Assembly: GCF_003018255.1 (NCBI RefSeq)
Contig: NZ_CP027440.1
Strand: one strand, 5' to 3'
Source of the DNA: Escherichia coli
GTDB lineage: Bacteria > Pseudomonadota > Gammaproteobacteria > Enterobacterales > Enterobacteriaceae
Length of the DNA: 64,000 bases
Shown: one piece after another, positions 1 to 64,000 of the stretch
Layout of the letters: every line of letters starts with the position of its first letter
Numbering within the stretch: the first letter of the stretch is position 1
Made by a program: the position numbers and the translations under genes
Notes under the pieces: model-generated
The model's database searches: none
Told to the model about the DNA's origin: nothing
Seen by the model: only the letters and a program-made list of their open reading frames with translations

Positions 1-959
1 CGCTGACCGGTTTACCCGATAACTTTACCGTACAGGCATTTGTGATCCTGCTTTCCGGCGGCATTTTTTGCCTAAGCTCGTGGATTGGTATCAACAACGG
101 TTTGCAACGTCTAAGCAAAATGGTTGGCTGGGGCGCGTTCCTGCTGCCATTACTGGTGCTGATTGTCGGTCCAACCGAATTTATTACCAACAGCATCATC
201 AATGCCATCGGCCTGACCACGCAAAACTTCCTGCAAATGAGCTTATTCACCGATCCGCTTGGCGATGGTTCATTTACCCGCAACTGGACCGTTTTCTACT
301 GGCTGTGGTGGATCTCATACACGCCTGGCGTAGCAATGTTTGTCACCCGCGTTTCCCGCGGTCGTAAGATTAAAGAAGTTATCTGGGGACTGATCCTCGG
401 CAGCACCGTCGGTTGCTGGTTCTTCTTCGGCGTAATGGAAAGCTATGCCATTCACCAGTTTATCAATGGCGTAATCAACGTCCCACAGGTGCTGGAAACA
501 CTGGGCGGCGAGACAGCTGTGCAGCAAGTTCTGATGTCGTTGCCAGCCGGTAAATTGTTCCTCGCCGCATACCTGGGCGTGATGATTATTTTCCTTGCCT
601 CGCATATGGATGCGGTGGCCTACACCATGGCGGCAACCAGTACGCGTAATCTCCAGGAAGGTGACGATCCTGACCGTGGGCTGCGTCTTTTCTGGTGCGT
701 GGTAATTACCCTGATCCCGCTTTCAATTCTTTTCACTGGCGCGTCGCTGGAAACGATGAAAACCACCGTCGTACTCACAGCCCTTCCGTTCCTCGTCATT
801 TTACTGGTGAAAGTCGGCGGATTTATTCGCTGGCTGAAACAGGATTACGCCGACATTCCGGCTCATCATGTTGAACATTATCTCCCGCAGACACCGGTTG
901 AAGTCCTGGAAAAAACGCCAGTGCTCCCTGCGGGAACCGTATTCAAAGGCGACAACTGA
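1..959 (+). CDS. yeaV: BCCT-family transporter YeaV, C-terminal part (5' end lies outside window)
   Basis: Open frame runs from window edge (codon phase starting at nt 3) to stop at 959; hydrophobic TM-rich translation matching betT/caiT-like YeaV; followed by yeaW-yeaX as in E. coli. Confidence 0.85.
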
Positions 960-990
960 GCGCCATCATCCTAACGATAAAGGTATCCCT

Positions 991-2115
991 ATGAGCAATC
1001 TGAGCCCTGACTTTGTACTACCCGAAAATTTTTGCGCTAACCCGCAAGAGGCGTGGACCATTCCTGCCCGTTTTTATACCGATCAGAACGCCTTTGAACA
1101 CGAAAAAGAGAACGTCTTCGCCAAAAGCTGGATTTGCGTCGCTCACAGCAGCGAACTGGCGAATGCCAATGATTATGTGACGCGTGAGATCATTGGCGAA
1201 AGCATTGTGCTGGTACGCGGTCGTGATAAGGTTTTGCGCGCGTTCTATAACGTGTGTCCGCACCGTGGTCATCAGTTGTTGAGCGGCGAAGGGAAAGCGA
1301 AAAATGTGATTACCTGCCCGTATCACGCATGGGCATTCAAACTCGATGGCAACCTGGCCCATGCACGTAACTGCGAAAACGTCGCCAATTTCGATAGCGA
1401 CAAAGCGCAACTGGTTCCGGTGCGTCTGGAAGAATATGCCGGATTCGTCTTCATCAACATGGACCCTAACGCCACCAGCGTAGAAGATCAGTTACCCGGT
1501 CTGGGCGCGAAAGTGCTGGAAGCCTGCCCGGAAGTCCACGATCTGAAACTGGCGGCCCGCTTTACCACCCGCACGCCTGCCAACTGGAAGAACATTGTCG
1601 ATAACTATCTCGAGTGCTATCACTGTGGTCCGGCGCATCCAGGTTTCTCCGACTCCGTACAGGTTGATCGTTACTGGCACACCATGCACGGTAACTGGAC
1701 GCTGCAATACGGTTTCGCCAAACCGTCAGAACAGTCTTTCAAATTCGAAGAGGGCACGGATGCGGCATTCCACGGTTTCTGGCTGTGGCCGTGCACGATG
1801 CTTAACGTCACACCGATCAAAGGGATGATGACGGTCATTTATGAATTCCCGGTGGATTCTGAAACTACCCTGCAAAACTACGATATTTACTTCACCAATG
1901 AAGAGTTAACCGACGAGCAAAAATCGCTGATTGAGTGGTATCGCGATGTGTTCCGTCCGGAAGATTTACGTCTGGTTGAAAGCGTACAGAAAGGGCTGAA
2001 ATCGCGTGGCTATCGTGGTCAGGGGCGCATCATGGCCGACAGTAGCGGTAGCGGAATTTCCGAACATGGTATCGCCCATTTCCATAATCTGCTGGCGCAG
2101 GTGTTTAAGGACTAA
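991..2115 (+). CDS. yeaW: Rieske-type carnitine monooxygenase oxygenase subunit (CntA homolog), 374 aa
   Basis: ATG at 991 inside longer ORF 868..2115; Rieske motif CPHRGHQ...CPYHAW in translation; length matches YeaW. Confidence 0.92.
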   Translation: MSNLSPDFVLPENFCANPQEAWTIPARFYTDQNAFEHEKENVFAKSWICVAHSSELANANDYVTREIIGESIVLVRGRDKVLRAFYNVCPHRGHQLLSGEGKAKNVITCPYHAWAFKLDGNLAHARNCENVANFDSDKAQLVPVRLEEYAGFVFINMDPNATSVEDQLPGLGAKVLEACPEVHDLKLAARFTTRTPANWKNIVDNYLECYHCGPAHPGFSDSVQVDRYWHTMHGNWTLQYGFAKPSEQSFKFEEGTDAAFHGFWLWPCTMLNVTPIKGMMTVIYEFPVDSETTLQNYDIYFTNEELTDEQKSLIEWYRDVFRPEDLRLVESVQKGLKSRGYRGQGRIMADSSGSGISEHGIAHFHNLLAQVFKD

Positions 2116-2170
2116 TGACATCGGCGGCGGTATTTTCCGCCGCTGGGCTGATTTTTGATGGAGTACAGCA

Positions 2171-3136
2171 ATGTCAGACTATCAAATGTTTGAAGTACAG
2201 GTGAGTCAGGTGGAACCGCTTACCGAACAGGTGAAACGCTTCACGCTGGTGGCAACCGATGGCAAACCGCTGCCTGCGTTCACCGGAGGAAGTCACATCA
2301 TAGTGCAGATGAGCGATGGTGATAACCAGTACAGCAATGCGTATTCACTACTGAGTTCACCGCATAACACCTCTAGTTATCAGATTGCCGTTCGACTGGA
2401 GGAAAACTCGCGCGGCGGTTCCCGCTTTTTGCATCAGCAGGTAAAAGTGGGCGATCGGTTAACGATTTCAACGCCTAATAACCTGTTTGCGCTAATTCCC
2501 TCGGCCAGAAAGCATCTGTTTATCGCGGGCGGTATTGGTATCACCCCTTTCCTGTCGCACCTGGCAGAGTTGCAATACAGCGACGTCGACTGGCAGCTAC
2601 ATTACTGCACGCGAAATCCAGAAAGTTGCGCATTTCGTGATGAGCTAGTCCAGCATCCACAGGCTGAGAAAGTTCACTTACATCACTCATCAACCGGAAC
2701 ACGACTGGAATTAGCGCGATTATTGGCGGATATCGAACCTGGCACACATGTTTATACCTGTGGCCCCGAGGCGCTAAATGAAGCGGTAAGAAGTGAAGCT
2801 GCGCGTCTGAACATCGCCGCCGATACGCTGCACTTTGAGCAATTTGCTATCGAAGACAAAACCGGCGATGCATTTACCCTGGTGCTTGCCCGTTCCGGAA
2901 AAGAGTTTGTGGTGCCGGAAGAGATGACTATTTTGCAGGTTATTGAAAATAATAAAGCAGCGAAAGTGGAATGTTTATGTCGTGAAGGGGTATGCGGAAC
3001 CTGCGAAACGGCAATACTGGAAGGTGAAGCTGACCATCGGGATCAGTATTTTAGCGATGAAGAGCGTGCCAGCCAGCAAAGTATGTTGATCTGTTGTTCG
3101 CGCGCGAAGGGTAAACGCCTGGTGTTGGATTTGTAG
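2171..3136 (+). CDS. yeaX: Carnitine monooxygenase reductase subunit (ferredoxin-NAD reductase with C-terminal 2Fe-2S ferredoxin domain), 321 aa
   Basis: ORF 2171..3136; C-terminal CxxGxCxxC ferredoxin motif (CREGVCGTC); adjacent to yeaW. Confidence 0.92.
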   Translation: MSDYQMFEVQVSQVEPLTEQVKRFTLVATDGKPLPAFTGGSHIIVQMSDGDNQYSNAYSLLSSPHNTSSYQIAVRLEENSRGGSRFLHQQVKVGDRLTISTPNNLFALIPSARKHLFIAGGIGITPFLSHLAELQYSDVDWQLHYCTRNPESCAFRDELVQHPQAEKVHLHHSSTGTRLELARLLADIEPGTHVYTCGPEALNEAVRSEAARLNIAADTLHFEQFAIEDKTGDAFTLVLARSGKEFVVPEEMTILQVIENNKAAKVECLCREGVCGTCETAILEGEADHRDQYFSDEERASQQSMLICCSRAKGKRLVLDL

Positions 3137-3140
3137 TTTG

Positions 3141-3177
3141 CCGAAGCCGGACTGAGCGCGCCCAGTCCGGCTTCGGA
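3141..3177. terminator. GC-rich 14-bp inverted repeat between convergent yeaX and rnd (likely bidirectional terminator)
   Basis: ccgaagccggactg ... cagtccggcttcgg palindrome directly after the yeaX stop codon. Confidence 0.5.
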
Positions 3178-3182
3178 AGATT

Positions 3183-4310
3183 TTACTGCGGATATTCCTG
3201 CAATAAATTGTGTAATGCTTCCGCCATCAGCTCACCACGCCAGCCGGAAATCAGCTCCGGCAAATTGTTCTGCGGTTTCAGTTTCCAGTGCCAGTTCAGC
3301 AGTTGGTTGATTTGCCGACGCGATGCCAGCAATTCGGCGCTGATCTTGTGCGTTTCGCTCACGTCAGTAATCAGCGACTTAATCGCTTTAAACGCTTTAC
3401 GATAACCCGGCATGTCCATCAGGTTAAGCATCGGCTGCGGTAAGGCCTCTTCCGGCAATGCCTGCGCTTTTTCCACCAGCGCCAGCAGCGTTTTACCGTG
3501 AAAGCGGATTTCGCTACCGGATAAGCCCAGGCTGTCCAGTTCGCCTAAACTTCCCGGCATATAACGCGCTACGGACCACAAATGCTCTTCACGCACGACA
3601 AAGTTCACTGCCAGATCGCGCTCCCGCGCCTTGCGCAGTCGCCAGTCGGCTAACAGTTGCAGACAGGCCAGTTGGCGTGTGCGTAACTGCCAGGCATTGG
3701 TGATATCACGCCAGGCATCTTCCGGAGCAACGACTTCCTGACGACGCATTTGCATCAGGCGGCATTCATCCAGCGCCGCAGGTAGCCAGCCGGAGGCCTC
3801 CGTTTCTACCATAAGCTTTGCGGTGATCGGTAACAGATACCAGACATCCGCCGCTGCGTATTCACACTGACGTTCGGTCAGCGGTCTGGCCAGCCAGTCG
3901 GTGCGCGATTCACTCTTGTCCAGCGTAACGCCGGAATACTCTTCCACCATGGAAGCGAAACCCCATGACATCGGGCGTCCGCAGAAGGCAGCAAGGATTT
4001 GCGTGTCAATCAAGGGTTGTGGTAATTCGCCAAAGACATTGAGGAACACTTCCAGATCTTCACTGCCCGCATGGAGAAATTTTGTGATGGACGGATCGCG
4101 CAGGATCGCTTTCAGCGGTGACCAGTCAGAGATCCCGAGGGGATCAATTAGCGCCAGATGCTCACCATCAAAAAGTTGAATTAGACCCAGTTGCGGGTAA
4201 TAGGTGCGCGTACGAACAAATTCAGTATCCAGGGCTATCGCCGGAAAGGCACGGACGGCTTCACACAAAGAAGCCAGCGCATCGTCCGTGGTAATCATTT
4301 GGTAATTCAA
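3183..4310 (-). CDS. rnd: Ribonuclease D, 375 aa
   Basis: ORF 3183..4310 minus; translation matches RNase D (3'-5' exonuclease plus HRDC domains); length exact. Confidence 0.95.
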   Translation of the reverse strand: MNYQMITTDDALASLCEAVRAFPAIALDTEFVRTRTYYPQLGLIQLFDGEHLALIDPLGISDWSPLKAILRDPSITKFLHAGSEDLEVFLNVFGELPQPLIDTQILAAFCGRPMSWGFASMVEEYSGVTLDKSESRTDWLARPLTERQCEYAAADVWYLLPITAKLMVETEASGWLPAALDECRLMQMRRQEVVAPEDAWRDITNAWQLRTRQLACLQLLADWRLRKARERDLAVNFVVREEHLWSVARYMPGSLGELDSLGLSGSEIRFHGKTLLALVEKAQALPEEALPQPMLNLMDMPGYRKAFKAIKSLITDVSETHKISAELLASRRQINQLLNWHWKLKPQNNLPELISGWRGELMAEALHNLLQEYPQ

Positions 4311-4379
4311 ATTGTATTCTCTTTAGTGGGCGTCAAAAAAAACGCCGGATTAACCGGCGTCTGACGACTGACTTAACGC

Positions 4380-6065
4380 TCAGGCTTTATTGTCCACTTT
4401 GCCGCGCGCTTCGTCACGTAATTCTCGTCGCAAAATTTTTCCGACGTTAGATTTCGGTAACTCATCACGAAACTCCACCAGCTTCGGTACTTTGTAGCCC
4501 GTGAGCTGACGGCGGCAAAAAGTCACCAGTGACTCTTCGGTAAGTGATGGATCTTTTTTCACAACGAAGATTTTCACCGCTTCGCCACTGGAGCCAGAAG
4601 GTACGCCAACAGCCGCGACTTCCTGTACGCCAGGATGCTGCATGACGACATCTTCAATCTCGTTGGGATAGACGTTAAAACCGGAAACCAGAATCATGTC
4701 TTTTTTACGATCGACAATACGCAGGAATCCTTCTTCATCCATCACCGCGATGTCGCCAGTGTGTAACCAGCCATTTTTGATGATTTCATCGGTAGCATCC
4801 GGACGCTGCCAGTAACCCAGCATCACCTGCGGTCCTTTGACACAAAGCTCACCTGGTTGACCCGGTGGTACTTCGTTGTCGTCGTCATCCACCAGTTTGG
4901 CTTCCGTCGACGGCACCGGCAAACCGATGCTACCACTATGATAATCAATATCATACGGGTTAACGCTGACCAGCGGCGCACACTCGGTCAGGCCATAACC
5001 TTCCAGCAGATACTGCCCTGTCAGTTTCACCCAACGTTCTGCCACCACTTGCTGAACAGGCATCCCACCGCCTGCGGAAAGGTGCAGACTGGAGAAATCC
5101 AGCTGCTGGAACTCTTTATTGTTCAGCAACGCATTGAATAAGGTGTTAACGCCAGTGATAGCGGTAAACGGATATTTCGCTAACTCTTTTACCAACCCTG
5201 GAATATCGCGCGGGTTAGTGATAAGCAGGTTCTGCCCACCCAGTTCGATAAACAGCAGGCAGTTAATGGTCAGTGCAAAAATGTGATAAAGCGGCAGCGC
5301 CGTCACCACCAGCTCTTTGCCCGGATGCAACAGCGGACCATAGGTCGCGTTAACCTGTTCCAGGTTCGCCAGCATATTGCGGTGAGTCAGCATCGCGCCT
5401 TTCGCCACACCAGTGGTACCGCCGGTGTATTGCAGGAAAGCTAAATCTTCCGGCACCAGTTCGGGTTTGACGTACTGCATCCGGTAGCCGTTGTGCAGGG
5501 CGCTACGAAATGAAATGGCATCTGGCAGATGGTATTTCGGCACCAGACGCTTGATGTATTTAACAACAAAATTGACTACCGTGCCTTTTGCCGTAGATAG
5601 CTGATCGCCCATACGGGTCAGAATTACGTGCTGAACGGCGGTTTTATCAACCACTTTTTCCAGAGTGTGGGCAAAGTTAGACACGATAACAATCGCCGAT
5701 GCGCCGCTATCGTTAAGCTGATGCTCAAGTTCACGCGGGGTATACAACGGGTTAACGTTTACGACAATCATCCCGGCACGCAAAATGCCAAACAGCGCCA
5801 CCGGATATTGCAATAAATTAGGCATCATCAACGCAACGCGATCGCCTTTCTTCAGTCCCAACCCTTGTTGCAAATAAGCGGCAAACGCGCGACTGCGTTC
5901 TTCCAGTTTGCGGAAGGTCATCACCTCCCCCATATTCACAAACGCGGGTTGATCGGCGTAGCGCGCGACCGACTGCTCAAACATATCTACCAGAGATTGA
6001 TAACGGTCAGGGTTGATCTCCGTCGGAACGTCCGCGGGATAACGGTTAAGCCAAACCTTCTTCAA
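4380..6065 (-). CDS. fadD: Long-chain fatty-acid CoA ligase FadD, 561 aa, TTG start
   Basis: ORF 4380..6131 minus; known N-terminus [10 protein letters not shown] begins at the TTG codon at 6063-6065; AMP-binding motif [12 protein letters not shown] present. Confidence 0.93.
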
Positions 6066-6137
6066 TTCTTCACCTCTAAAATGCGTGTTCGTCGTCATCG
6101 CAACCCCAAATGATATACATGCCGTTAACATAATATT

Positions 6138-6154
6138 AACTCATCATACCAGCT
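6138..6154. promoter_or_regulatory. FadR operator O1 of fadD promoter
   Basis: Reverse complement reads AGCTGGTATGATGAGTT, matching the FadR box as I recall it, 73-89 bp upstream of fadD start. Confidence 0.55.
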
Positions 6155-6223
6155 TGATAATTACCCAACGAAAAGGTTGCGAAGCGCGTCACTATTTATT
6201 TTTATCTTTACCGTAAGAATGCA

Positions 6224-6258
6224 GAAACAGCGGACCAGCCGCTGTTTCTTTTTCTTTA
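6224..6258. promoter_or_regulatory. FadR operator O2 embedded in a perfect 10-bp stem hairpin with T-tract (also probable yeaY 3' terminator)
   Basis: gaaacagcgg-accag-ccgctgtttc followed by tttttcttt; reverse complement contains GGCTGGTCCGCTGTTTC. Confidence 0.5.
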
Positions 6259-6269
6259 AAAACAAGCAA

Positions 6270-6851
6270 TTATTCAGTTACAACTGTTTGTACTCTCGCG
6301 GGACCGGGATTATACCAGCCCCATCCACCGTAGCCATAGGGCCAGCCACGACCGCCATAAAACCATGGATCAATCGGCTGAGGCGGCATAATCACCTGCT
6401 GGGTTAAATGCCAACGTTTGTAACCCGTTACTTGCATCACCATAAATTTATAGGGCGTGTTGCCGATTTTGCCGTCAACCGCACCGGTGATTGGCCCAAC
6501 TACCGTAACCAGTTGTCCACGGAAATCTACCGGGTCCAGAAAACCGTTCACATCGGCATAAATGCGCCCGCGTGAAGGTTCTCCCAAAGTTGGTCTGGCT
6601 CCGCTGTCCAGCGGTACGGTAGCAATTTCCAGGCGGGTTTTCCCTTGCTGGTTTTGTACCGCAACCACTTTGCCACCAAAGCGTGCCTCCTGACCAACGT
6701 ACAGCTGCGGCGCACTCATCACCCGAACTAAATCTTGTTGCGGCGTGGGACTGCTGCCTTTAATGGCGTCCGGCACAGTAACACAACCGCTCAGCATTAG
6801 CGCAAACGTACCTGCCAGTATGCCTTTGATAACATTCTTTTGAACCGCCAT
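6270..6851 (-). CDS. yeaY: Slp-family outer-membrane lipoprotein YeaY, 193 aa
   Basis: ORF 6270..6851 minus; lipoprotein signal with LSGC lipobox; Slp-like sequence. Confidence 0.9.
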
Positions 6852-6888
6852 GATGCGACTCCTTTTTCTCAGGGCATACTCTTAAGAT

Positions 6889-7584
6889 TCATTCTTTGCC
6901 CGGAAGTTTCTTCCATGCGACGTTGTTACGTAAATAAACCGGTTCGGCATGTTCCACCGCCACCGTTTTACTCTCGGCAAACATCTGACAAGCAATCGGC
7001 AGCATATCTTCTGCAGCGGGCAGTAACACTTCGCCATCGCACAGGGCCAAACCGCTCTCTTTACCGAGATCCGGCCAGGCTTGCCAGCCCGTCCCTACCG
7101 TCACCCATTCGCCGGAAAGCTGTTGCATCCGTTCATGAACGAGTTCAGGTTTCAGTACGGCTTCGGTTTCTTCACCGTGCCAGATACCGTTTTCATCACG
7201 CTGATATTCGGCCCAGTAAACTTCGCCCATTCGCGCGTCAATGGCTGCCAGCACGCGTGTTGCGCCGTTTTTGCGCCACGCCCCTTGCGCCATCGTCATT
7301 AGCGTGGAGACGCCAATCATCGGTAATTCCGCGCCAAGCGCCAGCCCTTGCGCGATGCCAATACCAATGCGCACGCCAGTAAAGCTACCGGGGCCGCGCC
7401 CGTAAGCCAGAGCGTTAATATCAGTCAGGGAAGTTCCGCTGGTGGTCAGGATATCCTGCACCATCGGTAAGATTCGTTGAGTATGTTCACGAGGGCAAAG
7501 CTCAAAATGAGCGTTGACAGTACCGTCGTTCCACAGGGCGACAGAGCAGGCCTCTGTCGCGGTATCGATAGCCAGAATTCGCAT
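6889..7584 (-). CDS. tsaB: tRNA t6A37 threonylcarbamoyladenosine biosynthesis protein TsaB (YeaZ), 231 aa
   Basis: ORF 6889..7584 minus; N-terminus [17 protein letters not shown] typical of TsaB. Confidence 0.93.
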
Positions 7585-7641
7585 GGGTCTTCGTGCTTAG
7601 ATCAATAAAAAGGCGCGCATCATACCATACTCCGTAACAAA

Positions 7642-9552
7642 TTACCTGGAGGATGGTATCGCAAGGAAACGAACCGCACGGGCAATGTCACGGGTGCGCG
7701 GCGCTGGCGGCAGACTGGCGAGAAACGTCGCGCCGTAAGGGCGCATCACCAGCCGATTGTCGCAAATCACCAGCACGCCGCGATCGTCAGCGTCGCGAAT
7801 CAGTCGCCCTACCCCCTGTTTGAGAGTAATGACCGCATCCGGCAGCTGTACTTCATCGAACGGGTCGCCACCGCGCAAACGGCAATCTTCCATGCGCGCT
7901 TTTAACAGTGGATCATCCGGCGAGGTAAACGGCAATTTGTCGATAATCACCAATGACAGCGTATCGCCACGCACGTCCACCCCTTCCCAGAAGCTGCTGG
8001 TTGCCACAAGAAGCGCGTTACCGGCGCTGACAAATTGCTGCAACAGTTGCCCTTTGCTGGTTTCCCCCTGCAACAAAACGGGAAGCGTCATGGTAGCGCG
8101 GAACTGCTCGGCCAGATCGCGCATCATGGCGTGCGAGGTACAAAGCATAAAACAACGACCGTTGTTAGCTTCGATGATCGGTCGCAACATTGCCGCCAGT
8201 TGCCGTGCGGAGCCCGGTTGATTGGTTTGCGGCAGGTTGCGCGGCACACAGAGTAACGCCTGGCGGCTGTAATCAAACGGGCTGGGTAACAGCAACGACT
8301 CTGCCTGTTCAATGCCAAGCCGCGAGGTAAAATGATGCAGATCGTCATTCACCGACAGCGTTGCCGAGGTAAAAATCCAGCTACCTGGCTTTTGCGCCAT
8401 TAACTCTTTGAATTTATCCGCCACGCTAAGCGGCGTCAGCGCGAGAGTGAAATGGCGCGAGGTACATTCGTACCAGTAGCTGTAACCCGGCTGATTAATC
8501 TCTTTTAGCCGTTTGAGTCGCGTGCGATACAACGTGGCGCGTTCAAATGCCGCATCCAGCAAGGCGGAACGCCCCAGCGAAAGTTTCGCCACGTCATAAC
8601 AAAGTTCCAGGGTGTCATCGAGCAGTAAAAACGCCCGCTGAATTTGCGGATTAGCTAACAGTTCGCGCAGGTTGCCACGATAACCAGGCTCACCGAGTTG
8701 CAGACGAAAATCCTGCGCGCTCTGGGCAAGGCGGTCGGCGCACTTTTGTAACTGCTGGGTGTCTTTTAATTCGGTGCGGTAGGCGATGGTGATGTCTTTT
8801 GCCAGGTCGAGCAGTTGTCGACTGGAGAGTGACTGACCAAAATACTGGCTGGCAATGTCAGGCAGTTGGTGGGCTTCGTCGAAGATCATCACGTCAGCTT
8901 CCGGGATCAGTTCGCCAAATCCACTCTCTTTCACCACCATATCCGCCAGAAAGAGATGATGGTTTACCACCACCACATCGGCGTCCATCGCTTTTTTGCG
9001 TGCTTTGACCACAAAGCAATCTTTATACATCGGGCAGTCGCTGCCAAGACAGTTGTCGTTGGTGCTGGTGACCAGCGGCCACGCCTGTGAATCTTCCGCC
9101 ACGCTGACGCAGGTGCTGATATCACCATCGACTGTTTGATTAGACCAGGAGCGCAGCAGGATCACATCGCTTAAGATTTGTACCGGCAGATCGCCCCCCG
9201 CCAGCGCCTGCTGTTCGAGACGCTCGAGGCAGAGGTAGTTTGAGCGCCCTTTCAGCAACGCCACATTGCCCGTGTATTTCAATGCCTTTGAGACTGTTGG
9301 CAAATCGCGGCTGTAGAGCTGATCCTGCAACGCTTTTGAGCCGGTCGAGATAATGACTTTCTTTTTCGCCCGCAGCGCAGGAGCCAGGTAAGCGTAGGTT
9401 TTGCCCGTACCGGTTCCTGCTTCCACCACCAGCGGCTGGCCTTTTTCTATCGCCTGGGTGACGGCTACCGCCATCTGTCGCTGTGGTTCTCGCGGCTTAA
9501 AGCCTGGTATCGCTTTCGCCAGCTGACCGTCTGGTGCAAAATCGTCCGTCAC
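7642..9552 (-). CDS. yoaA: DinG-family ATP-dependent DNA helicase YoaA, 636 aa
   Basis: ORF 7642..9552 minus; Walker A GTGTGKT, DEAH box (FDEAHQL), Cys cluster consistent with Fe-S helicase. Confidence 0.93.
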   Translation of the reverse strand: MTDDFAPDGQLAKAIPGFKPREPQRQMAVAVTQAIEKGQPLVVEAGTGTGKTYAYLAPALRAKKKVIISTGSKALQDQLYSRDLPTVSKALKYTGNVALLKGRSNYLCLERLEQQALAGGDLPVQILSDVILLRSWSNQTVDGDISTCVSVAEDSQAWPLVTSTNDNCLGSDCPMYKDCFVVKARKKAMDADVVVVNHHLFLADMVVKESGFGELIPEADVMIFDEAHQLPDIASQYFGQSLSSRQLLDLAKDITIAYRTELKDTQQLQKCADRLAQSAQDFRLQLGEPGYRGNLRELLANPQIQRAFLLLDDTLELCYDVAKLSLGRSALLDAAFERATLYRTRLKRLKEINQPGYSYWYECTSRHFTLALTPLSVADKFKELMAQKPGSWIFTSATLSVNDDLHHFTSRLGIEQAESLLLPSPFDYSRQALLCVPRNLPQTNQPGSARQLAAMLRPIIEANNGRCFMLCTSHAMMRDLAEQFRATMTLPVLLQGETSKGQLLQQFVSAGNALLVATSSFWEGVDVRGDTLSLVIIDKLPFTSPDDPLLKARMEDCRLRGGDPFDEVQLPDAVITLKQGVGRLIRDADDRGVLVICDNRLVMRPYGATFLASLPPAPRTRDIARAVRFLAIPSSR

Positions 9553-9683
9553 ACTACCCCCTGTTGATTTGAACAGGGATTATGTCAGGATGAGGGCGCT
9601 TTCGCCAGTTGAAGTGATGACGGCGACCTCACATTGTGGCAGTCTTTGCAGCACGAAAATGGAAGTATAATGAGGACAAAATG

Positions 9684-10028
9684 ATGACTATCGTTCGTAT
9701 CGATGCTGAAGCCCGCTGGTCTGATGTGGTGATCCACAACAACACGCTCTACTACACTGGTGTACCGGAAAACCTCGACGCCGATGCTTTCGAGCAAACT
9801 GCCAACACGCTGGCGCAGATTGACGCCGTGCTGGAAAAACAGGGCAGCAATAAATCGAGCATTCTGGATGCCACCATTTTCCTGGCTGATAAAAACGACT
9901 TCGCGGCGATGAATAAAGCGTGGGATGCCTGGGTTGTCGCGGGTCATGCGCCGGTGCGCTGCACGGTACAAGCGGGTTTGATGAACCCGAAGTATAAAGT
10001 TGAAATTAAGATTGTGGCTGCGGTGTAA
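9684..10028 (+). CDS. yoaB: RidA/YjgF-family protein YoaB, 114 aa
   Basis: Internal ATG at 9684 of ORF 9636..10028 gives known length; RidA-like translation. Confidence 0.88.
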   Translation: MTIVRIDAEARWSDVVIHNNTLYYTGVPENLDADAFEQTANTLAQIDAVLEKQGSNKSSILDATIFLADKNDFAAMNKAWDAWVVAGHAPVRCTVQAGLMNPKYKVEIKIVAAV

Positions 10029-10449
10029 GCTTTATCGAAGCAAAATAAGTCAGACGATAATTTATCGATAATACTGGTCGGTTTTACATAAATCGACCAG
10101 AGATTAAGATATTACTGTTGATGCTCCTGCTAATTCATTATTTATTTTTATATTTTCAATTTTAGCTATAAAGCTAACTATATAAATAAACATAACCATG
10201 CCGTTGTGTTCGCCCTTCGATTAGCATCTCTGGTTTTCTTTCTTAGCTGAACAATTTGGTTATAGCGTGAGAACTGACCGTCAATTTTCTCTCTCTTACT
10301 GGATAACACACCATGAGCTGCTACCTTTAAAACACCTGAATGTCAACAGGTTAACTCGTGCCATATCGTTATAATCCCTTTGATATTAGATGCAAATTAA
10401 GGTCATATATAGCCTTATCGATAACATGGTTAATTTTAAGGATAAGAAT

Positions 10450-10749
10450 ATGCCTGCTGTAATAGATAAAGCCCTGGATTTCATTGGTGCCATGGATGTA
10501 TCAGCACCAACACCAAGTTCGATGAATGAAAGCACGGCGAAGGGAATCTTTAAATATTTAAAAGAACTGGGAGTACCCGCGAGCGCAGCCGATATTACGG
10601 CGCGAGCTGACCAGGAAGGCTGGAACCCGGGGTTCACGGAAAAAATGGTTGGATGGGCAAAAAAAATGGAGTCTGGTGAACGCATTGTGATTAAAAATCC
10701 TGAATACTTTTCAACATATATGCAGGAAGAACTAAAAGCACTGGTCTAA
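10450..10749 (+). CDS. yoaC: DUF1889 protein YoaC, 99 aa
   Basis: Internal ATG at 10450 of ORF 10390..10749; TATAAT -10 hexamer about 80 bp upstream. Confidence 0.85.
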   Translation: MPAVIDKALDFIGAMDVSAPTPSSMNESTAKGIFKYLKELGVPASAADITARADQEGWNPGFTEKMVGWAKKMESGERIVIKNPEYFSTYMQEELKALV

Positions 10750-10777
10750 GTTAAATTTATATCAGCATAAATGGGTC

Positions 10778-10815
10778 AGGACGCTTTTAATCACATATGA
10801 AAAGCGTCCTTTTTC
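10778..10815. terminator. Bidirectional intrinsic terminator between convergent yoaC and yoaH
   Basis: 11-bp perfect stem aggacgctttt / aaaagcgtcct with 11-nt loop followed by ttttct. Confidence 0.7.
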
Positions 10816-10868
10816 TCACAATCAAATAACTATCGGCTTCTATAACGAAAGCGATACGGATAAGTGTG

Positions 10869-11048
10869 TTACTCGTCTTCATCCTCAAAACGCGCCACGA
10901 TTCGCTCGCCGGAATGGTTGGCACGCAGCTCTTCTGCCACCAATGCGATTGCCTGGCCGCTGCTCATCCCTTGTGCCATCAGTTCCTGGATCCGCTCGAC
11001 GGCTTTTTGCTGCTGTTCATGGGTGAGTGAAGGTAAACCTGCAAACAT
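10869..11048 (-). CDS. yoaH: Small UPF0181 protein YoaH, 59 aa
   Basis: Minus-strand reading from ATG at 11046-11048 gives [27 protein letters not shown]...RFEDEDE and stop at 10869-10871; not in supplied ORF track because under length cut-off. Confidence 0.85.
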
Positions 11049-11121
11049 TGTTAACTCCTGCTAAATTGTTGGCGCTAATTATTTCATGCTACCCGGCACA
11101 TAGCCAGTAGAGTCAGGACTG

Positions 11122-12483
11122 ATGAAGACGTTATCTCCCGCTGTGATTACTTTACCCTGGCGTCAGGACGCCGCTGAATTTTATTTCTCACGCTTAAGCC
11201 ACCTGCCGTGGGCGATGCTTTTACACTCCGGCTATGCCGATCATCCATATAGCCGCTTTGATATTGTGGTCGCCGAGCCGATTTGCACTTTAACCACTTT
11301 CGGTAAAGAAACCGTTGTTAGTGAAAACGAAAAACGCACAACGACCACTGATGACCCGCTACAAGTGCTCCAGCAGGTGCTGGATCGCGCAGACATTCGC
11401 CCAGCGCATAACGAAGATTTGCCATTTCAGGGCGGCGCGCTGGGGTTGTTTGGCTACGATCTGGGCCGCCGTTTTGAGTCACTGCCAGAAATTGCGCAGC
11501 AAGATATCGTTCTGCCGGATATGGCAGTGGGTATCTACGACTGGGCGCTGGTTGTTGACCACCAGCGTCAAACAGTTTCTTTGCTGAGTCATAATGATGT
11601 CAATGCCCGTCGGGCCTGGCTGGAAAGCCAGCAATTCTCCCCGCAGGAAGATTTCGCGCTCACTTCCGACTGGCAATCCAATATAACCCGCGAGCAGTAC
11701 GGCGAAAAATTTCGCCAGGTACAGGAATATCTGCACAGTGGTGATTGCTATCAGGTGAATCTCGCCCAGCGTTTTCATGCGACCTATTCTGGCGATGAAT
11801 GGCAGGCATTCCTTCAGCTTAATCAGGCCAACCGCGCGCCATTTAGCGCTTTTTTACGTCTTGAACAGGGTGCAATTTTAAGCCTTTCGCCAGAGCGGTT
11901 TATTCTTTGTGATAATAGTGAAATCCAGACCCGCCCGATTAAAGGCACGCTACCACGCCTGCCCGATCCTCAGGAAGATAGCAAACAAGCAGAAAAACTG
12001 GCGAACTCAGCGAAAGATCGTGCCGAAAATCTGATGATTGTCGATTTAATGCGTAATGATATCGGTCGTGTTGCCGTAGCAGGTTCGGTAAAAGTACCAG
12101 AGCTGTTCGTGGTGGAACCCTTCCCTGCCGTGCATCATCTGGTCAGCACCATAACGGCGCAACTACCAGAACAGTTACACGCCAGCGATCTGCTGCGCGC
12201 AGCTTTTCCTGGTGGCTCAATAACCGGGGCTCCGAAAGTACGGGCTATGGAAATTATCGACGAACTGGAACCGCAGCGACGTAATGCCTGGTGCGGCAGC
12301 ATTGGCTATTTGAGCTTTTGCGGCAACATGGACACCAGCATTACTATCCGCACACTGACTGCCATTAACGGACAAATTTACTGCTCTGCGGGCGGTGGAA
12401 TTGTCGCCGATAGCCAGGAAGAAGCGGAATATCAGGAAACTTTTGATAAAGTTAATAAGATATTACGCCAACTGGAGAAGTAA
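11122..12483 (+). CDS. pabB: Aminodeoxychorismate synthase component I (PabB), 453 aa
   Basis: ORF 11122..12483; chorismate-binding enzyme translation; length exact. Confidence 0.95.
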   Translation: MKTLSPAVITLPWRQDAAEFYFSRLSHLPWAMLLHSGYADHPYSRFDIVVAEPICTLTTFGKETVVSENEKRTTTTDDPLQVLQQVLDRADIRPAHNEDLPFQGGALGLFGYDLGRRFESLPEIAQQDIVLPDMAVGIYDWALVVDHQRQTVSLLSHNDVNARRAWLESQQFSPQEDFALTSDWQSNITREQYGEKFRQVQEYLHSGDCYQVNLAQRFHATYSGDEWQAFLQLNQANRAPFSAFLRLEQGAILSLSPERFILCDNSEIQTRPIKGTLPRLPDPQEDSKQAEKLANSAKDRAENLMIVDLMRNDIGRVAVAGSVKVPELFVVEPFPAVHHLVSTITAQLPEQLHASDLLRAAFPGGSITGAPKVRAMEIIDELEPQRRNAWCGSIGYLSFCGNMDTSITIRTLTAINGQIYCSAGGGIVADSQEEAEYQETFDKVNKILRQLEK

Positions 12484-12486
12484 GAC

Positions 12487-13065
12487 GTGGAATACCGTAG
12501 CCTGACGCTTGATGATTTTTTATCGCGCTTTCAACTTTTGCGCCCGCAAATTAACCGGGAAACCCTAAATCATCGTCAGGCTGCCGTGTTAATCCCCATC
12601 GTCCGTCGACCGCAACCGGGGTTGTTGCTGACTCAGCGTTCGATTCATCTGCGTAAACACGCTGGACAAGTGGCATTCCCTGGAGGCGCAGTCGATGACA
12701 CGGACGCATCAGTTATCGCCGCTGCGCTGCGCGAAGCTGAAGAAGAGGTCGCTATACCGCCTTCCGCCGTTGAAGTTATCGGCGTGCTGCCGCCCGTCGA
12801 TAGCGTAACTGGCTATCAGGTAACCCCGGTGGTCGGCATTATCCCGCCCGATCTGCCGTATCGCGCCAGTGAAGATGAAGTCTCGGCGGTGTTTGAAATG
12901 CCGCTCGCCCAGGCATTACATCTGGGTCGTTATCACCCTTTAGATATCTACCGCCGTGGCGATTCACATCGGGTATGGCTGTCCTGGTACGAACAGTATT
13001 TTGTATGGGGAATGACCGCAGGCATTATTCGTGAACTGGCGCTGCAAATTGGTGTGAAACCCTGA
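12487..13065 (+). CDS. nudL: CoA pyrophosphatase, Nudix hydrolase NudL (YeaB), 192 aa, GTG start
   Basis: ORF 12487..13065 starting GTG 4 nt after pabB stop; Nudix box [22 protein letters not shown]. Confidence 0.9.
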
Positions 13066-13248
13066 CTATACTTATCTTTACATCTACAAAACACTACTTG
13101 AGACAATCATCGCAATATTAGTTAAATCGCGGTTTTTGATTAGTTTAATTCATGTGAATAGTTAAGCCAGTCGCCGCGTTCCCTCTTACACTATGCGCTG
13201 TTATTAGTTCGTTACTGGAAGTCCAGTCACCTTGTCAGGAGTATTATC

Positions 13249-14613
13249 GTGATTAGTCTATTCGACATGTTTAAGGTGGGGATTGGTCCCTCATCTTCCC
13301 ATACCGTAGGGCCTATGAAGGCGGGTAAACAGTTCGTCGATGATCTGGTCGAAAAAGGCTTACTGGATAGCGTTACTCGCGTTGCCGTGGACGTTTATGG
13401 TTCACTGTCGCTGACGGGTAAAGGCCACCACACCGATATCGCCATTATTATGGGTCTTGCAGGTAACGAACCTGCCACCGTGGATATCGACAGTATTCCC
13501 GGTTTTATTCGCGACGTAGAAGAGCGCGAACGTCTGCTGCTGGCACAGGGACGGCATGAAGTGGATTTCCCGCGCGACAACGGGATGCGTTTTCATAACG
13601 GCAACCTGCCGCTGCATGAAAACGGTATGCAAATCCACGCCTATAATGGCGATGAAGTCGTCTACAGCAAAACTTATTATTCCATCGGCGGCGGTTTTAT
13701 CGTCGATGAAGAACACTTTGGTCAGGATGCCGCCAACGAAGTGAGCGTGCCGTATCCGTTCAAATCTGCCACCGAACTGCTCGCGTACTGTAATGAAACC
13801 GGCTATTCGCTGTCTGGTCTCGCCATGCAGAACGAACTGGCGCTGCACAGCAAGAAAGAGATCGACGAGTATTTCGCTCATGTCTGGCAAACCATGCAGG
13901 CATGTATCGATCGCGGGATGAATACCGAAGGCGTACTGCCAGGCCCGCTGCGCGTGCCGCGTCGTGCGTCGGCCCTGCGCCGGATGTTAGTTTCCAGCGA
14001 TAAACTGTCTAACGATCCGATGAATGTCATTGACTGGGTAAACATGTTTGCGCTGGCAGTTAACGAAGAAAACGCCGCCGGTGGTCGTGTGGTAACTGCG
14101 CCAACCAACGGTGCCTGCGGTATCGTTCCGGCAGTGCTGGCTTACTATGACCACTTTATTGAATCGGTCAGCCCGGACATCTATACCCGTTACTTTATGG
14201 CAGCGGGCGCGATTGGTGCATTGTATAAAATGAACGCCTCTATTTCCGGTGCGGAAGTTGGTTGCCAGGGCGAAGTGGGTGTTGCCTGTTCAATGGCTGC
14301 TGCGGGTCTTGCAGAACTGCTGGGCGGTAGCCCGGAACAGGTTTGCGTGGCGGCGGAAATTGGCATGGAACACAACCTTGGTTTAACCTGCGACCCGGTT
14401 GCAGGGCAGGTTCAGGTGCCGTGCATTGAGCGTAATGCCATTGCCTCTGTGAAGGCGATTAACGCCGCACGGATGGCTCTGCGCCGCACCAGTGCACCGC
14501 GCGTCTCGCTGGATAAGGTCATCGAAACGATGTACGAAACCGGTAAGGACATGAACGCCAAATACCGCGAAACCTCACGCGGTGGTCTGGCAATCAAAGT
14601 CCAGTGTGACTAA
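13249..14613 (+). CDS. sdaA: L-serine dehydratase 1 (4Fe-4S), 454 aa, GTG start
   Basis: ORF 13249..14613; translation matches SdaA. Confidence 0.95.
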
Positions 14614-14623
14614 TACTTCCTAC

Positions 14624-14654
14624 TCGCCCATCTGCAACGGATGGGCGAATTTAT
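14624..14654 (+). terminator. Probable sdaA intrinsic terminator
   Basis: 9-bp stem tcgcccatc / gatgggcga with 7-nt loop followed by atttat. Confidence 0.55.
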
Positions 14655-14743
14655 CCCCGCTTTCTCGTCTGCTGTAATATTCCCCACTACACTTCCACTG
14701 TTGCGTCAGGCGTTTGTCGCCATACGCTTACAGGGTGGCCCGC

Positions 14744-16342
14744 ATGCAAAAAGCACAACGGATCATTAAAACCTATCGCCGTAATCGAATGATTGTTTGT
14801 ACGATTTGCGCACTCGTTACGCTCGCTTCGACCCTGAGCGTGCGATTTATTTCACAGCGTAACTTAAATCAACAACGGGTAGTACAATTCGCCAATCACG
14901 CTGTAGAGGAATTAGATAAAGTACTGCTTCCCCTACAGGCAGGTAGCGAAGTCTTGCTTCCGCTGATTGGTCTGCCCTGCTCTGTCGCCCATTTGCCATT
15001 ACGTAAACAGGCGGCAAAACTCCAAACTGTGCGATCCATTGGCCTGGTGCAAGACGGCACACTTTATTGCTCCAGCATTTTTGGTTATCGCAATGTGCCC
15101 GTCGTGGACATTCTGGCTGAACTTCCTGCACCGCAACCACTTTTACGCCTGACGATCGACCGTGCCCTGATTAAAGGCAGTCCGGTTTTGATTCAATGGA
15201 CACCTTCAGCGGGCAGTAGCAATGCTGGGGTCATGGAGATGATTAACATCGACTTACTGACGGCAATGCTCCTTGAGCCACAACTGCCGCAAATCAGTAG
15301 CGCCAGCCTGACGGTGGGCAAACGGCATTTGCTCTATGGTAATGGGCTGGTAGATTCCCTTCCGCAACCTGAAGACAATGAAAACTATCAGGTTTCTTCG
15401 CAACGCTTTCCTTTTACCATTAACGTTAATGGTCCGGGGGCTACGGCGCTGGCATGGCACTATCTTCCAACACAATTACCGCTGGCGGTGCTGCTAAGTT
15501 TACTGGTGGGCTATATCGCCTGGCTGGCGACCGCTTACCGAATGAGCTTTTCCCGCGAAATCAATCTGGGCCTGGCGCAACATGAGTTCGAATTGTTCTG
15601 TCAGCCTTTGCTTAATGCGCACAGCCAGCAATGTATTGGTGTAGAGATTTTGCTGCGCTGGAACAATCCGCGTCAGGGCTGGATTTCACCGGATGTGTTT
15701 ATTCCTATCGCGGAAGAACATCATTTAATTGTGCCACTGACCCGCTATGTGATGGCAGAAACCATTCGTCAGCGCCATGTTTTCCCAATGAGTAGTCAGT
15801 TTCATGTTGGCATTAACGTCGCACCCAGTCATTTTCGCCGTGGTGTGCTGATAAAAGATCTCAATCAGTACTGGTTTAGCGCTCACCCGATTCAGCAACT
15901 GATCCTCGAAATCACCGAACGCGATGCCTTACTGGATGTTGATTATCGGATTGCCCGCGAGCTGCATCGTAAAAACGTCAAACTGGCGATTGATGACTTC
16001 GGCACCGGCAACAGTTCGTTTTCCTGGCTTGAAACATTACGTCCTGACGTGCTGAAAATTGATAAGTCATTTACCGCAGCTATAGGTTCTGACGCGGTTA
16101 ACTCGACGGTGACCGATATCATCATCGCGCTGGGGCAAAGACTGAATATTGAACTGGTGGCGGAGGGCGTGGAAACGCAAGAACAGGCGAAGTATTTGCG
16201 CCGTCATGGCGTGCATATTTTGCAAGGGTATTTGTACGCACAGCCGATGCCGCTACGTGATTTTCCCAAATGGCTGGCGGGCAGCCAACCGCCGCCCGCC
16301 CGGCATAATGGACATATCACACCCATTATGCCGTTACGTTAA
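14744..16342 (+). CDS. pdeD: Cyclic-di-GMP phosphodiesterase PdeD (YoaD), CSS-domain plus EAL domain, 532 aa
   Basis: Internal ATG at 14744 of ORF 14714..16342; EAL-domain motifs (EITER, DDFGTG) in C-terminal half. Confidence 0.9.
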   Translation: MQKAQRIIKTYRRNRMIVCTICALVTLASTLSVRFISQRNLNQQRVVQFANHAVEELDKVLLPLQAGSEVLLPLIGLPCSVAHLPLRKQAAKLQTVRSIGLVQDGTLYCSSIFGYRNVPVVDILAELPAPQPLLRLTIDRALIKGSPVLIQWTPSAGSSNAGVMEMINIDLLTAMLLEPQLPQISSASLTVGKRHLLYGNGLVDSLPQPEDNENYQVSSQRFPFTINVNGPGATALAWHYLPTQLPLAVLLSLLVGYIAWLATAYRMSFSREINLGLAQHEFELFCQPLLNAHSQQCIGVEILLRWNNPRQGWISPDVFIPIAEEHHLIVPLTRYVMAETIRQRHVFPMSSQFHVGINVAPSHFRRGVLIKDLNQYWFSAHPIQQLILEITERDALLDVDYRIARELHRKNVKLAIDDFGTGNSSFSWLETLRPDVLKIDKSFTAAIGSDAVNSTVTDIIIALGQRLNIELVAEGVETQEQAKYLRRHGVHILQGYLYAQPMPLRDFPKWLAGSQPPPARHNGHITPIMPLR

Positions 16343-16345
16343 CGC

Positions 16346-17902
16346 TTACTCATCTTCATCGTGCACCGGTTGCTCTTTAACAATGCGAACCAGATCAACA
16401 CGATAATCATTGGCTTCAATGATGGTGATATGCAGTGGCCCTACATCAATCACATCGCCCACACGGGGAATGTGACCATTTGCCGAGATCACGAGGCCCG
16501 CGACCGTCGCGATATCATCGTCATCGGCAAGGTGCTCAACATCAAGCGCCTGCTGCAAGGCATGCAAATCTGTACCGCCTTTTACCAGCCAGCCGTCACC
16601 ATCGGTAATGATTTCCGGCGTTTCGTCTGCGTCCGGGAATTCACCCGCAATGGCTTCCAGCACATCCAGCGGCGTGACCAGACCTTGTACCACACCAAAC
16701 TCGTTGGTCACGATAACAAAGCTCCCGCGAGCACGACGCAGCACGCCCAGCAGGTTGATCGGGTCAAGGGTTTCCGGAACGATAATTGCCGGAGACGCCG
16801 AAGCTATCGCCGCCACATCAACGCCCTCTTCCAGCGCCACCAGCAGTTCTTTAGCACGTACGATACCGATGATTTCATCCAGTTCACCGCGACATACCGG
16901 GAACAGACTGTGCGGTGAGGAGAGCAGCTGCTCGCGGATTTCATCGACCCCGAGATTAGCGTCAACCCAGCTTATTTCACCGCGCGGCGTCATGATCCCG
17001 CGCAGAGAACGCGACGCCAGCGTCAATACGCCGTTAATCATGTAACGTTCTTCTTCGGCAAACGCACCTTCCGGGATCGGCATCGGCATCGGGTTATCGG
17101 CATCGTGCTGAACATTGGCCTGACGTTTCCCGCCCATCAAACGCAGGATGGCATCGGCAGTACGCGCACGCAGCGGCAAAGTCGACTGGTGACGAATAAA
17201 GTTGCGACGCGCAATCTGGTTAAACACTTCGATGATGATCGAGAAGCCAATCGCGGCATACAGGTAACCTTTCGGAATGTGGAAACCGAAACCTTCTGCC
17301 ACCAGACTCAGACCTATCATTAACAGGAAGCTCAGACAGAGCACCACCACCGTTGGATGCTGGTTAACAAATCGCGTCAGCGGTTTCGATGCCAGCAGCA
17401 TAACCGCCATCGCAATCACTACCGCCGCCATCATCACCGGCAGATGGTTAACCATCCCTACTGCCGTAATTACCGCATCCAATGAGAAGACGGCGTCAAG
17501 GATGACAATCTGTGTGACGACCACCCAGAAACTGGCGTAGCCTTTACCGTGGCCGGAATCATGATCGCGGTTTTCCAGCCGTTCATGCAGTTCGGTTGTT
17601 GCTTTGAACAGCAAGAATATCCCCCCGAACAACATAATCAGGTCGCGTCCGGAGAAGGAGAAATCCATGACGGTAAATAGCGGTTTGGTCAGCGTGACCA
17701 TCCATGAAATCAGCGACAGCAGCCCCAGACGCATAATCAGCGCCAGTGATAATCCCAGCAAACGCGCTTTATCGCGTTGTTTTGGCGGCAGTTTGTCAGC
17801 AAGAATGGCGATGAAGACCAGGTTATCGATACCCAGCACAATTTCGAGAACAACAAGCGTGAGTAGCCCCGCCCAAATTGAGGGGTCCATTAAGAATTCC
17901 AT
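16346..17902 (-). CDS. yoaE: TerC-family inner-membrane protein with CBS and CorC-type C-terminal domains (YoaE), 518 aa
   Basis: ORF 16346..17902 minus; N-terminal TM TerC domain then CBS pair. Confidence 0.92.
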
Positions 17903-18364
17903 GACAAGCTCCTGCTTAAGGAATAGCTATTCGACGCCAGAAATAATGCAGGCGTAACGACAAAATGCAAACGAAAGGTGCGGCATAGAGTGCCAGAAAG
18001 ACAGGCGTTAAAAGGCCTGATGCTGAAATGACGTCGGTGACGATCCATACTGCGGGCTACTGCCCTATACTCCATGGTTGTTAAACGGGAGTTAAACATA
18101 TCAGAGACGCCTCTGATTTGGCAAAGATTTACCTTCCTTTGCAAACGAATGTGACAAGGATATTTTACCTTTCGAAATTTCTGCTAATCGAAAGTTAAAT
18201 TACGGATCTTCATCACATAAAATAATTTTTTCGATATCTAAAATAAATCGCGAAACGCAGGGGTTTTTGGTTGTAGCCCTTATCTGAATCGATTCGATTG
18301 TGGACGACGATTCAAAAATACATCTGGCACGTTGAGGTGTTAACGATAATAAAGGAGGTAGCAA

Positions 18365-19336
18365 GTGACCATTGCTATTGTTATAGGCACACATGGTTGG
18401 GCTGCAGAGCAGTTGCTTAAAACCGCAGAAATGCTGTTAGGCGAGCAGGAAAACGTCGGCTGGATCGATTTCGTTCCAGGTGAAAATGCCGAAACGCTGA
18501 TTGAAAAGTACAACGCTCAGTTGGCAAAACTCGACACCACTAAAGGCGTGCTGTTTCTCGTTGATACATGGGGAGGCAGCCCGTTCAATGCTGCCAGCCG
18601 CATTGTCGTCGACAAAGAGCATTATGAAGTCATTGCAGGCGTTAACATTCCAATGCTCGTGGAAACGTTAATGGCCCGTGATGATGACCCAAGCTTTGAT
18701 GAACTGGTGGCGCTGGCAGTAGAAACAGGCCGTGAAGGCGTGAAAGCACTGAAAGCCAAACCGGTTGAAAAAGCCGCGCCAGCACCCGCTGCCGCAGCAC
18801 CAAAAGCGACTCCAACTCCGGCAAAACCAATGGGACCAAACGACTACATGGTTATTGGCCTTGCGCGTATCGACGACCGTCTGATTCACGGTCAGGTCGC
18901 CACCCGCTGGACCAAAGAAACCAATGTCTCCCGTATTATTGTTGTTAGTGATGAAGTGGCTGCGGATACCGTTCGTAAGACACTGCTCACCCAGGTTGCA
19001 CCTCCGGGCGTAACAGCACACGTAGTTGATGTTGCCAAAATGATTCGCGTCTACAACAACCCGAAATATGCTGGCGAACGCGTAATGCTGTTATTTACCA
19101 ACCCAACAGATGTAGAGCGTCTCGTTGAAGGCGGCGTGAAAATCACCTCTGTTAACGTCGGTGGTATGGCATTCCGTCAGGGTAAAACCCAGGTGAATAA
19201 CGCGGTTTCGGTTGATGAAAAAGATATCGAGGCGTTCAAGAAACTGAATGCGCGCGGTATTGAGCTGGAAGTCCGTAAGGTTTCCACCGATCCGAAACTG
19301 AAAATGATGGATCTGATCAGCAAAATCGATAAGTAA
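18365..19336 (+). CDS. manX: Mannose PTS enzyme IIAB (ManX), 323 aa, GTG start
   Basis: ORF 18365..19336; Ala/Pro-rich linker between IIA and IIB domains; SD aaggagg upstream. Confidence 0.95.
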   Translation: MTIAIVIGTHGWAAEQLLKTAEMLLGEQENVGWIDFVPGENAETLIEKYNAQLAKLDTTKGVLFLVDTWGGSPFNAASRIVVDKEHYEVIAGVNIPMLVETLMARDDDPSFDELVALAVETGREGVKALKAKPVEKAAPAPAAAAPKATPTPAKPMGPNDYMVIGLARIDDRLIHGQVATRWTKETNVSRIIVVSDEVAADTVRKTLLTQVAPPGVTAHVVDVAKMIRVYNNPKYAGERVMLLFTNPTDVERLVEGGVKITSVNVGGMAFRQGKTQVNNAVSVDEKDIEAFKKLNARGIELEVRKVSTDPKLKMMDLISKIDK

Positions 19337-19398
19337 CGTATTGTGTTGATTATCACTCAGTTTTCACACTTAAGTCTTACGTAAACAGGAGAAGTACA

Positions 19399-20199
19399 AT
19401 GGAGATTACCACTCTTCAAATTGTGCTGGTATTTATCGTAGCCTGTATCGCAGGTATGGGATCAATCCTCGATGAATTTCAGTTTCACCGTCCGCTAATC
19501 GCGTGTACCCTGGTGGGTATCGTTCTTGGCGATATGAAAACCGGTATTATTATCGGTGGTACGCTGGAAATGATCGCGCTGGGCTGGATGAACATCGGTG
19601 CTGCAGTTGCGCCTGACGCCGCTCTGGCTTCCATCATTTCTACTATTCTGGTTATCGCAGGTCATCAGAGCATTGGTGCAGGTATCGCACTGGCAATCCC
19701 TCTGGCCGCTGCGGGCCAGGTACTGACCATCATCGTTCGTACTATTACCGTTGCTTTCCAGCACGCTGCGGATAAGGCTGCTGATAACGGCAACCTGACA
19801 GCGATTTCCTGGATCCACGTTTCTTCTCTGTTCCTGCAAGCAATGCGTGTGGCTATTCCGGCCGTCATCGTTGCGCTGTCTGTTGGTACCAGCGAAGTAC
19901 AGAACATGCTGAACGCGATTCCGGAAGTGGTGACCAATGGTCTGAATATCGCCGGTGGCATGATCGTGGTGGTTGGTTATGCGATGGTTATCAACATGAT
20001 GCGTGCTGGCTACCTGATGCCGTTCTTCTACCTCGGCTTCGTAACCGCAGCATTCACCAACTTTAACCTGGTTGCTCTGGGTGTGATTGGTACTGTTATG
20101 GCAGTGCTCTACATCCAACTTAGCCCGAAATACAACCGCGTGGCCGGTGCGCCTGCTCAGGCAGCTGGTAACAACGATCTCGATAACGAACTGGACTAA
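19399..20199 (+). CDS. manY: Mannose PTS enzyme IIC (ManY), 266 aa
   Basis: ORF 19399..20199; polytopic membrane protein; SD aggaga upstream. Confidence 0.95.
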   Translation: MEITTLQIVLVFIVACIAGMGSILDEFQFHRPLIACTLVGIVLGDMKTGIIIGGTLEMIALGWMNIGAAVAPDAALASIISTILVIAGHQSIGAGIALAIPLAAAGQVLTIIVRTITVAFQHAADKAADNGNLTAISWIHVSSLFLQAMRVAIPAVIVALSVGTSEVQNMLNAIPEVVTNGLNIAGGMIVVVGYAMVINMMRAGYLMPFFYLGFVTAAFTNFNLVALGVIGTVMAVLYIQLSPKYNRVAGAPAQAAGNNDLDNELD

Positions 20200-20211
20200 C
20201 AGGTGAGCGAA

Positions 20212-21063
20212 ATGGTTGATACAACTCAAACTACCACCGAGAAAAAACTCACTCAAAGTGATATTCGTGGCGTCTTCCTGCGTTCTAACCTCTTCCAGGG
20301 TTCATGGAACTTCGAACGTATGCAGGCACTGGGTTTCTGCTTCTCTATGGTACCGGCAATTCGTCGACTCTACCCTGAGAACAACGAAGCTCGTAAACAA
20401 GCTATTCGCCGTCACCTGGAGTTCTTTAACACCCAGCCGTTCGTGGCTGCGCCGATTCTCGGCGTAACCCTGGCGCTGGAAGAACAGCGTGCTAATGGCG
20501 CAGAGATCGATGACGGTGCTATCAACGGTATCAAAGTCGGTTTGATGGGGCCGCTGGCTGGTGTAGGCGACCCGATCTTCTGGGGAACCGTACGTCCGGT
20601 ATTTGCAGCACTGGGGGCCGGTATCGCAATGAGCGGCAGCCTGTTAGGTCCGCTGCTGTTCTTCATCTTGTTTAACCTGGTGCGTCTGGCAACCCGTTAC
20701 TACGGCGTAGCGTATGGTTACTCCAAAGGTATCGATATCGTTAAAGATATGGGTGGTGGCTTCCTGCAAAAACTGACGGAAGGGGCGTCTATCCTCGGCC
20801 TGTTTGTCATGGGGGCATTGGTTAACAAGTGGACACATGTCAACATCCCGCTGGTGGTCTCTCGCATTACTGACCAGACGGGCAAAGAACACGTTACCAC
20901 TGTCCAGACTATTCTGGACCAGTTAATGCCAGGCCTGGTACCACTGCTGCTGACCTTTGCTTGTATGTGGCTACTGCGCAAAAAAGTTAACCCGCTGTGG
21001 ATCATCGTTGGCTTCTTCGTCATCGGTATCGCTGGTTACGCTTGCGGCCTGCTGGGACTGTAA
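20212..21063 (+). CDS. manZ: Mannose PTS enzyme IID (ManZ), 283 aa (alternative GTG start at 20203 would give 286 aa)
   Basis: ORF 20203..21063; ATG at 20212 is preceded by SD aggtga with good spacing. Confidence 0.9.
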   Translation: MVDTTQTTTEKKLTQSDIRGVFLRSNLFQGSWNFERMQALGFCFSMVPAIRRLYPENNEARKQAIRRHLEFFNTQPFVAAPILGVTLALEEQRANGAEIDDGAINGIKVGLMGPLAGVGDPIFWGTVRPVFAALGAGIAMSGSLLGPLLFFILFNLVRLATRYYGVAYGYSKGIDIVKDMGGGFLQKLTEGASILGLFVMGALVNKWTHVNIPLVVSRITDQTGKEHVTTVQTILDQLMPGLVPLLLTFACMWLLRKKVNPLWIIVGFFVIGIAGYACGLLGL

Positions 21064-21078
21064 GACTGTTGTACACTA

Positions 21079-21105
21079 CCGGGGCCTTTTGGCCCCGTTT
21101 TTTTA
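21079..21105 (+). terminator. manXYZ intrinsic terminator
   Basis: ccggggcc-tttt-ggccccg stem-loop followed by ttttttt. Confidence 0.75.
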
Positions 21106-21117
21106 TCTGGAGGATTA

Positions 21118-21576
21118 ATGACAATCACGGACCTGGTACTGATTCTTTTCATCGCCGCACTCCTGGCCTTCGCGATCTACGATCAGTTCATCATGCCCCG
21201 CCGTAACGGCCCCACTCTGCTGGCAATTCCTTTGCTCCGGCGTGGTCGCATCGATAGCGTTATCTTCGTCGGATTGATTGTCATTCTTATCTATAACAAC
21301 GTCACGAATCATGGCGCGCTAATAACAACATGGTTATTAAGTGCACTGGCTCTGATGGGTTTTTATATATTCTGGATCCGCGTTCCGAAGATCATCTTTA
21401 AACAAAAAGGTTTTTTCTTCGCCAATGTCTGGATTGAATATAGCCGAATCAAAGCGATGAACTTGTCGGAAGATGGCGTGTTGGTGATGCAATTAGAACA
21501 GCGTCGGCTGTTAATCCGCGTTCGAAATATCGACGATCTGGAAAAAATTTATAAGCTTCTCGTTTCAACTCAATAA
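21118..21576 (+). CDS. yobD: UPF0266 inner-membrane protein YobD, 152 aa
   Basis: ORF 21118..21576; hydrophobic translation; SD ggagga upstream. Confidence 0.9.
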
Positions 21577-21593
21577 GTTATCAATTTAGCCAA

Positions 21594-21642
21594 AGCTATG
21601 TTTAGTGTATTTTTAATAATCAGACATAGCTTAGGCTATATT
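21594..21642. promoter_or_regulatory. Candidate MntR operator(s) upstream of mntP
   Basis: Palindromic ACATAGC-ttag-GCTATATT at 21624-21642 and half-site GCTATGTTT at 21595-21603. Confidence 0.45.
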
Positions 21643-21774
21643 ACCCCTTCCCTTATTTGTTATTTATTTTAACGTTTCATTGATATATAAATCTAAATGA
21701 AAATCGTTATCAATAAAGCAATGAAATAATATATTCCAACAGTTGTTTTATATTCTCAAAATATGTTAAGGTTG

Positions 21775-21960
21775 CGCCCTCATTTGGGGAGTAGCCGATT
21801 TCCAGATTCCGGAAATGTACGTGTCAACATACTCGTTGCAAAACGTGGCACGTACGGACTGAACACTTTCAGTCAGGCGAGACCATATGCACATCAATCG
21901 CTATGCCTGCATGAACGCGAAAACCATCGCGGTTTGTCGTTCATGTATGCATGTTTGCTG
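21775..21960 (+). ncRNA. mntP 5' leader carrying yybP-ykoY-class Mn(2+) riboswitch (boundaries approximate)
   Basis: Long non-coding leader upstream of mntP containing the GGGGAGTAGCC motif and paired distal elements that I recognise as the yybP-ykoY fold; only short spurious ORFs here. Confidence 0.6.
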
Positions 21961-22004
21961 GGGGCGATGATGTGTTTTATGGATACCCCGGTCAGGACGT
22001 TGTC

Positions 22005-22571
22005 ATGAATATCACTGCTACTATTCTTCTTGCGTTTGGTATGTCGATGGATGCATTTGCTGCATCAATCGGTAAAGGTGCCACCCTCCATAAACCGAAA
22101 TTTTCTGAAGCGTTGCGAACCGGCCTTATTTTTGGTGCTGTCGAAACCCTGACGCCGCTGATCGGCTGGGGAATGGGCATGTTAGCCAGCCGGTTTGTCC
22201 TTGAATGGAACCACTGGATTGCGTTTGTGCTGCTGATATTCCTCGGCGGGCGAATGATTATTGAGGGTTTTCGTGGCGCAGATGATGAAGATGAAGAGCC
22301 GCGCCGTCGACACGGTTTCTGGCTACTGGTAACCACCGCGATTGCCACCAGCCTGGATGCCATGGCTGTGGGTGTTGGTCTTGCTTTCCTTCAGGTCAAC
22401 ATTATCGCGACCGCATTGGCCATTGGTTGTGCAACCTTGATTATGTCGACATTAGGGATGATGGTTGGTCGCTTTATCGGCTCAATTATTGGGAAAAAAG
22501 CGGAAATTCTCGGCGGGCTGGTGCTGATCGGCATCGGCGTCCAGATCCTCTGGACGCACTTCCACGGTTAA
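22005..22571 (+). CDS. mntP: Mn(2+) efflux pump MntP (YebN), 188 aa
   Basis: Internal ATG at 22005 of ORF 21951..22571; membrane protein. Confidence 0.92.
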
Positions 22572-23377
22572 TAAGAACGCTGCCAGAGGTGAATATTAAA
22601 GTCCGTCTGGCAGTCGAACACTTCTTTTGCTGCCAGTGTTTGCCAGACTTCTGGCTTCGCACGCCAGGCAAACGGCGTCATCTGCAATAATGCGACGGCT
22701 TCATCACCGCGAAGACGCATCGGATAACACAACTCATCACTCTGCTGTAATGTAAAACCTTCGAGTTGTTCTGCATGTGGTGCATGAAGATGTACTTCAT
22801 TGTAAATCAGCCCCTTCAGCTCCATCAAATGTCGCGGTCCCGGCGTGGCAGTAATGACCCAACCGCCAGGCTTCACTACTCGCGCTAATTCTTCTGCTTT
22901 ACACGGCGCGTAAATACGTATTATGGCGTCCATACTGGTATCGGAAAACGGCAAACGGTGGCTGGAAGCAACACAAAAAGTGACCTGCGGATAGCGTTTC
23001 GCCGCCGCTTTTATCGCAACCTTCGAAACATCCAGACCAAACGTGGTGATTTCGGGCAACGCATCGGCAAATGCGTGTGTGTAATACCCTTCACCACAGC
23101 CAATATCCAGCACCGCCGTGGCCTTTTCATCAAGCCGTTCCCGCAGTTGGGCGACAATTGCATCACGCAGCGGCTGATAATGTCCGGCATCTAAGAATGC
23201 GCGGCGTGCTTGCATCATTTCCGCGCTGTCGCCCGGATCACGAGACCGTTTATGCTGAACGGGCAGCAGATTGACATACCCTTCTTTCGCCATATCAAAC
23301 TGATGTCGCTGGGGACAGATATAGCTGTTTTTTTCACGCGAAAGAGGCTGATGGCAAAGTGGACAGGAAAACGACAT
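22568..23377 (-). CDS. rlmA: 23S rRNA m1G745 methyltransferase RlmA (RrmA), 269 aa
   Basis: ORF 22568..23377 minus; N-terminal Cys4 zinc motif (CPLCHQ...CPQRH) plus SAM-MTase motif LDIGCGEG. Confidence 0.93.
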
Positions 23378-23468
23378 GACAACTCCGGCAGGATACTAAA
23401 GGCCGCAAGTGTAACGCGAATCACGCGGCGGGCAAATATCCGAACGACTGGAGCGAAGATAAAGCAAA

Positions 23469-23497
23469 GTAAAAAGCCTCGCATTCGACGAGGCTTT
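23469..23497 (-). terminator. cspC intrinsic terminator
   Basis: Minus-strand RNA forms gcctcg / cgaggc stem followed by uuuuu. Confidence 0.7.
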
Positions 23498-23542
23498 ATA
23501 GCGAGATTGAAGCGTATTCACACTTCAGATCAGTGGATTCGA

Positions 23543-23752
23543 TCAGATAGCTGTTACGTTAACAGCTGCCGGACCTTTCTGACCGTCCTGAATTTCGAAC
23601 TCAACGTTCTGACCTTCAGCCAGAGTTTTGAAACCATTACCCTGGATAGCAGAGAAGTGTACGAACACGTCTTTGCTGCCATCAGCCGGAGTAATGAAGC
23701 CAAAACCTTTAGACTCGTTGAACCACTTAACCTGACCTTTAATCTTTGCCAT
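23543..23752 (-). CDS. cspC: Cold-shock-domain protein CspC, 69 aa
   Basis: ORF 23543..23752 minus; [20 protein letters not shown] with RNP motifs. Confidence 0.96.
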
Positions 23753-23764
23753 TTGAAAAATTCC

Positions 23765-23908
23765 TTAGATTGTTTTCTTCGCCCGCAGGCATAACATAGA
23801 TAAAACTGACACATTACTGCATGAGGCACCAATATAAGGCTCGGCAGAGAAGCGGTATTCAACGTCAACGTGTTTACTCAGGACTTCTTTACTGAAAATG
23901 CCACACAT
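23765..23908 (-). CDS. yobF: Small stress-induced protein YobF, 47 aa (co-transcribed with cspC)
   Basis: Manual minus-strand translation [47 protein letters not shown]; ends 12 nt before cspC start; below ORF-track cut-off. Confidence 0.85.
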
Positions 23909-24532
23909 AAACAGAACTGTACCTCGTTTAACCCGAAATCTGTTATCACATACAACGTTAATTATGGCAAGCCATTTTTAAACATGTCTCGATCAGACGC
24001 ACAAATCTCGATACGTCTTCCACTTTTTTTGCACACTTATGCAACGGAATACGCGCCGATATATCATTGTGCTTAACCTTGCCAGTTCAGGCAGATACTT
24101 AAACTGACGTATTTTCTAACATAGTTCAATAAGTTCAGTTGTTCCAGGCCAGTGGGAGAAGTTATTACATAGTGCGTGCAATATCACATTTTCTGCTATG
24201 CAATGAATAAAAAGTTATATCACTTTTTCTCATAAAACAGTCAGTTAACGGCTATCGATCACCCCAAAGAGAAGTCAATCGCCAAAGGTATTGTAAATTT
24301 AAAATAAGAAAAATTGATGAATGCGCAAAAAAATCAAGAGAGAAACGTTTCGCTAATAAATAATACCACGCTTAATCACAAATCCGATGTAAACATCCTA
24401 ATAAATTAATGGGCTAAATATCTTTTTCTGATATCCCGTTACGCAAATAAATAATATGATAATTATTTGAAGTCAGACCAGAGTTTTAATTTGAAGCAGT
24501 TGCACCATGACAGTGCGTATAATCAGGATGAA

Positions 24533-24564
24533 TTGAGTAACCCTTCAACGACGGGGTTACTCAA
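24533..24564 (-). terminator. Perfect 11-bp stem hairpin 14 nt downstream of yebO stop (probable yebO terminator; U-tract weak)
   Basis: ttgagtaaccc-(10 nt loop)-gggttactcaa. Confidence 0.4.
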
Positions 24565-24577
24565 GATTGAGGAAGGA

Positions 24578-24865
24578 TTATCGTTCGGCGACCAGACGAA
24601 TAATATCTTCGTCTTCAACCGATTTTTGACTCTCAACGGTCTTTTTATCTGCTTTCTCAGGTTCGTTTGCTTCGCACAAACGACGTAACAGAGCATTTTG
24701 ACGTTTTTGCTGATCCAGCAACGCCTCAAGCAGTTCAATCTGTTCGTTAGTCCGTGAACTGGCACGATTGATAAAAAACCACAAGATAAGCCCGATAAAA
24801 AGAACCACCACCGATACAACCAAAGACGCAATGTTCATCACGCCTGAATTTACAACTTCGTTCAT
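24578..24865 (-). CDS. yebO: Small membrane protein YebO, 95 aa
   Basis: ORF 24578..24865 minus; N-terminal TM helix then charged tail. Confidence 0.9.
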   Translation of the reverse strand: MNEVVNSGVMNIASLVVSVVVLFIGLILWFFINRASSRTNEQIELLEALLDQQKRQNALLRRLCEANEPEKADKKTVESQKSVEDEDIIRLVAER

Positions 24866-24939
24866 TTCACCACCTCTGAGTAGAGGCGCTATTCTACCAC
24901 TGCTGGAGAGGAAGAAAATCTAGTGCTGAAAAAATGATA

Positions 24940-25083
24940 TCACCACGGGATAAACTGGTTAATGGCACAAATTCCGCTGAAAAATTGTACATCCTGATCG
25001 CACATCATGTTGAATACCTGCGCCCAAAGCAGCAAGCAAGCCAACACCACGACAACCAGAACGACCCATCGAAACTTTTTCAC
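24940..25083 (-). CDS. mgrB: PhoQ-inhibiting small membrane protein MgrB, 47 aa, GTG start
   Basis: Manual minus-strand translation [47 protein letters not shown] from GTG at 25081-25083; below ORF-track cut-off. Confidence 0.85.
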
Positions 25084-25124
25084 TCCAATCTCCGTTTCAC
25101 CTACCTTATGTCATTAAACTAGCA

Positions 25125-25155
25125 TGCGTTAGTTAAACAGCGCCTAACTATGTCG
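25125..25155 (-). promoter_or_regulatory. Candidate PhoP box in mgrB promoter
   Basis: Minus strand reads TGTTTAactaacgcatgcTAGTTTAat upstream of mgrB; spacing not verified against consensus. Confidence 0.35.
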
Positions 25156-25241
25156 ATATTCGTGCTTTTTCAGAATGAGTCGCTTGCTTCAGCGCATATT
25201 GCCGCTACGATTAAGCGAACATAAAAAGAGAAGAGGTTGTA

Positions 25242-25481
25242 ATGCGATTCATCATTCGCACAGTTATGCTGATAGCACTGGTATGGATAGGATTATTACT
25301 CAGCGGATATGGCGTTTTGATTGGAAGCAAAGGGAATGCCGCGGGATTAGGTTTGCAATGTACCTATCTGACCGCCAGAGGCACCAGCACGGTACAATAC
25401 CTGCACACTAAAAGTGGTTTTCTGGGGATAACAGATTGCCCGTTGTTACGTAAAAGCAATATTGTGGTCGATAATGGTTAA
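25242..25481 (+). CDS. yobH: Small membrane protein YobH, 79 aa
   Basis: ORF 25242..25481; signal/TM-like N-terminus; divergent from mgrB. Confidence 0.85.
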   Translation: MRFIIRTVMLIALVWIGLLLSGYGVLIGSKGNAAGLGLQCTYLTARGTSTVQYLHTKSGFLGITDCPLLRKSNIVVDNG

Positions 25482-25624
25482 GGGTAATAAATAACCAGAT
25501 TCTCACTCATGAGTAAAATATTCTTATCGCAAGTACGTTTAATATAACGCCACCTTCAACTTTATTTTTCTCATGCTCAATAAAGAACCTGTCTGTTTGA
25601 TATTCAGACAGGTTCTTACTCTCA

Positions 25625-26416
25625 TCAGAACGGATAGTCGTGATAACCCATTTGGGCAGAAATTTTGCGCGCCGCGGTATGCAACATTGCGACATATTCC
25701 TGTAAACGCTCTTCAGAGAAACGCAACGTCGGGAAGGAGATGCTAAGACCGGCAATGACCACGCCAAAGCGATCAAATACCGGAACCGCAATGCATCGCA
25801 GCCCTTCTTCCTGCTCTTCGTTATCTTCGCCATACCCCTGCTCACGCACCTGGTCCAGAACGGGTAATAACGCTTCTGTACTGGTGATGGTCCGCTCGGT
25901 ACTGCGTTTATACTCCACGCCCTCAAGAATTTGCTTCACTTCATCGCGATCGCGCCATGCCAGCAGTACCTTACCAATCGCGGTGCTGTACAGCGGATTA
26001 CGACGCCCAATCCGTGAATACATGCGCAAATTGTACATAGAGTCAATTTTGTGAATGTAAACAATACTGTCTTCGTCCAGTGCGCCGAGGTGGATAGTTT
26101 CTTTGGTCAGGCGGGAGATCTCACGCATCTGGATATCTGCGCTACGAATTAAATCGACGTTTTGTAACGCGCGAGCGCCCAGTTCAAACAATTTCAGGGT
26201 CAGGGAATATTTCTCCGACTCCCCTTCCTGCGCCACATAACCTAAGGTTTTCATGGTCTGTAAAAAGCGATAAACGGTGCTTTTTGACATCATGACGCGC
26301 TGCGACAGCTCGGTTATCCCTATTTCGCGCTCTTCACCCAGCGCCTGCAAAATGCCAAAAACTTTTAGCACGGAAGATACAGAATCAGGCTGTTTATCCA
26401 GATCTGCGTTAGCCAT
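25625..26416 (-). CDS. kdgR: IclR-family transcriptional repressor KdgR, 263 aa
   Basis: ORF 25625..26416 minus; N-terminal HTH and IclR effector domain. Confidence 0.94.
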   Translation of the reverse strand: MANADLDKQPDSVSSVLKVFGILQALGEEREIGITELSQRVMMSKSTVYRFLQTMKTLGYVAQEGESEKYSLTLKLFELGARALQNVDLIRSADIQMREISRLTKETIHLGALDEDSIVYIHKIDSMYNLRMYSRIGRRNPLYSTAIGKVLLAWRDRDEVKQILEGVEYKRSTERTITSTEALLPVLDQVREQGYGEDNEEQEEGLRCIAVPVFDRFGVVIAGLSISFPTLRFSEERLQEYVAMLHTAARKISAQMGYHDYPF

Positions 26417-26592
26417 TTATCACCTCATTGCGAGTGTTTTATAAAAATCAGAACTGTTTTTTATTATAATTTCGCACCTGGGTGGTCGCAATCCATCTTT
26501 TGCCGGTTAGTTACAATTCTGCGACATCCACCGTGAATATCAGTGCTAGAATCATACCCCTGTTGATTATTCACCAAAGATATAAAATTCCT

Positions 26593-27966
26593 ATGCCAAA
26601 AGTTCAGGCCGACGGCCTGCCATTGCCCCAGCGATACGGTGCGATATTAACCATTGTGATTGGTATTTCGATGGCTGTCCTTGACGGCGCAATCGCCAAC
26701 GTCGCCCTGCCAACAATCGCCACGGACCTTCATGCCACGCCAGCCAGTTCCATCTGGGTAGTGAACGCCTATCAAATCGCCATTGTCATCTCCCTGCTCT
26801 CGTTTTCGTTTCTGGGCGATATGTTTGGCTATCGACGTATTTATAAATGCGGTCTGGTCGTTTTTCTGTTGTCTTCACTGTTCTGCGCCCTTTCTGATTC
26901 GCTGCAAATGCTCACCCTTGCGCGTGTCATACAAGGTTTCGGCGGTGCAGCGTTGATGAGCGTTAATACCGCACTTATCCGCCTGATCTATCCACAACGT
27001 TTTCTGGGTAGAGGGATGGGCATAAACTCGTTTATTGTTGCCGTCTCTTCTGCTGCCGGGCCGACAATTGCTGCAGCAATCCTCTCCATCGCATCCTGGA
27101 AATGGTTATTTTTAATCAACGTACCGTTAGGTATTATCGCCCTGCTTCTGGCGATGCGTTTTCTGCCACCCAATGGTTCTCGCGCCAGTAAACCCCGTTT
27201 CGACCTGCCCAGCGCCGTGATGAACGCGTTAACCTTCGGCCTGCTTATCACTGCGTTGAGTGGTTTCGCTCAGGGGCAATCGCTGACGTTAATTGCTGCG
27301 GAACTGGTGGTAATGGTTGTTGTTGGTATTTTCTTTATTCGCCGCCAGCTTTCTCTTCCCGTACCGCTGCTACCGGTGGATTTACTGCGTATCCCGCTGT
27401 TTTCACTTTCTATTTGCACATCTGTTTGCTCTTTCTGCGCACAAATGCTGGCAATGGTTTCCCTGCCCTTTTACCTGCAAACCGTGCTCGGGCGTAGTGA
27501 AGTCGAAACAGGCTTACTTCTGACACCGTGGCCGTTAGCAACGATGGTGATGGCTCCGCTGGCAGGCTATTTGATTGAACGCGTACATGCAGGACTGCTG
27601 GGTGCTTTAGGGTTGTTCATCATGGCTGCGGGGCTTTTTTCCCTGGTTCTGCTGCCCGCGTCACCTGCGGATATCAATATTATCTGGCCGATGATCTTAT
27701 GTGGCGCTGGATTTGGCTTATTCCAGTCACCCAATAACCACACCATTATAACCTCCGCTCCGCGCGAACGTAGCGGTGGGGCCAGTGGCATGTTAGGGAC
27801 GGCTCGTCTACTGGGTCAGAGTAGTGGCGCGGCGCTGGTGGCGCTGATGCTAAATCAGTTTGGTGATAATGGTACGCACGTCTCGCTGATGGCTGCGGCT
27901 ATTCTGGCAGTAATTGCTGCCTGTGTCAGTGGTTTACGTATCACTCAGCCACGAGCCTGGGCATAA
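26593..27966 (+). CDS. yebQ: MFS (DHA2-type) transporter YebQ, 457 aa
   Basis: Internal ATG at 26593 of ORF 26482..27966; 14-TM-like MFS translation. Confidence 0.9.
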   Translation: MPKVQADGLPLPQRYGAILTIVIGISMAVLDGAIANVALPTIATDLHATPASSIWVVNAYQIAIVISLLSFSFLGDMFGYRRIYKCGLVVFLLSSLFCALSDSLQMLTLARVIQGFGGAALMSVNTALIRLIYPQRFLGRGMGINSFIVAVSSAAGPTIAAAILSIASWKWLFLINVPLGIIALLLAMRFLPPNGSRASKPRFDLPSAVMNALTFGLLITALSGFAQGQSLTLIAAELVVMVVVGIFFIRRQLSLPVPLLPVDLLRIPLFSLSICTSVCSFCAQMLAMVSLPFYLQTVLGRSEVETGLLLTPWPLATMVMAPLAGYLIERVHAGLLGALGLFIMAAGLFSLVLLPASPADINIIWPMILCGAGFGLFQSPNNHTIITSAPRERSGGASGMLGTARLLGQSSGAALVALMLNQFGDNGTHVSLMAAAILAVIAACVSGLRITQPRAWA

Positions 27967-27997
27967 AAAAAGCGCGTCGATCAGGACGCGCTTTTTA
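27965..27997. terminator. Bidirectional intrinsic terminator between convergent yebQ and htpX
   Basis: aaaaaa-agcgcgtc-gatcag-gacgcgct-ttttt. Confidence 0.75.
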
Positions 27998-28011
27998 GTA
28001 TTTACTTCATA

Positions 28012-28893
28012 TTACTTCAGGTATTCACCCGTACGCAGAGCTTCAATACGTTTATCCAGCGGCGGGTGAGTCATGAACAACTCACTGAGCGATTTCGACT
28101 TACCGTTAATGCAGAAAGCCATCATGCTGGTTGCTTCTTGCGGTTCATAGCTGGTTTTCAGGCGCTGCAATGCAGCAATCATTTTCTCGCGACCAACCAG
28201 TTTTGCCGAACCGGCATCAGCGTGGAATTCACGATGACGCGAGAACCACATGGTGATAATGCTCGCCAGAATACCAAACACCAGTTCCAGAACCGTTGCA
28301 ACCGCAAAGTAGATCAGCGGGTTGCCGTTGCTCTCTTCACCTTCATCACGATTTCCGCCCATAAAACCCGCGGCAAGCTGCGCCAGAATTCGGGAAATAA
28401 AGATAACGAAGGTGTTCACCACGCCCTGAATCAGCGTCATGGTGACCATATCACCATTGGCGATGTGGCTGATTTCGTGAGCAATTACCGCCTCGGCTTC
28501 ATCCGGGCTCATGTTCTGCAGCAAACCGGTGCTGACAGCAACCAGAGAGGCATCACGGCGCGCACCGGTTGCAAAAGCGTTGATGTCCGGCGCATGGTAG
28601 ATAGCCACTTGCGGCATAGCGATCCCCGCCTGACGAGCCTGGGTTGCTACAGTATTGACCAGCCAACGTTCCCTTTCGTTACGCGGTTGCTCGATCACTT
28701 CCCCGCCAACAGATCGTAATGCCATCCATTTGGACATCAGAAGCGAAACGAAGGAACCACCAAAACCGAACAGCAAGGCCATGATCATCAGCCCCTGAAC
28801 GCTGCTCGACTGTATCCCTGTCAGGCTCAGTACCAGCCCGAAAACGACCATTACGGCCAGGTTCGTTAGCAGGAAGAGCGCGATTCGCATCAT
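28012..28893 (-). CDS. htpX: Membrane zinc metalloprotease HtpX, 293 aa
   Basis: ORF 28012..28893 minus; HEISH zinc motif present. Confidence 0.95.
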
Positions 28894-29048
28894 AATTTTC
28901 TTTTTACCTCAGTTTAACAAAACGCAATATGCGATACCCACATCGTATGGGTTACGCGACTATTTTCAAGTCTGGATAGTGCGTAAGTCACCAGAAAGAC
29001 ACAACTTTACATTTTGTAGCATCTGATTTACGGCATCTTGCCGCTGTT

Positions 29049-29079
29049 AAAAAATCAGGCACAATTTCTTGTGCCTGAT
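29049..29079 (-). terminator. prc intrinsic terminator
   Basis: Minus-strand stem tcaggcacaa / ttgtgcctga followed by uuuuuu. Confidence 0.7.
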
Positions 29080-29084
29080 TGATA

Positions 29085-31133
29085 TTACTTGACGGGAGCG
29101 GGTTGTTCCGCGGGTCTGGCTTTTTCAAGCTTCGCCAGATCGAGTGCGATATTCACCGTCTCATCCAGATAAGGATCCGGCTCCTGGTAATCTTTCGGTA
29201 GATCATCCAGTTTCTTCAACTCCGGTTTACCTTCGCGCTTAAAGCGTTCGTTCAAACGCGCCAGACGCGTCGCATCATCTTCATTATTCTCTTTCTCACG
29301 CACAGCGTAATTCAGAGAAACGATATTGCGCTTGTCCTTCATAGCGTTGAAGCGCGCGATATCCTTCATGATGTTCTGGAACTCTGGATCTTTCGCGATA
29401 CGCGCATTATGTTCCTTCAGCAGCTCCGGTCCAAAGGCCGTCAAATCTCCCGATTTCACATAGGTCGCGGCATCGATGCTATCCCACGGCAGCGCGTTAT
29501 CTTCGAATTTCTCACCGGTTTCCGTTTCTTCATTACCCGTCGGCATGATGATGTCTGGCGTTACGCCTTTACGTTGCGTACTGCCGCCGTTAACGCGATA
29601 GAATTTCTGGATCGTGTACTGCACAGAACCCAGCGCTGGCCATTCAGGACGTAACATCTGATCGTAGATACGGTTCAATGAACGGTATTGCTGAACGGTG
29701 CCTTTACCAAACGTCGGTTCACCCACAACCAGCGCACGACCGTAATCCTGCATTGCCGCGGCAAAGATTTCTGAAGCCGAAGCACTGAAGCGGTCAACCA
29801 GCACCACCAGCGGGCCTTTATAGAAAACCTGCCCATCGGTATCGCTGTCTTCACGAACTTTACCGTTGTTATCACGGACCTGAACAATCGGACCGGATGG
29901 AATGAACAGACCGGAGAGCGATACCGCTTCGGTCAACGCCCCACCGCCATTGCTACGCAGGTCGATGATGACACTGCTGACATTCTGTTTTTCCAGTTTC
30001 TGCAACTGCACTTTGACATCGTCTGTCAAACCCACATAGAAACCTGGAATATCCAGAACGCCGACTTTCTCTTTACCGACGGTCTTCACCGACATTTTAA
30101 CCGCACGGTCTTCGAGGCGAATACGTTCACGGGTCAACGTTACAGTACGGGTCTTGGTCCCTTTACCAGCAGGTAAAATTTCCAGACGAACTTTACTGCC
30201 CTTCGGCCCTTTAATTAAGGCAACCACATCATCAAGACGCCAGCCAATCACGTCAACCATCGGCTTGCCTGTTTGACCAACACCGACAATTTTGTCACCA
30301 ACGCTGATAGCTTTACTCTTCGCTGCCGGACCACCTGCCACCATCGAATTGATAACGGTGTAGTCATCATCCATTTGCAGAACTGCGCCAATACCTTCCA
30401 GCGACAAACTCATTTCAGTGTTGAACTGTTCGGTATTACGCGGGGAAAGATAGTTGGTATGCGGGTCGATTTCACGCGCAAACGCCGTCATTGCCAGCGA
30501 GAAAACATCTTCGCTGTTGGTTTGCGCCAGACGACGAATGGCAAATTTGTAGCGGCGAGTCAGGGTTTCACGAATTTCTTTATCCGTTTTTCCTGCCAGC
30601 TTCAGGCTTAACTCGTCGAATTTGACTTTACTGTCCCACAGCGCGTTCAACTCAGCCTCGTTTTTCGGCCAGGGCGCTTTGCTGCGGTCAAGGTTATAAG
30701 TGTCGTTGCCGGTGAAATCCATCGGCTTTTCCAGTACCGACAAAGCGTACTGGTAACGTTCAAAACGACGCTTTTGCGCCAGATTGTAGAGATCGTAGAA
30801 AACGTCGAGTTTGCCTGAACGCAGTTCATCGCCTAACTCGGTTTTCTTTTTCGCGAACTGTTCAACATCGCTTGCCAGCAGCACGTTGTGGCTGTAATCG
30901 AGCAGATTCAGATAGCGGTCAAAGATTTTGGCCGAAAATGCCTGATCGAGGTCGAACTGGCGATAATGAGAACGGGTGAAGCGCGACGTTACGCGCTCAC
31001 TCACCGTCGCATGCTGCGTCTCTTCCTTTAATACCGGAATTTGATCAGCACGCGTGATATCTTCTACAGCGAAGGTCTGGCCTGCTATTGCAAGCAGGCC
31101 AGCTAACGCGGTAAGCCTAAAAAACATGTTCAT
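29085..31133 (-). CDS. prc: Tail-specific periplasmic protease Prc (Tsp), 682 aa
   Basis: Internal ATG (MNMFFRLTALAGLLAIAG signal peptide) of ORF 29085..31181; PDZ and S41 peptidase motifs. Confidence 0.93.
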   Translation of the reverse strand: MNMFFRLTALAGLLAIAGQTFAVEDITRADQIPVLKEETQHATVSERVTSRFTRSHYRQFDLDQAFSAKIFDRYLNLLDYSHNVLLASDVEQFAKKKTELGDELRSGKLDVFYDLYNLAQKRRFERYQYALSVLEKPMDFTGNDTYNLDRSKAPWPKNEAELNALWDSKVKFDELSLKLAGKTDKEIRETLTRRYKFAIRRLAQTNSEDVFSLAMTAFAREIDPHTNYLSPRNTEQFNTEMSLSLEGIGAVLQMDDDYTVINSMVAGGPAAKSKAISVGDKIVGVGQTGKPMVDVIGWRLDDVVALIKGPKGSKVRLEILPAGKGTKTRTVTLTRERIRLEDRAVKMSVKTVGKEKVGVLDIPGFYVGLTDDVKVQLQKLEKQNVSSVIIDLRSNGGGALTEAVSLSGLFIPSGPIVQVRDNNGKVREDSDTDGQVFYKGPLVVLVDRFSASASEIFAAAMQDYGRALVVGEPTFGKGTVQQYRSLNRIYDQMLRPEWPALGSVQYTIQKFYRVNGGSTQRKGVTPDIIMPTGNEETETGEKFEDNALPWDSIDAATYVKSGDLTAFGPELLKEHNARIAKDPEFQNIMKDIARFNAMKDKRNIVSLNYAVREKENNEDDATRLARLNERFKREGKPELKKLDDLPKDYQEPDPYLDETVNIALDLAKLEKARPAEQPAPVK

Positions 31134-31152
31134 GCCTGGCCCGGCCTCCGTT

Positions 31153-31851
31153 TCAGAACACCAGGTGTTCTGCGCGCACAATCAAAGACATACCCGAATT
31201 CAGCTGGACGCGGACGCCGTCTTTGGTGATTTCTAATACGGTGGCATCCATCGCGTTTTGACCCGCTTTCACCTTCAGGGCTTGTCCGACAGTCAGAGCT
31301 GAAATGTCAGAAACCGGGGTGTGCTGTTCTTCGCGAGGTGCTTTTACTGTTTTTGGCGCTTTCTCTACCGGCTTTTGCGCACGAGGTTTACGTTCAGCGC
31401 CTTCTTTGCGGCGTGGCGTGGTCGGACGTGGCTTGCGTTCACGGCGCGGTGCGTCTTCTTTCTCACCAGCAGCTGCGGCAGCTTCGCGTTTTTTCGCTTG
31501 CTGCTCAGCACGCTGTGCCTGAACACGCGCTTTCGCTTCTTCAAGCTGCTTGCGAGCATGCTCTACATGTTGCTCGTCCAGCTCACCGCATGGGTTGCCG
31601 TCAAGATCGACACGCGTTGCGCCGGGTTTAACACCGTAAAGGTAACGCCAGCTCGAAGTGTAGAGACGTAAAGCGGATCGCAATTGCGTTTTGCTCAGGT
31701 TCATTTCCCCGGCAACACGATCGACCAAATCCTGAAAAATACCGATTTTCAGCGGACGCGCTTCACCTTCCGCACTGAAACAGTGGGGAAAACGTTCGGC
31801 CAGAAACGCGATTACTTCTTTACTGCTATTCAACTTAGGTTGATTTTCCAT
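31153..31851 (-). CDS. proQ: RNA chaperone ProQ, 232 aa
   Basis: ORF 31153..31851 minus; FinO-like N-terminal domain, basic Ala/Arg/Lys-rich linker, Tudor-like C-terminus. Confidence 0.95.
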
Positions 31852-31947
31852 GAAATTTCCTGATTACAACGGACGTAGCCAACAAGCGCAGGCATGAACA
31901 GGCGTCATTATAATGACGCTATCAGTAAATGCTACGTTATCCGTTGA

Positions 31948-32445
31948 TTATCCTGCGACGCTCGCAAAGAATTTTTTGTAATCCGTCGTTGCAAGCACCT
32001 TTTCAAGCTGTGCCACAAGCTGACGTAAGCCTTGCTCGTCCTCGTCTGTAAAGCGACCGAAGACGGTACTATCGATGTCGAGAACACCAATAATCTGATT
32101 TTTCACCACCAGCGGCAGAACAATTTCAGAATTACTCGTCGCATCACAGGCAATATGCCCGTCAAACGCATGAACATCCTCGATACGCTGCACTTGATTG
32201 CGGGCAACCGCAGTGCCGCACACGCCGCGCCCGACGGGTATCCGGACACAGGCAATTTTGCCCTGAAATGGTCCGAGCACCAGTGTATCGTCCTCAAGCA
32301 AATAAAAACCTGCCCAGTTTACGTCAGTGAGACGCTCATATAACAACGCACTGGTGTTCGCAAGCGTTGCCAGAAAACTGGTTTCTCCTGCCATCAGCGC
32401 GTTAAAGTCGCGATTTAAATCCGCGTAAAATTCTGTTTTGTTCAT
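31948..32445 (-). CDS. msrC: Free methionine-(R)-sulfoxide reductase MsrC (YebR), GAF domain, 165 aa
   Basis: Internal ATG (MNKTEFYADL) of ORF 31948..32499. Confidence 0.88.
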   Translation of the reverse strand: MNKTEFYADLNRDFNALMAGETSFLATLANTSALLYERLTDVNWAGFYLLEDDTLVLGPFQGKIACVRIPVGRGVCGTAVARNQVQRIEDVHAFDGHIACDATSNSEIVLPLVVKNQIIGVLDIDSTVFGRFTDEDEQGLRQLVAQLEKVLATTDYKKFFASVAG

Positions 32446-32574
32446 TATATAATCACTTGGTTGTCTTACCAGGAACTGCCAGCCTATTAAAATAAGCATT
32501 AAATGCGTTAATGCTCAAGATCATTCCCATCATGGGTTAAGATTAATGTTAATTCTTATTACATTTGGCACGTC

Positions 32575-33858
32575 ATGGCTCTTAACACACCACAAATTAC
32601 GCCGACAAAAAAGATAACAGTGAGGGCTATCGGTGAGGAACTGCCGCGTGGTGATTACCAACGTTGCCCGCAATGTGACATGCTGTTTAGCCTGCCCGAG
32701 ATAAATTCTCATCAAAGTGCCTATTGTCCGCGCTGTCAGGCAAAAATTCGTGACGGGCGCGACTGGTCGCTAACGCGCCTGGCGGCAATGGCCTTCACCA
32801 TGCTGTTGCTGATGCCGTTTGCCTGGGGCGAACCGCTGTTGCATATCTGGCTGTTAGGCATTCGTATTGACGCCAACGTCATGCAAGGCATCTGGCAAAT
32901 GACCAAACAGGGCGATGCGATAACGGGATCAATGGTCTTTTTTTGCGTTATTGGTGCCCCCCTCATTCTGGTGACCTCCATAGCTTATTTATGGTTTGGT
33001 AACCGACTGGGAATGAATCTACGTCCGGTACTGCTGATGCTTGAGCGACTGAAAGAGTGGGTAATGCTCGATATCTACCTGGTCGGCATTGGCGTTGCTT
33101 CTATAAAGGTACAGGATTATGCCCATATCCAGGCGGGTGTCGGCTTGTTCTCTTTTGTGGCGTTAGTGATTTTAACGACGGTGACGTTGTCACATCTCAA
33201 TGTCGAAGAACTGTGGGAGCGATTTTATCCACAGCGCCCCGCTACGTGTAGAGACGAGAAACTCCGTGTCTGTCTTGGGTGCCATTTTACCGGCTATCCT
33301 GATCAGCGTGGTCGCTGCCCGCGTTGCCATATCCCGCTACGCCTGCGTCGCCGTCATAGTCTGCAAAAATGCTGGGCGGCGCTGTTAGCGTCAATCGTTT
33401 TATTGTTACCTGCCAACCTGTTGCCTATTTCTATCATTTATCTGAATGGTGGCCGGCAGGAAGATACAATTCTTTCCGGGATTATGTCGCTGGCAAGTAG
33501 CAACATTGCGGTCGCCGGAATCGTGTTTATCGCCAGTATTCTGGTACCGTTTACTAAAGTGATCGTCATGTTCACTTTACTGTTGAGTATTCATTTTAAA
33601 TGCCAGCAAGGTTTACGCACACGCATTCTGTTACTGCGGATGGTGACCTGGATTGGTCGCTGGTCGATGCTCGACCTGTTTGTCATATCTTTAACCATGT
33701 CGCTGATTAATCGCGATCAGATCCTCGCTTTTACTATGGGACCGGCTGCGTTTTATTTCGGCGCAGCGGTAATTTTGACTATTCTTGCTGTGGAATGGCT
33801 GGACAGCCGCTTACTTTGGGATGCACATGAGTCAGGAAACGCCCGCTTCGACGACTGA
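32575..33858 (+). CDS. letA: Lipophilic envelope-spanning tunnel protein A (LetA/YebS, PqiA-like), 427 aa
   Basis: ORF 32575..33858; two zinc-ribbon-like CxxC pairs and paired TM modules. Confidence 0.92.
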
Positions 33859-36460
33859 AGCGCAGATTAAAAATAAACGCCGTATCTCACCTTTCTGGCT
33901 GCTGCCGTTCATCGCGCTAATGATTGCCGGTTGGCTGATTTGGGATAGTTATCAGGACCGGGGTAATACCGTCACCATCGACTTTATGTCGGCGGATGGT
34001 ATTGTCCCGGGCCGCACCCCTGTTCGTTATCAGGGCGTTGAAGTCGGAACTGTGCAGGATATCAGCCTGAGCGACGATCTTCGTAAGATTGAAGTCAAGG
34101 TCAGCATCAAGTCTGATATGAAAGATGCGCTGCGCGAAGAGACACAGTTCTGGCTGGTGACGCCAAAGGCCTCACTGGCAGGTGTCTCCGGGCTGGATGC
34201 CCTCGTCGGTGGTAACTATATCGGCATGATGCCAGGTAAAGGTAAAGAGCAGGATCACTTTGTCGCACTCGATACCCAACCGAAGTATCGGCTGGATAAT
34301 GGCGATCTGATGATCCACCTGCAAGCCCCCGATCTCGGTTCACTGAACAGCGGTTCATTGGTCTATTTCCGTAAGATCCCGGTGGGTAAAGTCTACGACT
34401 ATGCCATCAATCCCAATAAGCAAGGCGTGGTGATTGATGTCCTGATCGAGCGGCGTTTTACCGACCTGGTGAAAAAAGGTAGCCGTTTCTGGAACGTTTC
34501 CGGCGTTGATGCCAACGTCAGTATCAGTGGCGCGAAGGTGAAACTGGAAAGTCTGGCGGCACTGGTTAACGGTGCGATTGCCTTCGATTCACCTGAAGAG
34601 TCGAAACCTGCCGAGGCGGAAGATACCTTTGGTCTGTATGAAGATCTCGCCCACAGCCAGCGTGGCGTAATAATAAAACTGGAACTGCCGAGTGGGGCCG
34701 GATTAACCGCCGACTCGACGCCGTTAATGTATCAGGGGCTGGAAGTCGGACAGCTGACTAAACTGGATTTAAATCCTGGTGGTAAAGTCACCGGAGAAAT
34801 GACCGTTGATCCCAGCGTCGTTACGCTGTTACGGGAAAATACCCGCATCGAATTACGTAATCCGAAATTATCCCTTAGCGATGCCAATCTCAGCGCCCTG
34901 CTGACCGGAAAAACCTTTGAGTTGGTGCCCGGCGATGGTGAGCCACGCAAAGAGTTCGTTGTTGTGCCAGGCGAAAAAGCCCTGCTACAAGAGCCGGATG
35001 TTCTGACACTGACCCTGACAGCACCAGAAAGTTACGGTATTGATGCTGGTCAGCCGCTCATTCTCCACGGTGTGCAAGTAGGCCAGGTTATTGATCGTAA
35101 ACTCACCAGCAAAGGCGTTACCTTTACCGTCGCCATCGAGCCTCAGCATCGCGAACTGGTAAAAGGCGATAGCAAATTTGTCGTCAACAGCCGTGTCGAC
35201 GTGAAGGTGGGGCTGGATGGCGTTGAGTTTCTCGGTGCCAGCGCCTCAGAATGGATTAACGGCGGGATACGTATTCTGCCGGGCGATAAAGGCGAGATGA
35301 AAGCCAGCTATCCACTGTATGCCAATCTGGAAAAAGCGCTGGAGAACAGCCTTAGCGATTTACCCACCACAACCGTAAGTTTGAGTGCAGAGACGCTGCC
35401 GGATGTGCAGGCAGGATCGGTAGTGCTGTACCGTAAATTTGAAGTTGGTGAAGTTATTACTGTGCGTCCGCGAGCTAACGCGTTTGATATCGATCTGCAT
35501 ATTAAGCCGGAGTATCGCAACCTTCTGACCAGCAACAGCGTGTTCTGGGCAGAAGGTGGGGCGAAAGTTCAGCTAAATGGTAGTGGTCTGACCGTACAGG
35601 CATCCCCGCTCTCCAGAGCATTAAAGGGGGCTATTAGCTTCGATAACCTCAGCGGTGCCAGCGCCAGTCAGCGTAAAGGCGACAAGCGTATTCTGTATGC
35701 TTCCGAAACAGCGGCCCGTGCGGTTGGCGGGCAAATTACGCTTCACGCTTTCGATGCCGGAAAACTGGCGGTCGGGATGCCAATTCGCTATCTCGGTATT
35801 GATATCGGGCAAATCCAGACGCTGGATCTGATTACCGCGCGCAATGAAGTACAGGCAAAGGCGGTACTTTACCCGGAATATGTCCAGACCTTTGCACGCG
35901 GTGGTACACGCTTCTCAGTGGTCACACCGCAAATTTCGGCAGCTGGCGTTGAGCATCTTGATACTATCCTCCAGCCGTATATCAACGTCGAACCAGGCCG
36001 GGGCAATCCTCGGCGCGACTTTGAATTACAAGAGGCTACCATAACTGATTCGCGTTACCTGGATGGCTTAAGCATTATTGTTGAAGCGCCGGAAGCCGGT
36101 TCGTTAGGCATCGGTACGCCTGTGCTGTTCCGTGGTCTGGAAGTCGGTACGGTTACCGGAATGACGCTGGGGACATTGTCAGATCGCGTGATGATTGCGA
36201 TGCGCATCAGTAAACGCTATCAACACCTGGTGCGTAACAATTCCGTCTTCTGGTTGGCATCGGGTTACAGTCTGGACTTTGGTCTGACGGGCGGCGTAGT
36301 GAAAACCGGCACCTTTAACCAGTTTATCCGTGGCGGCATCGCCTTCGCCACGCCTCCGGGTACGCCACTGGCACCGAAAGCCCAGGAAGGCAAGCACTTC
36401 CTGTTGCAGGAAAGTGAACCGAAAGAGTGGCGTGAATGGGGAACTGCGCTTCCCAAATAA
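33827..36460 (+). CDS. letB: Lipophilic envelope-spanning tunnel protein B (LetB/YebT), seven tandem MCE domains, 877 aa
   Basis: Internal ATG (MSQETPAST) of ORF 33785..36460; start overlaps letA 3' end by 32 nt; repeated MCE-like segments. Confidence 0.92.
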
Positions 36461-36539
36461 TGCCCACTGCTCCGGCGTGCCTGCGCCGGAGCGTTTATGC
36501 TAAACTGCGCGCCTGTTTTTTTGCCAGTGGTATATGCTC

Positions 36540-37979
36540 GTGGCCCAACACACCGTTTATTTCCCGGACGCCTTTCTGACACAAATGCGCGAAGCGATGC
36601 CTTCGACGCTCTCTTTTGATGATTTTCTTGCCGCCTGTCAGCGCCCGTTGCGCCGCAGCATTCGCGTTAATACGCTGAAAACCTCCGTTGCTGATTTCCT
36701 GCAATTAACTGCTCCTTATGGCTGGACGCTTACGCCAATTCCGTGGTGTGAAGAAGGTTTCTGGATTGAACGCGACAGTGAAGATGCATTGCCGTTGGGT
36801 AGTACCGCCGAGCATTTAAGCGGCCTGTTTTATATTCAGGAAGCCAGTTCAATGTTGCCTGTTGCCGCCTTGTTTGCTGACGGTAATGCACCACAGCGGG
36901 TGATGGATGTCGCTGCCGCGCCCGGCTCCAAAACGACGCAAATTGCCGCGCGGATGAATAACGAAGGGGCAATCCTTGCCAATGAGTTTTCCGCCAGTCG
37001 GGTAAAAGTGTTACATGCCAATATCAGCCGCTGTGGCATCAGTAATGTTGCGCTCACGCATTTTGATGGCCGCGTATTTGGTGCGGCAGTGCCAGAAATG
37101 TTCGATGCCATTTTGCTGGACGCTCCCTGCTCCGGCGAAGGCGTGGTGCGTAAAGATCCCGATGCGCTAAAAAACTGGTCACCAGAAAGCAATCAGGAAA
37201 TCGCAGCGACCCAACGGGAACTGATCGACAGCGCCTTTCATGCATTACGTCCTGGCGGTACGCTGGTTTACTCGACCTGTACCTTAAACCGGGAAGAAAA
37301 CGAAGCCGTTTGCCTGTGGCTGAAAGAGACTTATCCCGACGCAGTAGAGTTTTTACCGCTTGGCGATCTCTTCCCTGGTGCAAACAAGGCGCTGACCGAG
37401 GAAGGCTTTTTGCATGTTTTCCCACAAATTTACGACTGCGAAGGCTTCTTCGTTGCTCGTCTGCGTAAAACTCAGGCGATTCCCGCCTTACCCACCCCAA
37501 AATACAAAGTGGGCAATTTCCCGTTCAGCCCGGTGAAAGATCGCGAAGCCGGACAAATTCGTCAGGCGGCTGCAAGTGTTGGCTTAAACTGGGATGAAAA
37601 CCTGCGACTCTGGCAGCGTGACAAAGAACTGTGGTTGTTCCCGGTGGGCATTGAAGCCCTGATCGGTAAAGTCCGATTTTCTCGCTTGGGGATTAAACTT
37701 GCCGAAACGCACAACAAAGGTTATCGCTGGCAGCATGAAGCCGTTATTGCCCTTGCCTCCCCCGACAATGTGAACGCTTTTGAACTGACACCGCAGGAAG
37801 CGGAAGAGTGGTATCGCGGGCGCGATGTTTACCCGCAAGCCGCGCCAGTAGCGGATGATGTATTGGTTACTTTCCAGCATCAGCCGATTGGTTTAGCCAA
37901 ACGGATTGGTTCGCGACTGAAAAACAGCTACCCGCGTGAACTGGTGCGCGATGGGAAACTTTTTACCGGTAACGCCTGA
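36540..37979 (+). CDS. rsmF: 16S rRNA m5C1407 methyltransferase RsmF (YebU), 479 aa, GTG start
   Basis: ORF 36534..37979; known N-terminus MAQHTVYF begins at GTG 36540; SAM-MTase motifs ([18 protein letters not shown]). Confidence 0.9.
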
Positions 37980-38096
37980 CAGCGCACAAAAAAAGCGCAC
38001 TTTTTGACTGGCACATTCGGCTGCCTCAACTAGGCTGAAAAATGGTGCGATCGGACTGGTCGTACCACAACCGGCAGCTAAATGGAGAGCACGAAG

Positions 38097-38333
38097 ATGA
38101 AAACCAGTGTGCGCATAGGCGCTTTTGAAATCGACGACGGCGAATTACACGGCGAATCGCCGGGTGATCGAACGTTAACCATTCCTTGTAAATCAGACCC
38201 CGATTTATGTATGCAACTGGATGCCTGGGATGCTGAAACCAGTATTCCTGCCCTGCTAAATGGCGAACACTCTGTCCTTTACCGTACCCGTTACGATCAA
38301 CAATCTGATGCCTGGATTATGCGTCTTGCCTGA
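38097..38333 (+). CDS. yebV: Uncharacterized protein YebV, 78 aa
   Basis: Internal ATG at 38097 of ORF 38082..38333. Confidence 0.85.
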   Translation: MKTSVRIGAFEIDDGELHGESPGDRTLTIPCKSDPDLCMQLDAWDAETSIPALLNGEHSVLYRTRYDQQSDAWIMRLA

Positions 38334-38437
38334 TCCAAAAAGAACCCGTCGGCATGGCGGGTTATTTGTCCTGGTTATTTCCCCGTTGTAAAATCTCTCC
38401 TAAACTTAACGGTACGGCACCACACTTCGGGGATGAA

Positions 38438-38629
38438 ATGTTCGCGCTGGTACTTTTTGTTTGCTACCTGGATGGCGGTTGTGAAGATATTGTTGTGGAT
38501 GTCTACAACACGGAACAGCAGTGTCTTTATTCTATGAGCGATCAACGGATCCGCCATGGCGGTTGTTTTCCAATCGAGGATTTTATTGATGGTTTCTGGC
38601 GACCAGCACAGGAGTACGGTGATTTTTAA
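38438..38629 (+). CDS. yebW: Uncharacterized protein YebW, 63 aa
   Basis: Internal ATG at 38438 of ORF 38354..38629. Confidence 0.8.
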   Translation: MFALVLFVCYLDGGCEDIVVDVYNTEQQCLYSMSDQRIRHGGCFPIEDFIDGFWRPAQEYGDF

Positions 38630-39286
38630 TTATTGCAATTGCACAAGAGTCAGTTCGCCCCCAAAGACAGCACCGGTATCAATATAATGCAGGTTGCCAA
38701 TATCCACGCGATGTCGCAACGGTGTATGACCAAACCAGAAATGATCAGCACCTTTAATTCCCTGCCCTTTTGGGCGTTCACCTAATCGCGAGCGGCTCCA
38801 CAAGACCTGATGCAAATCAACGTCCTTTTGCCATTCATAAACATCATCCGGATAATCGGCATGGGCAATAACATGTTTGCCGGTGCGACTGTGTACTTCA
38901 AGAATAAAGGGCAAATGCTGACATTTTTCCAGCGCCGTTTTCGCTTGTTTCTGTTGATTATCTGCCAGCGCAATAAACCAGTCGCCGCCATTCATGAACC
39001 ACAAAGACATCTGCTGGGATGCCAGCGCATCCATCGCCATCTGTTCATGATTGCCTCTTACCGCACGAACCCAATGTTGTTCCAGTAACTGCAGGCAACG
39101 TAAACTTTGCGGCCCACGATCGATAACGTCTCCCACTGAGATAAGTAAATCTCGCCACGGATCAAAACGACAATGCCATAATTTGCGGCGCAACTGCTCA
39201 AGACAACCGTGTATATCGCCTGAAAGCCAGATATGTCGCCATTGATGACCCGCAATTCTCTGATAAACGGGCGCAGGCTGTTTCAT
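38630..39286 (-). CDS. pphA: Ser/Thr protein phosphatase 1 (PphA/PrpA), 218 aa
   Basis: ORF 38630..39289 minus; calcineurin-like phosphoesterase motifs GDIHG, GDVIDRG, GNHE. Confidence 0.92.
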   Translation of the reverse strand: MKQPAPVYQRIAGHQWRHIWLSGDIHGCLEQLRRKLWHCRFDPWRDLLISVGDVIDRGPQSLRCLQLLEQHWVRAVRGNHEQMAMDALASQQMSLWFMNGGDWFIALADNQQKQAKTALEKCQHLPFILEVHSRTGKHVIAHADYPDDVYEWQKDVDLHQVLWSRSRLGERPKGQGIKGADHFWFGHTPLRHRVDIGNLHYIDTGAVFGGELTLVQLQ

Positions 39287-39322
39287 CAATATTTTCCTCC
39301 CGCGCTAAAGATCACATAATCT

Positions 39323-39571
39323 TAACAAGAATGTTAAAAAACGCTGGACGCAGACAGTAGAGTGTGTGTTATGGTTGACTATAAAGTCAGCGAAGGGAAT
39401 GCTTCTGGCTTTTAACAGATAAAAAGAGACCGAACACGATTCCTGTATTCGGTCCAGGGAAATGGCTCTTGGGAGAGAGCCGTGCGCTAAAAGTTGGCAT
39501 TAATGCAGGCTTAGTTGCCTTGCTCTTTAAGAATAGATGACGACGCCAGGTTTTCCAGTTTGCGTGCAAAA
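39323..39571 (+). ncRNA. ryeA: RyeA (SraC) sRNA, antisense partner of SdsR (boundaries approximate)
   Basis: Non-coding pphA-yebY spacer; plus-strand transcript position inferred from recall of the ryeA/ryeB overlapping arrangement. Confidence 0.5.
39421..39523 (-). ncRNA. sdsR: SdsR (RyeB) sigma-S-dependent sRNA
   Basis: Minus strand reads GCAAGGCAACTAAGCCTGCATTAATGCCAACTTTTAGCGCACGGCTCTCTCCCAAGAGCCATTTCCCTGGACCGAATACAGGAATCGTGTTCGGTCTCTTTTT, ending in a terminator hairpin plus U-tract. Confidence 0.8.
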
Positions 39572-39608
39572 TGGTCAATAAAAAGCGTGGTGGTCATCAG
39601 CTTAAATG

Positions 39609-39650
39609 TTAAAAACCGCCCGTTCTGGTGAAAGAACTGAGGCGGTTTTT
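39609..39650. terminator. Bidirectional terminator-like hairpin downstream of yebY (A-tract / stem / T-tract)
   Basis: aaaaaccgcccgttctggtgaaagaactgaggcggtttttt. Confidence 0.55.
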
Positions 39651-39680
39651 TATTGGAAATCAAAAGGCTATTTTAGGTAA

Positions 39681-40022
39681 TTAACAGAGTTTTTCAGCTC
39701 GCTCTATAAACGGTGCCAGACTCATTTTTTCGCCGGGATTGTTAGGATCATCAATCTGAATCACCGAAATGGGTTGGGCTTTAGTCTTCCCACTGGCAAC
39801 TTCCTTTTGTGCGATATCGTTTAACGGATACTGCACGAGGGTACTTGGGTTGATGACATACAAAGCATTACCCGGTCGGCAAGTCAGCATCACCTCTTCG
39901 CGATTAAACGCCCATTTGTCTTTACCCACTTCAAAACGGCTGACGGTAATCACCTGCGGTGCCGCCAGCGCCGCTGCAGAACTGGTGAGTAACAGAAACG
40001 CCAGAATACTTTTTTTCATCAT
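39681..40022 (-). CDS. yebY: DUF2511 periplasmic protein YebY, 113 aa
   Basis: ORF 39681..40022 minus; signal peptide [20 protein letters not shown]. Confidence 0.9.
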
Positions 40023-40034
40023 TTTCGTAATCCA

Positions 40035-40907
40035 TCAAAAAGGTTCGAGAGTCGCAAGCAGGCTGATGATCACCAGCACTACCGCACCTATCGCCCATTC
40101 GAGTTTAGTCATCCACACAAACCAGGGAGCCGCACGATCTTCATCCTGCCTCATGCGCGGTACAAGAACATAACGATTAGCCAGCGCGATGACCACCATA
40201 ATCATCACCAGGATGGCTTTGAGCATTAAGAGTTGGCCCCAGTAAGTCGTAAGCGTGGGGGGAAATCCGGTAATCAACAATGCATTAAGCACGCCGCTTG
40301 CCAGTACGCCGATCACCGCAAAATGCCCGCACCAGGAAAAACGCATCAGCGCCTGAATAGCCTGGTGTCGCCAACGGCCTTTGATGAGTTGCATACACCA
40401 GAGCACCGGCAGTAATCCCCCAAACCACGCCGCCGCACAGATCAGGTGAATTGCGTGATTAGTCTGATGGATTTTCGCCGTTACCCCTTCATTCAGCGTC
40501 GCATGCCCGACTCCCGCCAGCAGAATAAATTGCGCGGTAGTGAGCATAAATAGCAAACGTGGCATATTCTGCGGTTGCATAAGGGCAACGATCAACGTTA
40601 CGAGGGCGAGAACAATTTGCCATAACCAGATGCCACCAAACTGCGTTTGCAAAACAGCCAGCCAAATGTTTGGCGAAAATACATCTGACCATCCCGTTCC
40701 CATCAACCCGCCCTGAACGGCGAGCATTGCAGTGGCACTGATCAAACTCCAGACGGCAGCGTGCTGTTGTAAACGCAGAAAACGCTTCGTCAGCAAGCGA
40801 CGAATCGTTAAGGGGGCCAGCCAGGCACCGTACATTGCGAAGCCAAAAACCAGCATCAACGAGGTGAAATGGATAAATCGCAGCGCGATCCAGGTAAACG
40901 CCAGCAT
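40035..40907 (-). CDS. yebZ: CopD-family inner-membrane protein YebZ, 290 aa
   Basis: ORF 40035..40907 minus; 8-TM-like CopD homolog. Confidence 0.9.
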   Translation of the reverse strand: MLAFTWIALRFIHFTSLMLVFGFAMYGAWLAPLTIRRLLTKRFLRLQQHAAVWSLISATAMLAVQGGLMGTGWSDVFSPNIWLAVLQTQFGGIWLWQIVLALVTLIVALMQPQNMPRLLFMLTTAQFILLAGVGHATLNEGVTAKIHQTNHAIHLICAAAWFGGLLPVLWCMQLIKGRWRHQAIQALMRFSWCGHFAVIGVLASGVLNALLITGFPPTLTTYWGQLLMLKAILVMIMVVIALANRYVLVPRMRQDEDRAAPWFVWMTKLEWAIGAVVLVIISLLATLEPF

Positions 40908-40910
40908 GAT

Positions 40911-41285
40911 TTATTTCACGCTAAAGGTGTAGTGTCCTTTCGTTTTATGCCCGTCCACCGAAACAACATGCCAGTCAACGGTGTAGGTTCCGGGTTTCAG
41001 CGAATCGGCCAGTGGAACAATCAGTTGCTTTTGGTCCTGCTCATTCCGCTTCGCCGGTAATGTTTTAATATTTTCGTTTTTTGGCCCCGTGATTTTTGCA
41101 CCACTGAATCCTGTTTCAACGCCTTCCGAGAAGTTTAAAGTGATTGCCTGCGGGGCAGCTGTCACTTGCGCATTTGCCGCAGGATACTGATGCGTTAAAT
41201 GCGCATGTGCCCAGACGGAAGGTGTCACCAACGAAGTGGTCAGGATTGCCAGCGCGTAGCGAAGGGAGCGTGCAGTTGAAGCCAT
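40911..41285 (-). CDS. yobA: CopC-family periplasmic copper-binding protein YobA, 124 aa
   Basis: ORF 40911..41285 minus; signal peptide then mature N-terminal His (AHAHLT) typical of CopC Cu(II) site. Confidence 0.9.
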   Translation of the reverse strand: MASTARSLRYALAILTTSLVTPSVWAHAHLTHQYPAANAQVTAAPQAITLNFSEGVETGFSGAKITGPKNENIKTLPAKRNEQDQKQLIVPLADSLKPGTYTVDWHVVSVDGHKTKGHYTFSVK

Positions 41286-41423
41286 ATTATCTATTCCTTT
41301 TTGTAATAACTTTTTTACAGAGCATAACCTTGTCTAATGTCTGAGTCGAGGATCATCAATTCCGGCTTGCCATCCAGGCTCACTCTTAGTAACTTTTGCC
41401 CGCGAATGATGAGGAGATTAAGA

Positions 41424-41654
41424 ATGCTGAAGAATCTGGCTAAACTGGATCAAACAGAAATGGATAAAGTGAATGTCGATTTGGCGGCGGCCGGGGTGGC
41501 ATTTAAAGAACGCTACAATATGCCGGTGATCGCTGAAGCGGTTGAACGTGAACAGCCTGAACATTTGCGCAGCTGGTTTCGCGAGCGGCTTATCGCCCAC
41601 CGTTTGGCTTCGGTCAATCTGTCACGTTTACCTTACGAGCCCAAACTTAAATAA
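41424..41654 (+). CDS. holE: DNA polymerase III theta subunit HolE, 76 aa
   Basis: Internal ATG ([31 protein letters not shown]) of ORF 41337..41654. Confidence 0.92.
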
Positions 41655-41755
41655 AACTTATACAGAGTTACACTTTCTTACATAACGCCTGCTAAATTAT
41701 GAGTATTTTCTAAACCGCACCCATAATTTGCAGTCATTTTGAAAAGGAAGTCATT

Positions 41756-42412
41756 ATGTCGTTCTGGAAAGTTGCAGCAGCGCAATATGAGCCTCGTAAA
41801 ACCTCACTGACCGAACAGGTAGCTCATCATCTGGAGTTTGTGAGTGCCGCCGCCAGGCAACAATGTCAGCTATTAGTTTTTCCATCGCTTTCTTTACTGG
41901 GGTGTGATTATTCGCGACGTGCCCTTCCTGCCCCACCCGATCTCTCGCTGTTAGACCCGCTTTGTTATGCTGCAACGACCTGGCGAATGACCATCATTGC
42001 CGGCCTTCCCGTTGAATATAACGATCGCTTTATTCGTGGAATTGCGGTGTTCGCACCGTGGCGAAAAACACCAGGGATCTACCATCAGAGTCATGGTGCA
42101 TGTCTGGGCCGTCGTTCCAGAACCATCACGGTGGTCGATGAACAACCGGAAGGTATGGATATGGACCCGACCTGTTCACTGTTTACGACAGGGCAATGTC
42201 TGGGGGAACCCGACCTACTGGCATCTACCCGCCGCTTACAATTTTTTTCACATCAGTACTCAATTGCCGTGCTGATGGCAAATGCCCGTGGTAACAGTGC
42301 ACTATGGGATGAACATGGTCGTCTCATCGTTCGCGCCGATCGTGGTTCATTATTGTTAGTCGGTCAGCGTTCATCACAGGGTTGGCAAGGCGATATCATT
42401 CCATTACGCTAG
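41756..42412 (+). CDS. yobB: Carbon-nitrogen hydrolase (nitrilase) family protein YobB, 218 aa
   Basis: ORF 41756..42412. Confidence 0.88.
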   Translation: MSFWKVAAAQYEPRKTSLTEQVAHHLEFVSAAARQQCQLLVFPSLSLLGCDYSRRALPAPPDLSLLDPLCYAATTWRMTIIAGLPVEYNDRFIRGIAVFAPWRKTPGIYHQSHGACLGRRSRTITVVDEQPEGMDMDPTCSLFTTGQCLGEPDLLASTRRLQFFSHQYSIAVLMANARGNSALWDEHGRLIVRADRGSLLLVGQRSSQGWQGDIIPLR

Positions 42413-42435
42413 GCTTTTTCGGCCTGGAGCATGCC

Positions 42436-45182
<2,747 letters not shown>

Positions 45183-45363
45183 TTATAAGGGTGGCAAAAC
45201 TCACCGGGGATGCAAGCGAAACAGGGTAGTCATTGCTTAGATGATGACAGGTAATGGCGCGGATATCGAATGTTATGCAGACAGAGAAAATCAGCCTGCT
45301 CAAATGGCTGTGCGGTTCTGGATAACCCGAAATAATCAGCTTCAGGCTATCCAGAGAGCGGAA

Positions 45364-46023
45364 TTACTCCGCCAAAGTACGTTTTTGCTGTTCGAGATCG
45401 CGTTCAATGCCTTCACGAACATCCTGGGGGATTTTCAGCGCATCACCCAGTGCATTCAGGTAACTGCGTTCCATAAAATGGTCAATATCAATAGCCGCGC
45501 AGCTCAGGAAATAGATTTCCAGCGCCTCTTCTTCATTGCGGACCCCGGTAGCCAGGCGTTGTGGATCCAGCGGTTGTTCGATTGCCTGCTCAATGAGTAC
45601 ACGCCCCTTCTCTTCCACACCGGCTTCTCGCAATTGCTGGTCGATTGCCGCACGTTCTTTGGCATCAATATGGCCATCACTTTTAGCGGCAAAGACCAGC
45701 GCAAGGATCAAACGTTCCGTACGCTCATCCAGCGGCGTACTTTGCGCGCCAAACTGCGGTTCATCCTGATGCGCCGCGCGAATTTTATCTTTGTATTTAT
45801 TCCACAGCACCGTACCCGCTACCGCTCCGCCGCCAACCAGTAACGCGTTTGTGCCATATTTCGTAAGAAGTTTACGTGCTGATTTATTTGCGACCAGCAG
45901 CCCAGCCAGTCCGCCTAATGCGCCAGGCACTAAAAGTTTGCCCAATCCCTGATCCGCAGACGAGGAGGTAGAAGAACGGCTTTGCCCAAGCAGGGATTGC
46001 AGTTGATTTAACCAGTTAGCCAT
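45364..46023 (-). CDS. yebE: DUF533 inner-membrane protein YebE, 219 aa
   Basis: ORF 45364..46023 minus. Confidence 0.9.
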
Positions 46024-46287
46024 ATTTGCTCCTCAATAACCATTTTTAGTGCCTGTAGCATAGCGGATGAGGATGTCAGAAAATGTATATTGAGACAAAA
46101 GATGCGCAAATAAGCGGGGCGGTAGGCCGTTATTCAAAGAAATTCGCGCCAGGTAAGGTGTTCACTGTATATAAGGTGATAAGGGTATTTTAGGTGAAAG
46201 TAGTTTGACGTTTTGAGTGGAACTGTTTGATGCTGATTGCCCGGTTCGACGCTGCTGCGTCTTCTCAGGACTACGATTGTGTTGCGT

Positions 46288-46325
46288 TGTAGGGCGGACA
46301 AGGCACTCGCGCCGTATCCGCCAAC
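46288..46325. repeat. REP element in yebF-yebE spacer
   Basis: Minus strand reads cggatacggcgcgagtgccttgtccgccctac, matching the REP palindromic unit. Confidence 0.6.
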
Positions 46326-46349
46326 GGTCAATCGAATTATCAGAAGCCA

Positions 46350-46754
<405 letters not shown>

Positions 46755-46772
46755 TCAGGAGCGCAAGTTGCT

Positions 46773-47063
46773 TCAGGCCGCGTGTGAGGCATCTTCCTCT
46801 TCGGATTCAGCACCGACGACCTGTGGGGACGGTAATTTGCCGGTTTTCAGAATGGTGCTCAGCACATCTTTTTGTTCTGCCAGCCATAGCGAAAGGGCTT
46901 CACGTTGCTCGTCTTCCATTTGCACTGGAGAATTTGTCAGCCAGGTGTCAAGCAGATCCGCCGTATCAAGCATTTTGTCATAAGCATCGGCTTCCTTTTT
47001 GCTGGTAAACGACATTTTCTCTTCGCCCTCACGAATGACTACGTATTTAACTTCAACCGCCAT
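46773..47063 (-). CDS. yebG: SOS-inducible DNA-damage protein YebG, 96 aa
   Basis: ORF 46773..47063 minus; LexA box immediately upstream. Confidence 0.93.
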   Translation of the reverse strand: MAVEVKYVVIREGEEKMSFTSKKEADAYDKMLDTADLLDTWLTNSPVQMEDEQREALSLWLAEQKDVLSTILKTGKLPSPQVVGAESEEEDASHAA

Positions 47064-47080
47064 TTGCAGCCTCTCATAAT

Positions 47081-47100
47081 AACTGTGATTTTATACAGTA
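47081..47100. promoter_or_regulatory. LexA (SOS) box in yebG promoter
   Basis: aaCTGTgattttatACAGta, the CTGT-N8-ACAG palindrome, 18 bp upstream of yebG start. Confidence 0.8.
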
Positions 47101-47196
47101 TATTTCTTCTCGATTGGGAAATCAACATCAACAATAAAGACACGCGCAAACGTTTTCGTTTATACTGCGCGCGGAATAAATCAGGGGATATTCGTT

Positions 47197-48375
47197 ATGA
47201 CGTTATTAGGCACTGCGCTGCGTCCGGCAGCAACTCGCGTGATGTTATTAGGCTCCGGTGAACTGGGTAAAGAAGTGGCAATCGAGTGTCAGCGTCTCGG
47301 CGTAGAGGTGATTGCCGTCGATCGCTATGCCGACGCACCAGCCATGCATGTCGCGCATCGCTCCCATGTCATTAATATGCTTGATGGTGATGCATTACGC
47401 CGTGTGGTTGAACTGGAAAAACCACATTATATCGTGCCGGAGATCGAAGCTATTGCCACCGATATGCTGATCCAACTTGAAGAGGAAGGACTGAATGTTG
47501 TCCCCTGCGCTCGCGCAACGAAATTAACGATGAATCGCGAGGGTATCCGTCGCCTGGCAGCAGAAGAGCTGCAGCTGCCCACTTCCACTTATCGTTTTGC
47601 CGATAACGAAAACCTTTTCCGCGAGGCGGTTGCTGAAATCGGCTATCCCTGCATTGTTAAACCGGTGATGAGTTCCTCCGGCAAGGGGCAGACGTTTATT
47701 CGTTCTGCAGAGCAACTTGCTCATGCATGGGAGTACGCTCAGCAAGGCGGTCGCGCCGGAGCGGGCCGCGTAATTGTTGAAGGCGTCGTTAAGTTTGACT
47801 TCGAAATTACCCTGCTAACCGTCAGCGCGGTGGATGGCGTCCATTTCTGTGCACCGGTAGGTCATCGCCAGGAAGATGGCGACTATCGTGAATCCTGGCA
47901 ACCACAGCAAATGAGCCAGCTGGCTTTGGAACGTGCGCAAGAGATTGCCCGTAAAGTGGTGCTGGCACTGGGCGGTTATGGGCTGTTTGGTGTCGAGCTG
48001 TTTGTCTGTGGTGATGAGGTGATTTTCAGTGAGGTCTCCCCTCGCCCACATGATACCGGGATGGTGACGTTAATTTCTCAGGATCTCTCGGAGTTTGCCC
48101 TGCATGTGCGAGCCTTTCTCGGACTTCCGGTTGGCGGGATCCGTCAGTATGGTCCTGCAGCTTCTGCCGTTATCCTGCCACAACTGACCAGTCAGAATGT
48201 CACGTTTGATAATGTGCAGAATGCCGTAGGCGCAGGCATACAGATTCGTTTATTTGGTAAGCCGGAAATTGATGGCAGCCGTCGTCTGGGTGTTGCGCTG
48301 GCGACCGCTGAGAGTGTTGATGAAGCGATTGAGCGCGCAAAGCACGCCGCCGGACAGGTAAAAGTACAGGGTTAA
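47197..48375 (+). CDS. purT: Formate-dependent GAR transformylase PurT, 392 aa
   Basis: ORF 47197..48375; ATP-grasp translation. Confidence 0.95.
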
Positions 48376-48395
48376 ACCCGGCAAAAAAACGCTAC

Positions 48396-48426
48396 AAAAA
48401 TGCCCGATCCTCGATCGGGCATTTTG
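48396..48426. terminator. Bidirectional intrinsic terminator between convergent purT and eda
   Basis: aaaaatgcccgatc-ctc-gatcgggcatttt. Confidence 0.75.
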
Positions 48427-48430
48427 ACTT

Positions 48431-49072
48431 TTACAGCTTAGCGCCTTCTACAGCTTCACGCGCCAGCTTAGTAATGCGGTCGTAATCGCCCGCTTCCAGC
48501 GCATCTGCCGGAACCAGCCAGGAACCACCGATGCACAGCACGCTTTTCAGCGCCAGGTAGTCACGGTAGTTAGCCGGAGAAATACCACCTGTCGGGCAGA
48601 AACGGACCTGGGAGAACGGACCCGCGATCGCCTGCAGGGCTTTCACACCGCCGTTAGCTTCAGCCGGGAAGAATTTGAACTCTTTCAAACCGTAGTCCAT
48701 ACCCAGCATCAGTTCGGAAACAGTGCTGATCCCCGGAATCAGAGGAATAGTCCCTTCGGTAGCAGCTTTCAGCAGCGGCTCGGTCAGACCCGGGCTAATT
48801 GCAAACTGTGCACCCGCTTCAGTGACTTCTGCCAGCTGCTGTGGATTCAGCACCGTACCGGCACCCACAATCGCTTCAGGCACTTCTTTGGCGATAGCAC
48901 GGATAGCGTCAACTGCGCACTCGGTACGCAGAGTCACTTCCAGAACGCGCACCCCACCAGCAACCAACGCTTTTGCCATCGGCACCGCGTGTTCCAGTTT
49001 TTTTACCACGATAACCGGTACAACCGGGCCGGTGGTCAGGATTGATTCTGCACTTGTTTTCCAGTTTTTCAT
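48431..49072 (-). CDS. eda: KHG/KDPG aldolase Eda, 213 aa
   Basis: ORF 48431..49072 minus. Confidence 0.96.
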
Positions 49073-49108
49073 CAGAGTTTTCTCTCGCCTGATTACAAAT
49101 TTGTCGTC

Positions 49109-50920
49109 TTAAAAAGTGATACAGGTTGCGCCCTGTTCGGCACCGGACAGTTTTTCACGCAAGGCGCTGAATAATTCACGTCCTGTTCCCACGCGTGACG
49201 CGCTCAGGTCAGGAATGTGTGGTTCGCGAGCAGCCAGTTCCGCTTCGTCTACCAGCAGCGTCAGTTCGCCTGTCTGTCCATTCACACGAATGATGTCCCC
49301 GTCGCGCACTTTTGCCAGCAGCCCGCCATCGTAGGCTTCTGGTGTTACGTGGATAGCTGACGGCACTTTACCTGAAGCGCCGGAGAGTCGTCCATCAGTA
49401 ACTAACGCAATTTTGAAACACCGGTCCAATAATACACCAAGTGGCGGCATGAGTTTATGTAATTCTGGCATTCCGTTCGCTTTTGGCCCCTGATGACGGA
49501 CAACAACGACACAATCGCGGTCCAGCAAACCCGCTTCAAAGGCCGGCATAACGTCATGCTGGCTTTCAAAAACAACCGCAGGCGCTTCAATCACCTGGTT
49601 CTCTACCGGCACGGCAGAGGTTTTCATAACCGCACGGCCCAGGTTACCGCTTAACACTTTTGTCCCACCATGATGAGAGAAAGGTTGTTCGAAGGAAGCG
49701 ATCACATTGCTGTCGAGTGATTTTTCCGCCCCTTCCCGCCAGTCCAGTTCACCATTATTCAGCCATGGTTCAAGGGTATAACGAGACAGACCAAAGCCTG
49801 CCACCGTATTGACATCTTCATGCAGCAGGCCTGCTTTGAGCAGTTCACGCACCAGAACCGGTACGCCACCTGCCGCCTGGAAGTGGTTAATATCGGCCGG
49901 ACCGTTCGGGTAGAGACGTGCCATCAGCGGTACAACATCAGAAAGGTCAGAGAAGTCATCCCAGTTAATCTGAATACCGGCTGCGCGCGCCATCGCCACC
50001 AGGTGCATGGTGTGGTTAGTGGAACCACCGGTCGCCAGCAGTGCAACGATACCGTTCACCACCACTTTCTCATCGATCATCTTACCGATCGGCATCCATT
50101 CATTACCATTACCGGTCATGCGCGTAACCTGGCGCGCAGCTGCAGCGGTCAAAGCATCGCGCAGCGGAGAATCCGGATGAACAAAAGAAGAGCCTGGCAA
50201 CTGCATCCCCATAAACTCCACCACCATCTGGTTGGTGTTGGCAGTACCGTAGAAAGTACATGTTCCCGGCGCATGATAAGACGCGGCTTCTGACTCCAGT
50301 AGTGCCATGCGGTCCACTTTACCTTCGGCATAAAGCTGGCGAATACGCACTTTTTCTTTATTTGGCAAACCGCTTGCCATCGGTCCAGACGGCACAAACA
50401 CCGCAGGCAAATGCCCAAACGACAGGGCTGCCATCGTCAGACCCGGGACAATCTTGTCGCACACACCGAGGAACAGAGCACCATCAAACATGTTATGGGA
50501 CAGCCCCACCGCCGCAGACATCGCAATCACTTCGCGGCTTAACAGCGACAATTCCATTCCATCCTGCCCCTGGGTGACACCATCACACATCGCCGGAACA
50601 CCGCCTGCAACCTGACCAACCGCATTTGCTTCATGCAGGGCTTTACGAATGATTTCTGGATAGTGTTCATAAGGCTGGTGCGCGGAGAGCATGTCGTTAT
50701 AGGAGGTGATGATGGCGATATTGTTACGCAACATGCTTTTCAAAGAGGCTTTGTCTTCTGGCTGGCAGGCAGCGAAACCGTGTGCCAGGTTACCGCATGC
50801 CAACTGCGAACGATGAACGGTCGAAGTTTTCGCTTGTTCTATCCGGGCGAGGTAAGCAGAGCGAGTCTCGCGCGAACGTTCAATGATTCGATTTGTTACA
50901 CGTAACAATTGTGGATTCAT
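49109..50920 (-). CDS. edd: Phosphogluconate dehydratase Edd, 603 aa
   Basis: Internal ATG ([16 protein letters not shown]) of ORF 49109..50986; IlvD/Edd family. Confidence 0.94.
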
Positions 50921-51154
50921 AAAGGCTCCTGAAATTGAGTTGTCAGAGCAGGATGATTCACAACACGTTTCATTCAGAGGATTCATGACTGAAACGCCTG
51001 TAACCGGAGCTCATAGGGCAAAAACGTTTCAGTCAGTGTAATAAAAAAAGCCTCGTGGGTGAATCCGCACGAGGCCTGAAAGTGTAAAAATTGTTCTACA
51101 ATCTGTGCAAGATCATGTTACCGGTAAAATAACCATAAAGGATGAGCGCAGATA

Positions 51155-52630
51155 TTACTCAAACTCATTCCAGGAACGACCATCACGGGTAATCATCGCC
51201 ACTGAGGCAACGGGTCCCCAGGTTCCGGCCTGATACGGTTTCGGCGCATCATTGTCCATCGCCCACGCCTCAGTAATGGAGTCTACCCATTTCCAGGCTT
51301 CTTCCACTTCATCGCGACGTACGAACAGTGCCTGAATACCACGCATGGTTTCCAGCAGCAGACGTTCATAGGCATCTGCCAGATGCGTTTGATTAAAGGT
51401 TTCTGAATAGCTCAGATCCAGCTTGGTGATTTGCAGGTTATGTTTATGGTCAAGGCCAGGAACTTTATTTAGTACCTGGATATCCACGCCTTCATCAGGT
51501 TGCAGACGGATAGTCAGTTTATTCTGCGGCAGATCCTGCCACGACTCTTTAAACAGATTCAGTTCAGGTGTTTTGAAATAGACCACGACTTCAGAACATT
51601 TGGTCGGCAGACGTTTACCAGTACGCAGGTAGAATGGCACACCGGCCCAGCGCCAGTTATCAATGTCGACGCGGATCGCCACGAAGGTTTCTGTATTGCT
51701 GCTCTTGTTCGCGCCCTCTTCTTCCAGATATCCCGGCACTTTTTTGCCCTGGGCGAAGCCCGCAGTATATTGCCCGCGTACGGTTTTTTCGCGCACGTTG
51801 GAGCGGTCAATGCGGCGCAGAGACTTCAGTACTTTCACTTTTTCATCGCGGATGCTGTCTGCACTCAGGTCAGACGGCGGAGACATCGCAATCATGCAAA
51901 GAATTTGCAGCAGGTGGTTCTGGATCATGTCGCGCATCTGACCGGCTTTATCAAAATAGCCCCAGCGCCCTTCGATCCCCACTTCTTCTGCCACGGTAAT
52001 CTCAACATGATCAATGGTGCGATTGTCCCAGTTATTCACAAACAGGGAGTTAGCAAAACGCAGCGCCAACAGGTTCAGCACCGTTTCTTTACCAAGATAG
52101 TGGTCGATACGGTAAACCTGGCACTCCTCGAAGTATTCGCCAACCTGATCGTTGATTTCCTGCGAGGTCGCCAGCGACGTCCCCAGCGGTTTCTCCATGA
52201 CTACGCGTGCCGGTTTAGCATTCAGTTTTGCCTCACCAAGCCCTTTGCAAATTGCGCCAAAAGTGCTGGGCGGCATGGCAAAGTAGTTAATGGTGATACG
52301 ATTTTTTTGATCCAGCATCGCGCCGAGACGGCTGAATGCAGCAGTGTCATTGACATCGAGATTACAAAAATCCAGACGTGCACTCAGGGTGTCCCATAAA
52401 CCTTCATCAATGGTTTCTTTCATGAAAGTTTCGAGCGCCTCGCGGACAACTTTGGTATAAGCCGCTTTATCCCAGTCAGCACGCCCTACGCCGATAATCC
52501 GGGTGTCCGGGTTGAGCTGACCGGCTTTTTCCAGTTGATACAGGGAAGGCAGCAATTTACGACGCGCAAGGTCGCCTTTCGCGCCGAAAATGACCAGGTC
52601 ACAGGCCTGGGCTGTTTGCGTTACCGCCAT
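51155..52630 (-). CDS. zwf: Glucose-6-phosphate 1-dehydrogenase Zwf, 491 aa
   Basis: ORF 51155..52630 minus; NADP-binding and RIDHYLGKE active-site motif. Confidence 0.96.
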
Positions 52631-52967
52631 GTCATTCTCCTTAAGTTAACTATCCCGGTACTTAAGCCAGGGTATACTTGTAATTTTCTTACGGTGCACT
52701 GTACTGCTTTTACGAGCTTGCGAAAACTGTAAACGCTTATCCACCCGTGCGATTACGGTAAAAGCGCGCAAAGTGCGGCAAAACTGATAAAAAAATCATC
52801 GTTTTCCATTGGGTAAAAATCTGACACTGATCATGTTATGAAAAAAAATAACAACTTTTTTATCTGCTTTTGTCATTAACACAGCACACAGGCGTAATAT
52901 CTGACAAAACTGCATTTCGATTTCTTTCAGAGCGGAAATCGTCATTACCCGTGAGTCTCTTTACATC

Positions 52968-53837
52968 ATGAATATGCTGGAAAAAATCCAGTCTCAGCTG
53001 GAACATTTGAGCAAATCTGAGCGCAAAGTTGCCGAGGTCATTCTGGCTTCGCCCGATAACGCGATCCATTCGAGTATTGCTGCTCTGGCGCTGGAAGCCA
53101 ATGTTAGCGAACCGACGGTGAATCGTTTCTGTCGCAGCATGGACACTCGCGGTTTTCCTGATTTTAAACTTCATCTGGCACAAAGTCTGGCGAATGGCAC
53201 TCCCTATGTTAATCGCAACGTCAATGAAGATGACAGCGTTGAATCATACACGGGGAAAATATTTGAGTCCGCAATGGCAACGCTCGATCATGTCCGTCAT
53301 TCACTGGATAAATCTGCCATCAACCGCGCCGTCGATTTGCTCACTCAGGCAAAAAAAATCGCCTTTTTCGGATTAGGCTCTTCAGCCGCCGTTGCCCACG
53401 ATGCGATGAATAAGTTCTTTCGTTTTAATGTTCCGGTGGTGTACTCCGATGATATCGTGCTGCAACGCATGAGTTGTATGAATTGTAGCGACGGAGACGT
53501 GGTGGTGCTGATTTCTCACACGGGAAGAACAAAAAATCTGGTCGAGCTGGCGCAGCTGGCACGCGAAAACGACGCCATAGTGATTGCCCTCACCTCTGCG
53601 GGTACCCCGCTCGCCCGGGAAGCAACGCTGGCAATTACCCTCGACGTACCGGAAGATACTGACATTTATATGCCCATGGTTTCTCGACTTGCGCAGCTGA
53701 CCGTGATAGATGTGCTGGCGACAGGATTTACTTTGCGACGCGGTGCAAAATTCAGAGATAACTTGAAGCGGGTCAAGGAAGCGCTGAAGGAATCGCGTTT
53801 TGATAAGCAGCTACTTAATTTAAGTGACGATCGCTAA
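52968..53837 (+). CDS. hexR: RpiR/HexR-family transcriptional regulator HexR (YebK), 289 aa
   Basis: ORF 52968..53837; HTH plus SIS domain; divergent from zwf. Confidence 0.93.
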
Positions 53838-53964
53838 AAACGACTGTCACTGTCCTAATCTTATACGACATCCGAATGAGATTAATTTATCGCCATCGCG
53901 GCGTTATTTCATTCGGATTTCATGTTCAAGCAACACCTGGTTGTTTCAGTCAACGGAGTATTAC

Positions 53965-55407
53965 ATGTCCAGAAGGCTTCGCAGAACAAAAATCGTTACC
54001 ACGTTAGGCCCAGCAACAGATCGCGATAATAACCTTGAAAAAGTTATCGCAGCGGGTGCCAACGTTGTACGTATGAACTTTTCTCACGGCTCGCCTGAAG
54101 ATCACAAAATGCGCGCGGATAAAGTTCGTGAAATTGCCGCAAAACTGGGGCGTCATGTGGCTATTCTGGGTGACCTCCAGGGGCCCAAAATTCGTGTATC
54201 CACCTTTAAAGAAGGCAAAGTTTTCCTCAATATTGGGGATAAATTCCTGCTCGACGCCAACCTGGGTAAAGGTGAAGGCGACAAAGAAAAAGTCGGTATC
54301 GACTACAAAGGCCTGCCTGCTGACGTCGTGCCTGGTGACATCCTGCTGCTGGACGATGGTCGCGTTCAGTTAAAAGTACTGGAAGTTCAGGGCATGAAAG
54401 TGTTCACCGAAGTGACCGTCGGTGGTCCCCTCTCCAACAATAAAGGTATCAACAAACTTGGCGGCGGTTTGTCGGCTGAAGCGCTGACCGAAAAAGACAA
54501 AGCAGACATTAAGACTGCAGCGTTAATTGGCGTAGATTACCTGGCTGTCTCCTTCCCACGCTGCGGCGAAGATCTGAACTATGCCCGTCGGCTGGCACGC
54601 GATGCAGGATGTGATGCGAAAATTGTTGCCAAGGTTGAACGTGCGGAAGCCGTTTGCAGCCAGGATGCAATGGATGACATCATCCTCGCCTCTGACGTGG
54701 TAATGGTTGCTCGCGGCGACCTCGGTGTGGAAATTGGCGATCCGGAACTGGTCGGCATTCAGAAAGCGTTGATCCGTCGTGCGCGTCAGCTTAACCGCGC
54801 AGTAATCACGGCGACCCAGATGATGGAGTCAATGATTACTAACCCGATGCCGACGCGTGCAGAAGTCATGGACGTAGCAAACGCCGTTCTGGATGGTACT
54901 GACGCTGTGATGCTTTCTGCAGAAACTGCTGCTGGTCAGTATCCGTCAGAAACCGTTGCAGCCATGGCACGCGTTTGCCTGGGCGCGGAAAAAATCCCGA
55001 GCATCAACGTTTCTAAACACCGTCTGGACGTTCAGTTCGACAATGTGGAAGAAGCCATTGCCATGTCAGCAATGTACGCGGCTAACCACCTGAAAGGCGT
55101 TACGGCGATCATCACCATGACCGAATCGGGTCGTACCGCGCTGATGACCTCCCGTATCAGCTCTGGTCTGCCAATTTTCGCCATGTCACGCCATGAACGT
55201 ACGCTGAACCTGACTGCTCTCTATCGCGGCGTTACGCCGGTGCACTTTGATAGCGCTAATGACGGCGTAGCGGCTGCCAGCGAAGCGGTTAATCTGCTGC
55301 GCGATAAAGGTTACTTGATGTCTGGTGACCTGGTGATTGTCACCCAGGGCGACGTGATGAGTACCGTGGGTTCTACTAATACCACGCGTATTTTAACGGT
55401 AGAGTAA
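53965..55407 (+). CDS. pykA: Pyruvate kinase II (PykA), 480 aa
   Basis: Internal ATG at 53965 ([19 protein letters not shown]) of ORF 53824..55407; SD ggag upstream. Confidence 0.95.
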
Positions 55408-55414
55408 GTACGTT

Positions 55415-55448
55415 GCCGGATGCGGCGAAAACGCCTCATCCGGCCTAC
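55415..55448. repeat. REP element downstream of pykA
   Basis: gccggatgcggcgaaaacgcctcatccggcctac. Confidence 0.7.
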
Positions 55449-55514
55449 AGTTCAATGATAATTCAACAGATTTCGAATCTTCTGAAGCAAACTTGAACTT
55501 ATCACCAGTCGAAG

Positions 55515-55540
55515 GCCTCTCCTCGCGAGAGGCATTTTTT
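55515..55540 (+). terminator. Intrinsic terminator after pykA; U-tract overlaps lpxM stop codon
   Basis: gcctctc-ctcgc-gagaggc followed by atttttt. Confidence 0.7.
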
Positions 55541-56510
55541 ATTTGATGGGATAAAGATCTTTGCGCTTATACGGTTGGATTTCGCCCGGTTTGCGAGTTT
55601 TCAGCAATTTTAATATCCAGGTGTATTGTTCTGGTCGCGGACCAACAAAAATCTCGACTTCTTCATTCATCCGCCGCGCAATCGTATGATCATCCGCCTC
55701 TAACAGATCATCCATCGGTGGGCGCACCTGAATCGTCAAACGATGCGTTTTGCCATCATAAATCGGAAACAGCGGTACAACGCGCGCACGGCACACTTTC
55801 ATCAAACGACCAATCGCAGGCAACGTCGCTTTATAGGTGGCAAAGAAATCAACAAATTCGCTGTGCTCTGGGCCATGATCCTGATCGGGTAAATAATATC
55901 CCCAGTAGCCCTGACGTACCGACTGGATGAATGGTTTAATACCATCATTTCTCGCATGCAGACGACCGCCAAAGCGACGACGCACCGTGTTCCAGACATA
56001 ATCAAAAACCGGGTTGCCCTGATTATGGAACATCGCTGCCATTTTCTGCCCTTGCGAGGCCATCAGCATGGCAGGAATATCGACGGCCCAACCGTGCGGC
56101 ACCAGAAAAATCACTTTCTCGTTATTACGCCGCATCTCTTCGATAATCTCCAGCCCTTGCCAGTCAACGCGCGGCTGAATTTTCTCCGGCCCGCGTATTG
56201 CCAACTCAGCCATCATTGCCATCGCTTGCGGCGCGGTGGCAAACATCTCATCTACAATCGCTTCGCGTTCAGCTTCACTACGTTCTGGAAAGCAGAGCGA
56301 CAGATTGATTAACGCACGACGGCGTGAGCTTTTTCCCAGTCGTCCGGCAAAACGTCCCAGCCGTGCCAGAATGGGATCACGGAACTTTGGCGGCGTTAAA
56401 GCGATACCCGCCATCGCGGCTACGCCCAGCCATGCTCCCCAGTAGCGCGGGTGGCGAAAGGATTTATCAAACTCAGGAATGTATTCGCTATTATTTTTTT
56501 TCGTTTCCAT
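55539..56510 (-). CDS. lpxM: Lipid A myristoyl acyltransferase LpxM (MsbB), 323 aa
   Basis: ORF 55539..56510 minus. Confidence 0.95.
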
Positions 56511-56629
56511 GCTTTTCCAGTTTCGGATAAGGCAAAAATCAATCTGGTGATAGTGTAGCGGCGCAACTTGCCCCGCACCAAATAAAAAAAGCCGGTACTG
56601 ACTGCGTACCGGCTGCGAATGGATGTTAA

Positions 56630-57952
56630 TTAATCAAACCGTAGCTGCGGCACAATCTCTTTGGCCTGCGCCAGGAATTCGCGACGATCGGAGCCGGTCA
56701 GCCCTTCGGTACGCGGCAGTTTTGCCGTCAGCGGGTTTACGGCCTGCTGGTTTATCCATACTTCATAGTGCAGATGCGGCCCGGTTGAACGTCCGGTATT
56801 ACCGGAAAGCGCGATACGGTCGCCACGTTTCACCTTCTGTCCCGGTTTCACCAGGATCTTGCGCAAGTGCATATAACGCGTGGTGTAGCTGCGACCATGA
56901 CGAATAGCCACATAATAACCTGCTGCGCCACTGCGTTTGGCAACCACCACTTCACCGTCACCCACTGAAAGCACTGGCGTACCTTGTGGCATGGCAAAAT
57001 CAACACCTCTGTGTGGCGCAACGCGACCGGTCACCGGATTAGTACGACGCGGGTTAAAGTTAGATGAGATACGGAACTGTTTCGCCGTCGGGAATCGCAA
57101 GAATCCTTTCGCCAGACCAGTACCGTTACGATCGTAGAATTTGCCATCTTCAGCGCGGATTGCGTAATAATCTTTACCTTCTGAACGCAAACGTACGCCC
57201 AGCAGCTGGCTTTGCTCACGTTTACCATCAAGCATTTCTCGTGACATTAACACCGCAAATTCATCGCCTTTTTTCAGTTTGCGGAAATCCATTTGCCACT
57301 GCATGGCTTTAATCACTGCGCTCACTTCGGCGCTGGTTAAACCGGCGTTTCTGGCGCTGGCAACAAAGCTTCCCCCGACGGTACCTTTCAGCAGATTGTT
57401 GACCCACTCTCCTTGCTGCATTTCGCTGGTCATTTTAAAACCGTTAGCGGCAGTACGGTCATAGGTTCGGGTTTCACGACGAGACACTTCCCAGGTGAGG
57501 CGCTGCAGTTCGCCGTCCGCGGTTAATGTCCAGGAGAGTTGTTGACCGATTTTCAGGTTACGCAATTCTTTGTCGGCAGCAGCCAGTTGGGTGATATCAC
57601 CCATATCAATACCATACTGATTGAGAATGCTGCTTAGCGTATCGCCAGTGGAAACAACATATTCATGCACGCCCGCTTCACCGGCGATTTTGTCATCCAG
57701 TTCATCCTGGGGAATGGCTTCATCTTCTTGTGCAGCTTGATCAATCGGCTCACTGGCTTCAGGTAAGAGCGAACGAATTTCGTTCTGTTCCAGCTCAATG
57801 GTTTTGACAATTGGCGTGGCATCGCGGTGATAAACATAGGGCCGCCAGACAGCGACGGCCAGAGTAAGAACGGTGAGCGACCCTAACATAACGCGGTGTG
57901 GTCGCGGTAAATTATTAAACGCCAGGGCGACAGAGCGGGCTATCTGTTGCAC
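56630..57952 (-). CDS. mepM: Murein DD-endopeptidase MepM (YebA), LysM plus M23 peptidase, 440 aa
   Basis: ORF 56630..57952 minus; M23 motifs HRGVDF and HLHYE. Confidence 0.94.
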
Positions 57953-57967
57953 GTAATCACTTCCTCA

Positions 57968-58900
57968 TTAATCTCCTTTCAGGCAGCTCGCATACTGGTT
58001 GGCTAATTGATTCAGGAATTCTGAATAGCTTGTTTTACCCAGTTTGATATTCGTCCCCAGGGGATCCAACGTTCCCATACGAACGGATGTCCCTCGTGCG
58101 ACGCTCTCAACGACCGCTGGCCTGAACTGTGGCTCAGCAAAAACGCAGGTTGCTTTTTGCTCAACCAACTGTGTTCTTATTTCATGTAAACGCTGCGCGC
58201 CAGGTTGAATCTCAGGGTTAACGGTAAAATGACCAAGCGGTGTCAGTCCGAACTGTTTTTCGAAGTAGCCGTAAGCATCGTGAAAAACGAAATAACCTTT
58301 CCCCTTGAGCGGCGCGAGCTCGTTACCAACCTGCGTTTCGGTTGAGGCTAATTGTGCCTCAAAATCCTTCAGGTTGGCGTCAAGTTTGGCTCGACTTTGC
58401 GGCATAAGTTCCACTAATTTTCCATGGATTGCAACCGCTGTAGCCCGCGCTATCTCTGGGGAAAGCCAAAGATGCATGTTGAAATCGCCGTGATGGTGAT
58501 CTTCGTCACTTTTTTCCGCGTGGTCGTGATCATCATCATCGTCGTGAATACTTTTCATCAGCAGCGGTTTCACATCTTCTAGCTGCGCAATCGTTACCTG
58601 TTTCGCTTCTGGTAATTTACTTACCGGTTTTTGCATGAACGCTTCCATCTCCGGGCCAACCCAAACGACTAAGTCCGCGTTCTGTAAGCGTTTTACATCC
58701 GATGGACGCAGTGAATAATCATGTTCTGAAGCGCCGTCAGGCAGTAAAACCTGCGTTTCTGTTACCCCATCAGCAATGGCAGAAGCGATGAACCCAACGG
58801 GTTTAAGCGAAGCGACAACGGCGGCATCTGCGGCCTGTGTTGCACCGCCCCAGAGAGCGGCGGATAATGCTGCGAAAAGAAGCGTTTTTTTATGTAACAT
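57968..58900 (-). CDS. znuA: Periplasmic zinc-binding protein ZnuA, 310 aa
   Basis: Internal ATG ([23 protein letters not shown]) of ORF 57968..59026; His/Asp-rich loop [21 protein letters not shown]. Confidence 0.94.
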
Positions 58901-58933
58901 AATGCGACCAATCATCGTAATGAATATGAGAAC

Positions 58934-58954
58934 TGTGATATTATAACATTTCAT
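58934..58954. promoter_or_regulatory. Zur box in divergent znuA / znuCB promoter region
   Basis: tgtgatattataacatttcat, a near-palindrome matching the Zur operator consensus as I recall it. Confidence 0.75.
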
Positions 58955-58978
58955 GACTACTGCAAGACTAAAATTAAC

Positions 58979-59734
58979 ATGACAAGTCTGGTTTCCCTGG
59001 AAAATGTCTCGGTTTCTTTTGGCCAACGCCGCGTCCTCTCTGATGTGTCGCTGGAACTTAAACCTGGAAAAATTTTGACTTTACTTGGGCCAAACGGCGC
59101 AGGTAAGTCGACACTGGTACGGGTAGTGCTCGGGCTGGTAACACCCGATGAAGGGGTTATCAAGCGCAACGGAAAACTGCGCATCGGCTATGTACCGCAG
59201 AAGCTGTATCTCGACACCACGTTGCCACTGACCGTAAACCGTTTTTTACGCTTACGCCCTGGCACACATAAAGAAGATATTTTGCCTGCACTGAAACGTG
59301 TCCAGGCCGGGCATCTGATTAACGCACCGATGCAAAAGCTCTCGGGTGGCGAAACGCAGCGTGTACTGTTAGCGCGAGCATTGTTAAATCGACCGCAATT
59401 ATTAGTGCTGGATGAACCCACTCAGGGCGTGGATGTGAATGGTCAGGTGGCGTTATATGACCTTATTGACCAACTGCGTCACGAACTGGATTGTGGCGTT
59501 TTAATGGTATCTCACGATCTGCATCTGGTAATGGCAAAAACCGATGAAGTGCTTTGCCTGAATCACCACATTTGTTGTTCCGGTACACCGGAAGTTGTTT
59601 CCCTGCATCCGGAGTTTATTTCTATGTTTGGTCCTCGTGGTGCTGAACAACTGGGTATCTATCGCCATCATCATAATCATCGTCACGATTTACAGGGACG
59701 AATTGTTTTGCGTCGGGGAAATGATCGCTCATGA
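58979..59734 (+). CDS. znuC: Zinc ABC transporter ATPase ZnuC, 251 aa
   Basis: ORF 58979..59734; Walker [13 protein letters not shown] signature LSGGETQR; His-rich C-terminus. Confidence 0.95.
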
Positions 59735-60516
59735 TTGAATTATTATTTCCCGGTTGGTTAGCCGGGATCATGCTCGCCTGTGCCGCGGGTCCGCTGGGTT
59801 CGTTTGTGGTCTGGCGTCGTATGTCTTATTTCGGTGATACGCTGGCTCATGCCTCATTACTTGGCGTCGCGTTTGGTTTGTTGCTGGACGTGAATCCATT
59901 CTATGCGGTGATTGCAGTTACGCTGTTGTTGGCGGGCGGTCTGGTATGGCTGGAGAAGCGCCCACAGCTGGCGATCGACACATTATTAGGGATTATGGCG
60001 CACAGTGCCCTGTCGCTGGGCCTGGTGGTCGTTAGTCTGATGTCTAACATTCGTGTTGATTTGATGGCTTATCTGTTCGGTGATTTGCTGGCAGTGACGC
60101 CAGAAGATCTCATCTCTATTGCGATTGGCGTGGTCATCGTGTTGGCGATTCTGTTCTGGCAATGGCGCAATTTGCTGTCAATGACGATTAGCCCGGATCT
60201 GGCGTTTGTTGATGGTGTGAAATTACAGCGCGTGAAATTGTTGTTGATGCTGGTGACAGCATTGACAATTGGTGTAGCGATGAAATTTGTCGGCGCGTTG
60301 ATTATTACTTCGCTGCTGATTATTCCTGCAGCTACAGCGCGTCGCTTTGCCCGCACGCCGGAACAGATGGCCGGTGTCGCTGTTTTGGTGGGAATGGTGG
60401 CAGTAACTGGCGGTTTAACCTTTTCCGCATTTTACGATACGCCGGCGGGTCCGTCGGTAGTGCTATGTGCGGCACTGTTATTTATTATCAGTATGATGAA
60501 AAAGCAGGCCAGCTAA
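59731..60516 (+). CDS. znuB: Zinc ABC transporter permease ZnuB, 261 aa
   Basis: ORF 59731..60516; start overlaps znuC stop by 4 nt. Confidence 0.95.
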
Positions 60517-60534
60517 TCTGTCGCTGAACACATT

Positions 60535-61677
<1,143 letters not shown>

Positions 61678-61682
61678 TTACC

Positions 61683-62294
61683 TCATAACGCGGCGCGTAG
61701 GGCTTCGCGAATTAATGTTTCACTGCTGGCGTCAGGGCGAGCGATTTTGCTCACCATACGGCTTGCTTCTTGTGGTTTATAGCCCAGCGCCACCAGCGCA
61801 GCAACCGCTTCCTGTTCAGCATCGTCGGTCGCCGGGCTGGCAGGTGACGTGAGTACCAGGTCGGCGGCTGGCGTAAAGAGATCGCCATGCAAACCTTTAA
61901 ATCGGTCTTTCATTTCGACAATCAAGCGTTCGGCGGTTTTTTTGCCAATACCCGGCAGTTTCACCAGTGCCCCCACTTCTTCACGCTCAACGGCATTAAC
62001 GAACTGCTGCGCTGACATTCCGGAGAGGATCGCCAGCGCCAACTTCGGGCCGACGCCGTTGGTTTTGATCAACTCTTTGAACAACGTGCGCTCTTGTTTA
62101 TTGTTAAAACCGTACAGCAGTTGCGCGTCTTCACGCACCACAAAGTGGGTGAAAACGATCGCTTCCTGACCCGCTTCAGGGAGTTCATAAAAACAGGTCA
62201 TCGGCATATGCACTTCATAGCCTACGCCGCCCACTTCAATTAACACCAGCGGGGGTTGTTTTTCAATGATGATGCCTCTGAGTCTGCCTATCAC
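61683..62294 (-). CDS. ruvA: Holliday-junction DNA-binding protein RuvA, 203 aa, GTG start
   Basis: ORF 61683..62294 minus. Confidence 0.96.
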
Positions 62295-62343
62295 ATGACG
62301 CTCCTGCGTAATGAATCAAAGATAATGCTGTATGATAAAAAAA

Positions 62344-62363
62344 TGCTGGATAGATATCCAGCG
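62344..62363. promoter_or_regulatory. LexA (SOS) box of ruvAB promoter
   Basis: tgCTGGatagatatCCAGcg, a perfect palindrome about 50 bp upstream of ruvA start. Confidence 0.75.
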
Positions 62364-62568
62364 AAGGATGAAGAAAACTTGCGAGGTGTCCCGATGATCT
62401 GAAAAATGGCGCAGTATAATTTATTCTACAGATTATATTGGAAGCAAATATTTAAATATTACATATTCAGCGAAGAAATGTGTAATAAAAATACACATCG
62501 CGACCCCTGAAAAAATAAATTTTTTATGCTATTACGTATATTCATATCTATTTCAATGGAATGACAAC

Positions 62569-63171
62569 GTGAATATTAATTATCCTGCTGAATATGAAAT
62601 TGGTGATATCGTCTTTACATGTATAGGTGCTACCTTATTTGGTCAAATATCAGCTGCATCAAATTGCTGGAGTAATCACGTCGGGATCATTATCGGTCAT
62701 AACGGTGAAGACTTCCTGGTTGCAGAAAGCCGGGTTCCCCTTTCAACCATCACCACGCTATCTCGTTTTATTAAACGTTCGTCTAATCAACGCTATGCTA
62801 TAAAGCGATTAGACGCTGGGCTGACAGAACAACAAAAACAACGAATTGTTGAACAGGTTCCCTCCCGGCTACGCAAACTTTACCACACCGGTTTTAAATA
62901 CGAATCTTCGCGCCAGTTCTGTTCAAAATTTGTTTTTGATATTTATAAAGAAGCGCTATGTATTCCGGTGGGTGAAATAGAGACGTTTGGAGAATTGTTA
63001 AATAGCAATCCGAATGCAAAACTCACTTTCTGGAAATTCTGGTTCTTAGGTTCTATTCCGTGGGAGCGTAAAACCGTCACGCCAGCCAGTTTGTGGCATC
63101 ATCCGGGTTTGGTGTTGATTCATGCGGAGGGAGTGGAAACGCCTCAGCCGGAACTGACCGAGGCGGTATAA
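62569..63171 (+). CDS. yebB: Uncharacterized protein YebB (permuted papain-like / YiiX-type fold suspected), 200 aa
   Basis: ORF 62569..63171; preceded by very AT-rich spacer. Confidence 0.85.
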
Positions 63172-63172
63172 C

Positions 63173-63694
63173 TTAACGCAGTCGCCCTCTCGCCAGGTTC
63201 AGCCGCGATTCGCTCATCTGCATCGCATTCTGACTGACGTGACAATGGGTAATCGCGATAGCTAATGCATCGGCAGCATCCGCCTGTGGATTAGCGGGCA
63301 GTTTCAGCAAGGTGCGGACCATATGCTGCACCTGGCTTTTTTCGGCACTACCAATACCTACCACCGTTTGCTTTACCTGACGTGCCGCATATTCAAATAC
63401 CGGCAATTCCTGATTCACCGCTGCCACAATCGCCACGCCGCGCGCCTGACCCAGTTTCAGGGCTGAGTCAGCGTTCTTCGCCATAAAGACTTGTTCAATG
63501 GCGAAATAATCAGGCTGGAACTGGGTGATGATTTCCGTCACGCCCGCATAGATGAGCTTCAGACGAGACGGTAAATCATCCACTTTGGTGCGTATGCATC
63601 CGCTACCCAGGTAGGACAGTTGCCTGCCTACCTGGCGGATGACGCCATAGCCGGTCACGCGCGAACCCGGGTCAATGCCGAGAATAATAGCCAT
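63173..63694 (-). CDS. ruvC: Holliday-junction resolvase RuvC, 173 aa
   Basis: Second ATG of ORF 63173..63697 ([18 protein letters not shown]). Confidence 0.94.
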
Positions 63695-63728
63695 CACGCG
63701 TCTCCGTTTTGCTGTTTAGCAGGCCTCA

Positions 63729-64000
63729 TCAGAGAGTCGCTGCAACCTCATCAGAGATTTCACCGTTATGGTAAACTTCCTGCACGTCGTCGCAATCTTC
63801 CAGCATATCGATCAGACGCATCAGTTTCGGTGCGGTTTCTGCATCCATATCAGCTTTGGTGGACGGGATCATGGAAACTTCCGCGCTGTCTGCTTTCAGA
63901 CCTGCCGCTTCCAGAGCGTCGCGTACTTTGCCCATTTCTTCCCATGCAGTGTAGACATCAATCGCGCCGTCATCATAGGTCACAACGTCTTCAGCACCGG
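63729..64000 (-). CDS. yebC: YebC/PmpR-family transcriptional regulator, C-terminal part (5' end outside window)
   Basis: Minus-strand frame open to window edge; ORF track shows 63729..63983 as the last Met-initiated segment. Confidence 0.85.

Follow-up and report, generated by a model that had tools for sequence, protein, structure and literature searches.

The locus studied here raises the question of what the intergenic region between pphA and yebY in Escherichia coli encodes, as PGAP-annotated RefSeq genomes, including one that shows no difference from the window across the 561 nt compared, carry neither an sdsR nor a ryeA feature, and the spacer therefore appears empty unless an Rfam-type scan is run. 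A first-pass annotation had placed the overlapping sRNAs SdsR (RyeB) and RyeA (SraC) between the two genes, a pair that has been known since the sRNA screens of 2001–2003 and that has been dissected in E. coli and Salmonella. In the window, by which we mean the whole 64-kb stretch of DNA that was analysed, the intergenic region corresponds to positions 39287–39680, and both of its neighbors are encoded on the minus strand:

38630–39286, minus strand: pphA, protein-serine/threonine phosphatase 1, a 657-nt CDS as in RefSeq (open reading frame and annotation).
39681–40022, minus strand: yebY, a DUF2511 protein and the upstream neighbor of sdsR (open reading frame and annotation).

The ATG of pphA at 39286 and the yebY stop codon, which begins at 39681, confirm the spacer length of 394 bp that had been given. 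Beyond yebY, yebZ/copD and then yobA follow, and pphA is located downstream of sdsR on the same strand. An Rfam scan of the 64-kb window at gathering thresholds returned four matches, two of them inside the spacer, namely the SdsR/RyeB and RyeA families, both far above threshold and on the expected strands, and together with the MG1655 annotation these matches bear out the proposed pair. We put the probability at about 95% that the canonical sdsR/ryeA locus, with two convergent promoters ~140 bp apart and an antagonism between RyeA and SdsR, explains the region as a whole. The copy described here is the already known locus, and there is nothing new about the copy. This analysis itself supplied the identity and coordinates of the locus, the elements of its promoters and terminators, its conservation and the asymmetry between its strands, and sigma-factor dependence, RNA ends, mutual degradation, interference, read-through and targets are taken from experiments in K-12 and Salmonella. 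Of 5426 complete E. coli genomes, 5425 contain the 561-nt region around the spacer (39200–39760), which is 100% identical in E. coli JNE23-011. Outside this region, the window and JNE23-011 are not colinear, and JNE23-011 has an IS200C between htpX and prc that the window appears to lack.

The sense partner was identified by several lines of evidence. SdsR_RyeB (RF00111) matched the minus strand at 39421–39520 over the full model (1–100), with 114.4 bits against a gathering score of 38 and E = 1.8e-21. The MG1655 sdsR annotation (1923104..1923207, minus strand, 104 nt), when carried over by alignment, covers 39421–39524, and the K-12 start has been mapped 1 nt downstream of this old annotation, which is position 39523 of the window (Choi 2019, PMC6610125). 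Family match, annotation transfer and mapped start thus agree with the earlier assignment of the minus strand of 39421–39523 to SdsR. The K-12 RNA has a 5' triphosphate and 3' ends at +100 to +102, corresponding to 39424–39422 (PMC6610125), and the start is found 158 nt downstream of the yebY stop codon on the same strand. The elements are as follows:

39421–39523, minus strand: sdsR, the SdsR/RyeB sRNA of ~100–103 nt, with its 5' end at G39523 and 3' ends in the U-tract 39425–39421.
39427–39455, minus strand: Rho-independent terminator of SdsR, 11 pairs with a 7-nt loop, followed by CUUUUU at 39426–39421 (terminator scan, inverted repeat and fold).

The hairpin and U-tract that had been described for the end of this RNA are therefore real features of the sequence, as an 11-pair stem (39455–39427, minus strand) is directly followed by CUUUUU. 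The whole RNA folds with −34.8 kcal/mol (z = −4.4 against shuffles) into three stem-loops, of which the terminator is the last, and 5208 of 5425 complete E. coli genomes share the mature SdsR at 100% identity. The sdsR/ryeA overlap of E. coli 2017-03-3CC is broken up by an inserted ISVsa5.

Upstream of the SdsR start, the minus strand contains a promoter:

39527–39557, minus strand: sdsR promoter, with a −35-like TGGAAA (39557–39552), a 16-nt spacer, TATTCT (39535–39530) and TAA (39529–39527).

A search for a sigma-S −10 element upstream of 39523 on this strand gave a single-match extended −10, TCTATTCTTAA at 39537–39527, which is of the sigma-S type, has C at −13 and has its last base 4 nt before the start of SdsR. 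In the form KCTAYNCTTAA, the motif matched once in 64 kb on either strand, at this very position, against 0.2 expected. Read base by base, T39537 is at −14 and C39536 at −13, and TATTCT is followed by TAA, AGA and G(+1). Sigma-S selectivity has been attributed to a −13 C, a −14 T or G, a −8 C, an A/T-rich discriminator and a 16-nt spacer (Frohlich 2012, PMC3333887), and every one of these properties is present in the sdsR promoter. The sigma-S dependence itself is known from the K-12 and Salmonella literature (PMC6610125, PMC3333887). A generic promoter scan did not list the sdsR promoter; it returned one promoter-like site, at 39697–39670 on the minus strand, which is chance level (1 found, 1.0 expected).

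Conservation was assessed with an SdsR core pattern of 21 specified bases, which found at least 120 loci in species-representative genomes, and the listed loci span Enterobacteriaceae, Yersinia, Serratia, Rahnella, Dickeya, Brenneria, Hafnia, Erwinia-like genomes and others. Most SdsR positions that the pattern had not fixed are at least 90% conserved in the 120 loci listed. Among the matches listed, C(−13) together with TAYNNT was present in all 110 sequences with enough flank, and TGGAAA was the commonest −35. In 111 of the 120 listed loci, SdsR has a yebY homologue upstream on its own strand that ends 134–216 nt before the SdsR start, and pphA was found in only 21 of 120. An SdsR-like match in a Paraglaciecola MAG has no yebY nearby. 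The secondary structure is conserved as well: compensatory changes occur at 5 of the 11 pairs of the terminator stem (helix 3), in which 99.7% of cells are paired (84 distinct orthologs among the matches listed), and the measures for the whole structure were reached by 0 of 500 shuffles and were above all slid controls. Helix 2 is fixed by the search pattern and hence uninformative for covariation, and helix 1 is poorly aligned, with 75.8% paired.

For the antisense partner, SraC_RyeA (RF00101) matched the plus strand at 39417–39561 with 176 bits against a cut-off of 37, over the full length of the model. Most of this model is complementary to SdsR and the sdsR promoter, and every SdsR locus tested is matched by it, including loci without the E. 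coli ryeA promoter; in E. albertii it scores 175 bits despite a replaced ryeA promoter block. As the match is mostly a mirror image of SdsR, it is not independent evidence for the existence of RyeA. The MG1655 annotation places ryeA between pphA and yebY (1923066..1923337, plus strand, 272 nt), which is equivalent to 39383–39653 of the window. The K-12 5' end is the annotated start (39383 in the window), with two minor starts 1–2 nt upstream, and the K-12 3' ends range from +261 to +270, the first lying within the stem and the last at the final U of a tract of 7 U (PMC6610125). Since the U-tract of the window has 6 U (39646–39651) where K-12 has 7, RyeA can be expected to cover about 39383–39651, roughly 269 nt:

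39383 to ~39651, plus strand: ryeA, the RyeA/SraC antisense sRNA of ~269 nt (alignment to MG1655; RF00101 covers only 39417–39561).

The alignment to K-12 also upholds the view that RyeA is encoded on the opposite strand and runs fully across SdsR (39421–39523, minus strand), with an overhang of 38 nt past the SdsR 3' end and of 128 nt past the SdsR 5' end. A second palindrome had been noted at 39609–39650, and it was indeed found, with two arms of 10 nt (39611–39620 and 39641–39650) that are 100% complementary:

39611–39651, both strands: a hairpin with the shape of a bidirectional terminator, AAAAACCGCC...GGCGGUUUUUU (inverted repeat; closing hairpin of the RyeA fold).

This palindrome is the Rho-independent terminator of RyeA itself. 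It is flanked by the U-tract 39646–39651 on the plus strand, hairpin (39611–39645) and U6 (39646–39651) coincide with the K-12 3' RACE ends at +261 to +270, and K-12 RyeA terminates in vitro at the same hairpin (PMC6610125). The terminator scan passed over it because its outer loop is longer than 8 nt. A permissive Rfam rescan of the spacer gave nothing beyond two sub-threshold matches over the terminator hairpin region, both at 39599–39703 on the minus strand and both far under their cut-offs, rliE (22.7 bits vs 90) and Atu_C9 (12.5 bits vs 40), and these were rejected.

On the minus strand, the A-run before the first arm reads as a U-tract, which gives the hairpin the shape of a yebY terminator as well, and it is a likely terminator of that gene. 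Among close relatives, the shape of the yebY-side hairpin is kept and its sequence is not, and at least 68 of 110 sequences have an arrangement of A-run, hairpin and T-run, with differing stems, in the interval from yebY to sdsR (strict perfect-stem test, matches listed). These observations bear on the idea that SdsR is no gene of its own and represents a processed 3'-UTR fragment of the yobA–yebZ–yebY operon transcript. Such sRNAs are common in enterobacteria, and sdsR is found just downstream of yebY on the same strand in the great majority of the listed loci (111/120). However, a terminator-shaped hairpin separates yebY from sdsR, all 110 listed sequences have the conserved sigma-S promoter core in the right place, and K-12 SdsR begins with a 5' triphosphate, is transcribed in vitro by E-sigma-S and is gone in a −10 mutant (PMC6610125). 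A 3'-UTR origin is thus contradicted by the K-12 data and by the conserved own promoter, and we rejected it as exceedingly improbable. SdsR is better regarded as the product of its own gene within the canonical sdsR/ryeA locus.

A promoter for RyeA can be proposed on the plus strand:

39345–39375, plus strand: presumed sigma-70 promoter of ryeA, with an extended −10 TGTTATGGT at 39367–39375, a −35-like TGGACG at 39345–39350 and a spacer of 19 nt, which is long.

The TGTTATGGT element ends 7 nt ahead of the K-12-mapped RyeA 5' end (39383), and the −35-like hexamer is TGGACG in the window and TGGACT in K-12. We presume this to be the ryeA promoter from its position relative to the K-12 5' end and from its limited conservation; by itself, the extended −10 motif is not significant (2 matches, 1.95 expected), and a strict generic promoter scan did not list the ryeA promoter. 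The sequence around the K-12-mapped 5' end is kept with 2 SNPs in 81 nt, and the block of promoter and 5' part is present at ≥95% identity in 5418 of 5426 E. coli genomes. In the alignment of close relatives, CTGGAC...TATGGT occurs at the same spacing in Escherichia and Citrobacter, and was not seen in E. albertii or Salmonella. The argument for RyeA in the window is its near-identity to K-12 over the mapped promoter, 5' end and terminator.

The two strands differ markedly in their conservation. When three RyeA-only blocks (promoter and 5' part, 39330–39420; 3' part, 39561–39608; terminator, 39609–39652) were compared by blastn-short with the 120 listed loci, they were recovered in E. coli only, the terminator also in E. 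albertii, whereas the SdsR block was recovered in all 120. As blastn-short has a limited sensitivity with queries of 37–91 nt, absence outside Escherichia means that there is no recognisable similarity, and an antisense transcript may be made elsewhere. Downstream of sdsR, the E. albertii and Salmonella sequences are unrelated in the alignment of close relatives. In the SdsR terminator stem, 101 cells are G·U, which pair on the SdsR strand only, versus 2 that are A·C, which pair on the RyeA strand only; these cells are not independent, and the asymmetry is present at several stem pairs. Judged from these comparisons, selection visibly favors the SdsR strand. The comparison agrees with the description of sraC as poorly conserved and variable in promoter position (Frohlich 2012, PMC3333887).

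It may therefore be asked whether only SdsR is selected and functional, with RyeA being a lineage-specific antisense transcript, an RNA of little function, whose apparent conservation and Rfam family are a shadow of SdsR on the opposite strand. The restriction of the RyeA-only blocks, the high RF00101 score in E. albertii and the G·U excess all point in this direction, Frohlich 2012 took the same view, with SdsR changing only ~1.5-fold without the sraC promoter (PMC3333887), and RyeA RNA supplied in trans had no effect on the activity of a pphA reporter (PMC6610125). Against this stand the effects of a ryeA promoter mutation in K-12, which led to earlier SdsR and a ~4-fold increase in pphA expression, and the finding that over-expression of either RNA speeds the decay of the other (PMC6610125); the near-universal presence of the ryeA promoter/5' block in E. 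coli and the retention of CTGGAC...TATGGT in Citrobacter argue likewise. On balance, we regard this reading as rather unlikely, and it concerns how important RyeA is, not what the locus is. How much RyeA matters physiologically is debated because its specific sequence is unconserved outside Escherichia and because SdsR rose only ~1.5-fold upon deletion of the sraC promoter.

The first-pass annotation had also stated that the spacer contains no plausible open reading frame. This is correct in substance, as no CDS is annotated there, but not literally, as frames of 63, 50, 38, 24 and 23 codons exist. Other sRNA loci have proved to be dual-function, and these mechanically found frames could in principle mean that the spacer hides a small protein gene, either the 63-codon frame or one of those within RyeA, in an arrangement resembling a type I toxin–antitoxin system with a peptide toxin. 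However, four of the five frames start with TTG (the 24-codon one has an ATG), and the 63-codon frame (39578–39387, minus strand), whose start lies upstream of the SdsR start site, is open over that span in none of the 110 orthologous sequences listed except those of the window and one further E. coli, and is cut elsewhere at varying points. Neither MG1655 nor PGAP records, including the genome identical over 561 nt, have a CDS in the spacer, and conservation tracks RNA structure, as seen in the compensatory pairs, and not codons. We hence rejected a coding function of the 63-codon frame, which was not conserved among the 110 listed sequences, and a hidden small protein gene has next to no probability in our view. 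As conservation is lacking for this frame, the one tested, and the spacer has no annotated CDS, we did not file the locus as a type I toxin–antitoxin system and kept the assignment as a pair of sRNAs.

Compared with sdsR (b4433) and ryeA (b4432) of E. coli K-12 MG1655, the flanking genes, their order and their orientation are the same. In the alignment, 428 of 433 columns are identical, and the differences are 4 substitutions and one missing T. SdsR is identical from +1 to the terminator, and K-12 also shares the sigma-S −10 of sdsR, the −10-like element of ryeA and the two terminators. The five differences are listed below; a genome was counted for an allele if it retained an exact 28-mer seed of a 41-nt query that had the site at its centre.

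39350: G in the window, T in K-12; sixth base of the ryeA −35-like hexamer; 2 of 5426 genomes (JNE23-011 and JNE112863).
39397: G in the window, A in K-12; RyeA +15; 1933 of 5426 genomes.
39524 (plus strand): T in the window, C in K-12; G-to-A at SdsR −1; 1198 of 5426 genomes.
39603: T in the window, G in K-12; RyeA +221.
39646–39651: 6 U in the window, 7 U in K-12; U-tract of the RyeA terminator; 1261 of 5426 genomes.

The SNP at 39350, the change at SdsR −1 or the shorter U-tract could each alter RNA levels. The G at 39350 may well be neutral, as Citrobacter has G there too. It is conceivable, though improbable, that the lineage represents a natural regulatory variant of the pair, brought about by the near-private T-to-G change at 39350 together with the commoner variants at 39524 and in the U-tract. 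If so, the variants could jointly alter the balance between RyeA and SdsR, and thereby the time at which SdsR and pphA are expressed as cells enter stationary phase.

How the pair works has been established largely in K-12. There, sdsR is transcribed by E-sigma-S and ryeA by E-sigma-70, RyeA prevails in early growth and SdsR in stationary phase, and inactivation of the −10 of either gene raises and prolongs the other RNA (PMC6610125). RyeA and SdsR destroy each other (Choi 2019, PMC6610125), and the processing of the pair by RNase III is credited to Vogel 2003, as cited in PMC3333887 and PMC8687705. In vivo, sdsR/ryeA is the top stationary-phase dsRNA cluster. Hfq binding, RpoS-dependent accumulation in stationary phase and repression of targets in trans are known for SdsR of K-12 and Salmonella, the repressed targets being tolC, yhcB and mutS in E. 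coli and ompD in Salmonella. In K-12, pphA is expressed mainly from the sdsR promoter via read-through of the SdsR terminator, and ryeA transcription, not RyeA RNA in trans, cuts the output of the sdsR promoter ~4-fold, which the authors ascribe to polymerase collision (PMC6610125). By such read-through, the sdsR unit of K-12 reaches past the spacer into pphA. The term "sponge", which had been applied to RyeA, is a fair shorthand but a loose one, as RyeA is a perfectly complementary cis-antisense antagonist, the destruction is mutual, and transcriptional interference at the sdsR promoter comes in addition.

We infer that this strain probably behaves like K-12. In growing cells, the sigma-70 promoter ahead of 39383 would then drive an RyeA of ~269 nt on the plus strand that would cross all of sdsR and the sdsR promoter before stopping at the hairpin 39611–39651. 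In stationary phase, sigma-S polymerase would start at G39523 on the minus strand and produce the Hfq-binding SdsR of ~100 nt, which would repress its targets in trans by base pairing, and part of this transcription would pass the SdsR terminator into pphA. The duplex of RyeA with the full complement SdsR would be cleaved with the involvement of RNase III, and each RNA would thereby deplete the other. Separately, ryeA transcription may interfere with initiation or elongation from the sdsR promoter, and this interference may also keep pphA low during growth.

The practical value of these assignments is in annotation, and they carry little weight as a discovery. A caution for similar work is that an SraC_RyeA Rfam match taken alone is no independent proof of an RyeA transcript.

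Among known systems, type I toxin–antitoxin loci such as ibs/sib and ldr/rdl resemble the present locus in their overlapping convergent transcripts and in the neutralisation of one strand's product by an antisense RNA from the other. Over-expressed SdsR is reported to be toxic to K-12 by way of yhcB, with RyeA rescuing the effect, and the label "toxin–antitoxin" that Choi et al. (2018/2019) gave to the sRNA pair derives from this (see also PMC8687705). In these accounts, the "toxin" is itself an sRNA, which does harm only upon over-expression and does so by repressing yhcB, whereas no toxic peptide is encoded here, the 63-codon frame, the one tested, not being conserved. The CJnc190/CJnc180 pair of Campylobacter jejuni is similar in that a trans-acting sRNA is opposed by a cis antisense sRNA and RNase III processing takes place (PMC8687705). 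However, sequence and organism are unrelated, and RNase III is needed there for the maturation of the active sRNA, whereas SdsR is made as a primary transcript, with RNase III acting in its decay. In Salmonella, the sraC −10 is located ~35 bp further out, which results in a longer SraC, the sequence downstream of sdsR is unrelated, and ompD, the best-studied SdsR target of that organism, is to our knowledge absent from E. coli. The Salmonella SdsR/SraC pair nevertheless shares with the E. coli locus the SdsR sequence, the sigma-S promoter with its C at −13 and the upstream yebY (Frohlich et al. 2012, 2016), and in both an antisense partner shows reciprocal expression (PMC3333887).

The Rfam match to SraC_RyeA (RF00101) in the spacer between pphA and yebY is largely a mirror of SdsR and by itself does not demonstrate a RyeA transcript. 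The family scored above threshold wherever SdsR was present (comparison loci L004, L082, L104 and L091), and in Escherichia albertii it did so despite an unrelated sequence replacing the ryeA promoter block. In the E. albertii strain NBRC 107761 (L004), the yebY side of the locus, with its terminator hairpin, is almost identical to the E. coli counterpart. Past the SdsR terminator the two species have unrelated sequences, and a pphA homologue is absent from the ~1.2 kb downstream of sdsR. The spacer carries no feature in PGAP-annotated RefSeq E. coli genomes (e.g., NZ_AP045067.1, which holds loci L002 and L124), and sdsR and ryeA are annotated only in the curated MG1655 record.

The locus labelled Martelella alba, an alphaproteobacterial name (L082), has a typical enterobacterial SdsR. 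In a metagenome-assembled genome labelled uncultured Paraglaciecola sp. (L091), positions 11011-11110 (plus strand) match SdsR_RyeB with 62.5 bits (cut-off 38); the 5' half is divergent, and no yebY homologue was found in the 11 kb upstream. This match may represent an SdsR relative outside the Enterobacterales, or the bin may be mislabelled or chimeric.

Window position 39350 is G, as against T in K-12 and almost all E. coli; it falls in the presumed ryeA promoter, inside the -35-like hexamer. Among 5426 complete E. coli genomes, a 41-nt query centred on the site recovered the G allele in only two, JNE23-011 and JNE112863, and Citrobacter likewise has G at the equivalent position. In JNE23-011 the htpX-prc interval contains an IS200C transposase (L124, 9825-10283), corresponding to window ~28440-28460; the cspC coordinates of the two sequences are offset by ~709 bp, which indicates that the window is without this insertion, and the window strain is therefore related to but different from JNE23-011. 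In E. coli 2017-03-3CC (NZ_AP027783.1, locus L123, 3318-4820), an IS4-like ISVsa5 transposase gene lies between pphA and yebY, and the alignment with the window stops at ~39516, inside the sdsR/ryeA overlap and near SdsR nucleotide 8. In 235 of 5425 genomes, no one site matched 80% or more of the 561-nt query (window 39200-39760), so copies that are disrupted or rearranged are not uncommon.

Elsewhere in the window, two further Rfam matches were obtained, one of them over two genes:

4336-4421, minus strand: sroD RNA, full-length match, 115.2 bits (cut-off 50)
23468-23928, minus strand: cspA thermoregulator, 139.7 bits (cut-off 78), spanning yobF and cspC
23543-23752: cspC, under the thermoregulator match
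23765-23908: yobF, under the thermoregulator match

In the upstream non-coding part of the thermoregulator alignment, posterior probability is low and non-canonical pairs are numerous, and the match is therefore driven mainly by Csp coding sequence.

One promoter-like element was found at the yebY end:

39697-39670, minus strand: sigma-70-like site CTGAAA-16-TAAAAT, 9/12 matches, spanning the yebY stop codon

Its occurrence is no more than chance predicts, as 1.0 such site is expected in the region and 1 was found. The old "heat-shock pphA promoter" was reported to lie upstream of the sdsR promoter at a distance of ~180 bp, which places it within the yebY 3' end, and it was found to be inactive (Choi 2019, PMC6610125).

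Follow-up and report, generated by a model that had tools for sequence, protein, structure and literature searches.

The window analyzed here, a 64,000-nucleotide stretch of Escherichia coli DNA, contains the gene order lpxM-mepM-znuA-znuC-znuB-ruvB, which has a nucleotide identity of 97.7% to the same region of E. coli K-12 MG1655. The whole 4.2-kb stretch is present in 5425 of 5426 E. coli genomes, and the best match to it among complete E. coli genomes is 99.2%. The lpxM, mepM, and znuA genes are on the minus strand, and znuC and znuB are on the plus strand. The znuA gene (57968-58900, minus strand) encodes a periplasmic zinc-binding protein (Pfam ZnuA, E = 2e-65), as also annotated in RefSeq and in K-12. 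The znuC gene (58979-59734, plus strand) encodes an ATPase (Pfam ABC_tran, E = 2e-29), and znuB (59731-60516, plus strand), which overlaps znuC by 4 nt, encodes a permease (Pfam ABC-3, E = 7e-91). As was noted in the preliminary description of this DNA, the translation of znuA contains a His/Asp-rich loop (residues 119-137, 19 residues) and that of znuC has a His-rich C-terminus (HHHNHRH, residues 230-236). Together, the ZnuA-family protein with this loop, the ABC-type ATPase, and the permease of the ABC-3 family make up a ZnuABC zinc ABC importer.

The mepM gene (also called yebA; 56630-57952, minus strand) starts with GTG, and its open reading frame matches the K-12 annotation. It encodes a LysM/M23 murein DD-endopeptidase with the Pfam domains OapA_N (membrane anchor), LysM, Csd3_N2, and Peptidase_M23, and the zinc motifs HRGVD (HxxxD) and HLH (HxH, residues 393-395) are found in the translation. 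The MepM protein is identical (100%) to that of K-12, and ZnuA is 98.7% identical, with four amino-acid substitutions. The open reading frames, the Pfam results, and the K-12 annotation all agree with the gene calls and coordinates proposed earlier. Across 80 species, MepM (87-99% identity) is better conserved than ZnuA (77-99%), and mepM keeps GTG, a weak start codon, in 76 of 76 species. M23 enzymes need zinc, and hosts starve pathogens of zinc.

The mepM gene lies 15 nt from znuA on the same strand, as had been stated. The spacer (57953-57967, minus strand; TGAGGAAGTGATTAC) is identical to that of K-12 and includes the Shine-Dalgarno sequence GAGGAAG (57966-57960). A terminator scan of this gap gave no terminator-like site, and RNA folding at the znuA-mepM junction indicated an unstructured region (-3.4 kcal/mol, z +1.0); both bear out the earlier remark that no terminator is visible. 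A transcript 3' end between 57953 and 57967 had been named as evidence against co-transcription; according to Term-seq data for K-12 (Adams 2021), neither the gap nor the early part of mepM contains any such end. The arrangement is conserved: among 80 species loci, retrieved via MepM homologues at least 87% identical in a contig scan that covered Enterobacteriaceae, znuA was directly upstream of mepM on the same strand in all 80, with a gap of 15 nt in 74 and 12 nt in six (Kluyvera). The spacer sequence, including GAGGAAG, is nearly invariant in these loci, as is the GTG codon of mepM.

The spacer between znuA and znuC (58901-58978) is 78 bp long and contains a single Zur box (58930-58953), in agreement with the preliminary description, whose 21-mer was located at 58934-58954. 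Two frames can be applied to this operator. The 20-bp frame (58934-58953, the 21-mer minus its last base) fits the two-dimer pattern TGWNAYRWTATAWYRTNWCA, which is based on structure (Gilston 2014, PMC4219657), with no mismatch, and it was the sole match at up to one mismatch in the 64 kb, where 0.02 matches were expected. The 23-bp frame (58930-58952; GAACTGTGATATTATAACATTTC) differs at two positions from the classical consensus GAAATGTTATAWTATAACATTTC, the gamma-proteobacterial Zur consensus of 23 bp that is written GAAATGTTATA-N-TATAACATTTC; it was the sole match at up to three mismatches in the window, and none of 100 shuffles gave any. The box had been described as a near-perfect palindrome. 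It is a palindrome, but the adjective is slightly generous, since symmetry holds for 9 of the 11 arm pairs when the 23-bp frame is used and for 7 of 10 with the 20-bp frame; thus, it is a good pseudo-palindrome. A simple repeat search returned a 9-nt core only, and the imperfect arms surfaced through the motif searches.

The Zur core TGTGATATTATAACAT is essentially invariant (at least 95% conserved) among 76 Enterobacteriaceae species, in which the spacer length ranges from 76 to 79 bp. Two substitutions, at 58913 and 58933, distinguish the spacer from that of K-12, and the operator core is identical. Position 58933 (C in the present strain), the only difference within the Zur box, lies outside the 20-mer at a flank position of the 23-bp box that varies freely among species. 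Zur binding has been published for the K-12 operator with this identical core (Gilston 2014, PMC4219657). Zur control of the divergent znuA and znuC promoters is established in K-12, and it probably applies to the present strain as well, judging from the identity of the operator core. The Zur operator of K-12 znuA/znuCB was reportedly described by Patzer and Hantke in 2000, and the operator serves as a structural model system.

The start sites determined in K-12 were transferred to the window by a constant offset of 1883683. The znuA starts at 1942614 and 1942612 (Yan 2018, SMRT-Cappable-seq) correspond to 58931 and 58929, on the border of the Zur box, and the znuC start at 1942633 (Yan 2018) corresponds to 58950. 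For the znuA promoter (58929-58965, minus strand), we read from the sequence a -35 element TTGCAG (58965-58960) and a -10 element TAATAT (58943-58938) separated by a 16-nt spacer, and for the proximal znuC promoter (58936-58950, plus strand) an extended -10 element TG-n-TATTAT (58936-58944). Both -10 elements lie inside the Zur box. The pair represents the already known bidirectional promoters occluded by Zur. Further znuC starts have been mapped upstream of the Zur box on the plus strand, where they overlap the oppositely oriented znuA gene or lie at its beginning, in the regions 58692-58727 and 58874-58907. The start at 58727 (Kim 2012) fits a scanned promoter, TTTACA-16-AATAAT (58692-58719, plus strand), and those at 58874 and 58906/58907 come from Yan 2018 and Kim 2012. 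Transcripts from these upstream starts must cross the Zur-bound operator before reaching znuC. On the same strand, the K-12 Term-seq data (Adams 2021) include a 3' end at 59019, which follows a U-rich run and is 41 nt from the beginning of znuC.

Transcription from the znuA promoter into mepM has been observed directly in K-12. Yan 2018 defined operons comprising b1857 and b1856 that start at 1942612 and 1942614; that is, znuA-mepM transcripts from the Zur-controlled start, as the proposal of co-transcription had anticipated. The test suggested with that proposal, detection of a transcript spanning the junction, has thus in effect already been done by the published K-12 data. In M9, 41 reads of Yan 2018 start at 1942614, of which 16 end at 1941517, one ends within 50 bp downstream, and 10 pass through. 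Accordingly, 27 of the znuA-promoter reads extend to the internal 3' end and are informative; 16 of them stop there, 118 nt inside mepM, whereas the others continue for a median of 172 nt. Read-through from znuA into mepM is therefore the minority outcome in M9-grown K-12.

The K-12 3' end at 1941517 corresponds to position 57834. It falls in the U-rich tail of a terminator-like hairpin (57830-57860, minus strand), the one closest to the gap on this strand. This hairpin, formed by codons 31-41 of mepM, consists of a stem at 57860-57840 and the tail CUAUGUUUAU, with a folding energy of -13.1 kcal/mol. At 57839, the RNA has C in the present strain and U in K-12, so that the tail is one U poorer here. 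All eight stem pairs are possible in 28 of 76 species, and the synonymous entropy is normal (about 0.6); the idea of a conserved attenuator was rejected on these grounds. The hairpin is a weak, lineage-restricted stop that trims the read-through. Within znuA itself, the K-12 Term-seq data (Adams 2021) contain reproducible 3' ends at 58319 and 58312 (minus strand), about 580 nt from the start, which were scored as not Rho-dependent.

The mepM gene also has start sites of its own inside znuA, in the region 58343-58450 (minus strand). Yan 2018 reported mepM alone from 1942026 (58343) and mepM together with lpxM from 1942081 (58398), and Kim 2012 reported yebA starts at 1940050 (58343) and 1940085 (58378) in an older numbering that differs by +1976. 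The start at 58343 is thus common to two independent studies. The internal promoters fit the sigma-70 consensus poorly. An invariant motif, TTGCAA (58434-58429) followed after 17 nt by GAACTT, fits the start at 58398. The sequence GGAACTT (58412-58406), followed after 16 nt by CCAAA (58389-58385), matches a sigma-E-like pattern exactly, and the start at 58378 is 6 nt downstream. The first base of this -10 element is C instead of T, and the element is missing in several species, whereas nearly every species has retained the -35 element unchanged. From this match, the start at 58378 is probably sigma-E-dependent. Overproduction of sigma-E raised yebA-lpxM 1.9- and 1.4-fold, with the 1.9-fold value for yebA found in two array studies, and Kabir 2005 also reported yebA-lpxM; according to the table with these data, yebA is absent from the Rhodius 2006 promoter set. 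The gene is mildly raised under secretion stress.

These start sites bear on the caveat, attached to the original proposal, that a mepM-specific promoter might account for all expression. Such starts do exist inside znuA. They make the proposal incomplete, as does the stop of M9 reads inside mepM, but neither finding refutes it. Under many conditions, the internal promoters could supply most of the MepM. Therefore, Zur adds a zinc-responsive part on top of a Zur-independent basal expression of mepM.

The znuA coding sequence shows synonymous constraint at two places in a codon alignment of 76 species (gene mean 0.54; minimum of 2000 shuffles 0.214). In codons 151-178 (58450-58367), which include the upstream elements described above, the lowest 15-codon value is 0.195, which none of the 2000 shuffles reached. 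In codons 232-261 (58207-58118, minus strand), the minimum is 0.164, again below all 2000 shuffles, and this is the strongest synonymous constraint in znuA-mepM. A possible 16-bp imperfect hairpin (58167-58130) was predicted in the latter block by RNAalifold, with an MFE z of -0.72 and no compensatory change in the species alignment. An Rfam search of 58207-58118 gave no match, published start sites and 3' ends do not fall in it, and visual inspection of both strands for motifs of sigma-70, sigma-54, or sigma-E revealed none that was convincing. An overlapping frame was considered as the cause of the constraint and rejected: the alternative-frame open reading frame (58164-58012) runs well past the constrained stretch. 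The leader of the mepM-only transcripts is 390-450 nt long. One speculative explanation, which we regard as rather doubtful, is that the znuA coding sequence is a regulatory platform for mepM, composed of a composite promoter with a sigma-E-type element (58450-58367) and a cis-acting leader element with the possible hairpin (58207-58118). If so, mepM would integrate zinc (through Zur read-through, trimmed at 57834), envelope stress (through sigma-E), and leader-RNA control. The sigma-E-type internal promoter and the constrained block at 58207-58118 are modest leads.

A response of mepM to zinc has been described in several organisms. Murphy 2019 (PMC6381278) pointed out that E. coli mepM adjoins the Zur-controlled znu locus in a conserved arrangement, and raised the possibility of a Zur-independent promoter inside znuA. 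By the account in that paper, zinc starvation raises E. coli mepM in two array studies, one of them validated by qPCR; the primary reports are Sigdel 2006 and Hensley 2012, whose result is cited here by way of Murphy 2019. The same paper states that yebA of Yersinia pestis is up in a delta-zur strain. Kharadi 2020 (PMC7705223) showed by qRT-PCR that delta-zur derepresses znuA and eagA in Erwinia amylovora, and Maunders 2024 found that zinc limitation induces mepM in Klebsiella pneumoniae. In a 2026 preprint on genome-wide mutagenesis, salt-tolerance SNPs were found in both the Zur site and mepM. Together with the K-12 transcripts, the zinc and Zur responses in relatives support the original interpretation of zinc-dependent co-transcription of znuA and mepM. 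Regulation of mepM by zinc and Zur via znuA is already published (Murphy 2019, Kharadi 2020, Maunders 2024).

We consider it highly probable (about 0.85) that this is the E. coli locus for high-affinity zinc uptake, with Zur-blocked divergent promoters and partial read-through from znuA into mepM. When zinc is sufficient, two dimers of zinc-loaded Zur would occupy the single operator at 58930-58953. Since both -10 elements lie within this operator, the bound repressor would shut the znuA (58931/58929) and znuC (58950) promoters together. When zinc is scarce, Zur would leave, and polymerases that initiate at the znuA promoter would cross the terminator-free 15-nt spacer into mepM. Translation of mepM would then use the conserved ribosome-binding site and the GTG codon of the gene itself. 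As transcription from the znuA promoter crosses this gap, the zinc-dependent M23 endopeptidase MepM would be expected to rise along with the importer. The coupling would be partial, since some of the read-through would halt at the weak hairpin 118 nt into mepM, and a Zur-independent input would come from 58398, 58378, and 58343. Zur binding, the start sites, the znuA-mepM transcripts, and the zinc- or Zur-responsive mepM mRNA come from K-12 or from other species and close relatives; we infer their transfer to the present strain, the sigma-factor assignments, and a possible translational coupling. The link between zinc homeostasis and endopeptidase supply, proposed and supported in papers of 2019-2024, is biologically meaningful.

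Two other explanations should be weighed against read-through under Zur control, and each draws on the starts inside znuA. One is that mepM is in effect independent, being expressed from these starts, with read-through from the Zur-controlled promoter as negligible noise. The three internal starts lie within a deeply conserved block, Kim 2012 gives starts for yebA and none for znuA, and the stop at 118 nt into mepM in 16 of the 27 informative reads would suit such a view. However, the znuA-mepM operons are defined by full-length reads, and in four genera, expression of mepM or its orthologue increases when zinc is limiting or zur is deleted. Moreover, both motif searches of the 64-kb window found no Zur box belonging to mepM; because the gene has no such box in the window, its zinc response must come through znuA. 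Independence of mepM in this sense is thus quite unlikely. The other explanation accepts the zinc response and makes it indirect: starvation would cause envelope stress, which would act on the sigma-E-like promoter in znuA without Zur derepression and read-through. The 6-nt distance from the GGAACTT-N16-CCAAA sequence to the downstream start at 58378 (Kim 2012), the near-invariance of its -35 element, and the response of yebA to sigma-E overproduction (1.9-fold) and, mildly, to secretion stress are consistent with such a route. However, deletion of zur alone derepresses the Erwinia orthologue and raises Y. pestis yebA, and transcripts from the Zur-controlled start do reach mepM. The sigma-E effect is small, and several species lack the -10 element. 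An indirect response by this route therefore appears most improbable, and derepression by Zur with partial read-through is the preferred reading.

The locus can be compared with known systems. E. coli K-12 (b1855-b1859) has the same gene order, 78-bp divergent spacer, 15-nt gap, operator core, and MepM protein; the differences are the two spacer positions (58913, and 58933 in a flank of the 23-bp box that is not critical), the four ZnuA residues, and the hairpin tail at 57839. The znuA-eagA/znuCB region of Erwinia amylovora (PMC7705223) likewise has a 78-bp intergenic region with a Zur box and an M23 gene directly 3' of znuA, and both znuA and eagA are derepressed in delta-zur. However, EagA and MepM share about 70% identity, and an input from c-di-GMP has been described for Erwinia but not for E. 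coli. In Yersinia pestis, a different genus, yebA (YPO2062) adjoins znuA, has no Zur box of its own, and is up in delta-zur, and it is needed for full virulence. The shyB gene of Vibrio cholerae (PMC6381278) also encodes a LysM/M23 endopeptidase that is induced by zinc starvation via Zur. In contrast to mepM, which has no Zur box and relies on read-through, the single gene shyB carries a Zur box of its own and is located in a genomic island, unlinked to znuA.

Some features of the flanking regions were also recorded. The znuB-ruvB interval contains two REP-type repeats (60507-60566 and 60588-60664), with sub-threshold matches to Rfam naRNA4 (44.4 and 37.9 bits; gathering score 59.5). Downstream of mepM is a strong intrinsic terminator (56580-56614, minus strand), in which a 9-bp GC-rich stem is followed by U7 (-16.6 kcal/mol, z -5.8). 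Yan 2018 observed the transcript containing mepM and lpxM despite this strong terminator (56614-56590). SELEX peaks of the sigma-E and sigma-28 holoenzymes were placed inside yebA by Shimada 2017, at about 57055 if the older K-12 numbering applies. The lpxM gene has minus-strand starts of its own, one at 56545 just upstream (Yan 2018) and another at about 57154 inside mepM, with a 644-nt leader (Kim 2012).

Follow-up and report, generated by a model that had tools for sequence, protein, structure and literature searches.

The 274-bp spacer between ruvA and yebB, near one end of the 64,000-nucleotide stretch of Escherichia coli DNA analysed here (the window), is fully explained by elements that are already known and annotated: the SOS promoter and operator of ruvAB, the small gene yobI and the divergent gene yebB. 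An open reading frame (ORF) on the plus strand of the same spacer, which had been put forward as a possible unannotated gene, is a spurious chance antisense shadow of yobI and not a gene. We place the probability of this combined reading at about 90%. The features on which it draws are listed below by window position.

61683–62294, minus strand: ruvA coding sequence, GTG start at 62294 (ORF list; RefSeq annotation of a 100%-identical genome and of K-12)
62332–62360, minus strand: ruvAB sigma-70 promoter, −35 TGGATA (62360–62355), 17-nt spacer, −10 TATCAT (62337–62332) (promoter scan)
62335–62362, minus strand: terminator-like element, 7-bp stem GCUGGAU/AUCCAGC with loop AUCU (62362–62345), then A-U7-A-U (terminator scan)
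62344–62363: LexA (SOS) box, reading tgctggatagatatccagcg, and CGCTGGATATCTATCCAGCA on the ruvA strand (sequence)
62406–62510, plus strand: 34-codon ATG ORF, spurious, codon-aligned antisense to yobI (ORF list)
62433–62498, minus strand: yobI, 21 amino acids, ATG at 62498–62496, TAA at 62435–62433 (RefSeq WP_072123646.1)
62504–62508, minus strand: yobI Shine-Dalgarno sequence AGGGG, 5 nt before the ATG; AGGAG or AGGAGG in other alleles
62507–62535, plus strand: candidate yebB promoter, CTGAAA-17-TATTAC (hexamers from PMC3946193, located in the window)
62541–62567, minus strand: candidate yobI promoter, TTGTCA-15-TATGAA (K-12: TACAAA), a weak match (hexamers from PMC3946193)
62569–63171, plus strand: yebB, GTG start, divergent from yobI and ruvA (ORF list and annotation)
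63173–63697, minus strand: ruvC (ORF list)

Known elements of the ruvA–yebB spacer

This end of the window is the ruvB–ruvA, yebB and ruvC–yebC region of E. coli, and positions 62295–62568 are exactly the spacer between ruvA, the first gene of the SOS-regulated ruvAB operon, and yebB, the product of which is a YebB-family permuted papain-like enzyme (NCBIfam NF008547, 405 bits). A 501-bp query around the spacer found matches in 5425 of 5426 complete E. coli genomes, several of them 100% identical; at least 80% of the spacer was covered in 5394 genomes and less than 80% in 31 of the 5425. Most E. coli genomes are 95–96% identical to the window over the spacer, K-12 among them at 95.3%. For allele-level comparison we aligned the spacers of two sister Escherichia species and 11 E. 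coli alleles, the latter being the window, K-12 and a further nine spaced evenly along the ranking by identity.

The preliminary description of this DNA had placed a ruvAB LexA box at 62344–62363, and correctly so: tgctggatagatatccagcg is the reverse complement of CGCTGGATATCTATCCAGCA, the ruvA SOS box as printed in PMC3009722. The box is a perfect 6+6 palindrome (CTG-N10-CAG) overlapping the ruvAB −35 hexamer, and the promoter hexamers called by our scan, TGGATA and TATCAT, are identical to those given for ruvAB by Shimada 2014 (PMC3946193). The bare CTG-N10-CAG pattern is unspecific, with 29 copies in the window against 13 expected. Positions 62295–62386, which take in the ruvA start, the promoter and the LexA box, show no variation among the 11 sampled E. 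coli alleles, and the core CTGGAT-N4-ATCCAG is in place at 74 of the 76 other Enterobacteriaceae loci that have enough upstream DNA. A recurrent peptide at these loci, KKCWIDIQR, is no more than the conserved operator DNA in translation. The ruvAB operon is repressed by LexA until DNA damage triggers the SOS response, and an operator lying over the −35 hexamer would impose that repression until induction.

Two further candidates next to the box were rejected. A second LexA box in ctgtatgataaaaaaa (62324–62339) has no CAG half-site at the right spacing, and an ATG on the yebB strand at 62372, considered as the remnant of a longer gene, opens ORFs that diverge downstream. Elsewhere in the window, CTGTGATTTTATACAG at 47083–47098 is the reverse complement of the core of the yebG SOS box, published as TATACTGTATAAAATCACAGTTATT (PMC3009722), and constitutes a second LexA operator.

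Upstream of the promoter the spacer is as extremely AT-rich as had been described. The GC content is 25% over 62400–62549, compared with 50.4% for the whole window, in which equally AT-rich 150-bp windows make up 0.2%; an example is the run aaaaaataaatttttta at 62510–62526. The window's lowest GC content over 150 bp, 23%, is at about 21580–21760, in the yobD–mntP intergenic region upstream of the mntP leader. Taken together, the elements of the ruvA–yebB spacer are four: the ruvAB promoter with its LexA operator, yobI, a weak candidate promoter for yobI and, divergent from the latter and within the AT-rich DNA, a candidate promoter for yebB.

yobI on the ruvA strand

The preliminary description had a very small annotated protein, YobI, somewhere in this gap, and rightly so. 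In a genome 100% identical to the window over the 501-bp query, RefSeq names the product 'stress response small protein YobI' (WP_072123646.1), and in K-12 MG1655 yobI is b4677, at 1946115–1946180 on the minus strand between ruvA (b1861) and yebB (b1862); Fesenko 2024 gives 1946114–1946180 on the same strand. The accompanying suggestion, that the plus-strand ORF might itself be yobI, falls on the same annotation, which puts the gene on the opposite strand as 21 codons at 62433–62498. It follows that 'unannotated' holds for the plus-strand ORF and not for the gap, in which yobI is annotated on the other strand.

Family membership and position agree. The YobI ORF matches NCBIfam NF038179 ('stress_YobI') with 61.2 bits against a cutoff of 33 (E = 6.4e-17) over profile positions 1–21 of 21, and it lies on the ruvA strand in the ruvA–yebB gap, as does b4677 and as do nine further alleles. 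The annotation is present on every intact allele fetched. The exact YobI sequence of the window occurs on at least 1000 public contigs, and five YobI alleles are each found on between 577 and at least 1000 public contigs under that name. The name is also borne by an unrelated P-loop NTPase family.

Upstream of the start codon, none of the 11 E. coli alleles has lost the Shine-Dalgarno sequence; the predicted anti-Shine-Dalgarno duplex has an energy of −6.0 kcal/mol in the window and −10.3 kcal/mol in K-12, values that rank among the strongest 5% and 1% of random 20-mers, respectively. Hexamers for yobI, and others for yebB, were assigned by an RpoD genomic-SELEX study (Shimada 2014, PMC3946193); the candidate yobI promoter that they define was missed by our consensus promoter scan. 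A literature search for ribosome-profiling or UV-transcriptome evidence on yobI returned none. yobI is an annotated 21-codon gene on the ruvA strand, has its own Shine-Dalgarno sequence and would encode a small hydrophobic protein. The gene was reportedly discovered by Hemm in 2008 with a ribosome-binding-site model, and an epitope-tagged YobI product was reportedly described by Hemm in 2008 and 2010. Translation of yobI is putative in this account, and rests on the annotation, the Shine-Dalgarno sequence and this earlier work.

Constraint and distribution of yobI

As an ORF, yobI is unremarkable: an ATG ORF of at least 21 codons appears in 87.5% of dinucleotide-preserving shuffles of the spacer. 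Its frame is open in 11 of the 11 sampled E. coli alleles. Positions 62387–62545 form a polymorphism hot spot within E. coli, and the DNA around yobI is about 5% polymorphic. The changes within yobI among the sampled alleles comprise about five nonsynonymous (M1I, C2Y, A10T, F15L and L18F) against three synonymous, in keeping with a weak constraint on the protein. One of these changes affects the start codon at window position 62496, where UPEC69 and Escherichia sp. MOD1-EC7003 (L002) have ATA instead of ATG. RefSeq still annotates the ATA-start gene of UPEC69, under the same accession, WP_072123646.1. In the other sister Escherichia (L010) a 7-bp deletion breaks the yobI frame. Separately, a 1-nt insertion in an A run of E. 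coli Seattle 1946 fuses an upstream 28-codon minus-strand ORF (the equivalent of 62459–62545) to the yobI frame, giving a potential 37-residue product extended at its N terminus; RefSeq keeps the 21-residue form.

At least one E. coli strain dispenses with the gene. The complete genome of AST85 (NZ_AP043644.1, 2001816–2006892) has no yobI; only the 77 bp next to ruvA, with the promoter and LexA box, match the spacer, and a divergent yebB allele (80% DNA identity) and two other genes occupy the yobI site (positions 2578–4800 of that locus). By tblastn against 80 RuvA-anchored Enterobacteriaceae loci, YobI-like sequence was found only in Escherichia. Collectively, these comparisons indicate that yobI is a young, Escherichia-restricted and weakly constrained small gene that is missing from some E. 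coli. A TraDIS study listed yobI as 'potentially essential', having recovered no transposon insertions in it (Goodall 2018, PMC5821084). The natural strains that have an ATA start or lack the gene argue against essentiality, and we suggest that the 66-bp target size can explain the lack of insertions.

These observations also lend some weight to an explanation under which yobI does not function as a gene at all, being a young or fortuitously translated ORF, and the AT-rich stretch matters chiefly as an H-NS-bound regulatory spacer, which would carry the divergent yebB and yobI promoters and keep both apart from the ruvAB promoter. Such a spacer would fit the restriction of yobI to Escherichia and its decay in the sister species (ATA start in L002, frame break in L010), the ATA start in UPEC69, the absence from AST85, and the existence under weak constraint of at least five protein alleles of a product 21 residues long. 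It would also fit the report of Fesenko 2024, in which yobI falls into a genus-specific cluster, is classed as non-TM and has no AlphaFold-Multimer partner above the 0.75 cutoff among eight neighbours, and that of Shimada 2014 (PMC3946193), which marks H-NS in the ruvA–yobI spacer. The signals for translation pull the other way. Each of the 11 E. coli alleles has both a good Shine-Dalgarno sequence, up to AGGAGG, and an open frame, the latter despite surroundings that are about 5% polymorphic, and NCBI curates an equivalog family for the protein (NF038179). The lack of TraDIS insertions points in the same direction, within the limit that target size may explain it. A tagged product was also, as noted, reportedly seen in 2008. 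Weighing both sides, we regard a non-functional yobI as a serious possibility that nevertheless falls well short of even odds, and we retain yobI as a small gene in the main reading.

The plus-strand ORF as an antisense shadow

The ORF of about 34 codons at 62406–62510 is present as had been described, with an ATG start and no Shine-Dalgarno sequence (anti-Shine-Dalgarno energy +0.3 kcal/mol). The preliminary description had allowed that it may be spurious, and several lines of evidence now favour that view. In 2000 dinucleotide-preserving shuffles of the 274-bp spacer, 43.5% contained an ATG ORF of at least 34 codons, so its length is no more than chance would give. Its frame carries in-frame stops in 4 of the 11 E. 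coli alleles (K-12, UPEC69, O55:H7 TB182A and strain 1303) and in both sister species (L002 and L010). The stop falls after 16 codons in K-12 and at codon 4 in UPEC69, and O55:H7 TB182A has two; matches found by tblastn outside E. coli also carry stops. Neither this ORF nor two other spacer ORFs matched an NCBIfam family, and three alleles of the plus-strand ORF were absent from a collection of about 15 billion predicted proteins.

The geometry of the two frames suggests how the ORF arose. yobI lies wholly inside it, and both start at remainder 0 modulo 3, an arrangement that makes the plus-strand frame codon-aligned antisense to yobI. In such a frame, stops opposite yobI arise only at TTA, CTA or TCA codons of the gene, and in the strain from which the window comes the ORF is open by chance. 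Consistent with this, the TAA that closes the ORF in K-12 mirrors the F15L change of yobI, TTT to TTA.

We considered whether the ORF could instead be a real, strain-specific small-protein gene that forms an antisense pair with yobI. It does have an ATG start, 7 of the 11 sampled alleles keep it whole, and leaderless or otherwise Shine-Dalgarno-independent initiation is known in E. coli. These points are outweighed by an initiation region with no Shine-Dalgarno pairing (+0.3 kcal/mol), by a promoter scan that shows no plus-strand promoter upstream, by the stops noted above in both sister species and four of the E. coli alleles, by a length at chance level, by a hydrophilic, low-complexity product that has no family match, and by its never having been called among the 15 billion predicted proteins; we consider a gene here very improbable. 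A different candidate, the 28-codon minus-strand ORF at 62459–62545, was rejected, as its ATG is lost in K-12 and varies among alleles.

The plus-strand ORF, being an antisense shadow, should stay off lists of candidate small proteins. ORFs of 30-odd codons are to be expected by chance in AT-rich spacers, and antisense to a real small gene the codon-aligned frame has a particularly good chance of being open, so that both situations call for caution.

A structured small regulatory RNA encoded by the AT-rich stretch, in place of a peptide or alongside one, is equally improbable. The putative yobI transcript of about 200 nt would end at the terminator-like hairpin, and dual-function small RNAs that also encode tiny proteins exist (PMC8916003). 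We rejected the idea when an Rfam scan of either strand gave no family match at E ≤ 1. In addition, the transcript has a marginal folding advantage over shuffled sequences, 8 of 200 of which fold at least as stably (z-score −1.96), the stretch varies greatly among alleles and is missing beyond Escherichia, and the Term-seq tables of Adams 2021 have no entry named yobI or ruvA.

Variable DNA between ruvC and ruvA

Comparison across genera places the AT-rich DNA in a wider setting. ruvC is the immediate upstream neighbour of ruvA, at a distance of about 80 bp, in 48 of the 76 species examined, and yebB or other genes stand between the two in Escherichia, in Pseudocitrobacter and in some Kluyvera, Superficieibacter and Klebsiella. 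Depending on the species, the ruvC–ruvA site (loci L002–L081) contains nothing, yebB, or predicted membrane proteins of about 220–270 residues, one of which begins MMKIRVVKSLFFMLLIIVSGYYLL (loci such as L015, L020, L047, L050 and L058). In E. albertii and E. coli AST85, further hypothetical genes separate yebB from ruvA. Together with yebB, the AT-rich DNA would then be the Escherichia-type insert between ruvC and ruvA, and we infer that the AT-rich yobI stretch is part of a variable insert, the site of which is prone to recombination and flanked by two conserved genes.

A search for the yobI–yebB segment on plasmids and phages found nothing mobile and no phage match. The E. coli 'plasmid' matches are records of 0.4–4.9 Mb, which we read as chromosomal sequence filed as plasmid, and two Salmonella records from the plasmid search match yebB only.

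A terminator-like hairpin at the LexA box

The hairpin at the LexA box is a side observation, and may be new as a putative terminator. On the ruvA strand it folds with −10.6 kcal/mol (z-score −6.4) and has the anatomy of an intrinsic terminator, namely a stable, G+C-containing hairpin with a U-tract directly after it on the transcribed strand; the LexA box and the promoter spacer occupy this very DNA. The hairpin lies about 55–75 nt upstream of ruvA across loci L003–L081. In the 48 species in which ruvC is adjacent, the stem begins some 13 nt past the ruvC match and has 9 bp (−14.0 kcal/mol); with yebB and yobI in between, as in Escherichia, the outer stem pairs have been lost to leave 7 bp.

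From this arrangement we tentatively propose that the ruvAB LexA operator could double as a Rho-independent terminator for the gene upstream, ruvC in most Enterobacteriaceae and yobI in E. coli, a proposal that we consider somewhat doubtful. Conservation of the hairpin cannot be credited to termination, because the same DNA is operator and promoter spacer and the stem bases are LexA contacts. Searched by gene name, the Term-seq tables of Adams 2021 gave no row for yobI or ruvA, and neither of the two yebB rows lies at the U-tract; low transcription of yobI may account for the absence. If the proposal is right, termination at the LexA box would shield the SOS-controlled ruvAB promoter from read-through that is independent of LexA.

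The same tables record a strong primary 3′ end for ruvC in K-12, at 1946817 on the minus strand (about 63135 in the window), antisense to the 3′ end of yebB (Adams 2021). From this position, E. coli ruvC transcripts terminate within the convergent yebB coding sequence.

Comparison with known systems

Set against the known E. coli ruvAB SOS box, the copy in the window shows no difference. Compared with typical CTGT-(AT)4-ACAG boxes, the ruvA box has a more G+C-rich stem and a U7 run directly after it, and for these two reasons it also scores as an intrinsic terminator. With Rho-independent terminators the palindrome shares a stem of 7 bp (9 bp in most genera), a 4-nt loop and then U7; it differs from them in that it doubles as operator and promoter spacer and shows no covariation.

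The closest relative of the window's small gene is K-12 yobI (b4677), with which it shares strand, position, 21-codon length, Shine-Dalgarno spacing and 18 of 21 residues. The differences are C2, A10 and F15 in the window for Y2, T10 and L15 in K-12, and a weaker Shine-Dalgarno sequence, AGGGG as opposed to the stronger AGGAGG of K-12.

The plus-strand ORF resembles known antisense shadow ORFs in that it is likewise codon-aligned opposite a real gene and is closed by a single sense-codon change. It departs from them in overshooting the gene at both ends, by 27 nt past the stop codon of yobI and 12 nt past its start codon; because these extensions run into the AT-rich spacer, its full length depends on chance too.
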